Of a stretch of 64,000 nt of DNA, positions 1 through 64,000 are shown piece after piece (position 1 is the stretch's first letter; every line of letters begins with the position of its first letter). Source of the DNA: Macrostomum hystrix (taxonomy: Eukaryota; Animalia; Platyhelminthes); assembly GCA_950097015.1 (NCBI GenBank), contig CATNEN010000002.1, positions 62,001-126,000 on the forward strand, given 5' to 3'. The translations under genes and the position numbers were made by a program. The notes below the pieces were generated by a model, which was not told the origin of the DNA, searched no databases, and worked only from the letters and a program-made list of their open reading frames with translations.

Positions 1-515
1 CTCAGTGTCAAAAATTCTCAACTTCAACTCGCTACCTCAGAAAGCTGTGAAGCAGAAAAGTTGCAGAACTGCCGTAAGCAGGCCGATGCTGAGGCTCAGG
101 TGAGAATGAGTTTCAATCAGACAGCAGTCAAAAGCTGTGCTCAGGTTTTTGAGATGACTCTCTCGTAAGCTAGGTGTCTCACTTAAACTCTACTCTGTTG
201 CTTAGCAACAGTGAGAAGCCTGAGTCTGGTCGATATAGAGAACAGAATGAAATCCTTGAGTCGCTCTGCTCCGGCAGCTCAGTTTGTCGGCAAAAGACAG
301 TGAGAGTGAAATCTGTTTTTGTTTATTCTCGGTCGAACGCGAATTCAAAATGCTTCCTGCGGCTGCGTGCATTTCTCTGCGGCTGGGACAGAGAGGGCCG
401 GCTCTGAGCAGCATTAAGCACAGCTGAGCACCCACCTCTGCCTCCAACTGCTCACAATGGGAGCGTAGATTTGGTGAGTGTACTCAAATGTATTGTTTGT
501 GCACTTAGCTGTGCC
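1..515. repeat. Dispersed duplicated segment (copy A), paralogous to 22681-23200
   Basis: Position 1 onward aligns base-for-base with 22681 onward (ctcagtgtcaaaaattctcaacttcaactcgctacctcagaaagctg...), with scattered substitutions, fading around 515. Confidence 0.92.
197..209. promoter_or_regulatory. RFX X-box-like motif GTTGCTTAGCAAC
   Basis: Fits the GTNRCY-N-RGYAAC X-box pattern and is the positional homolog of the perfect X-box at 22877-22890. Confidence 0.4.
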
Positions 516-959
516 ATCTTGAGCCCAAAGTACGACATTGTGGCTCTGCTTGTCAGACACTTTCTGACAGATCCGAGCTGTTAGAGATGCGATCGACCTG
601 TTAGAGTAGGGAAAAACAACAGGCCAGCAGTTCAAGACGTTGGAAAAATCTCATATTTACTTTTTTGTCTGATATTAGCCTCATCAGCTCACCTACCATT
701 AGCCTCATCAGCTCACATTAGCTTCATGAGCTTACAGTAGCTTCAACGCCACCTGCAGGCCAGAGAAGGACTTAGGCAGTGCCCTAAGTGCCCTATTCTT
801 AGTCAATAACCTTTTTTATTCGCTTTTATGACTGTTTAACAAAATGTTTGTTGTTTAACAGCAATTTTGTTGGTAACAAAATTCTACCCGAGTACACCCG
901 AGTCCACCAGATACACTCAACGTTTTCTTTCTGACCCTTCAATGTTTCTTCCCCAACCA

Positions 960-1280
960 TGATCTCGTACCCAAATGTACATTCTATGCCTAAATATCTC
1001 GTCCACAAATGTACATTCTCCCCCAAAATGTCTCGTCCCTAAAAATATATTCAACCCCTCAAGATCTCCTCCCCAAATGTACATTCTACCCACAAATATC
1101 TCTTCCCCAAATGTACATTCTACCCCAAAAGATCTCTTCCCCAAATGTACATTCTACCCCAAAAGATCTCTTCCCCAAATGTACATTGTACCTATGAAGA
1201 TCTCATCCCCAATATGCATTCTACCCACAAATATCTCTTCCCCAAATGTACATTCTACCCCCAAAGATCTTTTCCCCAAG
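960..1280. repeat. Minisatellite, ~34-bp unit (ccccaaatgtacattctacccacaaatatctctt)
   Basis: The unit recurs at 1071, 1105, 1139 and onward; about 9 degenerate copies. Confidence 0.88.
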
Positions 1281-1804
1281 GTGCGGTTTAAGTATAAATC
1301 ATTATCATTTTGCAACACTCTAATTTCAACAACAAATGTTGTGAATCTGCATTCTATACATATAAGCATGTTTATTAGGCCACAGTCACGTACAGCAGGC
1401 AGCAGCAATTCCATTGATTTCCTCTTCATCAGTGGATTAGTGCACCGGGGGTTACAGGGCAAAGTCGGGAGATTCGGCCGAACGAGGTCGCCCTTGATTT
1501 CCCGACACCGAAGTGATTTATTATCCGACTCCCAACGCAACCACCAAAAATATTCGAGTCCCAATGCGAAGGAGACATGAGACCATTTCTTTTTCCCTGT
1601 GGTCACGTTCTCAACGGGAGTTCTCTTAGGGATAAAATAGAAACACAGAGAGATCAATACAAACACATCCCCAACAGCGCAATCTGAAGCTTGATTTGGG
1701 ATTTATTGCCCAAGCAATAAGGAGGCCGCGATTTCAGCCAGTTCAGTAAGAAGAATTTATTAGTCAGTTTTGGACTGGCACTGGACCCAAATAGTACGAT
1801 AAAT

Positions 1805-3735
1805 GTTCTACTCCCCCTGATCCTTCAGTGTTCTACTCCCCCTGATCCTTCAGTGTTCTACTCCCCCTGATCCTTCAGTGTTCTACTCCCCCTGATCCCT
1901 GATCCTTCAGTGTTCTACTCCCCCTGATATTTCAGTGTTCTACTCCCCCCTGATCCTTCAGTGTTCTACTCCCCCTGATCCTTCAGTGTTCTACTCCCCC
2001 TGATCCTTCAGTGTTCTACTCCCCCCTGATCCTTCAGTGTTCTACTTCCCCTGATCCTTCAGTGTTCTACTCCCCCTGATCCTTCAGTGTTCTACTTCCC
2101 CTGATCCTTCAGTGTTCTACTCCCCCCTGATCCTTCAGTGTTCTACTCCCCCTGATCCTTCAGTGTTCTACTCCCCCTGATCCTTCAGTGTTCTACTCCC
2201 CCCTGATCCTTCAGTGTTCTACTTCCCCTGATCCTTCAGTGTTCTACTCCCCCTGATCCTTCAGTTTTCTACTCCACCCTGATACTTCAGTGTTCTACTC
2301 CACCCTGATCCTTCAGTGTTCTACTCCCCCCTGATCCTTCAGTGTTCTACTCCCCCCTGATCCTTCAGTGTTCTACTCCCCCTGATCCTTCAGTGTTCTA
2401 CTCCCCCTGATCCTTCAGTGTTCTACTTCCCCTGATCCTTCAGTGTTCTACTCCCCCCTGATCCTTCAGTGTTCTACTCCCCCCTGATCCTTCAGTGTTC
2501 TACTCCCCCTGATCCTTCAGTGTTCTACTCCCCCCTGATCATTCAGTTTTCTACTCCCCCCTGATCATTCAGTTTTCTACTCCCCCCTGATCCTTCAGTT
2601 TTCTACTCCCCCCTGATACTTCAGTGTTCTACTCCACCCTGATCCTTCAGTGTTCTACTCCCCCGGATCCTTCAGTGTTCTACGCCCCCCTGATCCTTCA
2701 GTGTTCTACTCCCCCTGATCCTTCAGTGTTCTACTCCCCCCTGATCTTTCAGTGTTCTACTTCCCCCTGATCCCTGATCCTTCAGTGTTCTACTCCCCCT
2801 GATCCTTCAGTGTTCTACTCCCCCTGATCCTTCAGTGTTCTACTCCCCCCTGATCCTTCAGTGTTCTACTCCACCCTGATCCTTCAGTGTTCTACTCCCC
2901 CGGATCCTTCAGTGTTCTACGCCCCCCTGATCCTTCAGTGTTCTACTCCCCCTGATCCTTCAGTGTTCTACTCCCCCCTGATCCTTCAGTGTTCTACTCC
3001 CCCTGATCCTTCAGTTTTCTACTCCCCCCTGATACTTCAGTGTTCTACTCCACCCTGATCCTTCAGTGTTCTACTCCCCCGGATCCTTCAGTGTTCTACG
3101 CCCCCCTGATCCTTCAGTGTTCTACTCCCCCTGATCCTTCAGTGTTCTACTCCCCCCTGATCTTTCAGTGTTCTACTTCCCCCTGATCCCTGATCCTTCA
3201 GTGTTCTACTCCCCCCTGATCATTCAGTTTTCTACTCCCCCCTGATCCTTCAGTGTTCTACTCCCCCGGATCCCTCAGTGTTCTACTCCCCCTGATCCTT
3301 CAGTGTTCTACTCCCCCCTGATCCTTCAGTGTTCTACTCCCCCGGATCCCTCAGTGTTCTACTCCCCTTGGATCCTTCAGTGTTCTACTCCCCCGGATCC
3401 CTCAGTGTTCTACTCCCCCTGATCCTTCAGTGTTCTACTCCCCCTGATCCTTCAGTGTTCTACTCCACCCTGATACTTCAGTGTTCTACTCCCCCTGATC
3501 CTTCAGTGTTCTACTCCCCCGGATCCCTCAGTGTTCTACTCCCCCTGATCCTTCAGTGTTCTACTCCCCCCTGATCCTTCAGTGTTCTACTCCCCCGGAT
3601 CCCTCAGTGTTCTACTCCCCTTGGATCCTTCAGTGTTCTACTCCCCCGGATCCCTCAGTGTTCTACTCCCCCGGATCCTTCAGTGTTCTACTCCCCCTGA
3701 TCCTTCAGTGTTCTACTCCCCCTGATCCATCAATA
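1805..3735. repeat. Minisatellite, 25/26-bp unit (tgatccttcagtgttctactcccc[c]c)
   Basis: About 75 tandem copies that differ mainly in C-run length. The ORFs here are repeat translations. Confidence 0.97.
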
Positions 3736-4204
3736 TTCTATTGCCCCCTGATGCATGTCTCATCCTAGAAACTGTGTGCAATTTAAAGTATGACATGTCA
3801 TTATTAGTTTGTTTACAAAACGTGATAAATTTGTAATAAATCAATCCCACTGGCCACCTGAGTCCTGCTCAAGATTCTCAAGTGCAAAGACTCGGGCAAG
3901 AATCTGTCTTCCCGCGGATCAGCTAAGAATGTCTCTCGCTGAAACAGCAGCTGCAAAATTTGGGGATAATTACGCTTCTGAAATTTCCTTCCAGCTCTCC
4001 GGATTGCCACCTGGAGTAAGACGTAGCTTCAGAGATTCGTCGAACGTGCCGTCATCGACTTGTTTCAAGCCCTCCTGTCTGATCGTGATTTTGGTTGACT
4101 AGGCATCTGTAATTCAGCTTTTAAGCCGAACTCGAAAATATATTTTCCCAGTTGATTGAGGCAAAGTAGAACTATGTGAATCTGAATGAGGTCGAAAGTT
4201 GGAT

Positions 4205-4770
4205 GGATAATATTTATTTCTTCTCATTCTCAGAACTTACAAATTGTATTAACATTCTCAGAACTTACAAATTGTATTAACATTCTCAGAACTTACAAAT
4301 TGTATTATCATTCTCAGAACTTACAAATTGTATTAACATTCTCAGAACTTACAAATTGTATTAACATTCTCAGAACTTACAAATTGTATTATCATTCTCA
4401 GAACTTACAAATTGTATTATCATTCTCAGAACTTACAAATTGTATTAACATTCTCAGAACTTACAAATTGTATTATCATTCTCAGAACTTACAAATTGTA
4501 TTAACATTCTCAGAACTTACAAATTGTATTAACATTCTCAGAACTTACAAATTGTATTATCATTCTCAGAACTTACAAATTGTATTATCATTCTTAGAAC
4601 TTACAAATTGTATTAACATTCTCAGAACTTACAAATTGTATTATCATTCTCAGAACTTACAAATTGTATTAACATTCTCAGAACTTACAAATTGTATTAT
4701 CATTCTTAGAACTTACAAATTGTATTAACATTCTCAGAACTTACAAATTGTATTAACATTCTCAGAACTT
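4205..4770. repeat. Minisatellite, 28-bp unit (ttctcagaacttacaaattgtattaaca)
   Basis: About 20 near-identical copies; the 28-aa period in ORF 4186..4728 equals three units. Confidence 0.97.
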
Positions 4771-4817
4771 CTTATCCTACCAGACTTGACATTGACTTTT
4801 AAAAATACCATCCGACG

Positions 4818-4900
4818 AGATGTACATTGATAGTCTAGATTCTCGTCTCCTCAGATGTACATCGAAAGTCTAGATTCTCGTCTCCTCAGATGTACATCGA
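4818..4900. repeat. 35-bp tandem duplication (agatgtacatcgaaagtctagattctcgtctcctc), ~2.4 copies
   Basis: Direct repeat visible in the sequence. Confidence 0.85.
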
Positions 4901-4925
4901 GAGTTTTAATCTCCTCCCTCTAGAT

Positions 4926-5410
4926 GAGGGGTCGGCACACTTATGAGCAAGCGGGCCAAAGAGAGAAACTAAAATACGACAGCAGGCCGAATTGACTGTA
5001 AAAATATGATATAGGGGAGATATGAGACACGGGAGAGATGAGACACGGGAGAGATGAGACACGGGAGAGATGAGACAAGGGAGAGATGAGACAAAGGGAG
5101 AGGTGAGACACGGGAGAGATGAGACAAGGGGAGAGGTGAGACAAAAGAGAGATGAGACACGGGAGAGATGAGACAGGGGAGAGATGAGACACGGGAGAGA
5201 TGAGACAAGGGGGAGATGAGACAGGGGAGAGATGAGACACGGGAGAGATGAGACACGGGAGAGATGAGACAGGGGAGAGATGAGACACGGGAGAGATGAG
5301 ACACGAGAGAGATGAGACACGGGAGAGATGAGACACGGGAGAGATGAGACACGAGAGAGATGAGACACGGGAGAGATGAGACACGGGAGAGATAAGACAC
5401 AGGAGAGACA
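4926..5410 (+). mobile_element. hAT-type MITE, left part only, with internal 16-bp GGGAGAGATGAGACAC minisatellite
   Basis: Starts gaggggtcggcacact after ctctagat. The subterminal ~100 bp is homologous to the left arm of the intact copy at 41989; the right arm is not found. Confidence 0.8.
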
Positions 5411-5412
5411 GA

Positions 5413-5785
5413 GTGTCAGGTGAAGCATCAGGGTGTCAGGGGAGGCATCAGGGTGTCAGGGGAGGCATCAGGGTCTCAGGTAAGGCATCAGGGTGTCAGG
5501 GGAGGCATCAGGGTCTCAGCGGAGGCATCAGGGTGTCAGGGGAGGCATCAGGGTGTCAGGGGAGGCATCAGGGTGTCAGGGGAGGCATCAGGGTGTCAGG
5601 GGAGGCATCAAGGTCTCAGGGGAGGCATCAGGGTGTCAGGGGAGGCATCAGGGTCTCAGGGGAGGCATCAGGGTGTCAGGTGAGGCATCAGGGTCTCAGC
5701 GGAGGCATCAGGGTGTCAGGGGAGGCATCAGGGTGTCAGGGGAGGCATCAGGGTGTCAGGGGAGGCATCAGGGTGTCAGGTGAGG
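5413..5785. repeat. Minisatellite, 20-bp unit (ggcatcagggtgtcagggga)
   Basis: About 18 copies directly abutting the MITE minisatellite. Confidence 0.96.
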
Positions 5786-6499
5786 CAGTAGATGCAAAAT
5801 CTAATATTCGCTGAAGAAACTAAGAGCGGAGAGCCATATAACCGAGGATCGATAAGAAGGCCGGACACCCAAATGGCGAGTTAGTCTGAACGCAGCAGAG
5901 TAATGTTTAAGTGTCTAAAATATATTTATTAATGCTTTAGTTTTTCTGTACTTAAATTTTCTTCAAGACAAAAAACTAATTTCGGACGTCAAGCTGCCTA
6001 AAATGTGCTTATATATGAAGACATTTTCTTGATAATTTGATAAGGTCAGCCTGGCAAGGCGAGGTGCTTGTAGCGGGCTGTAAGCTGCTCATAGGTCTAA
6101 TTAAGGTTGAGTAATTTTATGTCCCCCGGATAAAATAGGACGATTTTCCCCAGTCTCTGCAGTTGCAGTGGTCCGTAAAAAGATGGAATTCAGTCCCTCT
6201 ATGGGATTAGCTGCTTCTTGCGTTTCCACGCCTGGTTGCTAGTCCTTGAGTAGTGCTCACCATAATGGCAGTAGTAGAGCTATTAACTAATACTATATTG
6301 TTGGACTTTGCAGGAAACCATTATTTAGATTAAAAAAACTGCGGTTATTATCATGTTACTTATCTAAAAGTACTTTACTTACTTTTTTGCTTGCGTAAAC
6401 AATCCTTATTTGATGCTGTCCTTTAATGGAAAGCATATCCGGTGAATCGTAAGAGGCGGTGTGTCATGTTATTATGACAGCCATGGAGTGGCGAATTTG

Positions 6500-7060
6500 G
6501 GTCTGGGATGGGGGTGGAGGGCAGTTAAATAACTGACTGGAGGATGGGGTGGCGGGGCAATAACTGAATGGAGGATGGGGTGGAGTGCAGTTAAATAACT
6601 GACTGGAGGATGGGGTGGCGGGCAGCTGTATAACTGACTGGAGGATAGGGTGGCGGGCAGCTGTATAACTGACTGGAGGATGGGGTAGCGGGCAGTTAAA
6701 AAACTGCCTGGAGGGTGGGGTTGCGGGCAGTTGAATAACTGACTAGAGAATGGGATGGCGGGGCAGTTGAATAACTGACTGGAGGATGGGGTGGCGGGCA
6801 GCTGTATAACTGACTGGAGGATGGGGTAGCGGGGCAGTTGAATAACTGACTGGAGGGTGGGATGGCGGGGCAGTTGAATAACTGACTGGAGAATGGGATG
6901 GCGGGGCAGTTGAATAACTGACTGGAGGGTGGGGTAGCGGGGCAGTTAAATAATTGACTGGAGGGTGGGATGGCGGGGCAGTTGAATAACTGACTGGAGG
7001 ATGGAGTGGCGGGGCAGTGGAATAACTGACTGGAGAATGGGGTGGCAGGCATTTTAATAA
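6500..7060. repeat. G-rich minisatellite, 35-36-bp unit (ataactgactggaggatggggtggcggggcagttga)
   Basis: About 15 copies; period read from ataactgact at 6771, 6806, 6842 and 6878. Confidence 0.95.
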
Positions 7061-7584
7061 CTGTATGATCAAGAGTTGAAATTTTTTATCATGCAGCAAA
7101 TCAAAGAATCGAAAAAATGTAATTAAATTCGTACAGAAATTATTCGTTTTCGACATGTAGTTATCTTGAAATAGCATATTTACGATTTCCGAATTAAAGA
7201 ACGACTAAAAGAATTGCAGATGTTAGGTAAAACTCAGGTTCATGCAAGGTGCAGAGCTCTGAGGTAAGCTAGCTGAAAAAGTGTGAGTTGTGGACTCAGT
7301 TGCTAAGGCTCGCTGACCTGAGGCCATCAAAGCGCCCGTGCGTGAACTCCTGTTAGGATTTTCTGGTTAAAAGTGAGATGGAGAGAAAACGAAAATGGAT
7401 TTCAACGGTTAACCGTCACTCACTTTGATACGCAAGCTCAGTTTCATTTGCGACTCACTGAGGCGAATGAGGACTAAATAGATGCCTTTTAGGGAAAGTG
7501 TGAGCAGCTGGCTTTTGCAACGCGAGCAACTGCTAAGCTTAAACTAAAATTTCTAGACACACTAGAGAATGTGTATTAAGCAGG

Positions 7585-9245
7585 AAAGGGAGATGGAGAG
7601 AGGGAGATAAGGAGAGAGAGATAAGGGGAGGGAGATAAGAAGAGGGAGATAAGGAGAGAGAGATAAGGAGAGGGAGATAAGGAGAGGGAGATAAAGAGAC
7701 GGAGATAAAGAGACGGAGATAAGGAGAGGTAGATAGGGAGAGGGAGATAGAGATAGAGAGATAAGGAGAGGGAGATAAGGGAAGGAAGATAAGGGAAGTG
7801 AGATAAGGGGAGGGAGATAAGGGGAGGGAGATAAGGAGAGGGAGATAAGGAGAGGGAGATAAAGGGAGGGAGACAAGGGGAGGGAGATAAGGAGATGGAG
7901 ATAAGGAGAGGGAGATAATGAGAGGGAGATAAAGGGAGGGAGATAAGGGGAGGGAGATAAGGAGAGGGAGATAAGGAGAGGGAGATAAGGAGAGGGAGAT
8001 AAGAGGAGGGAGATAAGAGGAGGGAGATAAGGAGAGGGAGATAAGGAGAGGGAGATAAAGATAGAGATATAAGGAGAGGGAGATAAGGGGAGGGAGATAA
8101 GAGGAGGGAGATAAGAGGAGGGAGATACGAGGAGGGAGATAAGGAGAGGGAGATAAAGAGACAGAGATAAAGAGAGGGAGATAGGGAGAGGGAGATAGAG
8201 ATAGAGATATAAGGAGAGGGAGATAAGGGAAGGGAGATAAGGGAAGGGAGATAAGGGGAGGGAGATAAGGGGAGGGAGATAAGGAGAGGGAGATAAGGAG
8301 AGGGAGATAAGGAGAGGGAGATAAGGAGAGGGAGATAAGGAGAGGGAGATAAGAGGAGGGAGATAAGAGGAGGGAGATAAGGAGAGGGAGATAAGGAGAG
8401 GGAGATAAGGAGAGGGAGATAAGGAGAGGGAGATAAAGATAGAGATATAAGGAGAGGGAGATAAGGGGAGGGAGATAAGAGGAGGGAGATAAGAGGAGGG
8501 AGATAAGGAGAGGGAGATAAAGAGACGGAGATAAGGAGAGGGAGATAGGGAGAGGGAGATAGAGATAGAGATATAAGGAGAGGGAGACAAGGGAAGGGAG
8601 ATAAGGGAAGGGAGATAAGGGGAGGGAGATAAGGGGAGGGAGATAAGGGGAGGAAGATAAGAGGAGGGAGATAAGGGAGGGGGATAAGGAGAGGGGGATA
8701 AGGAGAGGGAGATAAGGAGAGGGAGATAAGGAGAGGGAGATAAAGGGAGGGAGATAAGGGGAGGGAGATAAGGAGAGGGAGATAAGGAGAGGGAGATAAG
8801 GAGAGGGAGATAAAGAGACGGAGATAAGGAGAGGGAGATAGGGAGAGGGAGATAGAGATAGAGAGATAAGGAGAGGGAGATAAGGGAAGGGAGATAAGAG
8901 GAGGGAGATAAGGGGAGGGAGATAAGGAGAGGGAGATAAGGAGAGAGATAAGGAGAAGAAGATAAAGAGAGGGAGATAGGGAGAGGGAGATAGAGATAGA
9001 GAGATAGAGATAGAGAGATAAGGAGAGGGAGATAAGGAGAGGGAGATAAGGAGAGGGAGATAAGGAGAGGGAGATAAGGAGAGGGAGATAAAGGGAGGGA
9101 GATAAGGGGAGGGAGATAAGGAGAGGGAGATAAAGAGACGGAGATAAGGAGAGGGAGGTAGGGAGAGGGAGATAGTGAGAATGAGATAAGGAGAGAGAGA
9201 TGCTAAAAGGGAGATGGAAAGAGGGAGATGGAATTGGGTAGATAA
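7585..9245. repeat. Polypurine minisatellite, 14-bp unit (ggagagggagataa)
   Basis: More than 100 degenerate copies. The Leu/Ser/Pro ORFs are artefacts. Confidence 0.96.
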
Positions 9246-9718
9246 GGCGATGGATGGACAACAATGATTAAAACATGAACTACTTTGAAGTGGATTCAGA
9301 ACGCTTGTAAAAGTGGGAATGTACAATTAATAACATTGTGAATATATGACATTTTGATAAACAAGCAGTACTTAGGGTGTGTCTTCTTGAGCAGGTTCAG
9401 CAGTTGCTTACGCCAGCTGTCAATCAAATTGCATTTCCGCATAATCCCTTAATCTGTCTAGACGCATAAGCTCGATTTGAATTGCGGTCGAATTGGCATT
9501 CGGAAATGCTTGAGGAAGGAATTCGCAGCAGATGCACTTTTATCAGGGTCTCTGATTAGTGTTCAAGTGGTCAGCACTGGAGATTTATTTTCACAATCAG
9601 TTCCCACACCGGAAGTGCTATCAAGACGGCTATCAAACAAGGCCGCTACTTCCTGTCAACAAAATATCTAATCAAATTTTTGTGTGAGTCCACTTTAGGA
9701 ACTAAAAAAATAACATTG

Positions 9719-9853
9719 AGGAGGTTGGCCCTCAAGGACGTAAATCACACGACATGTCGCCATGCTTTCTCTACGCGGCTGGACTCGTGGTGGAATCGAA
9801 CTCAGGGACCTCGGCGCGAGACGCGAACGCGTTAACCGCTCTGCCACCGACCC
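9719..9853 (-). mobile_element. tRNA-derived SINE, head and part of body
   Basis: Minus strand reads gggtcggTGGCAGAGCGGttaacgcg...gaGTTCGATTCC (Pol III A and B boxes), followed by a body shared with the other copies. The cloverleaf stems are broken. Confidence 0.8.
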
Positions 9854-10289
9854 AAACGTTCTTAGAATTCAAGTAGAAGTTGGTCATTCGTGTGGGCTAC
9901 TCAAATTGGATAGTTCCCATTCGTCATTTATCCCCAGACCAGAACCGCCGCCATTGGTTGGCTGGGTAGATGCAGTTGCTAAGCAAACCAACCTGATAAA
10001 AGTTGCTCCCAGCGCTGCAAACAAAGATTTGGCTGCCACACAAAAATTCTCCCCCGCGTACTTCCGGCCCAGCAACAGAGCCGAGCCAAGCCGAGCAAAT
10101 CAAACGACAGATAACTGACGAGTTCGCCATTGTCAGTCGGCGTCGACAGGTAAGGCCAAGCAGACTTGTGGAATTAACGATGGATAGGGCAAAAACACTG
10201 GGCCAACATGCTGGGAGGAAAAGTTTTGGAAAGTACTTTAGGGAAAGGAGAATTAAGAGGGGATGGATTAGAAAGGAATAAAGAGAAGT

Positions 10290-10935
10290 GAGAGTAGGAA
10301 GATGTGAAATGAGTGGAAGAAATGAGAGAATAGGAGAGGGGAGAATAGGAGAGGGGAGAATGGGAGAGGGGAGAATGGGAGAGGGAAGAATGGGAGAGGG
10401 GAGAATGGGAGAGGGGAGAATGGGAGAGGGGAGAAAGGGAGAGGGGAGAATAGTAGAGCAGAGGATGGAAGAGGGGAGCATTGGAAAGGGGAGAATAGGA
10501 GAATGGAAAATGGGAGAGGGGAGAGCGGGAGAGGGGAGAATGGGAGAGGGAAGAATGGAAGAGGGGAGAATAGAAGAGGGGAGAATGGAAGTGGCGAGAA
10601 TGGGAGAGGGAAGAATGGGAGAGTGGAGAACGGGAGAGGGGAGAATGGGATGGGAGATGGGAGAATTGGAGAGGGAAGAATGGGAGAGGGAAGAATGGGA
10701 GAGGGGAAATGGGAGAGGGTAGAATTGGAAAGGGGAGAATGGAAGTGGCGAGAATGGGATGGGAGATAAAAGAATTGGAGAGGGGACAATGTGAGAAGGG
10801 AAAATTGGAAAGGGGAGAATGAAAGAGGAAGAATGAGAATGGGAGACGGAAGATATATGATGGGATAAAATTGGAAGATAGGAGGAGATGATGATTTGGA
10901 AAAAGAGGAGAGAAGAGAGGATAGAATGGTTATAA
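10290..10935. repeat. Polypurine minisatellite, 15-bp unit (ggagaggggagaatg)
   Basis: Degenerate tandem array; it explains the GEGRM-type ORFs. Confidence 0.93.
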
Positions 10936-11726
10936 ATGAGAGGTTAGTCAAAGGAGCAAATGATTATGCCGGTAGAAATTTTGCCTTGCCGGAAGCAAGA
11001 CCCAGTAATAGTAGAGCTTGTTGCTCTGTTTCAAAGAAGATTATAGGCTTAGTAGGCCTGGCAATATCGAAACAAAAACATCAACAGCATTTTTTCGCCC
11101 GAATTTCATTCTGAATCAAGATTAAAAGATAAAGAAAAGACACGAACATTCATCATTGTTCATTAAATAATATTATTCTATAGTTTCGTGTCCTCCATTT
11201 TGGGTCAACAGCCTTCTGTGTGCCTGTTCTGTGTGCCTGTATGCCTGTCTGTCTGTTCTAATCATTAAATAATTATTACGAACTAAGAACCGAAAATACG
11301 GATAGAATTATATTTTAATGCAATCTAAAATAGGAAAAGCAATGTAATATTCGCTCCGCTATTTCTTAATATTTAATGCCAGAATTATTCGTATTTCTTA
11401 GAAACATCATTCATGATCGATCAGATTCGATCAGTTCAATACTGCGTCCGCAATTTTCTCACGCAGTGAATTTGTCTCTACCTAATTTAGTAACTATCAG
11501 GCCGTGTCTCACTCCCGACTCCGGTGAATCAAATGTTCTCTCACGATACGTGCTCACGATCCGATAAAGATAACAAAATAGAAACAAAAGTATACATATC
11601 GACTGAGCAGGAATTTGTTAGAAAGAAAGCCAAATTTTTGCCAGCAAAGTTTACTGCTGATTCGATCGTATTTTCCAAGCGAAAGAAGAAAATAGGACAA
11701 CAGATATGGAGAGGGGACAGGAGATA

Positions 11727-11756
11727 GGTAGGTAGGTAGGTAGGTAGGTAGGTAGG
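11727..11756. repeat. (GGTA)n microsatellite
   Basis: About 7 tandem copies immediately 5' of a SINE. Confidence 0.9.
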
Positions 11757-11767
11757 GGGTTAGTCAG

Positions 11768-12120
11768 GTGGGTGGTGAATGGCAGAGAACGGTCTAACGC
11801 GTTTGCAGCAAGGTCCCTGAGCTCGATTCCGCGGCGAGGCCACATTTTATTTGTGGTGCAGCCGGCGGAGAGAAGGCTTGGGGGCTTGTCATGCAGCTAC
11901 GCCCTTGAGTGCCAACCACCAAGTGACCTGTTCAGCGAGTGCCTGCGTACAGTCTCCAAGTTCGTGTGTGCTCAGGAGTCAGCGAACTGGGGCAGAATGC
12001 ATAGTGTCACCAAATTATGTGCCAGCAGCCCTCTTACAGTTATTATTATCATTATTTTATTATTATTATTATGGTTCAGGCGTACAATTCTATCTATCTA
12101 GCTGTTACCGCTACCATTAC
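11768..12120 (+). mobile_element. tRNA-derived SINE with (TTA)-rich tail
   Basis: Contains tggcagagaacgg...gctcgattccgcggcgagg, the body ggagagaaggcttgggggcttgtc...tgctcaggagtcagcgaa...gtcaccaaat, then a ttattatt/agctgttac tail as in the copy at 53161. Confidence 0.82.
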
Positions 12121-12145
12121 TGCTCTCTGGCAGACCATAGAATCA

Positions 12146-13717
12146 ATGGACACGCCGCGATTCAAGGATCTCTCCGATGTGCTGCAGCTGCGCAAGCAGG
12201 GCCAGAGCATGTCCACCTCCGTACAGGCCACAACCACCCTGTGGCTGACTACAGTCTCCGTGTTGGGCATCGTTGGCAACGCCCTGGTGATCATGTTCTT
12301 CTCCAGAAGCCTGAAAGACCTGCCCCAGAATGTCTACGTGATCGCTCTGGCAGCCCTGGACTTGGTCGTCTGCGCGGTGGTTATTCCGTCGACAATCTAT
12401 CAGGACGTCTGGCTGGCTTCTAGCAGCGACCTGGGCTGCAAGCTGTTCAACATTCTCCGCTACTCTCTGGTTCCATCGTCTGCATTTTTGCTGTGCCTCA
12501 TCGCCGTTGATCGCTTCGTCATCATCTGCTTCGTGCCGGGCATCCAGTCGACAAGGAAGAACTCGCTGCTGTACATCGGCCTGGTTCTGGTGCTGGGCTT
12601 CGCTCTCGGTGTTCCTGGCGGACTGACAACCGGAGCCAGCGTGCGCATCACCGTGGATGCCGCAGTCAGCAAGTTCAATGGCAACTTCAGCGTCTCTCAC
12701 TGTACCTCGGATTTCAGCATAATCTCAGAGTCGGTCTACAAGGTCTATCGCACAATGCTCACCGCAATTTTCTCCGTCATGCTGCTCCTCCTGGTGTTTT
12801 TCTACGCCAACATTTTCTGTTTTGTCCGCAAGCGCCAGCAACGCTGGGCAAAGTCGCGCAGCTACTTGGCCTCCAAGATGGAGCGAAGCGGCGGCAACAC
12901 TGCCGAGCTCGGCGGCACCAAGGGTCGACGGTGGCTGCTGAACCGCCGCTGGAGCGCAGGCTATGGCGTCGGCGGCGACGGCGGGCGCAACACGCGGCGT
13001 CTCCTGTCTGTGGGCCGTCTGGACGAGGTGACGGAAGTGACGAGCTGCATTGAGGCCAGGCGAGCGTCAGTGAACTTGCCACGCTTCGACCAGCCTGGCC
13101 AGTCATCATCCGAATGCCTTGAGACCGACATAGACGAAGCCCTGGCCGCCTCCTCACCGGTGAAAAATGCTTTCCAGAAGCGAATTTCGGAGGTTTCAGA
13201 ACAGACCAGCTCAGCTGGCCAGGCTGCTGAGATCGAGGGTGCTGACGCCATCGAGCTCAGCGTGATGCTCACTCCTAGCATGACGGACTGCGATTCGCAG
13301 TCGCGTCCCAACCGCATCAACTCGCTGGCCAGTGAGCACCTGACTCAGGCCCGACAGGACTTGGCCGAGCGCACGCAGAAGCGGCCCCACATCAAGACCG
13401 CCAAGGTGCTCGGCGTCATCACCTTCTTCTACGTGTTGTCCTACCTGCCATTCTTTCTAGTTTACAACTTTAACAAATCGGTGAGCGAAGGCGTCACGGG
13501 CCGTTGGATGGTAGAGACGGGCAACTTCTCGGCAGGCAAGTCCATCGACGCCTGGCCAGAGAGGCACAACAGCAGCGCGTGGGCATTCAGCTTCGACTCA
13601 GCTGTCGCCGGCGATGATGTGAGCGGTGGCGTCGGTGGCGGCAGTGACAGTGAAGCGTCGGTCTATCACCAGGCGGTGAAGGTGATGTTCTATTTTTACT
13701 TCATTACTTCGCCATGA
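12146..13717 (+). CDS. Class A (rhodopsin-like) GPCR, probably peptide-receptor-like, apparently truncated in TM7
   Basis: TM1 GNALV, TM2 LAALD, TM3 C..DRF, TM4 ..GVP, TM5 ..FFY, long ICL3, TM6 KTAK..YLPF; TM7 ends FYFITSP* without NPxxY. Likely start is ATG 12146, after the acceptor ctctggcag (12133); the ORF upstream of this is SINE tail. Confidence 0.88.
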   Translation: MDTPRFKDLSDVLQLRKQGQSMSTSVQATTTLWLTTVSVLGIVGNALVIMFFSRSLKDLPQNVYVIALAALDLVVCAVVIPSTIYQDVWLASSSDLGCKLFNILRYSLVPSSAFLLCLIAVDRFVIICFVPGIQSTRKNSLLYIGLVLVLGFALGVPGGLTTGASVRITVDAAVSKFNGNFSVSHCTSDFSIISESVYKVYRTMLTAIFSVMLLLLVFFYANIFCFVRKRQQRWAKSRSYLASKMERSGGNTAELGGTKGRRWLLNRRWSAGYGVGGDGGRNTRRLLSVGRLDEVTEVTSCIEARRASVNLPRFDQPGQSSSECLETDIDEALAASSPVKNAFQKRISEVSEQTSSAGQAAEIEGADAIELSVMLTPSMTDCDSQSRPNRINSLASEHLTQARQDLAERTQKRPHIKTAKVLGVITFFYVLSYLPFFLVYNFNKSVSEGVTGRWMVETGNFSAGKSIDAWPERHNSSAWAFSFDSAVAGDDVSGGVGGGSDSEASVYHQAVKVMFYFYFITSP

Positions 13718-13877
13718 ACACGGGCTCCATCCAATGAAACAACTTCCAGAATCACAAAACATCGGCATCGTCGAAATATTCAACGATTCTCGTCGGGGTG
13801 TCTCGTGGCAAAGACCGCCAATATAGGCATAAATTTTCTGCCCACAAAATTTTATCATGCAACCATGCCGGCTTAAA

Positions 13878-14010
13878 GGGGGGTCCGTGGCAGAGCAGTT
13901 ATCGCGTTTGCCTCTCGCACCAAGGTCCCTAAGTTCGATTCCACGGCGAGGCGACATTTATATGGGGCGCAACCGCGGAGAGAAGGCTCGGGGGCTCGTC
14001 GTGCTGCCTC
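13878..14010 (+). mobile_element. tRNA-derived SINE, 5' portion, running into the TC-rich array
   Basis: gtggcagagcagttatcgcg...gttcgattccacggcgagg...cggagagaaggctcgggggctcgtcgtgc. Confidence 0.8.
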
Positions 14011-17000
14011 CTCCTTCCTTCCTTCTTCCTCCTTCCTCCTTCCTCCTTCCTTCCTTCTTCCTCCTTCCTCCTTCCTTCCTCCTTCCTCCTTCCTTCCTTC
14101 TTCCTCCTTCCTCCTTCCTTCCTCCTTCCTCCTTCCTCCTCCTTCCTTCCTTCTCCTCCCTCCTTCTTCTTCCTTCATCCTTTCTCCTTTCTTCCTCCTT
14201 CCTTCTTCCTCCTTTCTCCTTCTTCCTCCTTCCTCCTTCCTCCTTCCTACTTCCTCCTTCCTTCCTCCTTCACTCTTCCTCCTTCCTCCTTCCTCCTTTC
14301 TCCTTCCTTCCTCCTTCCTTCCTCCTCCTTCCTCATTCCTCCTTCCTTCCTCCTTCCTCCTTCCTTCTTCCTCCTTCCTCTTTCCTCCTTCCTTCCTTCT
14401 TCCTCCTTCCTCCTTTCTTCCTCCTTTCTTCTTCCTCCTTCCTCCTTCCTTCTTCCTCCTTCCTCTTTCCTCCTTCCTTCCTTCTTCCTCCTTCCTCCTT
14501 CCTTCCTCCTTCCTCCTTCCTCCTTCCTCCTTCCTCCTTCCTCTTTCCTCCTTCCTCCTTCCTCCTTCTTCCTCCTTCCTCCTTCCTCCTTCCTCCTTCC
14601 TCCTTCCTTCCTCCTTCCCCCTTCCTCCTTCCTCCTTTTTCCTTTTTCCTCCTTCCTCCTTCCTCCTTCCTCCTTCCTCCTTTCTCCTTCCTCCTTCCTC
14701 CTTCCTCCTTCCTCTTTCCTGCTCCTTCCTCCTTCCTCCTTCCTCCTCCTTCCTTCTTCCTCTTTCCTCCTTCTTCCTCCTTCCTCCTTCTTCCTCCTTC
14801 CTCCTTCCTTCTTCCTCCTTCCTCTTTCCTCCTTCCTTCCTTCTTCCTCCTTCCTTCTTCCTTCCTCCTTCCCCCTTCCTCCTCCTTTCTTCCTTCTCCT
14901 CCCTCCTCCTTCTTCCTTCCTCCCTCCTCCTCCTCCTTCCTCCTTCCCCATTCCTCCTTCCTTTTTTCTCCTCCTTCCTCCTTCCTCCCTCCTCCTTCCA
15001 CCTTCCTCCGTCCTCCTCCTTCCTCCTCCTTCCTCCTTTCTTCCTCCTCCTTCCTCCTTCCTCCTTTCTCCTTCCTTCCTCCTTCCTTCCTCCTCCTATC
15101 TCTTTCCTCCTTCCTTCCTTCTTCCTCCTTCCTCCTTCCTTCCTCCTTCCTCCTTCCTCCTTCTTCCTTCCTTCTCCTCCCTCTTCCTTCTTCCTTCCTC
15201 CTTCCTCCTTTCTTCCTCCTTCCTTCTTCCTCCTTCCTCCTTCTTCCTCCTTCCTCCTTCCTCCTTCCTCCTTCCTCCTTCCTTCCTCCTTCCCTCTTCC
15301 TCCTTCCTCCTTCCTTCTTTCTCCTCCTTCCTCCTTCCTCCCTCCTCCTTCCACCTTCCTCCGTCCTCCTCCTTCCTCCTCCTTCCTCCTTTCTTCCTCC
15401 TCCTTCCTCCTTCCTCCTTTCTCCTTCCTTCCTTCTTCCTCCTTCCTCCTTCCTTCCTCCTTCCTCCTTCCTCCTTCTTCCTTCCTTCTCCTCCCTCCTC
15501 CTTCTTCCTTCCTCCTTCCTCCTTTCTTCCTCCTTCCTTCTTCCTCCTTCCTCCTTCTTCCTCCTTCCTCCTTCCTCCTTCCTCCTTCCTCCTTCCTTCC
15601 TCCTTCCCTCCTCCTCCTTCCTCCTTCCTCCTTTCTCCTTCCTTCCTCCTTCCTTCCTCCTCCTTCCTCATTCCTCCTTCCTTCCTTCTTCCTCCTTCCT
15701 CCTTCCTCCTTCCTCCTTCCTCTTTCCTCCTTCCTCCTTCCTCCTTCTTCCTCCTTCCTCCTTCCTCCTTCCTCCTTCCTCCTTCCTTCCTCCTTCCCCC
15801 TTCCTCCTTCCTCCTTTTTCCTTTTTCCTCCTTCCTCCTTCCTCCTTCCTCCTTCCTCCTTTCTCCTTCCTCCTTCCTCCTTCCTCCTTCCTCTTTCCTG
15901 CTCCTTCCTCCTTCCTCCTTCCTCCTCCTTCCTTCTTCCTCTTTCCTCCTTCTTCCTCCTTCCTCCTTCTTCCTCCTTCCTCCTTCCTTCTTCCTCCTTC
16001 CTCTTTCCTCCTTCCTTCCTTCTTCCTCCTTCCTTCTTCCTTCCTCCTTCCCCCTTCCTCCTCCTTTCTTCCTTCTCCTCCCTCCTCCTTCTTCCTTCCT
16101 CCCTCCTCCTCCTCCTTCCTCCTTCCCCATTCCTCCTTCCTTTTTTCTCCTCCTTCCTCCTTCCTCCCTCCTCCTTCCACCTTCCTCCGTCCTCCTCCTT
16201 CCTCCTCCTTCCTCCTTTCTTCCTCCTCCTTCCTCCTTCCTCCTTTCTCCTTCCTTCCTCCTTCCTTCCTCCTCCTATCTCTTTCCTCCTTCCTTCCTTC
16301 TTCCTCCTTCCTCCTTCCTTCCTCCTTCCTCCTTCCTCCTTCTTCCTTCCTTCTCCTCCCTCTTCCTTCTTCCTTCCTCCTTCCTCCTTTCTTCCTCCTT
16401 CCTTCTTCCTCCTTCCTCCTTCTTCCTCCTTCCTCCTTCCTCCTTCCTCCTTCCTCCTTCCTTCCTCCTTCCCTCTTCCTCCTTCCTCCTTCCTTCTTTC
16501 TCCTCCTTCCTCCTTCCTCCCTCCTCCTTCCACCTTCCTCCGTCCTCCTCCTTCCTCCTCCTTCCTCCTTTCTTCCTCCTCCTTCCTCCTTCCTCCTTTC
16601 TCCTTCCTTCCTTCTTCCTCCTTCCTCCTTCCTTCCTCCTTCCTCCTTCCTCCTTCTTCCTTCCTTCTCCTCCCTCCTCCTTCTTCCTTCCTCCTTCCTC
16701 CTTTCTTCCTCCTTCCTTCTTCCTCCTTCCTCCTTCTTCCTCCTTCCTCCTTCCTCCTTCCTCCTTCCTCCTTCCTTCCTCCTTCCCTCCTCCTCCTTCC
16801 TCCTTCCTCCTTTCTCCTTCCTTCCTCCTTCCTTCCTCCTCCTTCCTCATTCCTCCTTCCTTCCTTCTTCCTCCTTCCTCTTTCCTTCCTCCTTCCTCCT
16901 TCCTCCTTCCTTCTTCCTCCTTTCTTCCTCCTTTCTTCTTCCTCCTTCCTCCTTCCTCCTTCCTCCTCCTTCCTTCCTTGTCCTCCCTCCTCCTTCTTCC

Positions 17001-20000
17001 TTCCTCCCTCCTCCTCCTTCTTCCTCCTTCCCCCTTCCTCCTTCCTCCTTTCTCCTCCTTCCACCTTCCTCCCTTCTCCTTCCACCTTCCTCCGTCCTCC
17101 TCCTTCCTCCTCCTTCCTCCTTCCTCCTTCCTCCTTCCTCCTTCCTCCTTCCTCCTTCCTCCTTCCTCCTCCTACCTCCTTCCTCCTTCCTCCTTCCTCC
17201 GTTCTTCCTCCTTCCTTCTTCCTCCTTCCTCTTTCCTCCTCTTTCCTCCTCCTTCCTCCTCCTTCCTCTTTCCTCCCTCCTCCTTCTTTCTCCTTCCTCC
17301 TCCTTCCTCCTTCCTCTTTCCTCCTCCTTCCTCCTTCCTCCTTCCTCCTCCCTCCTCCTTCCTCTTTCCTCCTCCTTCCTCCTTCCTCCTTTCTCCTTCA
17401 TTCCTCCTTCCTTCCTCCTTCCTTCCTCTTTCCTCCTTCCTTCCTCCTTCCTCCTTCCTCCTTCCTCCTTCCTCCTTCCTTCTTCCTCCTTCCTCTTTCC
17501 TCCTTCCTTCCTTCTTCCTCCTTCCTCCTTCCTTCCTCCTTCCTCCTTCCTCCTTCCTCCTTCCTCCTTCCTCCTTCCTCCTTCCTCCTTCCTCCTTCTT
17601 CCTCCTTCCTCCTTCCTCCTTCCCCCTTCCTCCTTCCTCCTTTTTCCTTTTTCCTCCTTCCTCCTTCCTCCTTCCTCCTTCCTCCTTTCTCCTTCCTCCT
17701 CCTTCCTCTTTCCTCCTTCCTTCCTTCTTACTCCTTCCTCCTTCCTCCTCCTTCTCTTTCCTTCCTCCTCCTTTTTCCTCCTTCCTCCTTCCTCCTTCCT
17801 TCCTCCTCCTTCCTCCTCTTTCCTCCTTCTTTCCTCCTCCTTCCTCCTCATTCCTCTTTCCTCCCTCTTCCCCCTTCCTCCTTCCTCCTTTTTACTCCCT
17901 CCTCCTTCCACCTTCCTCCGTCCTCCTCCTTCCTCCTCCTTCCTCCTTTCTTCCTCCTCCTTCCTCCTTCCTCCTTTCTCCTTCCTCCTTTTTCCTTTTT
18001 TCTCCTTCCTCCTTCCTCCTTCCTCCTTCCTTCCTCCTCCTTCCTCCTTCCTCCTCCTTCCTTCTTCCTCTTTCCTCCTTCTTCCTCCTTCCTCCTTCTT
18101 CCTCCTTCCTCCTTCCTTCTTCCTCCTTCCTCTTTCCTCCTTCCTTCGTTCTTCCTCCTTCCTCCTTCCCCCTTCCTCCTTCCTCCTTCCTTCCTCCTCC
18201 TTCCTCTTTCCTCCTTCCTTCCTTCTTACTCCTTCCTCCTTCCTTCCTCCTTCCTCCTTCCTCCTTCTTCCTTCCTTCTCCTCCCTCCTCCGTCTTCCTT
18301 CCTCCTTCCTCCTCCTTCCTCCTTCCTTCTTCCTCCTTCCTCCTTCCTCCTCCTTCCTCCTTCCTCCTTCCTCCTTCCTCCTTCCTCCTTCCTCTTTCCT
18401 GCTCCTTCCTCCTTCCTCCTTCCTCCTCCTTCCTTCTTCCTCTTTCCTCCTCCTTCCTCCTTCCTCCTCCTTCCTTCTTCCTCTTTCCTCCTTCTTCCTC
18501 CTTCCTCCTTCTTCCTCCTTCCTCCTTCCTTCTTCCTCCTTCCTCTTTCCTCCTTCCTTCGTTCTTCCTCCTTCCTCCTTCCCCCTTCCTCCTTCCTCCT
18601 TCCTTCCTCCTCCTTCCTCTTTCCTCCTTCCTTCCTTCTTACTCCTTCCTCCTTCCTCCTCCTTCTCTTTCCTTCCTCCTCCTTTTTCCTCCTTCCTCCT
18701 CTTTCCTCCTTCTTTCCTCCTCCTTCCTCCTCATTCCTCTTTCCTCCCTCTTCCCCCTTCCTCCTTCCTCCTTTTTACTCCCTCCTCCTTCCACCTTCCT
18801 CAGTCCTCCTCCTTCCTCCTCCTTCCTCCTTTCTTCCTCCTCCTTCCTCCTTCCTCCTTTCTCCTTCCTCCTTTTTCCTTTTTCCTCCTTCCTCCTTCCT
18901 CCTTCCTCCTTCCTCCTTTCTCCTTCCTCCTTCCTCCTTCCTCCTTCCTCTTTCCTGCTCCTTCCTCCTTCCTCCTTCCTCCTCCTTCCTCCTTCCTCCT
19001 TCCTCCTTCCTCCTTCCTCCTTCCTCTTTCCTGCTCCTTCCTCCTTCCTCCTTCCTCCTCCTTCCTTCTTCCTCTTTCCTCCTCCTTCCTCCTTCCTCCT
19101 CCTTCCTTCTTCCTCTTTCCTCCTTCTTCCTCCTTCCTCCTTCTTCCTCCTTCCTCCTTCCTCCTTCCTCCTTCCTCCTTTCTTCCTCCTCCTTCCTCTT
19201 TCCTCCTTCTTCCTTCCTTCCTCCTTCTTCCTCCTTCCTCCTTGCTCCTTCCTCCTTCCTCCTTTCTTCCTCCTCCTTCCTCCTTCCTTCCTTCTTCCTC
19301 CTTCCTCCTTCCTTCCTCCTTCCTCCTTCCTCCTTCCTCCTTCCTCCTTCCTCCTTCCTCCTTCTTCCTCCTCCCTCCCTCCTTCCTCCATCCTCCTTCC
19401 TCCTTCCTTCCTCCTTCCTCCTTCCTCCTTCCTCCTTCCTCCTTCCTCCTTCTTCCTCCTTCCTCTTTCCTCCTCCTTCCTCCTTCCTCCTTCCTCCTTC
19501 CTCCTTTCTTCCTCCTCCTTCCTTCCTTCCTTCCTTCCTCCTTCCTTTTTCCTCCTTCCTCCTCCTTCCTTCCTTCCTCCTCCTTCCCCCTTCCTCCTTC
19601 CTCCTTTTTCCTCCTTCTTCCTTCCTCTTTCCTCCTTCCTTCCTCCTCCTTCCTTCTCCTTCCTCTTTCCTTCCTCCTCCTTTTTCCTCCTTCCTCCTTC
19701 CTCCTTCCTTCCTCCTCCTTCCTCCTCTTTCCTCCTTCTTTCCTCCTCCTTCCTCCTCATTCCTCTTTCCTCCCTCTTCCCCCTTCCTCCTTCCTCCTTT
19801 TTACTCCTTCCTCGTTCCTCTTTCCTTCTTCCTTCCTCCTCCTTCCTCCTCCTTCCTCTTTCCTCCCTCCTCCTCCTTTCTCCTCCTTCCTTCCTTCCTC
19901 CTCCTTCCCCCTTCCTCCTTCCTCCTTTTTCCTCCTTCCTCCTTCCTCTTTCCTCCTTCCTTCCTCCTCTTTCCTCCTCCTTCCTCTTTCCTCCCTCCTC

Positions 20001-20735
20001 CTCCTTCCTCCTTCCTCCTCCTTCCTCCTTCCTCTTTCCTCCTCCTTCCTCTTTCCTCCTTCTTCCTTCCTTCCTCCTTCTTCCTCCTTCCTCCTTCCTC
20101 CTTCCTCCTTCCTCCTTTCTTCCTCCTCCTTCCTATTTCCTCCTTCTTCCTTCCTTCCTCCTTCTTCCTCCTTCCTCCTTGCTCCTTCCTCCTTCCTCCT
20201 TTCTTCCTCCTCCTTCCTCCTTCCTTCCTTCTTCCTCCTTCCTCCTTCCTTCCTCCTTCCTCCTTCCTCCTTCCTCCTTCCTCCTTCCTCCTTCCTCCTT
20301 CTTCCTTCTCCCTCCCTCCTTCCTCCATCCTCCTTCCTCCTTCCTTCCTCCTTCCTCCTTCCTCCTTCCTCCTTCCTCCTTCCTCCTTCTTCCTCCTTCC
20401 TCTTTCCTCCTCCTTCCTCCTTCCTCCTTCCTCCTTCCTCCTTTTTCCTTCCTTCCTCCTTCCTTCCTCCTCCTTCCATTTTCCTCCTTTCTTCCTCCTC
20501 CTTCCTTCCTTCCTTCCTACCTCCTTCCTTCTTCCTCCTCCTTCCTCCTTCACTTTCCTCCTTCCTCCTTCCTTCCTCCTTCCTTTCTCCTCCTTCCTCT
20601 TTCCTCCTTCCTTCCTTCTCCTTCCTCCTCCTTCCTCCTCCTTCCTCCTTCCTTCCTTCTTCCTCCTTCCTCCTTCCTTCCTCCTTCCTCCTTCCTCCTT
20701 CCTCCTTCTTCCTTCCTCTTCCTCCTTCCTCCATT
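14005..20735. repeat. 6.7-kb polypyrimidine/polypurine low-complexity array (ttcctcc-type, ~7-bp core)
   Basis: Almost purely C/T on the plus strand, with an internal ~1179-bp duplication. The 2301-aa and 1266-aa ORFs are artefacts. Confidence 0.98.
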
Positions 20736-20966
20736 CGAAAAAACATTCCAAAAAACAAATAACAATGACAAAATGTAACAATGATACGCTATATTGTCAT
20801 ATTATATCATACCCATGCCTAATTACCAGATACGTCTATTGACATATTCAATCAAATACTACAAATTGTTCCTCTCGTTAAAACTTCAAACGCATAAACA
20901 AAAGACCCTATTCACTGAAGCACTCCTGCAAAGTCTCTGCTTCATCTACGCTCACTCACTGACGAC

Positions 20967-22592
20967 TCACTCCATATTCAGCACCACCAGTCGCTTGTTA
21001 CTATTGTCAGCCACCACCAGCTGCTCGCGCGCGCCTCCCGTCACCACCGCCAGACCAAATGGATTTTCGAATCTGCCGACACCGCTGCCGCTCTCGCCCG
21101 GCACCCCCAGAGTCCACAGCAGCGACCCGTCGTCTGCAGCCACCGCTCGCACTGAGTGACCTCGCCATTCACTCACGAACAGGCGGCCTCTCCTGTCCAC
21201 GGCCACACCCACTGGCTCAGTAAACTTTTTGAGGCTGCAACGCTCAGTCGGGTGGGAGGCGACCACCTGCTGGGTGTCAATGCGCACTCTGTGCACCTGC
21301 TTGTGCTTCCAGTCTGTCACCAGAATGCAGTTGTCGTGAATCGCCAGGTTGCGCAGATCAGCATCAGGAAACTCAGTCAGCGTGATGACCGTCTCCATCT
21401 CGCCAGTCGCTTTGCTGAATGCAACAATTTTGTTGCCACCAGACACAAACACGGAGGCCGCGTTGCCGCCGATTCCAAAGATGAAACGAAAGCCCTCGAT
21501 TCGTGGTTCGATTCGACGCACCTTTCGACCACTCAGGTCCGTCACTGTCACTGCGTCAGATTGAGCAATGAACAGCAGCTGACGGTCGCAGTGAAGACCA
21601 AAGATGTACTTCTTACAGTCGATGTCGCAGTGGCACCGCAGCTTCTTCGAGCCGTCCACAGACACCACCTGAAGGTGGTCCTTGTCACTTCTAAATGAAA
21701 ATTGATGCGAAGAAATTGATGCGAAGATGCAGGGCTGAGGCAGAGCCTCACCGCCGTCACTCGCTGACTCGGCGGCCACCACACGGCCCGAACGGTTACC
21801 AACGAATCCGCTGGTGTCGCTGCACACCGCCAGCCACTTAACAAGACCATCCAGCTTCACCTCGTGACTGAACACAATCGGATCGAACAATGCCTGTCTC
21901 GGTTGCTTCATTGCATCGTCGATCTCCTCGGGTGTCGCGCTGACCTCAGCGTCTCTCCAGCCCTCACCAGTCCATACGTTCACACGAGCCAACGCTCTGC
22001 CGAACTGCTCCGACACCTGCCCCAGTCGCTCCAGCTGCTGCTCCGCTCCCAAGCTCTCCTCCAGCGACTTCTGCAGCCGATCAAAGTCCGCCTTCAAGTC
22101 ATCGAGCGACAACTCCATCGACATCGTCAGCTCGACAAGCTTCGACATGTCGCGTGCAGCTTCTGCCATCGACGTCTCCTGCCTGTAGCTTCTCACATCG
22201 TCCATGTCCCGCTGCCACACACGCGCTGTCTCAATCCGAGCTATCATCGGACCTGTCAGTCGATCTTCACTCGAATCCAGGTATCTCCGCATTGTCTCAT
22301 ACAGCTGCTTCGCCCGTCGCAGCTGCTCCTCCATCTCGTGAATCCAATCTCCTCCACCACCTGCTGCACTGCCACCTGCAGCTTCGGCTTGTGGAAAGGC
22401 ACGCAGCTTCTCAGCGACCTTCTCCTTCAGCTTGTGGGCATCCGCCACATCAACACTCAGGTGTTCCGAGCACAGGTAGCGCTCGGAGAACGGACCCAGG
22501 CCGACTGCAGCTTTTTGGCAGACGACGCAGATTGGGATGGCTTCAGGAGGTACTTCGGAACTCGAGCGGTCGCTGGAGTCTCCACGCTGCAT
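20967..22592 (-). CDS. Intronless zinc-finger (B-box-like)/coiled-coil/NHL beta-propeller protein (TRIM-NHL-like, no RING), 541 aa
   Basis: N-terminal CVVC-x-CSEH, a heptad-rich E/K/L/Q segment, and C-terminal NHL-type blades FTEPVGVAVDRRGRLFVSE and FENPFGLAV..LVVADNSNKRLVVL. Confidence 0.8.
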   Translation of the reverse strand: MQRGDSSDRSSSEVPPEAIPICVVCQKAAVGLGPFSERYLCSEHLSVDVADAHKLKEKVAEKLRAFPQAEAAGGSAAGGGGDWIHEMEEQLRRAKQLYETMRRYLDSSEDRLTGPMIARIETARVWQRDMDDVRSYRQETSMAEAARDMSKLVELTMSMELSLDDLKADFDRLQKSLEESLGAEQQLERLGQVSEQFGRALARVNVWTGEGWRDAEVSATPEEIDDAMKQPRQALFDPIVFSHEVKLDGLVKWLAVCSDTSGFVGNRSGRVVAAESASDGGEALPQPCIFASISSHQFSFRSDKDHLQVVSVDGSKKLRCHCDIDCKKYIFGLHCDRQLLFIAQSDAVTVTDLSGRKVRRIEPRIEGFRFIFGIGGNAASVFVSGGNKIVAFSKATGEMETVITLTEFPDADLRNLAIHDNCILVTDWKHKQVHRVRIDTQQVVASHPTERCSLKKFTEPVGVAVDRRGRLFVSEWRGHSVRAVAADDGSLLWTLGVPGESGSGVGRFENPFGLAVVTGGAREQLVVADNSNKRLVVLNME

Positions 22593-22680
22593 TTTCAGAT
22601 TCGAGGTCTGGAAAGAGAGTCGGAAAGAGGCCGTGTGAGTTGAAGACTGCTGCTGGAATCTGCCAGAACTCTAATATTAT

Positions 22681-23200
22681 CTCAGTGTCAAAAATTCTCA
22701 ACTTCAACTCGCTACCTCAGAAAGCTGGGAAGCAGAAAAGTTGCAGAACTACCGTAAGCAGGCCGATGCTGAGGCTCAGGTGAGAATGAGTTTCAATCAG
22801 ACAGCAGTCGGAAGCTGTGCTCAGGAGTCTGAGATGACTCTCTAGTAAGCTAGGTGTCTCAGTTAAACTCTTCTCCGTTGCCATGGCAACAGTGAGAAGC
22901 CTGAGTCTGGTCGATATTAGAGAACAGAATGAAATCCTTGAGTCGCTCTGCTCCGGCAGCTCAGTTTGTCGGCAAAAGACAGTGAGAGTGAAATCAGTTT
23001 TTGTTTATTCTCGGTCGAACGCGAATTCAAAATGCTTTCTGTGGCTGCGTGCATTTCTCTGCGCCTGGGACAGAGAGGGCCGGCTCTGAGCAGCATTGAG
23101 CACAGCTGAGCACCCACCTCTTTCTTGAACTTCTCACAATTGTCAACTACATGGCGTTGAGTGTACTCAAATGCATTGGCAGTGTACTTGGCTTGGTGCC
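22681..23200. repeat. Dispersed duplicated segment (copy B), upstream region of the NHL gene
   Basis: Aligns to 1-515 at an offset of 22680. Confidence 0.92.
22877..22890. promoter_or_regulatory. Perfect palindromic RFX X-box GTTGCCATGGCAAC
   Basis: Exact match to the canonical X-box, 285 bp upstream of the NHL gene ATG. Confidence 0.55.
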
Positions 23201-23497
23201 GAGCGGAAGAGAAGTACTCAGTAGTAGATGCAACTGTTAGCACAGCTGATGGTAGAATGTGAGTAGATTGCTGAGTACTACTGCAGTTTAAAGTCAGCTA
23301 GTTAGCAATTAATATTGGCGAGTGTTCTGGCATCAATAGTTTATTCTGATTGGCTAGTGTATTTGAGTGCGTGTGCATTGCGAAGCGCAGCTTTGTTTGC
23401 CTCATACGCATTGCTGCTTTGGAGCAAATATATCACGCACCTAACGCATTTGATTATAACCAGAGTTTGTTTAGCGGTCGAAGACCGACAGCCCGGT

Positions 23498-23686
23498 TGA
23501 GCAGTTTGAGCAGTTTGAGCAGTTTGAGCAGTTTGAGCAGTTTGAACAGCTTGAGCAGTTTGAGCAGTTTGAGCAGTTTGAGCAGTTTGAGCAGTTTGAG
23601 CAGTTTGAACAGCTTGAGCAGTTTAAGCAGTTTGAGCATTTTGAGCAGTTTGAGCAGTTTGAACAGCTTGAGCAGTTTGAGCAGAA
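23498..23686. repeat. 9-bp repeat (gagcagttt)n
   Basis: About 21 copies. Confidence 0.95.
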
Positions 23687-23704
23687 CTGAATAGTTTGCT
23701 CACC

Positions 23705-23965
23705 AAAAGAGTGAATCCTATAGTGACTCACAGTGTGAATCCAAGAGTGACTCACAGTGTGAATCCAAGAGTGACTCACAGTGTGAATCCAAGTGTGCCT
23801 TACACTGTGAATCTCAGAGTGACTAACAGAGTGAATCTTAGAGTGACTCACAGGATTAATCTAAGTGTGACTCACAGGTGAGTTAAGTGAATTTAAGTTA
23901 GAGACTACGCTAGAGACTCACAGAGTGAATCTCAGAGTGACTAACAAAGTGAATTTAAAAGAGAA
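23705..23965. repeat. Degenerate 21-23-bp repeat (gagtgactcacagtgtgaatcca), a precursor-like flank of the 45-bp satellite
   Basis: Shares gagtgactcaca with the adjacent 45-mer and grades into it. Confidence 0.8.
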
Positions 23966-26850
23966 TATCAGGGTGTATCCCAGTGATTCCCAGATTCATC
24001 TCAGAGTGACTCACAGGGTGTATCCCAGTGATTCCCAGATTCATCTCAGAGTGACTCACAGAGTGTATCCCAGTTATTCCCAAATTCATCTCAGAGTGAC
24101 TCACATGGTTTATCCCAGTGATTCCCAGATTCATCTCAGAGTGACACACAGGGTGTATCCCAGTGATTCCTAGATTCATCTCAGAGTGACTCACAGAGTG
24201 TATCCCAGTGATTCCCAGATTTATCTCAGAGTGACTCACAGGGTGTATCCCAGTGATTCTCAGATTCATCTCAGAGTGACTCACAGGGTGTATCCCAGTG
24301 ATTCCCAGATTCATCTCAGAGTGACTCACAGGGTGTATCCCAGTGATTCCCAGATTCATCTCAGACTGACTCACAGGGTGTATCCCAGTGATTCCCAGAT
24401 TCATCTCAGAGTGACTCACAGGGTGTATCCCAGTGATTCCCAGATTCATCTCAGAGTGACTCACAGGGTGTATCCCAGTGATACCCAGATTCATCTCAGA
24501 GTGACTCACAGGGTTTATCCCAGTGATTCCCAGATTCATCTCAGACTGACTCACAGAGTGTATCCCAGTGATTCCCAGATTCATCTCAGAGTGACTCACA
24601 GAGTGTATCCCAGTGATTCCCAGATTCATCTCAGAGTGACTCACATGGTTTATCCCAGTGATTCCCAGATTCATCTCAGAGTGACTCACAGGGTGTATCC
24701 CAGTGATTCCCAGATTCATCTCAGAGTGACTCACAGAGTGTATCCCAGTGATTCCCAGATTCATCTTAGAGTGACTCACAGAGTGTATCCCAGTGATTCC
24801 CAGATTCATCTCAGAGTGACTCACAGAGTGTATCCCAGTGATTCTCAGATTCATCTCAGAGTGACTCACAGGGTGTATCCCAGTGATTCCCAGATTCATC
24901 TCAGACTGACTCACAGGGTGTATCCCAGTGATTCCCAGATTCATCTCAGAGTGACTCACAGGGTGTATCCCAGTGATTCCCAGATTCATCTCAGACTGAC
25001 TCACAGGGTGTATCCCAGTGATTCCCAGATTCATCTCAGAGTGACTCACAGGGTGTATCCCAGTGATTCCCAGATTCATCTCAGAGTGACTCACAGGGTG
25101 TATCCCAGTGATTCCCAGATTCATCTCAGAGTGACTCACAGGGTGTATCCCAGTGATTCCCAGATTCATCTCAGACTGACTCACAGGGTGTATCCCAGTG
25201 ATTCCCAGATTCATCTCAGAGTGACTCACATGGTTTATCCCAGTGATTCCCAGATTCATCTCAGAGTGACTCACAGGGTGTATCCCAGTGATTCCCAGAT
25301 TCATCTCAGACTGACTCACAGGGTGTATCCCAGTGATTCCCAGATTCATCTTAGAGTGACTCACAGAGTGTATCCCAGTGATTCCCAGATTCATCTCAGA
25401 GTGACTCACAGGGTGTATCCCAGTGATTCCCAGATTCATCTCAGAGTGACTCACAGAGTGTATCCCAGTGATTCCCAGATTCATCTCAGAGTGACTCACA
25501 GAGTGTATCCCAGTGATTCCCAGATTCATCTCAGAGTGACTCACAGGGTGTATCCCAGTGATTCCCAGATTCATCTCAGAGTGACTCTCAGGGTGTATCC
25601 CAGTGATTCCCAGATTCATCTCAGAGTGACTCACAGGGTGTATCCCAGTGATTCCCAGATTCATCTCAGAGTGACTCACAGGGTGTATCCCAGTGATTCC
25701 CAGATTCATCTCAGAGTGACTCACAGGGTGTATCCCAGTGATACCCAGATTCATCTCAGACTGACTCACAGGGTGTGTCCCAGTTATTTCCAAATTCATC
25801 TCAGACTGACTCACAGGGTGTATCCCAGTGATTCCCAGATTCATCTCAGAGTGACTCACAGGGTGTATCCCAGTGATTCCCAGATTCATCTCAGAGTGAC
25901 TCACATGGTTTATCCCAGTGATTCCCAGATTCATCTCAGAGTGACTCACAGGGTGTATCCCAGTGATTCCCAGATTCATCTCAGAGTGACTCACAGGGTG
26001 TATCCCAGTGATTCCCAGATTCATCTCAGAGTGACTCACAGAGTGTATCCCAGTGATTCCCAGATTCATCTCAGAGTGACTCACAGAGTGTATCCCAGTG
26101 ATTCCCAGATTCATCTCAGAGTGACTCACAGAGTGTATCCCAGTGATTCCCAGATTCATCTCAGAGTGACTCACAGGGTGTATCCCAGTGATTCCCAGAT
26201 TCATCTCAGAGTGACTCACAGGGTGTATCCCAGTTATTTCCAAATTCATCTCAGAGTGACTCACAGGGTGTATCCCAGTGATTCCCAGATTCATTTCAGA
26301 GTGACTCACAGGGTGTATCCCAGTGATTCCCAGATTCATCTCAGAGTGACTCACAGGGTGTATCCCAGTGATTCCCAGATTCATCTCAGAGTGACTCACA
26401 GAGTGTATCCCAGTGATACCCAGATTCATCTCAGAGTGACTCACAGGGTGTATCCCAGTGATTCCCAGATTCATCTCAGAGTGACTCACATGGTTTATCC
26501 CAGTGATTCCCAGATTCATCTCAGAGTGACTCACAGAGTGTATCCCAGTGATTCCCAGATTCATCTCAGAGTGACTCACAGGGTGTATCCCAGTGATTCC
26601 CAGATTCATCTCAGACTGACTCACAGGGTGTATCCCAGTGATTCCCAGATTCATCTCAGACTGACTCACAGGGTGTATCCCAGTGATTCCCAGATTCATC
26701 TCAGAGTGACTCACAGGGTGTATCCCAGTGATTCCCAGATTCATCTCAGACTGACTCACAGGGTGTATCCCAGTGATTCCCAGATTCATCTCAGAGTGAC
26801 TCACAGGGTGTATCCCAGTGATTCCCAGATTCATCTCAGAGTGACTCACG
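23966..26850. repeat. Homogeneous 45-bp satellite (gggtgtatcccagtgattcccagattcatctcagagtgactcaca), ~64 copies
   Basis: 15-aa periodicity in ORFs on both strands; very few variant positions. Confidence 0.98.
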
Positions 26851-27236
26851 GCACGAAGTGAATCTCAGAGTGAATTACAAAATTAATCATAAAAGATGAC
26901 ACAGTTATAAGTTATGCACTGCAAGAACAAAAACAAAACTAAGTTCAGTAGAAAACAACAGAGCCAAGTAAGTTTCCGTTGATTTAAATGCTATGCAAAC
27001 TATCGACCTCGTTGCCGATTCAATCTGAATTATTTGCGCACCTTTCAGAGTGTACAAACTGATGTACGTGAGCGAATTTCAAAGCTTGAAATTAAAATTC
27101 TGCAGTTAAGAAAAATTTTCTATGTTTAATTGCGATGATCTCTTTGACTTACTTGACTTAGCTGCAGGGGGCATCTTCCGGATGCAGCGGGGAGGCGTTG
27201 CCGCCCATTCCGCTAGCCCCTGGCGACCACGGGCAA

Positions 27237-30200
27237 CTAGAGCTGCGGTGTCGCGCAGGGGGATCCGGTGGTGCCGGCGTCCGCAGCGCGGTCCTCCTCC
27301 GGAGTGTCCAGGAGGTGGAGGGTTGCTCGCCCGGTGGCCCTCAGGTATCGGACGAGCTGGCAGATGTTCTCAGGCCTGAAAACGTCGGGGAGATCCGGGT
27401 TTGGGCCGAGATAGGTGAGCCGGTCCTGAGTGAAGGCGGGGCAGTCGCAAATAAAATGCTCTGCATCCTCAACATAGGAGAGGCAGAAGGGGCATTCCTC
27501 ACTGCGGATTTTGCCTTGCAGGAAGCGGTGCCTGGCGAAACAGCCATGGCCAGAGAGGGCCATGGTGACTGCCCTGATGTCCTTGCGGTTCAGTCCAAGC
27601 AAGGCTTTGCGAAGGGCAGTGGAGGGACAAGGGACAGCAGCGCGAGACTGCCGACAATCGGCGGTATTGATCCATCTGTCCTTGTGCTTTGAGGTCACCC
27701 ACTGGTTAATCCGAGTGTTGACGACGGCGGTAGGGGTGGAGACCGCAGGCACGGGGCCAAAAAGCGAACCCGTCGAACCGGCCTTGGCGAGGCTGTCGGC
27801 CAATTCGTTACCAGGGTGGCCAGAGTGCCCTGGAATCCACCTTAGGGACACCTTGTTGTGGGTCCCTAAGCGGTTGAGTTGCGCGACGCAGTCGAGGACT
27901 GTGCGCGAGCAGGTGTGCGTGCGTCCAAGGGCATGGATCGCCGCCTGGCTGTCCGAGTGGAGGAAGATTTCTGCTCCGTGGACGTTTTGGTTGATCAGCT
28001 CCAGGGCGCAGGAGCTGATGGCGAGAACTTCGTTCTGGAAAACAGTAGAGTTTATGCCGGTGTGCTGGGAGAAGGTCGCCACAGTTTTCCCTCCGGACAT
28101 AATGCAGTAGCCGAAACCAGAGACCGAGTTGATTTGCGATCCGTCGGTGAAGCAGTGAATTTCACGGGGTTGGCCGTGGTCACGTACTTCCTGGCGAGGC
28201 GGAATGCTGGTTTTGAATTTTTGCGGTGGGCACAGCGTCGACGGGATTCCGTCGGAGAGAATTTTGAGACCTCCTGCTGCGTCCAGGTCCCGTAGGCTGA
28301 GGTCGCCATGGGGCTGGAGGTTCCGCTTGCTGAAGGCAAGTTGCTTCCGGATGGAGATACCCGCGTCCAGAAGACGACGAGCCGTCTTCATCGCCTCCCC
28401 CTTGATAAAAAGATCTAAAGGGGGAAGGTCCAGGAAGGCATTCATGCCAGCGAAGGGAGTGGAGGGTGCCGCACTCATGATGGCTCGACAAGCACGGCCC
28501 TGCACCTTGTTTAGGGCCTCCAGGACCCCTTTGGTCTCCAGGACCCCTTTGGTCTCCAGGGCACTATTCCAGATGAAGCCGGCAAAAGAGATGGCCGGTC
28601 TTACAATGGTAGTGTAAATCCACCAGAGACGGCGGGGGGTGAGGCCCCAGGTGGCGCCGAAGGCTCTGCGAATCTGCGCGAGCGTCGCAAGAGCTTTACG
28701 GGTTTTGAATTTGACGTGAGGTGTCCAGCTCAACCTGTGGTCGAGGATGACACCTAAGCATCTGGTTTGCTTCTCCATGGCGATTGGTTTGTTATAGAGA
28801 AGGAGAGGCTCAATCCTCCAGTTTCGTTTGCTGGTGAACATAATGGCGACGGTCTTGGACTCAGAGAGTTTGAGGCCGCAGCCATTGGCCCAGCGTTCGG
28901 CACGGTGGATGAAAGCTTGCAGAAGGTCTCTAAGGACCGGGGGAGACGGTCCGGCCACGGTGGCGGTGACGTCGTCAGCATAGCCGATTTTTTGGACCTG
29001 GTCCGGGTCAGGGCTGCAGAGCAGTTCGTCCATGACAAGGTTCCAAAGGATCGGACTGAGAACGCCACCCTGCGGGCCTCCCTTCTGGACATTCACAGAA
29101 CGGGAGTGTCCAAGCAGGTGCGAGGTGGCAGTTCGGTGAGAGATCATATACATGATCCAGCGGGTGAGGTGCTCGTGCGTAGCCCGGCGTTCCAGGGCTC
29201 GCCTAAAGGCTCCGAAGAGCACATTGTCGAAGGCACCATCAATGTCGAGGAAAAGCGAGAGAGCAAAACCGGTGCCAAGCACGGCGCGCTCCAGCTTGTC
29301 GACAATGGCATGCAGAGCACTTTCGATGGAACGTCCGGATCGAAAGGCGTGCTGGTTGGCGGAGAGCGGGGAGTTCCTCAGCTCAACGTGAAGGAGGCGC
29401 CAAAGAACAAGCCTTTCAAGCAGCTTAAGAAAGAAAGATGTTAAGCTGATGGGGCGGAAGGCTTTGGCGGAGTGGTAGTCTCCCTTCCCAGGTTTGGGGA
29501 TGAAGACGATAGTGGCTTCCTGCCAAGACCTGGGTACGTACCCGAGGGTGATACAGGCCTTGAACAGGTTGCAAAGGAGGCCGAGGAACCTGTCATTTTT
29601 TACCGCTTCATGTAGGAAGGCGGGGTAAATGTTGTCAGGTCCAGGCGACTTAAAAGGCGAGAAGGAGTTAGCAGCGCGAGCTGTCCGTTCTCTAGTGATA
29701 ATAGTTGTCGCAAGGATGTGTCCACCCGGAGTGTGGTCCGGCGGGTCCTGAAGCGGCGCAGTCTGGGGGAAGGCGCTGGCGAGCATGATGTCCAGCGATT
29801 CGCCAGGATTCTCAGCAAGCCGGCCGTCCGGTCTTTTGATCACTGAGAGCTTCGACATTTTGTCAAGAGTGAGCGCTTTTACCACGCGAGAAGTTGGGCG
29901 GGCGCCCTCCAGCTCGGAGCAGTATTGGCGCCACTTTTCGGACTTCGCTTTCCTGGTGTCACGCTTAAAGTCACGAATCGCATTCTGGTAGGCGGTCAGG
30001 TCAGCTGGGTCCTTGCTTTTCCGCGCAATCCGCTGGAGGGATTTGGCCTTTCGCCGGAGGGTTCCAAGCGCTGGGTTCCACCAGGGAGCGGATTTTTTGC
30101 CTTTGTAGGCTTTAAGAGGGCAAGAGGTTTCATGAGCTGTCAAGATGGTCATGCTGAGTAGATCAGCCAGATCGTCCACTTCTTGACAGGTGGCAGGAAC

Positions 30201-30959
30201 AACGGATTCTAACTGGTTGGTCTGGCGCTTCACGGATTCCGCAAAGGCCGTCCAGTCAGTATTCCGGGCGTTCCTTCTCCACAGAATACCAGGCTTGGAG
30301 TAGGAGCTTAGCAACCGGAAACGAATGAAGCGATGGTCAGACAGAGATTCCTCTTCGTCCCACACCTGCCAGTTCCTAATCAGAGGGATCAGGCCCTGAG
30401 AGGCGAGGGTGGCGTCAAGGACCTCCGTCCATCGTCCATTGTCAAAGGTGGGTGTGCCACCCGAGTTGCAGAACTCAATATTGGTGGTGCAGATGTAGGC
30501 AAGGAGATCCTCGCCTCTGCAGTTGGAGGTAACACTGCCCCAGTGGGTGTGGTGGGCATTAATGTCGCCTGCCACCAGCAGCTCAAAGTCGCGGTCTGAG
30601 CAGTAGTCCACGAGGGAAGTGAGACTGGGCGGAACCGCAGGACCGTCACCAGGAATGTATATAGAGGCGATGATGACGGTGCGGTTCGGGAGAATGTGGT
30701 TGGTTTGGATGACACAGAGGTCTTTGTCAGAGAGGTCTGGTCTATACCAAGCTTTAAGATCGGTAGTCGCGAACACAGCAGCCCTGGGGTTTTGGGGCAT
30801 GAAAAAACAGTCAAAACCAGCAGGAATGTTCGGAATCTTACCTTTCTTCGTCCAGGGCTCTTGGAGGAGGATGATGCCCGGTTTTTCGAAGTCCACCACA
30901 CGCGCCAGGTTGGTCGAGGCCGCGATGCAGTGGTGCAGGTTCAGCTGCAGGAAGCTCAC
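27237..30959 (-). CDS. LINE ORF2 polyprotein: AP endonuclease, reverse transcriptase, RNase H, C-terminal CCHC-type zinc finger
   Basis: QLNLHH..LQEP, GDINAHH, SDH (APE); [21 protein letters not shown] (RT); FTDGS, NEVLAI, SDSQAA, WIPGH, GNELAD (RNase H); [14 protein letters not shown]. There is no ATG: the frame is open upstream and overlaps ORF1. Confidence 0.96.
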
Positions 30960-30994
30960 CCCAGGAGGGGCGGTCCGTGCGGCTATCTGCTGGC

Positions 30995-32482
30995 CTACGG
31001 CGAGTTGTTCAGGAGCGATTCCTCGTCCTCGCCGGTGTTTTGCCCGAGCTCCATCGGTTCCTCCTGAATCGGATCCAGAGTTGAGGCCGGGGCTGCCGCA
31101 ACAGCGGCGTCCGTGTCCTCAACCCGGTTTTCCGCTGGGGGTTCCGATGAAACATTGGGCCGGGTGGTGCTGCGGTGGCGTCCACTGTTGGGGTCCGACA
31201 GCTGTCTGGCGCGCTGAGTCAAGCCAGCACGGATGGTGTTGCGGGCGGGTTTCCGGCCCTTACCACATCCGCCTGTCGTTGCGGCTCGCGCGGCTTTGCC
31301 CCTGATAGGGTCCGCATCCTCGGAGTGGTCGTGACGATCAGGAGTCTGTGTTCCAGGGCGCAGGGGCCCGGCAGAGCTCTGGTTCGTCCGTTTCCGCTTT
31401 TCCGGGGGCGGCGGGCGAGTGGCGTCGGACTCGAAGCTGAAAATCTGCATTCGAGTGAGGCCTGCACTGATGTAGGACATGTCTGGGCAGCGGAGCATCC
31501 AGCTGTCCGACAATCCTAGGATGGCCGTGAAACCGTCTCCACCAGGTCTGGTGATGGTTTCATGAACCACGACACCGTTTGCTGGCAGATCCGGGTGGAT
31601 TGCCAACAGCAGGCGGCGCAGTTCTCCGGCGTTGGTGATGGCGCTGCGAGCTGGAATCCAAACACGATGACGGTGTGTCTGGGGGCGCTCGTCCTCCCTG
31701 TAGATAAACAGGTTGCCCATTTCCGTGCCCCAGTCGAAGGATTTCAGCATCTCGAGGAGTTGCTGTCCGGACTGGTTGTCGGCAGGCTGGACAATGAGGG
31801 CTTGGTCCTGGATGTCGGTCTTCAGGACGTGCAGTACAGTGCCGCTCAGTGCCAGTTTGACCAGATGGGAGTCCAATCTGCGCCAGATCTGGTCGAGTTG
31901 CGCTGTTGTGAGGGGCGTCTCCTGGCCTCGGATAACCAAGGCCGGCTGCCTCTTTGCCATAGCAGCGTAAGTGCGCTTTGGCCTTGTGGTTTGGCCGGCG
32001 CCTCCCGCAACGGGCCCCCCAGCAGTCGTCGGAGTTTCCGGACGACTGTGAGAGGTTCCGCCGCGAGAGGAACCGGATGCCCCAGAGGCCTGGGCGGCAC
32101 TTTTCCGCGCTTCCGGATTTCCCGGACGGCGCGAGGAGTCCGCCTCCTTGTTGGGTGCCGGTTCCTCCGCGATGTTCGCAGAGTTGCCGGCCCCCTCCTC
32201 GGGGGCGGTGGTTGGCGCGGATTTCGCAGCCAACCGTACTTCCTGTTTTCGCCGCCGGAATTCCTGGAGGCGGGCGAGGCTGCGGGCTTGCGTGGAAGGG
32301 GAGCGTTTGCTCTTTGATCCAGCCGCTCTGGTGTTTTCCTGAGTGGCGGAGGAGCAGGATGAATTTTGGGCGCCGGTGGAACCGGTGTCGCCCTGGCGCT
32401 GGTCCTGAGGATCTGCGTCGCCGGCCGGGGTCGGCGTTTCAGCAGGGTCCTGGGACGTGCTGGAGCTGTAGTGGGACTCCAT
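30995..32482 (-). CDS. LINE ORF1 (gag-like, 495 aa)
   Basis: ATG-initiated ORF directly upstream of ORF2. RTYAAMAK followed by [18 protein letters not shown] resembles the DUF4780-type ORF1 of LOA-clade elements (from memory, not searched). Confidence 0.88.
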
Positions 32483-32607
32483 AGGTCGCTGGAAAAAGAG
32501 AAAGAAGAGAATAAAAATAAAAACCGCTAATGGCCGGATAGACTCCCCGGACCTTTCAGCCCCTCAGCGCGGTGAGACCTTAGGCATAAGAGGACACCTA
32601 AAGCAGT

Positions 32608-33370
32608 GCCAGGCCCGCAGACTGGCTGCGTACCCTGTTGAGGTCGAAGGGTGACACCTGTCCCTCAGAGCCGTAGCCAGAGGTACCTGATCACGCACAG
32701 GTGCACGAGCGCTGCGGACTGGCCGCATACCCTGTTAAGGTCAAAGGGTGACACCCTTCCCTCAGAGCCGTAGCCAGAGGTACCTGATCACGCACAGGTG
32801 CGCGAGACGCTGCGGACTGGCCGCATACCCTGTTAAGGTCAAAGGGTGACACCTTTCCCTCAGAGCCGTAGCCAGAGGCACCTGATCACGCACAGGTGCA
32901 CGAAAACTGCGGACTGGCCGCATACCCTGTTAAGGTCAAAGGGTGACACCTTTCCCTCAGAGCCGTAGCCAGAGGTACCTGATCACGCACAGGTGCGCGA
33001 GACGCTGCGGACTGGCCGCATACCCTGTCAAGGTCAAAGGGTAACACCTCTCCCTCAGAGCCGTAGCCAGAGGTACCTGATCACGCACAGGTGCGCGAGA
33101 CGCTGCGGACTGGCCGCATACCCTGTCAAGGTCAAAGGGTAACACCTCTCCCTCAGAGCCGTAGCCAGAGGTACCTGATCACGCACAGGTGCGCGAGACG
33201 CTGCGGACTGGCCGCATACCCTGTCAAGGTCAAAGGGTAACACCTCTCCCTCAGAGCCGTAGCCAGAGGTACCTGATCACGCACAGGTGCACGAAAGCTG
33301 CGGACTCGCCGCATACCCTGTTAAGGTCAAAGGGTGACACCTTTCCCTCCAGCCAGGGCTAGAGGTACCC
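32608..33370 (-). repeat. 98-bp tandem repeats (~8 units) in the LINE 5'UTR
   Basis: ccctcagagccgtagccagaggtacc recurs every 97-98 bp from 32662 to 33249, with divergent terminal units. Confidence 0.96.
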
Positions 33371-33409
33371 AGTTTGGCCAGAGGCCCTGGATGGGTCATC
33401 CAGCGCTGT

Positions 33410-33637
33410 TGCCCATTCTGTCCGGCTGCCCTAGGGTCAGCCTTGAACACTCGCGGGACGTGTACCCATGGGTCAGCTGACGGGACAGCGTGGAGGGATC
33501 CCTGCACCCGGAGGTACAGGGCTCCTTCCTGCCAGGCCTGCTCAAAAAACGACTGCAGGTGTGAGGCATCGCAGACCTTAGCCCGTAGGCCTGGTCTGAC
33601 TCATACCACACAGGCATTGTGTCCCGCCGGTGCGAGC
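33410..33637 (-). ncRNA. HDV-like self-cleaving ribozyme at the exact 5' end of the LINE
   Basis: Minus strand: P1 GCUCGC (33637-32)/GCGAGU (33454-49); P2 CCCAU/AUGGG; P3 GGG/CCC; L3 UACACGU; P1.1 AC/GU; P4 GGCUG/CAGCC; J4/2 C-A-G-A with catalytic C at 33420. Confidence 0.8.
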
Positions 33638-33646
33638 CGATGATCT

Positions 33647-33682
33647 CTTCCTATTGGTCAAAATGCGCCAGCCAATAGGAAG
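33647..33682. promoter_or_regulatory. Inverted CCAAT-box pair (11-bp perfect inverted repeat cttcctattgg/ccaataggaag), putative SoxB proximal promoter
   Basis: Seen in the sequence about 150 bp upstream of ATG 33830, with an Inr-like tcagtg at about 33710. Confidence 0.45.
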
Positions 33683-33829
33683 CGATCCAACGGGCACATG
33701 CCCCTCCATTCAGTGAAACCTTTCTTCACACAAAACCCACAACAATAACTCTAAGCGCAACGCATTTTTAACTCTCCAATTATGTAAGAGAATAACTTGA
33801 ACAAATAACAAAGCGTGTTCAGCAATTGG

Positions 33830-34108
33830 ATGGAGACAGAAGCAGCAGCAGCAGCAATTGAACAATCAGAGACTGATGATTCGCGACACTATGACATTCA
33901 CGTTAGCAGTGAGAGAGGCTTCGACCTTCAGTTCTACCCGAACTGGTTGCAGCAACAGCAGCAGCAGCAGGCCATCATGATTCAGCAGCAGCAACAGCTG
34001 GCCGACTGCTACAATATGGACAAGTCGGATAACGATGATGACAGTGAAATCAGCGACTGTCAGATTGGCGATTGCCATAACAACAGCAGCACTGGCGGCA
34101 GTTTAAAT
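33830..34108 (+). CDS. soxB: Probable first coding exon of the SoxB gene (polyAla/polyGln, acidic)
   Basis: METEAAAAA..QQQQ..; ends AAT|GTGAGT in phase 0, which matches the phase-0 acceptor aacag|TTC at 36928. The HMG exon has no ATG of its own before the box. Confidence 0.68.
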
Positions 34109-34159
34109 GTGAGTCAAAACCAATGTGACTCTTTTTTTCTATTTGAGACGGGTTGAGAC

Positions 34160-35690
34160 TGGGTAAATATAAAAAGGCTTAAGAGAGATGAGACAGGGGA
34201 GAGATGAGACAGGGGAGAGATGAGACAGGGGAGAGATGAGACAGGGGAGGGATGAGACAAGGGAAAATATTAGACACGGGAGAGATGAGACAAGGGAAAA
34301 GATTAGACACGGGAGAGATGAGACAGGGGAGAGATGAGACAGGGGAGAGATGAGACAGGGGAGAGATGACACACGGGAGAGATAATATAAGGGAGAGATG
34401 AGACACGGGAGAGATGGGACACGGGAGAGATGAGACAGGGGAGAGATGAGACAGGGGAGAAATGTGACAGGGGAGAGATGAGACACGGGAGAGATGAGAC
34501 AGGGGAGAGATGAGACAGGGGAGAGATGAGACAGGGGAGAGATGAGACAGGGGAGAGATGAGACAGGGGAGGGATGAGACAAAGGAGAAATGAGACAGGG
34601 GAGAGATAATACAAGGGAGAGATGAAACAGGGGAGAGATGAGACAGGGGAGAGATGAGACAGGGGAGAGATGAGACAGGGGAGGGATGAGACAAGGGAAA
34701 ATATTAGACACGGGAGAGATGAGACAAGGGAAAAGATTAGACACGGGAGAGATGAGACAGGGGAGAGATGAGACAGGGGAGAGATGAGACAGGGGAGAGA
34801 TGACACACGGGAGAGATAATATAAGGGAGAGATGAGACACGGGAGAGATGGGACACGGGAGAGATGAGACAGGGGAGAGATGAGACAGGGGAGAAATGTG
34901 ACAGGGGAGAGATGAGACACGGGAGAGATGAGACAGGGGAGAGATGAGACAGGGGAGAGATGAGACAGGGGAGAGATGAGACAGGGGAGAGATGAGACAG
35001 GGGAGGGATGAGACAAAGGAGAAATGAGACAGGGGAGAGATAATACAAGGGAGAGATGAAACAGGGGAGAGATGAGACACGGGAGAGATAATACAAGGGA
35101 GAGATGAGACGCGTGAGAGATGAGACAGGGGAGAGATGAGACAGGGGAGAAATGTGACAGGGGAGAGATGACACACGGGAGAGATAATATAAGGGAGAGA
35201 TGAGACACGGGAGAGATGGGACACGGGAGAGATGAGACAGGGGAGAGATGAGACAGGGGAGAGATGACACACGGGAGAGATGACACACGGGAGAGATAAT
35301 ACAAGGGAGAGATGAGACACGGGAAAGATGGGACACGTGAGAGATGAGACACGGCAGAGATGAGACACGGGAGAAAAATACAAGGGAGAGACGTGACAGG
35401 GGAGAGATGAGACACGGGAGAGATAATATAAGGGAGAGATGAGACACGGGAGAGATGGGACACGGGAGAGATGAGACACGGGAGAGATGACACACGGGAG
35501 AGATGGGACACGGGAGAGATGAGACACGGGAGAGATGGGACACGGGAGAGATGGGACACGGGAGAGATGGGACACGGGAGAGATGAGACACGGGAGAGAT
35601 TAGACAGGGAAGAGATGAGACAGCCGTGTTGGAAGTGGTCGCTGTATTGGATTTGGGAGCATTGCGGGCCCCACCTGGTCACCCCAAAAA
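34160..35690 (+). mobile_element. Degenerate hAT-MITE copy with an expanded 16-bp minisatellite (1.45 kb), in the SoxB intron
   Basis: GGGAGAGATGAGACA[C/G] array. The right flank gtgttggaag..ggatttgggagcattgcgggcc is homologous to the right arm of the copy at 41989-42677. Confidence 0.75.
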
Positions 35691-36429
35691 AATTTGCAAC
35701 CTAAAAATCTAAGTCGCTCGGTATGCCGACTGAAACAAAAATGATTAGAAAAATTTTTTAAGCTCTCGCACGCGGCCATTCGGTTGATTGAGCTGAGCTG
35801 GTCCAGTCTGAGAACCCTAAGGGCTCTTCTGGGGGTAAGGGGAGTGAGTAGGGTTGCTGAGCAGCTCAGGTGGCGGGGGCCTAGCAACAGTAATTATGGG
35901 CAGAGTGCGGTCGAGTCGACCATTCTAGGGGGGCTGCCATTGTGCTGGGCTTAATTTGTAACGATGGGGATCTGTGGGGCCTGACACCTGGCCTCGAGAC
36001 CAAGGTAAATGGCAATTTTCGGTGAAGATTGGGCTAGCGAGACCGTTGCTCATGGAATTGGGGAGAAAATTGAGGGGCCTTATTTCTTGCCGAATTGATA
36101 TCCCACTGAGGGTGGGTAACCACCCCTTAGGCCTCGGGCTATTGCTCGGAATTCCTCTAATTCCATTTATATAATTCTAATAATTCTCCATTAGCTATGC
36201 AGGACCTGCTTGGCAACTAACTTGGTATCAAAGTCAAGCCGTCATTTTTTAAGTACGAGATTTAAAACAGGAAAATAATTTTCAGCTGCTTTTCAGCCTA
36301 TGGACTCATCTCTCGGACGAAAGTTCGCAAAAAAATTTGCTCTGCACAATAGTTAATTTTTTGATATTCCAGAATTTTTTTAGTTTATTCAAACCCCCCG
36401 GAAAATGGGGGTTTGGCGGGGAGTTGTCT

Positions 36430-36750
36430 ATGTCACATCATCATTTGGTGACAACTGACACGCAACCAGCGAGGAGGCAATTCTGCCCATTTCGCTGACT
36501 CCTGAGCACAGACGTACACAGATACCGTACGCAGGCAAACACACACACACATGTGTGTACATCTGCATCTGTATGACTTTATTATCGTCAGGCAGTGTAA
36601 AATTTCACTGTGCCCTAGAGGTTGGTCATCAAAGGTGTAAATTGCACGACAAGCCCCCCAAGCCCTCTCTCCGTGGCCTCGCCGCGGAATCGAGCTCAGG
36701 GCCCTTTGGTGCTAGAAACAAAAACGTTATACCGCTCTGCCACTCACCCC
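36430..36750 (-). mobile_element. Near full-length tRNA-derived SINE (~320 bp) in the SoxB intron
   Basis: Minus strand: gggtgagtggcagagcgg...gctcgattccgcggcgagg..ggagagagggcttggggggcttgtcgtgc...tgctcaggagtcagcgaaatgggcagaattgcctcctcgctgg..gtcaccaaat. Confidence 0.85.
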
Positions 36751-36927
36751 TACAGCTCTGGAATACAAACTAGTTTCCCGTTGACAAAAATTCGAACCCC
36801 TAACCTCTTCAGTCGAGGGTCTAATGTTCGAGAAATAAAGGCATTTGAGTAGTCATACACGAATTTTGAGCGTAAGACATCTTTAAGGTCCCAAAATCAA
36901 CATTGATCACAATTATCCTATCAACAG

Positions 36928-37470
36928 TTCTCGCCGGCATTGAAGCAATCAAGCCAGTTTCGGCAGCAACAGCAGCCATCGTCAGCCAGCAAGAAGGAGG
37001 ACCGAGTGAAGCGGCCGATGAATGCCTTCATGGTGTGGAGCCGGGGCCAGAGGCGCAAGATGGCCCAGGAGAACCCGAAGATGCACAACTCGGAGATCAG
37101 CAAGCGGCTGGGCACGGACTGGAAAGGCCTGACCGAGTCGGAGAAGCGGCCCTTCATTGACGAGGCCAAGAGGCTGCGAGCGATGCACATGAAGGACCAT
37201 CCGGACTACAAGTACCGGCCGAGGCGAAAGGCGAAGACTCTGGTGAAACGACAGGATCGATACGCTGTGGCTGCGGCTGCGGCGGCGGCTGCTGCGGCTG
37301 CCACTGGAGCTGCTTCTTCACCAGATTTAGGCCAACAGCCGAAGCAGCAGCAGCAGCATCAGCAGCAGCAGCAGCAACAGGCCTTGCCACATCAACACCG
37401 GCTTTCTCATCACACAGGCTACAGTTCTGCGCAGCAAGGGGACGAGCTTTTTTCGCAGTCTCAGCTGTAT

Positions 37471-37504
<34 letters not shown>

Positions 37505-37758
37505 TAGTCTATCATTCCGCTCTAACCTACCCTCCACCTGGCTACCATTTCGAAGCTGAGCAGCTGCATCAGCAGGCTGTGCCATGGCAGCCATTTTACA
37601 GCGCGCAGCAGCAGCAGCAACAGCAGCAACATCATCTAACAACTCCCCAGATAACCTCGTTTAGCGAGCTTCAACAAGTGCAAAAGCAGTTGTACAATAA
37701 TGCAACAATGCACTATTCTCACGGCGGCATTGACTTATCGTGTGACACATTGATTTAG
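36928..37758 (+). CDS. soxB: SoxB HMG-box transcription factor, main exon
   Basis: [70 protein letters not shown] is a group B HMG box plus B motif. B1 versus B2 is unresolved (mixed residues). Confidence 0.96.
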
Positions 37759-39832
37759 ATAGTTAAAGTTAAACCATTTGAAACTTAGGCTTGTATTTTC
37801 ATTGCCAGATTTTATGCATGCAGTCGATTAGCATCAATTTTTCCTCTTTACTATTTTTGAACGCTAAAGGAAAAAGGTAGGATTGCGGAAAATTGTTCTA
37901 TAAAGGATAGGGAAAATCTTTGTGGTTTTTGAAAAGCATGCAGTTCTGAACTCTAAAAGCAATATGCAATCTTGCCATCTATCTGCGTGCAACATCATAA
38001 AAAACCTTTGTTTTGAAATTTGTTTGAATTTTTCAAACCTATTTGCCGCGGTAAAAGAAGGATCAAAACGCAAATTTATTCTTCGTAAATTTTAAGATTT
38101 GTTAAATTGGCATGAATTATAATAATTAACGACGCTCGTTAGATGTCCGCTCCTTGTCGTAATTTTTTGCTAGTGTAATTTACATCAATCGATACTCATA
38201 TAAGATTCAGCTCACATAAAATACATAACGAGCAAACGAATGTTTTCACTTCGTTCATGCCCACGTTCCTATGCTGAAACAGTGAACTCTTTGTATAAAT
38301 AAATGCTTAGTTCTTTATTTGTATATTTAATTCATGGATCTTACAATAAATTGGCACGAGACAATAAAAATACAGATAGTTATTTGCCTTTTTTACCTCA
38401 TTGATTGATGAATAACGTGATTTAAAACCTGTCGTTAAAAAAATTTGTAATATATATTTTTATTTTGTTTGCTTAGTTAAAAAATTTTACGATTGGATAT
38501 TATAAACTTCGAGTTCCTGGCCTTCTTAATTCTTCCAGACTTACCTGTCGAAGTAAAGCGTATAGCTTAAAATAAATAAATACATATTAAACAACTCTTT
38601 ATTTTGTAAATAGCTTAGTGAGCTTGATAAAATGTAGAACGATAATGCGCGTGTATTTATTTGTTGTTGTATAGTGAGTTTAACAGAAGGAAACTATAAG
38701 CAAAGGTAAAATTGCAAAAAATGGATACAATTAACTTGCTAAACCAGCCTTGGATATGACAACTTCATTTGCTTACATTAGCTGGTAGAATCCCAATTAA
38801 TGTACCTAGACCAATTATATACTTCAGAAAATGCTCCCATTAGTTATGAAGAAAGAGAGTTTCATTTAATACAGTTTGCTTTTGAACGATAGTAATAGTA
38901 TTAGCTTATTGATTGACACAGAATTTTCATATTTTCAAAAAAAGAAAATTCGTTGTCGTTTTTTGTATTCCAATTTTTTATAAACATATAGTCAGCAATA
39001 GGAGCAAAAAGATGTCTAAAATGTCACAAAAGACGTATTGTTTTACAACTGCAATAATTGTGAAATTATTATGCGCGCTGAGTTTAGTTAATTAGTATTA
39101 GCAGTAAAACAAAGAGTAAACAAAAAGGTAGCGATTCTAAAAGTGCCAAAATATCAATACAAAAATCCTACATTAGAAAATTTGCTAGCAGAAATTAGTT
39201 TAAAAAAGAATAAATAGTCTATTAGCCTTTAACATCTACAAAATCATCTAGGCAAAAAACTAAAGCATCTAAAAGCAAAGCGTAAATCTTCGAAATATAG
39301 CTCGTATTATGCGTGAGGATTCGAGTAAAACAAAAATATCTAAAACTATATAATGCTAGCTACTATGCGATAACTGAAAAAATCGTATGAAATGGACAGT
39401 GTGTTGTGTCCCAATCTTGTTGGGAGTGTTAATTTGTGATATAATAATGGTCATATAACGGGTTAATTTTTTATTCCGTTAGCAAAAAATGAATTTGATG
39501 GATTTATGAACTTAAGATGAAAATAACAGTTGATCTCAGACTCTTCCGCTATGATTTTTTTTCTTTTTTTTCAACAGAATATTCCACCATATAAAAATTT
39601 TGTATCGAGCTATGAGACAAGAAATTCATTATTTTAGCCTCACAAACTGTTTTCGAATTTTACAGTTAGTATAGCTTTCGTCTATCATGTTTTGCTGTTT
39701 GGGTCTGAGGAAATTATAGTCTTACTTTTATTCTTTAAATATTTACTTTAAAATCTAGTTTTATTGAAAAGGTTCAACCCGACGATTGCACGTAATCGTC
39801 TCGCGAGATAATTCAGCCGTGCCGTGCCATGG

Positions 39833-42800
39833 TTACATCTGGTGATACGATGCGGACATGCCAGAAGTTCCGTAACTCGGCATCGCTACTCTGTCCAGGT
39901 TCTGAAGCAGCATCGCCTGCTGATCTGTTTAATTTAATTGTTTGTCAGAATTAATGGACGACTAATAAACAAAAAATGATTATCGGCGTTAGGCATTAGC
40001 AGATTAAGAAATCAATGGAACAAGACGTTGACGGAACTAGAAGTTAACGGAAAAATAAGTTTACAGAACAAGAATTTATCGGAACAAGAAGTCAGTGGAA
40101 CAAGAAGTTAACGGAACTAGAAGTTAACAGAACAAGAAGTTAACGGAACAAGAAGTTAACGGAACAAGAAGTTAACGGAACAAGAAGTTAACGGAACAAG
40201 AAGTTAACGGAACAAGAAGTTAACAGAACAAGAAGTTAATGGAACAAGAAGGTAACGGAACAAGAAGCTAACGAACAATAAGTTAACGGAACAAGAAGTT
40301 AACGGAACAAGAAGTTAACGGAACAAGAAATTAACGGAACAAGAAGTTAACGGAACAAGAAGTTAACGGAACGAGAAGTTAACGGAACGAGAAGTTAACG
40401 GAACAAGAAGTCAGTGGAACAAGAAGTTAACGGAGCTAGATGTTAACGGAACTAGAATTTAACGGAGCTAGAAGTAACCGAACCTTGAAGCTAAAAAAGT
40501 TAACAGAACAACTATTTTAGCGCAATAATTTGATGTTGATTGCCGTCTCACCGGGTGAGACGTGGTGCAGCTCGCACTGCTTCCTCACAAAGTCAGCGAT
40601 AGCATCGCGCCTCAGCTCCAGGCCTTGCATCTTGGTGACAAATGAGCTGGCGGGTAGTTGTGAAGGGCAGACGATAATAATTAGTATTTACGGCTTTTAA
40701 AACGTGACTGTTTTTAACAAAACAGAATGATAAGCTGCAGTTTCAGCTTCGATTCTATGAACAGTTCTTGCTGCGATTCCATCTGGAGTTCCTGCTGCGA
40801 TTCTATGAACAGTTTCTGCTGCGATTCTAAGAAAAGTTCCTGCTGCGATTCCATCTGGATTTCCATCTGCGATTCTAAGAACAGTTCTTGCTGCGAATCC
40901 ATCTGGATTTCCATCTGCCATTCTAAGAACAGTTCTTGGTGCGATTCTATGAACAGTTTCTGTTGCGATTCTAAGAAAAGTTCCTGCTGCGATTTCATCT
41001 GGAGTTCCTGCTGCGATTCTATGAACAGTTTCTGCTGCGATTCCACCTGGATTTCCATCTGCCATTCTAAGAACAGTTCTTGCTGCGATTCTAAGAACAG
41101 TTCTTGCTGCAATTCTAAGAACAGTTCTTGCTGCAATTCTAAGAACAGTTCTTGCTGCAATTCTAAGAACAGTTCTTGCTCCGATTCTAAGAAAAGTTCC
41201 TGCTGCGATTCTATGAACAGTTCTTGCTGCGATTCTAAGAACAGTTTCTAAGAACAATTCTAGAAGTGTTCGCATATGCAAGCCAATTGACCAAAATTTA
41301 TATTCTAGTTTGTATAATTCGCATGCACGCACTTGCAAAGCAGGTGAGAGATCCTAATTTTCACGAGGAAATAAAGAAAGCACAAAGAAAAACTTCACGG
41401 CAGCAGCGGCTGAACAATTGTAAGTAGAAAAGCAAACTAAACAGAAGATCCGCATTCTCAACTAGGAGAATGCGGACTCAGCCTCAGCTTTTTAACAGAC
41501 ATTTCGTCGCCAGGTCCTTCCCGTTTCTGACTGGCGGCTGCTGAAGAAAAAAATCCCAACACACAATGTCACTTCCCTCCGCGGCGCCGACCTATGGCAG
41601 TTTTTTATTCAAATTCTGGCCTCGCCACGGGTTGGAATGAAAGGAACCCAAGAAATTTTAGAGACGAAAAGTCTGAGCAGGAAAACTGACAATGCAGCTG
41701 AGAACACATCGGGGCTAAGGAGTGGAAGTCTATTTGGGGATCTGCAGTTGATTCTAGAGTATATTCTCTTCCCAACTCAAGTGACTCAGGCCGTATGTGG
41801 TAGTTAAGCTGAAACTAGCGACTAGTTACTGGCAGCATTCTGCCGCAGAGGCGGCACACTTTTTGGCTACTGAAAATTTAAATGAACAAAGGAAATATTT
41901 GTGCAGCGCGTATTAGCATTAACTATTGTCCGCGGTGTCAAGACATTTAAAAAACATTGGCTTCTCTATTCTGAAACACTCTCTACATCAGGGGTCGGCA
42001 AACTTATTAGTTAGCTGGCCAAAAAGAGAACCTAAAAGACGACAGCGGGCCGCATTGACTGTAGAAACATAAGAGAGGTATATCAGAGATTGGGGAGAGA
42101 TGAGACAGAGGAGAGATGAGACACGGAAGAGACGAGACACGGGAGAGATGAGACACGGGAGAGATGACACACGGGAGAGATGACACACGGGAGAGATGAG
42201 ACACGGAGAGATGAGACACGGGAGAGATGAGACACGGGAGAGATGACACACGGGAGAGATGAGACACGGGAGAGATGACACACGGGAGAGATGAGACACG
42301 GGAGAGGTGAGACACGGGAGAGATAAGACACGGGAGAGATGACACACGGGAGAGATGAGACAGGGGAGAGATGAGACACGGGAGAGATGAGACACGGGAG
42401 AGATAAGACACGGGAGAGATGACACACGGGAGAGATGAGACACGGGAGAGATGAGACACGGGAGAGATGAGACACGGGAGAGATGACACACGGGAGAGAT
42501 GAGACACGGAAGAGATGACACACGGGAGAGATAAGACACGGGAGAGGTGACACACGGGAGAGATGAGACATGGGAAAGATGAAACAGTATACTATAGGTG
42601 TCGGAAGGGGCAACGGGTCGGATTTGGAAGCTTTGAGGGCCGCTTGTGACCCGCGGGCCGGAGTTTGCCGACCCCTGCTCTACATGATCCCTTTTCTTCT
42701 TCCATTTTCCAACCCCTACTTTGTCTCTTTACTCTCAGGATCTTTATTAATCCACTTTCTTAACTCCGCACACCCCCTTCTTGCCCCCCTTCTTCCCCCT

Positions 42801-45800
42801 TTTCTTCCCTCTCTCGCACTATATCTCCACTTCTTCCTCCTCTCCCGTTCGTTCTCCCTCTCTTCCGTTCTTTCTCCCCTTTCTACCCCTTCTTTTTTCC
42901 TCTCTGCTCTTCTTTCTCCTAAATTCCCCCTCTTTCTCCCCTTTCTCACCTTTCTTTCCCTTCTTTCTCCCCTCTCCCCTTCTTTCTCCCCTTTCCTCTC
43001 CTTCTTTCTCCTACTCTTCCCCTTCTTTCTCTCCTTTCTTCCCCTTCTTTCTACCCTTTCCCCTTCTTTCTCCCCTCTCTTACTCTCTCTCCTCTTTATT
43101 TTTTATCCCTCATTTAAATTTCTTTATCATACTCGTATTTCTCAATATTCTTCAATCTCTACCACTTCTTTCTCACATTCTTCTTTAATTTAACTAAAAT
43201 TAAACTAAATACGCACTCAACAACGTCGGTACGAATCAAATCAGTACAACAAAAAAAGGGATTTTCTTGGAGACGAAACAAGTTTAGATGAGGTATTTCC
43301 ACATTGCTACTCTAAGTAGAATATCAGATTTTCCCGATTAAATTAACAGAATGCTTGACTGCAAAGTTTGTGTAAATAATTCAGTTTTTTTCTGAATCGA
43401 TTCACTTAAGAATTATCTCTTTAAACGGTTTCCTAAGTGTTTTAATTCCGCTGAAGAATGTACTTTTAGAAATGAAATTTAAAAGTACATTAGAAGGATT
43501 TAAAGTTCTGTTTTTGAACGAGCTCGCTTACCCAATCAGAGCCGTGACACGATATGACGACTGGTCATAACTACCGATTCTGAAAGTAATTAGGGGACAG
43601 ATTCGAGTAAAGCTTTGATAATGCTACCTTGCATGACAATAGTTTCCTACCTTGACCTCTGCTCAGCGTCCACTGCGTCACAAAAGGCGGCAGTCCAAAA
43701 TCGCTGACTCTGCCAGATGCCCTGATCCTTCAGGTAATTGTACAGGTAGGTCTTGCGGTCCGTGCCGAACTGATTGGCTGGAACTGGAATGAGAATATTG
43801 GAAAAAAGATAATTTAAATCAGTTCGAGGACGTGGCATTGGGAAGTGACTTTTCACTTGGGATTGTCAAAAGTTTGAGCAATTGGGGTTCAGAAAATATT
43901 GAGCACGTGAGATTGAGAACAGTTTAAGCACCTGAGATTGAGAACAGTTTGAGCACAAGGGACTGAGAATAGTTTCAGCACAAGGGACTGAGAATAGTTT
44001 GAGCAAGTGGGATTGAGAACAGTTTGAGCACGTGGGATTGAGAATAGTTTGAGCACGTGAGATTGAGAACAGTTTGAGCACGTGCGATTGAGAACAGTTT
44101 GAGCATGTGAGATTGAGAACAGTTTGAGCATGTGAGATTGAGAACAGTTTGAGCACCTGAGATTGAGAACAGTTTGAGCACGTGGGATTGAGAATAGTTT
44201 GAGCACGTGAGATTGAGAACAGTTTGAGCAAGAGAGATTGAGAACAGTTTGAGCACGTGAGATTGAGCACAAGGGACTGAGAATAGTTTCAGCACAAGGG
44301 ACTGAGAACAGTTTGAGCACGTGAGAATGAGAACAGTTTGAGCACGTGAGATTGAGAACAGTTTGAGCAAAATGGACTGAGAACCGTTTTTTAAAATGTA
44401 CTGAGAACAGTTTGAGTTTGTAGGTTTGAGAACTGTTCGAGCACAATTGACAGAGAAAATTTTAACCTAAAAGGAATTAAAACAGTTATAGCTCAAGAGT
44501 TAAAGATTTTTTGAGTTTGAGCACACATCAAACACAACACTTACGCGTGTAGAACACGAAGGCAATGTCCAAGAGAGCCCTGGCAGTTCTCCAGTCCTCA
44601 GCCAGGTTGCACTCCATCAGGGCCGCCGCCATGCTCTGCGCCATCGCGTAGAACGCCGACTCGTCCAGACGGTCAGCGAAGCCGCCGATGCCGCGGCTCT
44701 GCTGCTGCTGCTGCTGCTGCTGCTGGTACTGCTCCAGAGTTTTAACAAACCAAACTCGACCAGGAAGTTTCTTGGAAATTGTAGCGGGTTTTTAATACTA
44801 TTAGAATTTAGTTTTGTTTATGAACAAATCTAGAAATATAACATTGGATAATGGGATAATGGGATCTCAGCTGATCTCATGGGATAATGAGGATGGGATC
44901 TCAGCTGATCTCATGGGATAATGAGTATGGGATCTCAGCTGATCTCATGGGATAATGAGTATGGGTTCTGATCTGATCTCATGGGATAATGAGTATGGGA
45001 TCTCAGCTGATCTCATGGGATAATGAGTATGGGTTCTCAGCTGATCTCATGGGATAATGTGTATGGGATCTCAGCTGATCTCATGGGATAATGTGTATGG
45101 GATATACACTTAAAAAATGAGTTGGTAATATCTTTTTATTTCACGAGACATAATTAACCATAAAATGACACAAATAATTTATTGACTTACCTGGCACATT
45201 CTCGAAAAGTTCGCCTTGTCCTGCTGACTCATCACGTGACTGGATATAAATAGAAAAGAAATTATATTCGTACGGTGCAGTAGATTTAAAAATAAATAAA
45301 TAAATTATGTTGCTCGGAGCTCAAATGTTTTTCGTTAATCTGTTTCTTACAATCGCAGAGCTGCAAAAATAATTTAACAGGAGTGGGGGAGTCAGTTCAT
45401 CGTAAAGGGCAGAAAATTTAGATCTAAATGGTGCATTTTCACGAAAGTCGGTCTTCGTGCCTAGACTTATTATTTTATTTTGTAATCAGCTCACCCAAAC
45501 GACAAGCCTCACCTCCTGTTGATGACCAGGTCCACATACTTGGCCATGAACTCGCGGCACATCTGAACTCCAGGATCGCTCAAGTCCTCAGCCTTCTGGT
45601 GCTCCATCAGCCACTGCGACCGGGCGAACTTCCCGTCGTCTAAGTTGGACATCATCCCGGAGTTCCAGCCGTCGTCGCGCCAACCGCCGCCTCCCAATCC
45701 GTCCTGCTGCTGCTGCAGCTGCTGCTGCATTTGCGGATCCATTCCAGCTAGTGACTGGCGCCGAACCAAAGCACTATTGTCACCTCCTCCGGATAGAAAC

Positions 45801-47992
45801 CAGCGATCCTGCTGCTGCTGCTGCACCTGCTGCTGCTGCTGAGCCGGTGGACCCCCGGCCTCGAATCTTGACGTCGAGCCGCCAAAGCCAAAGGTGTTGT
45901 TGTAGCTGCTGGGTACGACACTGGTGCTCAGTCGAGAGCCCGGCGTGTGGTAGGCGCGGAAGGCTATCGATTCCTGGCCAAACATCGGCTGCTGCTGCTG
46001 CTGCTGCGTCAGTTGGTCGAACCCGCCCGGCTCCTGTCCGTGGCTGTACGCGGCCACAATCTCTCTAGTCAGGCTGGACATGTTCCAGGCCCCGGGACCG
46101 CCGCCGGCGCCGCCCAGCCCGTCGCCAAACTCAGCCTGGTAGCCGGTGGCCGAGGTGGGCGCCAAGCCGTAGGACCTGCCGGCAAGATCGGTTTCGGCTC
46201 CGATCACATTCTGATAGGACAGCGAGGCTCGCCGCTGACCGCCGCCAAGGTAGCCTCCGCGGCTGACGCCGCCTCCGAGACCGCCGACTCCGCTGCCGAA
46301 GCTGTAGTCGCCGGCGCCTCCGCCATAGTCGCCCAGACCGGCCGCTCCGGAGGCAAAGCGTCGTCGAGTGCCGTAGATGTCGTCGGAGGTCGGCCGGCAC
46401 TCATTGTAGCGGCCGCCGAGAGCGCCAAAATCGTTGCTACGATTGTGAACTCCGGTGCCGAACTGGTCCAGGGCTCCCTGCTGCTGCTGCTGATAGTCTA
46501 ATCCAAACTCAGAGCGACCAAAATGGGACTGGGATCCTATTCCCATCTGCTGGTTAGATAGAGACGATCCCACTCCGCTAAATCCCATCTGGCCTGCTTG
46601 AGATCCCATTCCCATCTGGCCTGCCTGTGATCCCATTCCTATCTGGCCTGCTTGAGATCCAATTCCCATCTGACCTCCTTGAGATCCCATTCCCATCTGG
46701 CCTGCTTGAGATCCCATTCCCATCTGGCCTGCTTGAGATCCCATTCCCATCTGGCCTGCTTGAGATCCCATTCCCATCTGGCCTGCTTGAGATCCAATTC
46801 CTATCTGACCTCCTTGAGATCCCATTGCCATCTGGCCTGCCTGTGATCCCATTCCCATCTGACCTTGAGATCCCATTCCCATCTGACCTTGAGATCCCAT
46901 TCCCATCTGACCTTGAGATCCCATTCCCATCTGACCTTGAGATCCCATTCCCATCTGGCCTGCTTGAGATCCCATTCCCATCTGACCTTGAGATCCTATT
47001 CCCACCTGACCTTGAGATCCTATTCCCATCTGGCCTGCTTGAGATCCCATTCCCATCTGGCCTGCTTGAGATCCCATCTGACCTTGAGATCCCATGCCCA
47101 TCTGACCTTGAGATCCCATTCCCATCTGACCTTGAGATCCTATTCCCATCTGACCTCCTTGAGATCCTATTCCCATCTGACCTTGAGATCCCATTCCCAT
47201 CTGACCTCCTTGAGATCCCATGCCCATCTGACCTCCTTGAGATCCCATGCCCATCTGACCTCCTTGAGATCCCATTCCCATCTGGCCTGCTTGAGATCCC
47301 ATCTGACCTTGAGATCCCATGCCCATCTGACCTTGAGATCCCATTCCCATCTGACCTTGAGATCCTATTCCCATCTGACCTCCTTGAGATCCTATTCCCA
47401 TCTGACCTCCTTGAGATCCCATGCCCATCTGACCTCCTTGAGATCCCATTCCCATCTGACCTCCTTGAGATCCCATTCCCATCTGACCTCCTTGAGATCC
47501 TATTCCCATCTGACCTTGAGATCCCATTCCCATCTGACCTTGAGATCCCATGCCCATCTGACCTTGAGATCCCATGCCCATCTGACCCTGAGATCCCATC
47601 GAGCCTTGGGATCCTGGCGGTCCGCCAATCATTCTTCCCATTCCGCCGCCGGAGCCACCGACATTGCCACCAGCAGTCTGCTGCCATCCAGGCCGAATGC
47701 CTGCTCCCATCTGCTGCTGCGGAGTCATCTGCCCCCTGCCGCGACCCATCATTTGCTGCTGCTGCTGCTGCGGCGGCCTGCCGTGGTGATCGCCAGTGAC
47801 AGTGGCCGTCACCGAGTCAGCCACTGATCCCAGAAATTTACTGGCCTCGCCGAAAAATCCACCACCACCGCCGCCGCCGCCGCCGCCTCCGCCGGCTGCG
47901 CCACCAGCCATCGACATTGGACCTCGGCTTCCCGGCGCTCCGCCAGCGCCGCCTCCTCCGCTGCCACCACCGAAGAGACCGCCAAAGTTCAT
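39833..47992 (-). CDS. KIAA0513-like (SBF2-domain) protein with a long G/Q/M repeat N-terminus; exons 47992-45513, 45239-45191, 44770-44545, 43783-43651, 43579-43532, 40646-40552, 39924-39833
   Basis: All seven exons have GT-AG borders in compatible phase. The joined translation CREFMAKYV..QQDKANFSRMC..GRVWF..ESAFYAMAQSMAAALMEC..KTYLYNYLKDQGIWQSQRFWTAAFCDAV..SFVTKM..DFVRKQ follows the KIAA0513 family as recalled. Confidence 0.82.
40020..40490. repeat. Minisatellite, 16-bp unit (ggaacaagaagttaac), intronic
   Basis: About 28 copies. Confidence 0.95.
40745..41255. repeat. Minisatellite, 24-bp unit (gattctaagaacagttcttgctgc), intronic
   Basis: About 21 degenerate copies; 8-aa period in the ORFs. 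Confidence 0.92.
41989..42677 (+). mobile_element. Intact non-autonomous hAT element (MITE) with an internal 16-bp minisatellite
   Basis: Perfect 16-bp TIRs caggggtcggcaaact (41989-42004)/agtttgccgacccctg (42662-42677) and a perfect 8-bp TSD ctctacat on both sides. Confidence 0.95.
42690..43190. repeat. TC-rich low-complexity tract
   Basis: Pyrimidine-rich with no fixed unit. Confidence 0.85.
43880..44450. repeat. Minisatellite, 25-bp unit (agtttgagcacgtgagattgagaac), intronic
   Basis: About 22 copies. Confidence 0.94.
44850..45105. repeat. Minisatellite, 34-bp unit (gggatctcagctgatctcatgggataatgagtat), intronic
   Basis: About 7 copies; unit starts at 44861, 44895 and onward. Confidence 0.93.
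46570..47600 (-). repeat. Coding repeat GSQ(G/A/GG)QMGM/I (24-27-bp units, ~40 copies) within the large KIAA0513-like exon
   Basis: In frame within the 827-aa ORF that ends at a splice donor leading into conserved exons. Confidence 0.88.
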
Positions 47993-48064
47993 TTTGTCCT
48001 AAACGTCTGGGAAAATGAAGTTTGGAAGTTTAAAGTTTAAAATAAAGTCGTAAAGAGTTGCAAA

Positions 48065-48200
48065 GATCTCAAGGTCAGATGGAACGGGATCTCAAGGTCA
48101 GATGGAACGGGATCTCAAGGTCATATGGAACGGGATCTCAAGGTCATATGGAACGGGATCTCAAGGTCATATGGAACGGGATCTCACGGCCAGGTGGGAT
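48065..48200 (+). repeat. Five 23-bp units (gatctcaaggtcagatggaacgg), an inverted copy of the coding repeat
   Basis: The same sequence as the minus-strand coding unit ggatctcaaggtcagatgggaatg, but lying on the plus strand. Confidence 0.9.
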
Positions 48201-48987
48201 TGTGTGTTCAGGTTTGAATGGGATTTCAAAGTTGGACAGATTGGACAAAAATGTTGATAAAGTTTTTAAAACTCACTCAGATTCTGGAAAGTCTGCTCAA
48301 CTCAATCTGGTTGCTCTTCTCGGTTGGCTAATTCTTCCCGTCTTTCTGCTGGGCCACCAAACGGAAACTGCAACTTTTCAGCCTGTGTTTAGCCACTTCC
48401 TCTCTTTCTCTCTGTCTCTCTTGGGTGCTCCTGGTCTGGTTGTGAGTTGAGATCTGCTTGAGTTGGGAACTGGCTTGTAGGAGGGCTATGGGTCTGAGTA
48501 GGATTGGGTGGGGGGATAGAGGGAAGAGCGACAGAGGAAGGTCCAACTCAAGCTAGTTGCCGGGAAGGCGTCGGGGCAGAACCGGAGACCGTCCAGGTGT
48601 TTGTTGCTCTATGGCTGGCCGTCCGCCTCTTCCATCCCATCTCAACTCCCCCTCTCTCCCTGCCTTCCCTCTTCCCTTCTCTTCGAATGCCTTCTCGTCC
48701 CTACTTGTCCGCATATCGACCCGAACGACCCACCCGCCACCCCCAGGAAAGTACTCAAGCGTCTCCCTCTTCAAGGCGAGAAAGAGAGCCGCGAGACTGG
48801 GATGATGGGAGTGCACAGACGATGGAGGGAGAATTTGGGAAGCGATTGAGTACACTCATAGATCCCCGACTGCTCAAGGCAGCGAACTTGGACTTGAGTG
48901 GAGCGGCTGCTCAGATTCACGCAGGATGGGAGAGTGGGAGCAGAGCATACTGACGCTCAGAAATCATTCATGCTACATTGTTTTTAA

Positions 48988-49640
48988 GAGGGGTGTCCTG
49001 CACTTTGCCTAGAGGTCCGGATTTAGATACAGGTGCGCAAGGCTACCCAATCCAACCCCCTGGTCCCTTCCGACACCACTCTCTCCTGTATCGTCGTTCT
49101 AATCTCTCATCTCTTACATATTATCTCTCCATTGTCATATCTCTGCCCTGACTCATCTCTCCCCTGTCTCTTCTCTCCCTTATCTCATCTTTTTACCTAT
49201 CTTCTCTCTCCCCTGTCTCATCTCTCCTGTGTCTCATCTCTCCCCTGTCTTATTTCTCCCCTGTCTCATCTCTCCCCTGTCTCATCTCTCCCCTGTCTCA
49301 TCTCTCCCGTGTCTCATCTCTCCCCTGTCTTATTTCTCCCCTGTCTCATCTCTCCCTTGTCTCATTTCTCCCCTGTCTCATTTCTCCCGTGTCTCATCTC
49401 TCCCCTGTCTCATCTCTCCCCTGTCTCATCTCTCCCTCATCTCATCTCTCCCCCTGTCTCATTTCTCCCCTGTCTCATTTCTCCCATGTCTCATCTCACC
49501 TCTCTGTCTAATCCCTCTACCCTGACTCATCTCTCCTGATGTCTCATCTCTCCCCTGTCTCATCATCGCCTCTATATCCCTGTATCATTTCTCCCATGTC
49601 TCATCTCTCCCCTCTGTCCTATGTTTATATCTATGTCTAA
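48988..49640 (-). mobile_element. Degenerate hAT-MITE copy with the 16-bp minisatellite (reverse orientation)
   Basis: cccttccgacacc at about 49066 is the reverse complement of ggtgtcggaaggg in the intact copy. A gaggggtgtcc TIR-like end is followed by the tctcatctctcccctg array. Confidence 0.75.
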
Positions 49641-52114
49641 TCAAGTTTATATCTATCCTATGTTCCTTGAGTATATAAAATAATTTCAGACTCAGGTTAA
49701 TGCAGCTCGATGCCGTTGCTGATGTCTGATTTGAGTCATTATCTATCTTATATTTCTCTATTGGACTTCAAATAAGTGAACCTGGAAGAACCAAAAGTTG
49801 AAGAAGTGCTATAAAATTTGAGATACCGTGGGACTTGAGATCATCAGCCTCTGAAGATCCGAACCGAATTGAGAATCAGTCCCTGATTTCTTCCCACAGG
49901 GGAATCGAGTCTTGAGTTAGCATCGAGGCACAATTTTCGATCTTCTAATTCATCCCATCATCCATCAGGCCAAGGCCTCTTAAAACGAGATTGCTGCCTC
50001 GAGATTAGTTTCCAATGGACAGTATGATGGACAGTGTGCTGCATTGGAATGTACTTTAATTATTGTGTGCTGCGTCTGAAATGTTATTCCGAGAATAAAA
50101 GTAATAATGCTGTAGTGTTAATATTCATTTTAATGCCAAGTGACTGACATCTTCAGCTCACCGCGCCTCTCTGGCATGCATTAAGAAGCAGATTATTTAA
50201 TAATATATTCTGCCTAATGGGATTTTCTAAGAATTTGTCTGGAATTTTCCAGATTAGTTTTGTTTTTTGGGTGTTTTCCGCTAACTACGAGCAAGTAAAT
50301 TTTAGTTGAAATTCTACCAAACATATTCAACAAATTTGACGGATATGTTAGCGCGAAAATTCTGGTGGGCATGTGCTCGCAATAGACGCGCGTTTCGATA
50401 ATTGCATGGTATATGTTATAACATGGGACACACGCGCCAAGTAAATGAAAACTCTTATATTGATTTCGATCGTGGAGAGCAGTAAAACGCGAGGCTGAAA
50501 CGATTTTTTAACAAAGCATTGCAGATACTTTAGGTCTTTGGGAATTGTGTCGCTAAACTTAAAATTTAATGAACTCCGCCCCACTTTACTGATTAAGGCT
50601 AAAAAACACACTTTTAAACCACCATCGGTGTGATAAGCCTTTGTTTAACAGCCAATAGAATCATTTGTTTGCTAAGTGTAATCAGATGCGCGGCGGCTAG
50701 CAGTTTTAATGTTAATTAAAGACGCAAATAAAAACTAAAAAACACAAATAAGCATATCTAATCTTAATTCTTTGGTTTTCCAGTCCTAGACTAAAAATGG
50801 ACAAAACAGACAAAAATGAGCAAAAACATTGCCCAGTTAGTAACTTTCTTTTATAGTCTGCATCATATCCATTATCCATATCCAGACTGTTTGTGTCGTA
50901 GATAACGGATTTAACTAAAATTATTTTATCGTTGCGCACAACAGTTTTATCAAATTACAGTTATTATTCTTCACAACTTACATATTTTGAACTATTACTA
51001 AAAAAGACGCGAAGAAAAAATATTACTTATCTTTTTTGCATCATATTTTCTTTGATTATTGTGTCGCTTATGTATATAACTTTTTAACATCAAAGCCATT
51101 GTCTTATTAAAATTTATGTCGCTAGACGCTAGATATTTGTGACTACCTGGGAGACTAGATGTAGAAAACTAATAATAATTGAAGAGTCATGTTCGCAAAA
51201 ACAAAACAATTCATAATTTAAATATAATCGCGAGTTTTGCATGTGTTAAACAGTGAAAATTAGTGAAAACAAGATTTGCTGATTGCATTTTTATATGGAG
51301 CTTTTATCAATATTTTTTGTTTAGATTAGGCCTATAGTTTTATCATTTTGCAGTAAGAACAGTTCATTCATGTGCACCAATACAGATATTTAGTTCGTCT
51401 GTTAGGAGTTAAGACAGGAGTTGTTAAGATTCGGATTAATAATAGGTTCTAATCATTTGCTCAATTAAAAAATCTAAAACTTCAAATTAAATGATTTGTT
51501 TGTTTGCTTGTTTGCTGAACACGATTTTTTTGTGTAAATGTATGCGTAACAAAGTTGAGTGTGCAATATTTTTTTACAATTCATATTTTAAGTGTAATGT
51601 ATTGACAGTGACATTGGCCATTGTTGATAAATGAGCAAAATCAATAAGGAAAATTTTTTGTAGCCACGACCTTTGTATTGGGGGTCATGAGGAATGGGCA
51701 ATGGGCCAATTGCTCATGCCATACTCACACCATCCCATACTCACACAATGCCATAGGCCTACTCAAGGGCATGCTATGTCCTCACTGCAGTGGCATCAGC
51801 CCTAAATATGTATGTAAGTCACTGGTTATAACTTATGTGTGTAAGTAAAGTTGTTATTACAACCAATATAAACATATTCTAAGAATTTTTTAACAGTGAA
51901 TTAGATTTTATTGTTTTGCAATAGAATTAGTTTTAATTCTCATTTGCCTCCTATTTTGTCAATCTAGAAATAAAAAAATTAAATTAAGCAGAATAAAAAA
52001 TCTGACACTATGCTAACACAATTTCAGCTGCGCAAATATTCAATTTAAGCAAATGAAGCAAGTGTACTAAAGCTTTACAATTGAAGCCATTTAGTACAGG
52101 CAGTGATCAGCTTA

Positions 52115-53110
52115 ATGTCGATTCGCCCAAATAACAGCAACAAAGTCAGAGGCGGTGGTGGCGCCACCTCGAGGAGCATGACACCCGGCCAATCAGAATC
52201 AGTCCGGCCCACACCAGCTTGGGCCAACAGCCAACCAATGTTTGTGCTGAAAGGCACTCGAGCTATGGAAGACGAGACCAATCCTGACCTGGTATTTGAG
52301 CTGTCATCCAGTGAGTACATTATTAGTTCACTCTGTGGGTCTTAAAAACTAATTCTAAAAAGAAACTTCTTTTAAATGATTTTTGCATTCCTTAAAATAA
52401 ATCAATAATTATATACACTTACAGGTGATGTATTATAGACAAAGGTAATGATCTACTACACATTTGGTATATCTAACTAGTCGTTCTTTTAAAACTAGCA
52501 ACTGTCCATATAAAAAATGCTTTCTTTAAAATTAAGTTTGTTTCTAATCATTAATCTAACTGTCTATGCTATTCCATTGGTTGATTGCCTAGCTTCGATT
52601 CTAACTGCTGTGTTCTGAATAAATGTCTTTATAAACTTAAATTCTTCTTTGTTTTTGTGCTCGACAGAAAGTTGGCTGCAGTTCTTGCAGTTTGTTGAAG
52701 ACAACTATTTCCTAGATGGTAAGCCTGTATGACTGTCACGTTAATCACTTGATTACTTCAGTATAACAAAATATTACGATTTCATTTTTCAAGTTTTTTA
52801 TGACTTTTTCGCGATAAATCTAGATAATTTAATCATTTTTTGATCACTTAATCAATCAATCAATCAATCAATCAAATGATTACCCATTTTTCTGTAAATT
52901 AGTAAGTCAAGTCAACAATGGAAAATGTAAAAAGTCCCCAATAAAACACCTCACAGAAGAGGTCAACTCAACCAGAAGGCCCAGGCGACCCTCCGGTCGG
53001 GCCGGATCGCTGAGGACTCAAGTGAAGCGCGAACGGGAGCATTTTCGCAAAGCCCTGGTGGACATTATTCTGTGAGATTAGGTTACGTAACTATAGCAGT
53101 TTGTTAGGCA

Positions 53111-53156
<46 letters not shown>

Positions 53157-56100
53157 TGAATGGAGAGAAGGCCTAGGGGGCTTGTCATGCAATTTACGCC
53201 CTTGAGGGCCACCTCCAAGGCACAGTGAGAGTGTACACTGCCTGACGATGAGAAAGTCAGGGCAGATGTACACACCTGTGTGAGCGTGTGCCTGCTTATG
53301 GTATCTGTGTGCGTGTGTGCTCAGGAGTCAGTGAAATGGGCAGAATTGCCTCCTCGCTGGTTACGGGTCTAGTGTTGCCGAATGATGTGCCATTGCCCGC
53401 AGCCCTCCTGCAGATAAAAAAATTATAATGATGACTATAGCTGTTACAGCTAGTACTACTATTAATTTCACTACTACTGTTAAAAACTATAACTAAAAAA
53501 GATATTGTAGTCATCAATCAATAATTGCCCAAATTTTTGCTTGCAGTCAAGGCGACCAGAAGCAGTTCAATCCAACAGGAGCTGAAGCTCTTCAGAGGCA
53601 AGATTTTGCGCTTTCTTCTACGGAGAAAGACATGCTGGTGAGCTATATGCTTTGAATGCTTCGATTGGTTAGCAATGCAGTGATTTTTTGGTTCAGTAGC
53701 CCCATTGGATAGCTACGAGCTATAATATATGCATAGGGGAGGCAAGGCAGGGAGAGAAAATAAATAAATGGCTGTACCCGCCAGCCAATCAGCAATGGGG
53801 ATGGGGTAGAAGTAAAAAAACCATCTAACCTGCCCATCGGGGAGGGCGAGGAGGGGCGAAGCTGCGCTGATCCGATTGGCCAACGGGGCGCAGAACTGTG
53901 TTTGACTGGGGGAGAGAGGAGATAGTAAATGGACCAGCTAGTGGGTTCGTGGTGCCGGGCTGACCCAGACAAAATGTGGATAATGCGACTTTGTGTAATG
54001 TATTTTGATGCCAACAAAACAAGTGCAAACAGTATACTACGAGCTACTGTTGCCACAATAACCATACAATGTTCTAAGCGTCGATATATTCAACAATTCA
54101 GAAATTAAATATCAAGGCAATGCTTCTGAACCGTCGACTTGATGGCACCAGATGATTATCTATGGTTAGAGCAGGGGTCAATAGCGGGCCGCATTAAGTG
54201 TAGAAATATGAGAAAGCAAAGAGACAAGACACAGAAGAGATGAGACACGGGAGAGGTGAGAGTGGAGAGATGAGACAGGGGAGAGATGAGACAGAGAGAG
54301 ATGAGACATCAAAGGAAATGAGTCAGGGTAGAGGGATGAGACAGGGGAGAAATTAGACAAGGGAGAGATAAGACAGGGGGGAGATGAGACAGGGGAGAGA
54401 TGAGACACGGGAGAGACGAGACAGGGGAGAGATGAGACACGGGAGAGATGAGACAGGGGAGGGATGAGACAGGGGAGAAATGAGACAAGGGAGAGATAAG
54501 ACAGGGGGAGATGAGACAGGGGAGAGATGAGACACGGGAGAGACGAGACAGGGGAGAGATGAGACACGGGAGAGATGAGACAGGGGAGGGATGAGACAGG
54601 GGAGAAATGAGACAAGGGAGAGATAAGACAGGGGGAGATGAGACAGGGGAGAGATGAGACACGGGAGAGACGAGACAGGGGAGAGATGAGACACGGGAGA
54701 GATGAGACAGGGGAGGGATGAGACAGGGGAGAAATGAGACAAGGGAGAGATAAGACAGGGGGGAGATGAGACAGGGGAGAGATGAGACACGGGAGAGACG
54801 AGACAGGGGAGAGATGAGACACGGGAGAGATGAGACAGGGGAGGGATGAGACAGGGGAGAAATGAGACAAGGGAGAGATAAGACAGGGGGAGATGAGACA
54901 GGGGAGAGATGAGACACGGGAGAGACGAGACAGGGGAGAGATGAGACACGGGAGAGATGAGACAGGGGAGGTATGAGACACTGGAGAGATAAGACAGAGT
55001 AGAAATGAGACTATCCATCTCCAGATGAGAGAGAGATGAGATAGGGTAGATTTGGGAGCTTCGAGGTCCACGGGTCGGAGTTAGAGCCCTGGGCCCTGAG
55101 CTAGAGCATCGAAAATAAGATTCGTTTGTTTTAGCGTTAAAAATGTTAAAAACATTCCAGCGATACTACTACTACATCCATCACGGCATCGACACGCGGC
55201 ACGTGGCCCCAATGGAGCCAGCCTGGATGTCCAATATCATGGAATTTGTAGGCACCGCTGGCGCCAGACTGTCTGGCTACCAAGCGCTTCTGACCGACCT
55301 GCAGGAAGAGGTTCGCGAGGACTACCTGACCGGAGTGAAGCAGGCCATTGTGGACTTTGTACTGCGTGAGCCGGCGTCTGGGAATGATGATGGCGAGGAT
55401 TCTGGGCGGCCTCATCAAACTGCGCCCGAGCTGAAACTGTCGGAGCCGACACCATGGGAGCGCGAGTTCAAAATTAATCGACGCATCATCGAGGATAGGC
55501 TTTTCTGTACTCACCATTGCCTGGTGCAGATGCTCGAGCTCTGGCATCGCCGGGTCCCGTGAGTACACTTTTATGAGTCATTCTAAAAATGACAGTTTGT
55601 CATGACTTATCATAAAATGACCACTTTTTTTATGACCGATCAGGAACACAGCGAGAGGGAGTTGTTCGAACCAAGGACCGCTAGAAAATAGCCATTAGTT
55701 GTTATAAGAATAATAAGTAAGGTCTACTTTTGCATTTCTTGGGTCGGACTTGAAGGTCGGTGGTTCGATTCTTGACTCCACAGCAAGACGCTTAGTTTCT
55801 GCATTGCTTCAGTTTATTGAGCTGTTAAATGGGTGCCTGCAATAGCTTGAAGTAATTTTGGGTGGGTAGGGCGTCCCTCTGACCAGCAATCGGGATTCAC
55901 AATCAAAGAGAGACAACAATTTTTTTATCGATTAACCATTTTGTCACTAATATCAGTACGACTATATTCAAAATGAACGTAATTATGGATGACATTATTT
56001 GTTAAAAACGGACCAACCACTCAGTGTGCGAGCTTCGGACGCAATTGCCAGTCTAGCTCAGAGTCCAGCTATGGTCAGCTCCGAAGAATTCGTTGAAATT

Positions 56101-59100
56101 TCTCTCAGGTAAGCAGCTGGGCTAATTGATTGGCAAACTCGTACAGGTTATCCTGGCTGCAATCCACTTGACAGCTTTTATTTTGGGAGAAGGCTCGGGG
56201 CTTGTCGTACTATTTATGCTCTGAAGAGAAAGTTTACTAGCTGCCTGACAACGAGAAAGTCATGGCAGATGTACACACCTGTGTATGTGTGTGCCTGTGT
56301 ACGGTATCCGTAGTCAGTGGAATGGATAAAAAACGGACGATACCAGAAATCAAACGATATGCCTGCAACCACAGTCCACATGTAAACATAAATGTTCAAA
56401 TTAATATATTATTGCAGCCAGCTCCGTTTGGTGAACACGAGTCTGTTTCGCAGCCGGGTGGAACCGCTGGAGCTGAGAGAATTTCAGGCAAGCTGCGCTC
56501 GACACACTGAACTAGTCAGAGATCGGCTCGTCAGTTGGTGAGGCTTGGCTGGCTGACTGCTTCCAATCCCATGTAGAGATCGATTTATTATATTTCTTCC
56601 CATCATCATATGGTGCATTCTCTGCCATCGCAGGTGGGTCCCAGAGATTCGCCAGATTATCAACAGAGCTAAAAAACACGGCCAGTTACCAAACAACCCC
56701 GAGCTGATGCTAGCGTTCAACAATTGCGTAGCAACAATGATGACGCTGCAGCTGGAGAGTATGGGTCTGGCCTCAATGGAGGAGCTCACGAGTATGCTGG
56801 TTCAGCCTAAGGTAAGCCATTCAGTAATTAAATTAATTTTTAAGAGGAGGGAGGTGGGCGTCGGACGGGGTAGGACTGGAGAGCGCGCGGAGTGGGTTTG
56901 CAATAAGGAGGGAGGTGGGTGTTGCACGGGATAGGACTGGAGAGCGTGCGGAGTGGGTTTGCAATAAGGAGGAAGGTGGGTGTCAGACGGGATAGGACTT
57001 GAGAGCGTGCGGAGTGGGTTTGCAATAAGGAGGGAGGTGGGTGTCGGACGGGGTAGAACTGGAGAGCGTGCGGAGTGGGTTTGCAATAAGGAGGGAGGTG
57101 GGTGTCGGACGGGGTAGAACTGGAGAGCGTGCGGAGTGGGTTTGCAATAAGGAGGGAGGTGGGTGTCGGACGGGGTAGAACTGGAGAGCGTGCGGAGTGG
57201 GTTTGCAATACGGAGTGTAGGAAAGAACACAAAACTGAGGACATGAGATTCGGTGTGCTTTAGGGCTTTTTTTATGGAACTGAGAATTTCAGTATTTTTT
57301 GTATATTTACGAGCAGCACATGTAGATTTTCTAGGCGACAACCAACACAGATTCCCATTTTCCCACCGCAGAAATCGGTTCTTGCCTACGAGCATCCTGG
57401 ATTTTTGCTTGGCTGTCGCCTAGACAACGACCGTATCCGCCTGGAGCCAGGCCTGAACGACTTCAGTACCAGGCTGCATGCAGTCTATGACAACGCATTG
57501 GCTGCACTAGCATCGATTCCCAGGGCTGATTCCACTAACAATGCCGTAATGCTTCGTCCTATTTTTGGTGATGAGGCGGCAGCCAAGCACAAGGCTCGCG
57601 TCGCTGAGACCCTCTTGCGCGACGGTGACACACCGCGTCGTCTGGTCGCTCAATTCGAGACGTCTTACGGTGCTTTGGTGACTCGTCAAGCCGAGCGGGA
57701 GGTCGCAGCTATGCTGGACCGTCCAGGCGAAGCTGCTAGCGGCGACGGAGCGACTGGTGACATCAGTGACGGTGTCGGATTCGCCGAGCTGTCGCGTGAG
57801 CTCAAAAAGCACCGTCGAATTGGCGAGCGCGCAATGACAGGACCCATGAGGCAACAGCGACTGGGCACATTCGACATGCGCTGCCACCAGCTCATTGCCG
57901 GACTCACCGAGCGCTCCGACGCACTCTGCGAGCGCATCCTCGACCGGATGATGGACTTGCACCGGCTGGGCAACCAGCGACTGGTAGCAACCTACGAGGA
58001 AATCGCTGAGAAGGCGCTAACGCTACCGGCCAGTACTGCTCAGCTGATGGAGTTGCGAGCTTTCGTCGAGAAATCTCGCACGGAGACAGTCAAAGACATT
58101 GCCAGGCAGCTGGATGAAAGTCGCGATCGTTTGGTATTTCTCGTTGAGCGCATCAGCTTCGCCAATCACGATTTGGACCTGAACGCCTCAGTTTTCACCT
58201 GGGAGGCGCGGCTGCCCAATGTCTTTGATGAGCACCGCGCCATATTCGAGGAGAAGAGCGCCCAGTTTCAGGAGAATCTGCGCTTCAAGCGCGAGCAGTT
58301 TTCTTCGGAGCTGCAAAGCTACGCCCGTCGGCTGGAAGAGTTTCAGACATTCACCGACATCTCGCAGGTGCCGCGCTACCTAGAGAAAGCACAGAAGCTA
58401 AATAATCAACTGGAGGCGGCCTCTGAGAAGGTGGAGGCTCTCAACAATGAGGAGGAAGCCTATGGATGGCCACCGACGCCCTATCCGCAGCGAGTGCAAG
58501 TTCTAACAGCTCTGAGACCCTACAAGCAGCTCTATGAGCTGACGGTTGACTTTGAAAGAAAGCATCACGAATGGATGGACGGTCCAATGGCTGGCGTGGT
58601 GCCGGACACAGTTGCCGACGAAGTGAGCAGCCTGTGGCGCTCGCTCTATAAGCTGGAGAAGACCTTCGACGATGTGCCGTCGGCGAAGCGAATCGCGTCG
58701 AGAATGCGAGACCGCGTCGACGATTTCAAAGAACACCTGCCGCTGATCTCTTGTCTTTTTAATCCGGGTCTGCGGGATCGGCACTGGCGTCAGATATCCG
58801 ACATGATTGGGTGTCCACTGCAGCCAGATGCAGAGATGAGTTTGGCCAAGCTTCTAGCCATGAATCTCAACTCCTACGTGCACCGGTTTGAGACAGTGTC
58901 CGAAGCGGCCACCAAAGAGTACAATCTGGAGAAGACGCTAAACAAGATGCGAGCAGAGTGGGAGTCGATCGAGTTTGTCATGATACCGTACAGGGAGACA
59001 GGGACGCACATATTATCGTCAATCGATGATATCCAAATCCTGCTTGACGACCACATTGTCAAGACTCAGACGATGCGCGGCTCTCCGTTCATCAAGCCGT

Positions 59101-62100
59101 TCGAGGCTGAAATTAAAGACTGGGAGCAGAAGCTCATCCTGCTGCAAGATGTGCTCGACGACTGGCTGAAGGTGCAGGCGACGTGGCTCTATCTGGAGCC
59201 GATCTTCAGCTCGCCAGACATTATGGCCCAGATGCCCGAAGAGGGTCGGCGCTTTACCACTGTGGACAAGAACTGGCGCGAGATCATGAAGTCGGCAATC
59301 TCTGACAAGCGAGTCATGCAAGTTGTGCTGATTGAGAAGCTGTTAGAGAGACTGCACAAGTCCAATGAGCTGCTCGACCTCATACAGAAGGGTCTGAACG
59401 ATTACTTGGAGAAAAAACGATTGTTTTTTCCTCGCTTCTTCTTCCTGTCAAATGACGAGCTGCTGGAGATCCTGTCCGAGACCAAGGACCCCACAAGAGT
59501 GCAGCCGCACCTTAAGAAATGCTTTGAAGGCATCGCCAGTCTGGAATTCACACCGGTGCTGGACATCACTCACATGAAGAGCTCCGAGGGTGAAGTTGTG
59601 CAGCTCAAGGAGGTCATCTCGACAGCCAGGGCTCGCGGTCAGGTTGAGAAGTGGCTCTTGGAGCTGGAGGGCGGCATGGTGCAGTCGGTGCACATGGCCA
59701 CACAAGCTGCTCTGGGAGATTTCAGTGAGACGCCGCGAGTACAGTGGGTTCGCAAATGGCCGGGTCAGGCAGTGCTCGCAATCGCCTGTCTCTATTGGAC
59801 CACCAACGTTCATGAGGCATTGCGCGCGGGGCCCGAGGCCATGACAGAGTATCTGAAGCAGAATAACAGCCAGATTGATGAGATTGTGACGCTGGTCCGC
59901 GGTAAGCTTTCCAAGCAGAATCGAACCACTCTTCAGGCTCTCATTGTGCTTGATGTGCACGCCCGGGACGTGCTGTCGCATCTCATTGAAGTCAAAGTTC
60001 GCGAGGAGAACGATTTTAGCTGGCTGAGTCAGCTCAGGTACTACTGGATTAGTGACAACCTGCAGACTCGAATGATCAATTCCATGCTCAGGTACGGCTA
60101 TGAATACCTGGGCAATAGTGGTCGACTAGTGATCACTCCGCTGACGGATCGCTGCTACCGGACCCTGTTCGGAGCTCTCCATCTTCATCTGGGCGGCGCG
60201 CCTGAGGGTCCAGCTGGTACCGGCAAGACTGAGACAACAAAGGATCTGGCCAAAGCCGTGGCGAAGCAGTGCGTGGTGTTCAATTGCTCAGACGGTCTGG
60301 ACTACATTGCGCTGGGAAAATTCTTCAAAGGCCTGGCCTCCTGCGGTGCCTGGTCCTGCTTCGACGAGTTCAACCGCATCGACCTTGAGGTGCTGTCGGT
60401 GGTGGCCCAGCAGATCCTCACCATTCAGAAGGCTGTCAATGCTGGCTCGGACTCGCTCGACTTTGAGGGCACCCACCTGAGGCTTGACGCCACCTGCGCT
60501 GTCTTCATCACCATGAATCCTGGGTTAGTGGTTGAGTCTTCTAGTTGCTGTTTATAGGGAGACTTAACAGAATGCTGTTAGGCATAAAATGTTTGGCACT
60601 ACAACAGAGACAAGGCTTGGGATCTGTGTGCTTGCACGTCTTGGTTTCAGTACGTTCTAGTTATGGTTTTCATTGTGTCCGGTTGTGAGTTGTTCCTTGT
60701 TGCAACTTTGATTCGAACTCAAGACCCTTGTTGTGGCTCATTATTTGTAAGAGCGTAAAAGTTTAGTACATTTAAAGTTATTAAGGTGCAAAATAAAACT
60801 ACGACGTAAATTGCAGCTACGCGGGTCGCTCAGAACTGCCGGACAACTTGAAGGCTCTCTTCCGCTCCGTAGCGATGATGGTGCCGGACTACGCCCTGAT
60901 CTCAGAGATCTCACTTTACTCCTGCGGCTTTATAAACGCCAGACCGCTGAGCATCAAGATCGTGGCTACCTACCGTCTGTGCTCCGAGCAGCTGTCCTCG
61001 CAGCCGCACTATGACTACGGCATGCGAGCCGTGAAATCAGTGCTGACTGCAGCAGGCAACCTCAAGCTGAAGTATCCCGACGAAAATGAGGACGTTCTGA
61101 TGCTGCGTTCGATCATCGATGTCAACCTGCCAAAGTTTCTCAACCACGACCTGCCCCTGTTCGAGGGCATCGCCTCCGACTTGTTCCCCGGGGTTCAACG
61201 TCCAACGCCAGATTACGAAACGTTCAACTCAGTCGTCAAGGAGGCTTGCCAGCGGAATAATCTGCAGTGCACCGAGTTTTTTCTGGAGAAGATTCAGCAG
61301 ATCTACGAGATGATGATTGTTCGCCACGGATTTATGATTGTCGGAGAGCCATTCGGTGGAAAGACGTCGGCTTACAAAGTGAGAATTAAAATAGGGATCG
61401 ATAAAAAATTTAATTGGGGCACCCACTTACTATGGTAAAACTTTAAGGTATAAAGTCAAATCTTAGTAGTCAATCCATTGAGCATACTTACGAGTAACAG
61501 AAGGTTAGGTTAGACGTTACGATAGCCACTAATGTAGTTAAAAAAGCATGTAACTTTATTTGCAGAAGAAACTGAAACTGCAGCACAAACCCATACCCAG
61601 GTCCTCGCCAAAGCCTTGGCCGAGCTGCAAAATCGCGGCGAAATGGAAGAAAACCGCGCCCAGTTCACCGTCATCAACCCGAAAGCGATCACAATGGGCC
61701 AGCTGTACGGCCAGTTCGACCCGGTGTCGCACGAGTGGTCGGACGGCATCCTGGCTGTGGCCTACCGAGCGTTCGCTACCTCGACGACACCCGACAGAAA
61801 ATGGCTGATCTTCGACGGCCCGGTAGATGCTGTCTGGATTGAAAACATGAACACCGTCCTGGACGACAACAAGAAGCTCTGCCTGATGAGCGGCGAAATC
61901 ATTCAACTAGCTCCGACTACGAATCTGATTTTCGAGCCGATGGATCTCGAAGCGGCTAGTCCGGCGACCGTCAGTCGCTGCGGCATGATCTACATGGAAC
62001 CCTCCAGCCTAGGCTGGCAACCTCTCGTCCAGTCCTGGCTGCGTCCAGTTCGACAAGCTGCAGGTGGCGGGCAGACCGACACCGACCTCGACGATTCCAT

Positions 62101-64000
62101 CGCAATCGGTGGTCAGAAAAGTGCAACCCGGTGCCTCGCCAAGGAGCACTGTGACCTAATCGAACGAATGTTTCATCGGTTTGTGGACGCAGGCATTGCA
62201 ATGGTGCGCAAAGGTGGCGGCAGGGAGCTGTCAAAAACATCCGACATCAATCTGGTCAAGTCGCTGATGAATCTAATCGACTGTCAGTTAGACGAGTTTC
62301 AAGAGGAAGCCAAAGTCGCAGCCATGGATGCCAAGCAGGCCAGGAGTTGGCTTGAGGTTAGTGTAGCAGAAAATACTTTACCACTTAAATCAGGCAGCTC
62401 GACTAGTGGAGCCAATAAATAGGCCATTTTAACTCAATGCATGTGCATTTCGTTCACAGGGAATCTTTCTATTCGCCTTTGTCTGGTCAGTGGGAGCCAC
62501 TATGGATGAAGCCGGGCGTCGAGGGTTTGATCGTCTTGCTAGAGAGCTCGCCGTTGGTGGCATGACCGATGATTTTCGCAACCAGCTAGCTCTGAATGAG
62601 GCAGTCGATCCACCTGCAGAAGCCTACCTGTGCCAATTTCCGATGACAGAAACGGTGTACGATTATCGCTTTGTCAAGGAGGGCCTTGGCCGATGGGAGC
62701 CGTGGTCGGCGTCGCTGCAAGACTTGCCGCCAATCGCCAAAGACGCTGAGTTCAACGAGATCATCGTGCCAACTGTAGACACGGTACGGTACACGCACCT
62801 TATGAGGCTGCTGGTGCTGCACGAGAAGCCGTGCCTGTTTGTCGGTCCTACGGGCACTGGAAAATCTTGTTACATTTCCCAGTTTCTCTACAGCACTTTG
62901 GACAAAGATGTGTACAAGCCAAACACGCTGAACTTCTCGGCGCAGACATCTGCCAACCAGACGCAGAACATAATCATGTCAAAGTTGGACCGTCGCCGAA
63001 AAGGTGTCTTTGGCCCGCCCATGGGCAAGAAGGTTGTTATCTTTGTTGACGACCTCAATATGCCAATAAGAGAGACTTACGGTGCACAGCCCCCTATAGA
63101 GCTGCTGCGCCAGTGGCTCGATCACTGGAACTGGTACGACCTCAAGGACACGTCCACCATCAATCTGGTCGATTTACTGTTTATTGGAGCTATGGGACCG
63201 CCTGGAGGCGGGCGAAGCATTATCACACCCAGGTTCTTGCGTCACCTCAACACAGTGACGATCAACGAATTCGATGATCTGACCATGTCAACCATATTTA
63301 GCAGCATTGTTCGCTGGCACATTGAAGCTCGAGGCTTCGGGCAGGATTTTCACCCGTGCATTGACCAGATTGTCCGAGGCACACTTGCCGTGTACAAGAG
63401 CGCCGCTGACAACTTGCTGCCAACTCCAGCCAAGTCGCACTACCTGTTCAATCTGAGAGACTTCAGCCGAGTTGTTCAAGGAGTATTGTTGTCCTCGACA
63501 GACACCACCGAAGATCCAGCTGGTCTCAAGCGACTCTGGCTACACGAAGTTCTACGCGTCTACTACGACCGTCTGGTTGATGACGTCGATCGAAAGTGGC
63601 TCTTTGAATACCTAAAGGAGGTGCTCCGAAAGGAGTTCCACGAAAACTTTCACCAGCTTCTTGGTCGACTGGACTTTGACGCCGACGGCGAGGTGACTGA
63701 GGATGACCTCCGATCCCTCATATATTGCGACTTCTCCAACCCGAAGACAAGCAAAGGCCGCTATGTTGAAGTGGACGACATGGAACGTCTAAGAGTTGTC
63801 TCCGAAGGCCACCTTGAAGAGTTCAACAATATGAGTAAGAAGCCCATGAATCTCGTGATGTTTCGCTTTGCTATTGAGCACGTATCGAGAATTTCTCGCA
63901 TCCTGAAGCACCCCAGAAGTCACGCCTTGCTAGTTGGCGTCGGAGGCTCAGGTAGACAGTCGCTCACTCGACTGGCGGCTCACATGGCCGACTATGACCT
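52115..64000 (+). CDS. DNAH7: Axonemal inner-arm dynein heavy chain 7-like, 5' portion; exons 52115-52310, 52668-52718, 52957-53071, 53547-53637, 55161-55558, 56418-56537, 56634-56811, 57372-60523, 60817-61378, 61601-62356, 62460-window end
   Basis: Phase-compatible GT-AG exons. [33 protein letters not shown] and YEHPGF match the DNAH7 N-terminus; P-loops AAA1 [11 protein letters not shown]2 [11 protein letters not shown]3 [11 protein letters not shown]4 GVGGSGRQS. The first two exons are less certain. Confidence 0.93.
53111..53157. repeat. (CTA)n microsatellite
   Basis: About 15 copies directly before a SINE body. Confidence 0.92.
53161..53500 (+). mobile_element. SINE body and tail (head missing), DNAH7 intron
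   Basis: ggagagaaggcctagggggcttgtcatgcaatttacgcccttgagggcc...tgctcaggagtcagtgaaatgggcagaattgcctcctcgctgg. Confidence 0.8.
54172..55098 (+). mobile_element. hAT-MITE copy with the 16-bp minisatellite, DNAH7 intron
   Basis: Starts caggggtc..agcgggccgcatt (left arm with an internal deletion) and ends gatttgggagcttcgagg..ccctg; flanks ggttagag/agctagag match at 6 of 8 positions. Confidence 0.78.
55735..55845 (+). mobile_element. Possible second SINE family fragment (B box plus CORE-like domain)
   Basis: ggttcgattc followed by gcaagacgcttag..cattgcttcagt..gctgttaaatgggtgcc resembles the central domain of CORE/V-type SINEs (from memory). Confidence 0.4.
56187..56320 (+). mobile_element. Degenerate SINE body fragment
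   Basis: ggagaaggctcggggcttgtcg...tgcctgacaacgagaaagtca..gcagatgtacacacctgtgt. Confidence 0.7.
56845..57210. repeat. Minisatellite, 61-bp unit, DNAH7 intron
   Basis: caataaggag recurs at 61-bp spacing from 56901; about 6 copies. Confidence 0.94.

What the first reader, a model, noticed from the sequence alone, without database searches (positions are those of the whole stretch)
33410..33637. HDV-like self-cleaving ribozyme whose predicted cut site is the first base of the LINE
Seen on the minus strand: every element of the HDV nested double pseudoknot is present in order. P1 is G1-CUCGC (33637-33632) with GCGAG-U (33454-33449), giving the G1.U wobble. P2 is CCCAU (33472-68)/AUGGG (33416-12) and P3 is GGG/CCC. 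The 7-nt L3 is U-A-C-A-C-G-U, with the conserved U first and G sixth. P1.1 is formed by L3 A-C with the G-U following P1 (A-U in place of the C-G of HDV). P4 is GGCUG-ACCCUAGGG-CAGCC and J4/2 is C-A-G-A (CNRA, catalytic C at 33420). The ~155-nt J1/2 insert is closed by a 9-bp helix (GGCGGGACA 33628-20/UGUCCCGUC 33487-79) and holds further hairpins. G1 coincides with the element boundary defined independently by the 12-bp TSD. Established: HDV-like ribozymes process the 5' ends of R2, L1Tc, RTE and some LOA-type (Baggins) elements. Inference: this copy was made from a self-cleaved RNA and the ribozyme may still be active. P1 has only 6 bp, one fewer than the classic HDV fold.
Basis: partly seen in the sequence, partly recalled or inferred. 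Interest (0 to 1): 0.88.

Follow-up and report, generated by a model that had tools for sequence, protein, structure and literature searches.

The report
HDV-like ribozyme heading a flatworm LINE
The first 226 bases of an intact jumping gene (a LINE) in a Macrostomum-like flatworm genome fold into the hepatitis-delta-type self-cutting RNA shape, and relatives keep that shape through matched base changes, so this is a well-supported but expected new example of a known way for LINEs to trim their own RNA.

Summary
Observation confirmed. G1 (33637, minus strand) is the first base after a perfect 12-bp target-site duplication. The element is 6.5 kb, with intact ORF1 and APE-RT-RNase H ORF2.

A motif search anchored on the first base matched 0 of 20,000 shuffles. 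It matched only 5 other, weak positions in the 128 kb of both window strands.

Relatives decide the case: L001 (ORF1 47% identical), L002, L010 and contigs from other runs. They keep P1, P1.1, P2, P4 and the helix closing the 155-nt J1/2 insert through 10 double (compensatory) changes. 87% of cells are paired, against 31-51% when partners are slid. P3, L3 U1/C5/G6 and a C four bases before the P2 3' strand never change.

Several copies with different flanks begin at 33637 +/- a few bases, and the L001 contig starts exactly at its G1.

Weak points:
- No Rfam HDV model matches.
- J4/2 is CNRA in only two of four sequences.
- Cleavage is untested.

A 65-nt block inside J1/2 is the best-conserved part of the 5' UTR, and its role is unknown.

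The scan has already reported this ribozyme family on other pieces of this genome (s1-316729 and others). Verdict: new member of a known kind, of modest interest.

The parts
27145..33637 (-). Full-length LINE, about 6.49 kb. Order: ribozyme, 98-bp repeat array, ORF1, ORF2, short 3' UTR ending in (TAAGTCAAG)-like repeats.
33638..33649 (-). 5' copy of the 12-bp target-site duplication aagagatcatcg
27133..27144 (-). 3' copy of the target-site duplication, 12/12 identical
33412..33637 (-). HDV-like ribozyme, 226 nt. The predicted cut is 5' of G33637.
33632..33637 (-). P1 5' strand GCUCGC (G1 = 33637)
   Evidence: It covaries with L001, which has GCCUGC/GCAGGC.
33473..33631 (-). It is a structured domain closed by a 9-bp helix (33628-33620 with 33487-33479).
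   Evidence: The closing helix shows 3 double changes and the inner helices 5.
33553..33617 (-). Highly conserved 65-nt block inside J1/2, containing a stacked hairpin (GGUAU...GACC-AGGCC..GGGCU-GGUC...GAUGCC)
   Evidence: 80% identity to L001 against 39-57% for the other segments of the first 260 nt of the 5' UTR; contigs of organisms C and D match 33575-33617 with 1 mismatch..
33468..33472 (-). P2 5' strand CCCAU
33455..33467 (-). P3 (GGG/CCC) enclosing the 7-nt L3 UACACGU. L3 positions 2-3 form P1.1.
   Evidence: P3 and L3 U1, C5, G6, U7 are invariant in 4 sequences.
33447..33454 (-). P1 3' strand GCGAGU (33454-33449) followed by the P1.1 partner GU (33448-33447)
33424..33442 (-). P4 hairpin GGCUGACC-CUA-GGGCAGCC, with one A.G mismatch
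   Evidence: the 33427 A>G variant keeps a U.G pair.
33412..33420 (-). J4/2 CAGA (candidate catalytic C at 33420) and P2 3' strand AUGGG (33416-33412)
   Evidence: the 33418 G>A variant keeps CNRA.
32620..33349 (-). 7.5 copies of a 98-bp tandem repeat between the ribozyme and ORF1
   Evidence: This is the subject of another note, s1-384976.
30995..32482 (-). ORF1, 495 aa, open, no Pfam match
27237..30959 (-). ORF2, 1240 aa, open, with APE endonuclease, reverse transcriptase and RNase H domains

Best explanation
The 5' terminal 226 nt of this LINE RNA form an HDV-like nested double-pseudoknot self-cleaving ribozyme that carries a large structured insertion in J1/2.

Inferred mechanism, from what is established for R2, L1Tc, baggins and RTE elements:
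1. The element is transcribed as part of a longer read-through or upstream-initiated transcript.
2. The ribozyme folds and cuts immediately 5' of G1, using the J4/2 cytosine (33420) and a Mg2+ held by the G1.U wobble and the L3 U.G pair.
3. This frees an RNA whose first base is the element's first base.
4. Complete reverse transcription of that RNA yields copies that begin exactly at G1 next to the target-site duplication, as here.

Shown here: the fold, its covariation, the invariant active-site positions, and the shared 5' end.

Inferred: cleavage itself, its chemistry, and any added role in translation or protein binding.
For: Sequence and boundary:
- All helices are present in the canonical order.
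- G1 is the first base after a perfect 12-bp TSD.
- The anchored motif is found in 0 of 20,000 shuffles and at only 3 other weak loci in 128 kb.

Covariation:
- P1: GCUCGC/GCGAGU in the window, GCCUGC/GCAGGC in L001.
- P1.1: AC/GU in the window, CU/AG in L001.
- P2: CCCAU/AUGGG in the window, CUCAGA/UCUGAG in L001, CCCAAA/UUUGGG in L002, CCUCAGA/UCUGAGG in L010. A contig of organism C has CCCAGA/UCUGGG.
- P4: U-A in the window against A-U in L002. L001 and L010 have different hairpins at the same place.
- The 9-bp J1/2 closing helix has 3 double changes.
- On alignment A1, 87% of cells are paired against 31-51% when partners are slid by 1-3 columns. Ten pairs change on both sides, against 0-4 when slid.

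Invariant in all four sequences: P3 GGG/CCC, L3 U1/C5/G6/U7, and a C four bases upstream of the P2 3' strand.

Shared 5' end:
- Depth of multicopy contigs collapses at 33637, and contigs diverge into different flanks at 33633-33639.
- Relatives in organisms C and D start homology with GCUUGC and GCCUGC.
- The L001 contig begins exactly at its G1 although it runs about 530 nt past the element's 3' end.

Precedent: HDV-like ribozymes at LINE 5' ends, and J1/2 loops of about 250 nt that are needed for activity (PMC3774820, PMC6765202).
Against: - No Rfam HDV-like covariance model matches the window or the relatives, even at E <= 10. The long insert may explain this, but that was not shown.
- J4/2 is CAGA (window) and CUGA (L010) but CUGC (L001) and CGUG (L002), so the canonical CNRA is not kept.
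- One to three extra bases separate P4 from the candidate catalytic C.
- P1 has 6 bp and P2 only 5 bp in this copy.
- P1.1 is reduced to one pair (U.U mismatch) in L002 and L010.
- L001 and L002 have G1-C rather than the G1.U wobble.
- Only two sequences (window, L001) cover both strands of P1, so the P1 and closing-helix covariation rests on one comparison.
- The minimum-free-energy fold prefers an alternative pairing of the closing-helix strand with the P3/P1 3' strand.
- No RNA data and no cleavage assay. The library types of the runs are unknown.
Confidence: 0.85

Rival explanations
1. The fold is a conserved structured 5' UTR element that is not catalytic. It would be, for example, an IRES-like or ORF-protein-binding scaffold, or part of an internal promoter. 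In this reading the uniform 5' end at G1 comes from transcription initiation at the first base.
For: - The best-conserved part of the 5' UTR is not the catalytic core but a 65-nt block in J1/2.
- J4/2 departs from CNRA in two relatives.
- There is no Rfam hit.
- In L1Tc the same 5' segment is both an internal promoter and a ribozyme (PMC3383444).
- R2 protein binds an extended pseudoknot within the ribozyme region (PMC6765202). So non-catalytic roles of such 5' ends are real.
Against: - The elements specific to the HDV active site are exactly those kept or covarying: G1 at the cut site, P1.1, L3 U1/G6, and a C before the P2 3' strand.
- A promoter or protein site does not predict a nested double pseudoknot whose P1 starts on the first base.
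- These roles are not exclusive with cleavage.
Confidence: 0.1
2. The match is a chance motif. The low-information HDV descriptor with a free 155-nt J1/2 happens to fit the first 226 nt of this copy.
For: - A loose descriptor gives many hits: 147 in the element.
- Without the L3 identities, the anchored descriptor still matches 64 of 20,000 shuffles.
Against: - The strict anchored motif matches 0 of 20,000 shuffles.
- The same fold is found at the homologous place in L001, L002 and L010 despite 39-57% identity of the segments.
- There are 10 double compensatory changes, and pairing is lost when partners are slid.
Confidence: 0.02

Closest known systems
HDV-like ribozymes at the 5' end of R2 elements (Drosophila, Bombyx mori and others)
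   Same: Same nested double-pseudoknot fold at the 5' end of a non-LTR retrotransposon. In some lineages cleavage is at the element's first base. J1/2 loops can be large: about 250 nt in B. mori, where part of the loop is required for activity (PMC3774820).
   Different: R2 is a single-ORF, restriction-like-endonuclease element that inserts site-specifically in 28S rDNA and is co-transcribed by Pol I. This element has two ORFs and APE + RT + RNase H, and it sits here outside rDNA at a site with a 12-bp TSD. The J4/2 sequence and the spacer before the candidate catalytic C also differ.
HDV-like ribozymes of baggins (LOA clade) and RTE elements, from the Webb/Ruminski/Luptak searches as summarised in PMC6765202
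   Same: APE-type LINEs without fixed insertion sites that carry a 5' terminal HDV-like ribozyme. The ribozyme is thought to free the element from read-through co-transcripts.
   Different: Whether this LINE belongs to the LOA clade was not tested here. To my knowledge the described examples are compact, whereas this one carries a 155-nt structured and partly ultra-conserved J1/2 domain. The host is a macrostomid flatworm, for which the held literature has no ribozyme report.
L1TcRz / Pr77 of Trypanosoma cruzi L1Tc
   Same: An HDV-like ribozyme in the first bases of an APE + RT + RNase H LINE. The same segment also has a second function, as an internal promoter (PMC3383444, PMC4035085).
   Different: L1TcRz is 77 nt and compact. 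There is no sequence similarity. A dual function is only a hypothesis for the flatworm element.
Genomic HDV and CPEB3 ribozymes
   Same: Same helix order. G1 pairs with a pyrimidine at the base of P1. P3 has 3 bp. L3 begins with U and has C-G at positions 5-6. P1.1 is formed by L3 positions 2-3. An N-C/A-A-A linker precedes P4, and a C precedes the P2 3' strand.
   Different: - P1 has 6 bp rather than 7.
- J1/2 is about 155 nt rather than a few.
- One to three extra bases lie between P4 and the candidate catalytic C.
- The last two J4/2 positions are variable.
- No Rfam model matches.

Membership tests
HDV-like self-cleaving ribozymes | Nested double pseudoknot with strands in the order P1, (J1/2), P2, P3, L3, P3', P1', P1.1, P4, J4/2, P2' | tested here: met
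   All strands are present in order in the window and in L001. The 3' two-thirds are present in L002 and L010.
HDV-like self-cleaving ribozymes | Cleavage-site G1 paired with U (wobble) or C at the base of P1 | tested here: met
   G33637.U33449 in the window. The partner is U in L010 and in an organism D copy, and C in L001 and L002.
HDV-like self-cleaving ribozymes | P1.1 mini-helix between L3 positions 2-3 and the two bases after P1 | tested here: met
   AC/GU in the window against CU/AG in L001, so both pairs change and stay paired. In L002 and L010 only one pair forms (C-G plus a U.U mismatch).
HDV-like self-cleaving ribozymes | Conserved active-site bases: L3 U (U20 equivalent) and G (G25 equivalent), and a J4/2 cytosine (C75 equivalent) | tested here: met
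   L3 U1, C5 and G6 and a C four bases before P2' are invariant in 4 of 4 sequences. That this C is the catalytic base cannot be tested here.
HDV-like self-cleaving ribozymes | J4/2 of the form C-N-R-A directly after P4 | tested here: inconclusive
   J4/2 is CAGA in the window and CUGA in L010, but CUGC in L001 and CGUG in L002. One to three spacer bases follow P4.
HDV-like self-cleaving ribozymes | Helices supported by compensatory changes among relatives | tested here: met
   10 pairs change on both sides, 87% of cells are paired against 31-51% when slid. One search adds P2 CCCAGA/UCUGGG in organism C.
HDV-like self-cleaving ribozymes | Match to a curated Rfam HDV-like covariance model (HDV, CPEB3, drz families) | tested here: not met
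   No HDV-type hit at E <= 10 in window 32000-35000 or in L001, L002 or L010. The models have no place for a 155-nt J1/2 insert, so this speaks against membership of those specific Rfam families, not against the class.
HDV-like self-cleaving ribozymes | Mg2+-dependent site-specific self-cleavage giving 5'-OH and 2',3'-cyclic phosphate ends | not testable with these tools
   This needs in vitro transcription and cleavage assays and mapping of 5'-OH ends.
Ribozyme-terminated non-LTR retrotransposons | The ribozyme's cut site coincides with the element's 5' end in independent copies | tested here: met
   The TSD puts the first base at 33637. Contigs with different flanks diverge at 33633-33639. 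The L001 contig starts at its G1.
   The domain set is present, but the I, Tad, Ingi and other clades share it. No reference RT set was available for a tree. ORF1 of more distant relatives carries PF16012 DUF4780.

The most novel reading that the evidence does not exclude
The 155-nt J1/2 insertion is not a passive loop but an obligatory functional domain of an extended HDV-like ribozyme class. Its 65-nt core hairpin (33553-33617) is kept at 80% identity between elements whose ORF1 DNA is 55% identical, and almost unchanged in contigs of four organisms. It could be needed for folding or cleavage, as a segment of the B. mori R2 J1/2 loop is. Alternatively it could add a second function at the very 5' end, such as a binding site for the element's proteins, an internal promoter, or a ribosome entry site.
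Probability: 0.4. Interest if true: 0.5.

Novelty: new member of a known kind. Interest (0 to 1): 0.35.

Why it matters
HDV-like ribozymes are the established way for several LINE clades to free themselves from read-through transcripts and fix their 5' end. This adds a well-supported case in a free-living flatworm lineage with an apparently active two-ORF LINE, and none is described for that lineage in the literature searched.

The practical value is in annotation:
- The ribozyme marks true full-length 5' ends.
- The current Rfam models miss the family, so an alignment of these sequences could seed a new model.

The open point of wider interest is the conserved J1/2 domain. It would allow a direct test of how peripheral domains contribute to HDV-type catalysis or to LINE RNA recognition.

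Tried and rejected
- Rfam search at permissive E-values on the window and on relatives found no HDV-type hit, only chance miRNA-like hits.
- A search for a second copy of the 5' end in the window found none.
- A DNA pattern scan of metagenome contigs with the P2-P3-L3 core gave 5 hits, all unrelated GC-rich bacterial contigs. L002 itself is not in that collection.
- ORF1-based scans of viral and prokaryote genome contigs found no relatives.
- Exact-protein look-ups:
  - The window ORF1 and P0098 are not on record.
  - The P0006 and P0022 contigs are held without DNA.
  - L011, L012 and L013 lack the ribozyme part.
  - L003 and L004 are distant LINEs with a DUF4780 ORF1. They show no convincing HDV-like motif in the 5' sequence held.
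- A third protein search, with P0101, added nothing.
- A loose unanchored descriptor was rejected as a test because it hits by chance many times.
- MAFFT alignment A2 misaligned the core by one column and was not used for counting. A1 was used.
- The alternative MFE pairing of the closing-helix strand with the P3'/P1' strand was considered as a switch. By eye, the complementarity is not kept in L001, so it was set aside.
- The Ruminski et al. 2011 paper could not be read. Its content is cited only through reviews.

Full report
**1. What is at the site**

- P1: GCUCGC (33637-32) with GCGAGU (33454-49), 6 bp, with G1.U at the base.
- J1/2 closing helix: GGCGGGACA (33628-20) with UGUCCCGUC (33487-79), 9 bp.
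- P2: CCCAU (33472-68) with AUGGG (33416-12).
- P3: GGG/CCC around a 7-nt L3, UACACGU.
- P1.1: L3 positions 2-3 (A, C) with the G-U that follows P1.
- P4: a hairpin, GGCUGACC-CUA-GGGCAGCC, with one A.G mismatch.
- J4/2: CAGA, with the C at 33420.

**2. The element**

Downstream on the same strand lie, in order:
- a 98-bp tandem array (32620-33349, 7.5 copies);
- an open ORF1 of 495 aa (32482-30995, no Pfam match);
- an open ORF2 of 1240 aa (30959-27237) with APE endonuclease, reverse transcriptase and RNase H domains.

The element ends in short TAAGTCAAG-like repeats. It is flanked by a perfect 12-bp duplication, aagagatcatcg, at 33649-33638 and 27144-27133. The base after the 5' copy differs from the base after the 3' copy, so the 5' boundary is unambiguous: the first base is G33637, the proposed G1.

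Protein names among the homologues point to a genome close to Macrostomum lignano. The LINE sits in unique DNA between two satellite arrays (45-bp and 16-bp units).

**3. Is it more than chance?**

HDV descriptors carry little information. A loose one with a free J1/2 hits this element 147 times, so a bare match proves nothing. I therefore anchored the test on the independent fact, the TSD-defined first base.

The anchored descriptor requires:
- P1 of 6 bp starting at base 1;
- P3 of 3 Watson-Crick pairs;
- a 7-nt L3 with U1 and G6;
- a two-pair P1.1;
- a 5-bp P2 whose 3' strand is preceded by C at -4.

Results:
- It matched 0 of 20,000 dinucleotide-preserving shuffles of the first 400 nt. Without the L3 identities it matched 64 of 20,000.
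- Slid over every position of both strands of the window, it matched 6 positions. One is 33637. The other five fall in three loci with AU/GU-rich helices and no P4.
- The prior chance that such a motif starts on the element's first base is therefore of the order of 1 in 10,000 or less.

**4. Relatives**

Protein searches with ORF1 and ORF2 and exact-protein look-ups gave three informative loci:
- L001: a 6.5-kb Logan contig. ORF1 is 47% and ORF2 73% identical.
- L002: a JGI metagenome contig.
- L010: from the same sample as L001.

L002 and L010 are cut inside J1/2, so they lack the P1 5' strand.

Helix by helix:

| Helix | window | L001 | L002 | L010 |
|---|---|---|---|---|
| P1 | GCUCGC/GCGAGU | GCCUGC/GCAGGC | 3' strand only | 3' strand only |
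| P1.1 | AC/GU | CU/AG | UC/GU (one pair, U.U) | UC/GU (one pair, U.U) |
| P2 | CCCAU/AUGGG | CUCAGA/UCUGAG | CCCAAA/UUUGGG | CCUCAGA/UCUGAGG |
| P4 | U-A pair, one A.G mismatch | unrelated perfect hairpin, 11 bp | A-U pair, mismatch repaired | unrelated perfect hairpin, 7 bp |
| Closing helix | GGCGGGACA/UGUCCCGUC | GCAGGGCGC/GCGCUCUGC | not held | not held |

- In P1, two pairs change on both sides, and G.U becomes G-C.
- In P1.1, both pairs change on both sides between the window and L001.
- In the closing helix, three pairs change on both sides.

Invariant in all four sequences: P3 GGG/CCC, L3 U1, C5, G6 and U7, and a C four bases before the P2 3' strand.

On alignment A1 with the pseudoknotted structure written out:
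- 87% of cells form standard pairs, against 31-51% when 3' partners are slid by 1-3 columns.
- Ten pairs change on both sides, against 0-4 when slid.
- The unpaired cells are mostly L001's differently sized P4 and two stray end bases of L002. Both are alignment effects.

RNAalifold on the J1/2 part of the window and L001 adds five more compensatory pairs in inner helices.

**5. Reads and contigs of public runs**

- The summed contig depth of this multicopy sequence collapses in the bin that contains 33637.
- Three contigs of run X5 leave the window sequence exactly at 33637 into different flanks. Others leave at 33633 (X3) and 33639 (X10). Independent copies therefore share this 5' end.
- One X3 contig carries this very insertion with its flank.
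- Variants seen in close copies respect the structure: 33427 A>G turns a P4 U-A into U.G, and 33418 G>A keeps J4/2 as C-N-R-A. Almost all other variants fall in J1/2.
- A very abundant contig of organism C shares only the 51-nt core (33417-33467). On either side it has CCCAGA and UCUGGG, a further compensatory version of P2.
- Loose ends from organisms C and D show homology beginning with GCUUGC and GCCUGC after unrelated flanks. These are further P1 5' strands at the element start.
- The run types are not on record, so none of this is RNA evidence.

The L001 contig begins exactly at its G1 yet continues about 530 nt beyond the element's 3' end into unique sequence. That is the pattern expected of a 5'-processed, 3'-read-through transcript, if that run is RNA. 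I could not check the run type.

**6. What speaks against it**

- No Rfam HDV-like model matches the window or the relatives, even at E <= 10. The 155-nt insert is a plausible reason, but that is not shown.
- J4/2 is CNRA only in the window and L010. It is CUGC in L001 and CGUG in L002.
- One to three spacer bases precede the candidate catalytic C.
- P1 has 6 bp and P2 5 bp in this copy.
- P1.1 is a single pair in L002 and L010.
- P1 and closing-helix covariation rest on one full-length comparison.
- The pseudoknot-free MFE fold (z = -3.9) prefers to pair the closing-helix 5' strand with the similar GUCCCGC of the core. By eye, that alternative is not kept in L001.

**7. The J1/2 domain**

Against L001, identity varies along the first 260 nt of the 5' UTR:
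- positions 21-85 (window 33617-33553): 80%;
- the other segments compared: 39-57%;
- ORF1 DNA, for comparison: 55%.

Contigs of organisms C and D match 33575-33617 with a single mismatch while diverging on both sides. The block folds into a stacked hairpin with one compensatory change. Its role is unknown.

Precedents:
- The B. mori R2 ribozyme has a J1/2 loop of about 250 nt, and a 35-nt part of it is needed for cleavage (PMC3774820).
- R2 protein binds a pseudoknot in the extended ribozyme region (PMC6765202).
- The first 77 nt of L1Tc are both promoter and ribozyme (PMC3383444).

**8. Mechanism and comparison**

The best reading is a self-cleaving HDV-like ribozyme that frees the LINE RNA from upstream co-transcribed sequence at G1. 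This is as established for R2, R4/Dong, L1Tc, baggins and RTE elements (PMC3774820, PMC6765202, PMC4035085).

The fold and its conservation are shown here. Cleavage and its role are inferred.

The main rival is a conserved but non-catalytic 5' structure, with G1 set by transcription initiation. That rival does not explain why exactly the HDV active-site features are the ones kept.

The LOA label was not tested. The domain set alone does not distinguish LOA from I, Tad or Ingi.

**9. Novelty**

- No paper in the held library links Macrostomum to ribozymes.
- For flatworm LINEs the library yields twister variants in Schistosoma (PMC8501958) and a planarian R2 among the R2 ribozymes (PMC3774820).
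- The scan itself has already reported this ~230-nt ribozyme on other pieces of this genome (s1-316729, s1-316742, s1-085003, s1-084981, s1-368583). It has also reported compact 66-68-nt HDV-like ribozymes on other LINE families there (s1-286102, s1-278212).

The result is a new member of a known kind. The conserved J1/2 domain is the only part that might repay experiments.

Noticed in passing
window 33553-33617 (minus strand): A 65-nt block inside the ribozyme's J1/2 insert is the most conserved part of the 5' UTR. It is 80% identical to L001, against 39-57% for the other segments compared and 55% for ORF1 DNA. Contigs of two other organisms match part of it with one mismatch. It folds as a stacked hairpin and its function is unknown.
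   Followed up: partly
window 32620-33349: 7.5 tandem copies of a 98-bp unit lie between the ribozyme and ORF1. L011 starts inside similar repeats, and L001 has a shorter 5' UTR (547 nt against 1155 nt). This is the subject of note s1-384976.
   Followed up: partly
window 33647-33682: An 11-bp inverted repeat, cttcctattgg / ccaataggaag, carries two CCAAT/ATTGG boxes with a 14-nt spacer. It lies immediately upstream of the insertion and overlaps the TSD by 3 nt. It produced the chance mir-3613 hit. It could be a host promoter element able to drive read-through into the LINE.
   Followed up: no
window 23969-26849 and 34183-35623: Two satellite arrays flank the region: a 45-bp unit x 64 copies and a 16-bp unit x 90 copies (strong GC and AT skew). 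They explain the very long ORFs listed on both strands there and the spurious Pfam hits.
   Followed up: partly
window 33417-33467, run X9 record 28: A 784-nt contig of organism C with very high depth (about 650) shares only the 51-nt ribozyme core and diverges on both sides, although its P2 strands still pair. This suggests another abundant element, or a non-autonomous derivative, that uses the same ribozyme core.
   Followed up: no
L001:1-6492: The contig starts exactly at the ribozyme's G1 but runs about 530 nt past the LINE 3' end into unique sequence with an opposite-strand ORF. This is as expected for a 5'-cleaved, 3'-read-through transcript if the run is RNA. The library type was not checked.
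   Followed up: partly
L010:2049-2130: A strong hairpin at the ORF1/ORF2 junction of a relative draws several weak miRNA-precursor hits (E about 1-7). It was not examined in the window.
   Followed up: no
window 33620-33628 against 33452-33460: The closing-helix 5' strand GGCGGGAC can alternatively pair with GUCCCGC of the P3'/P1' strand, and the MFE fold uses this pairing. It could be a misfold trap. It does not seem to be conserved in L001.
   Followed up: partly
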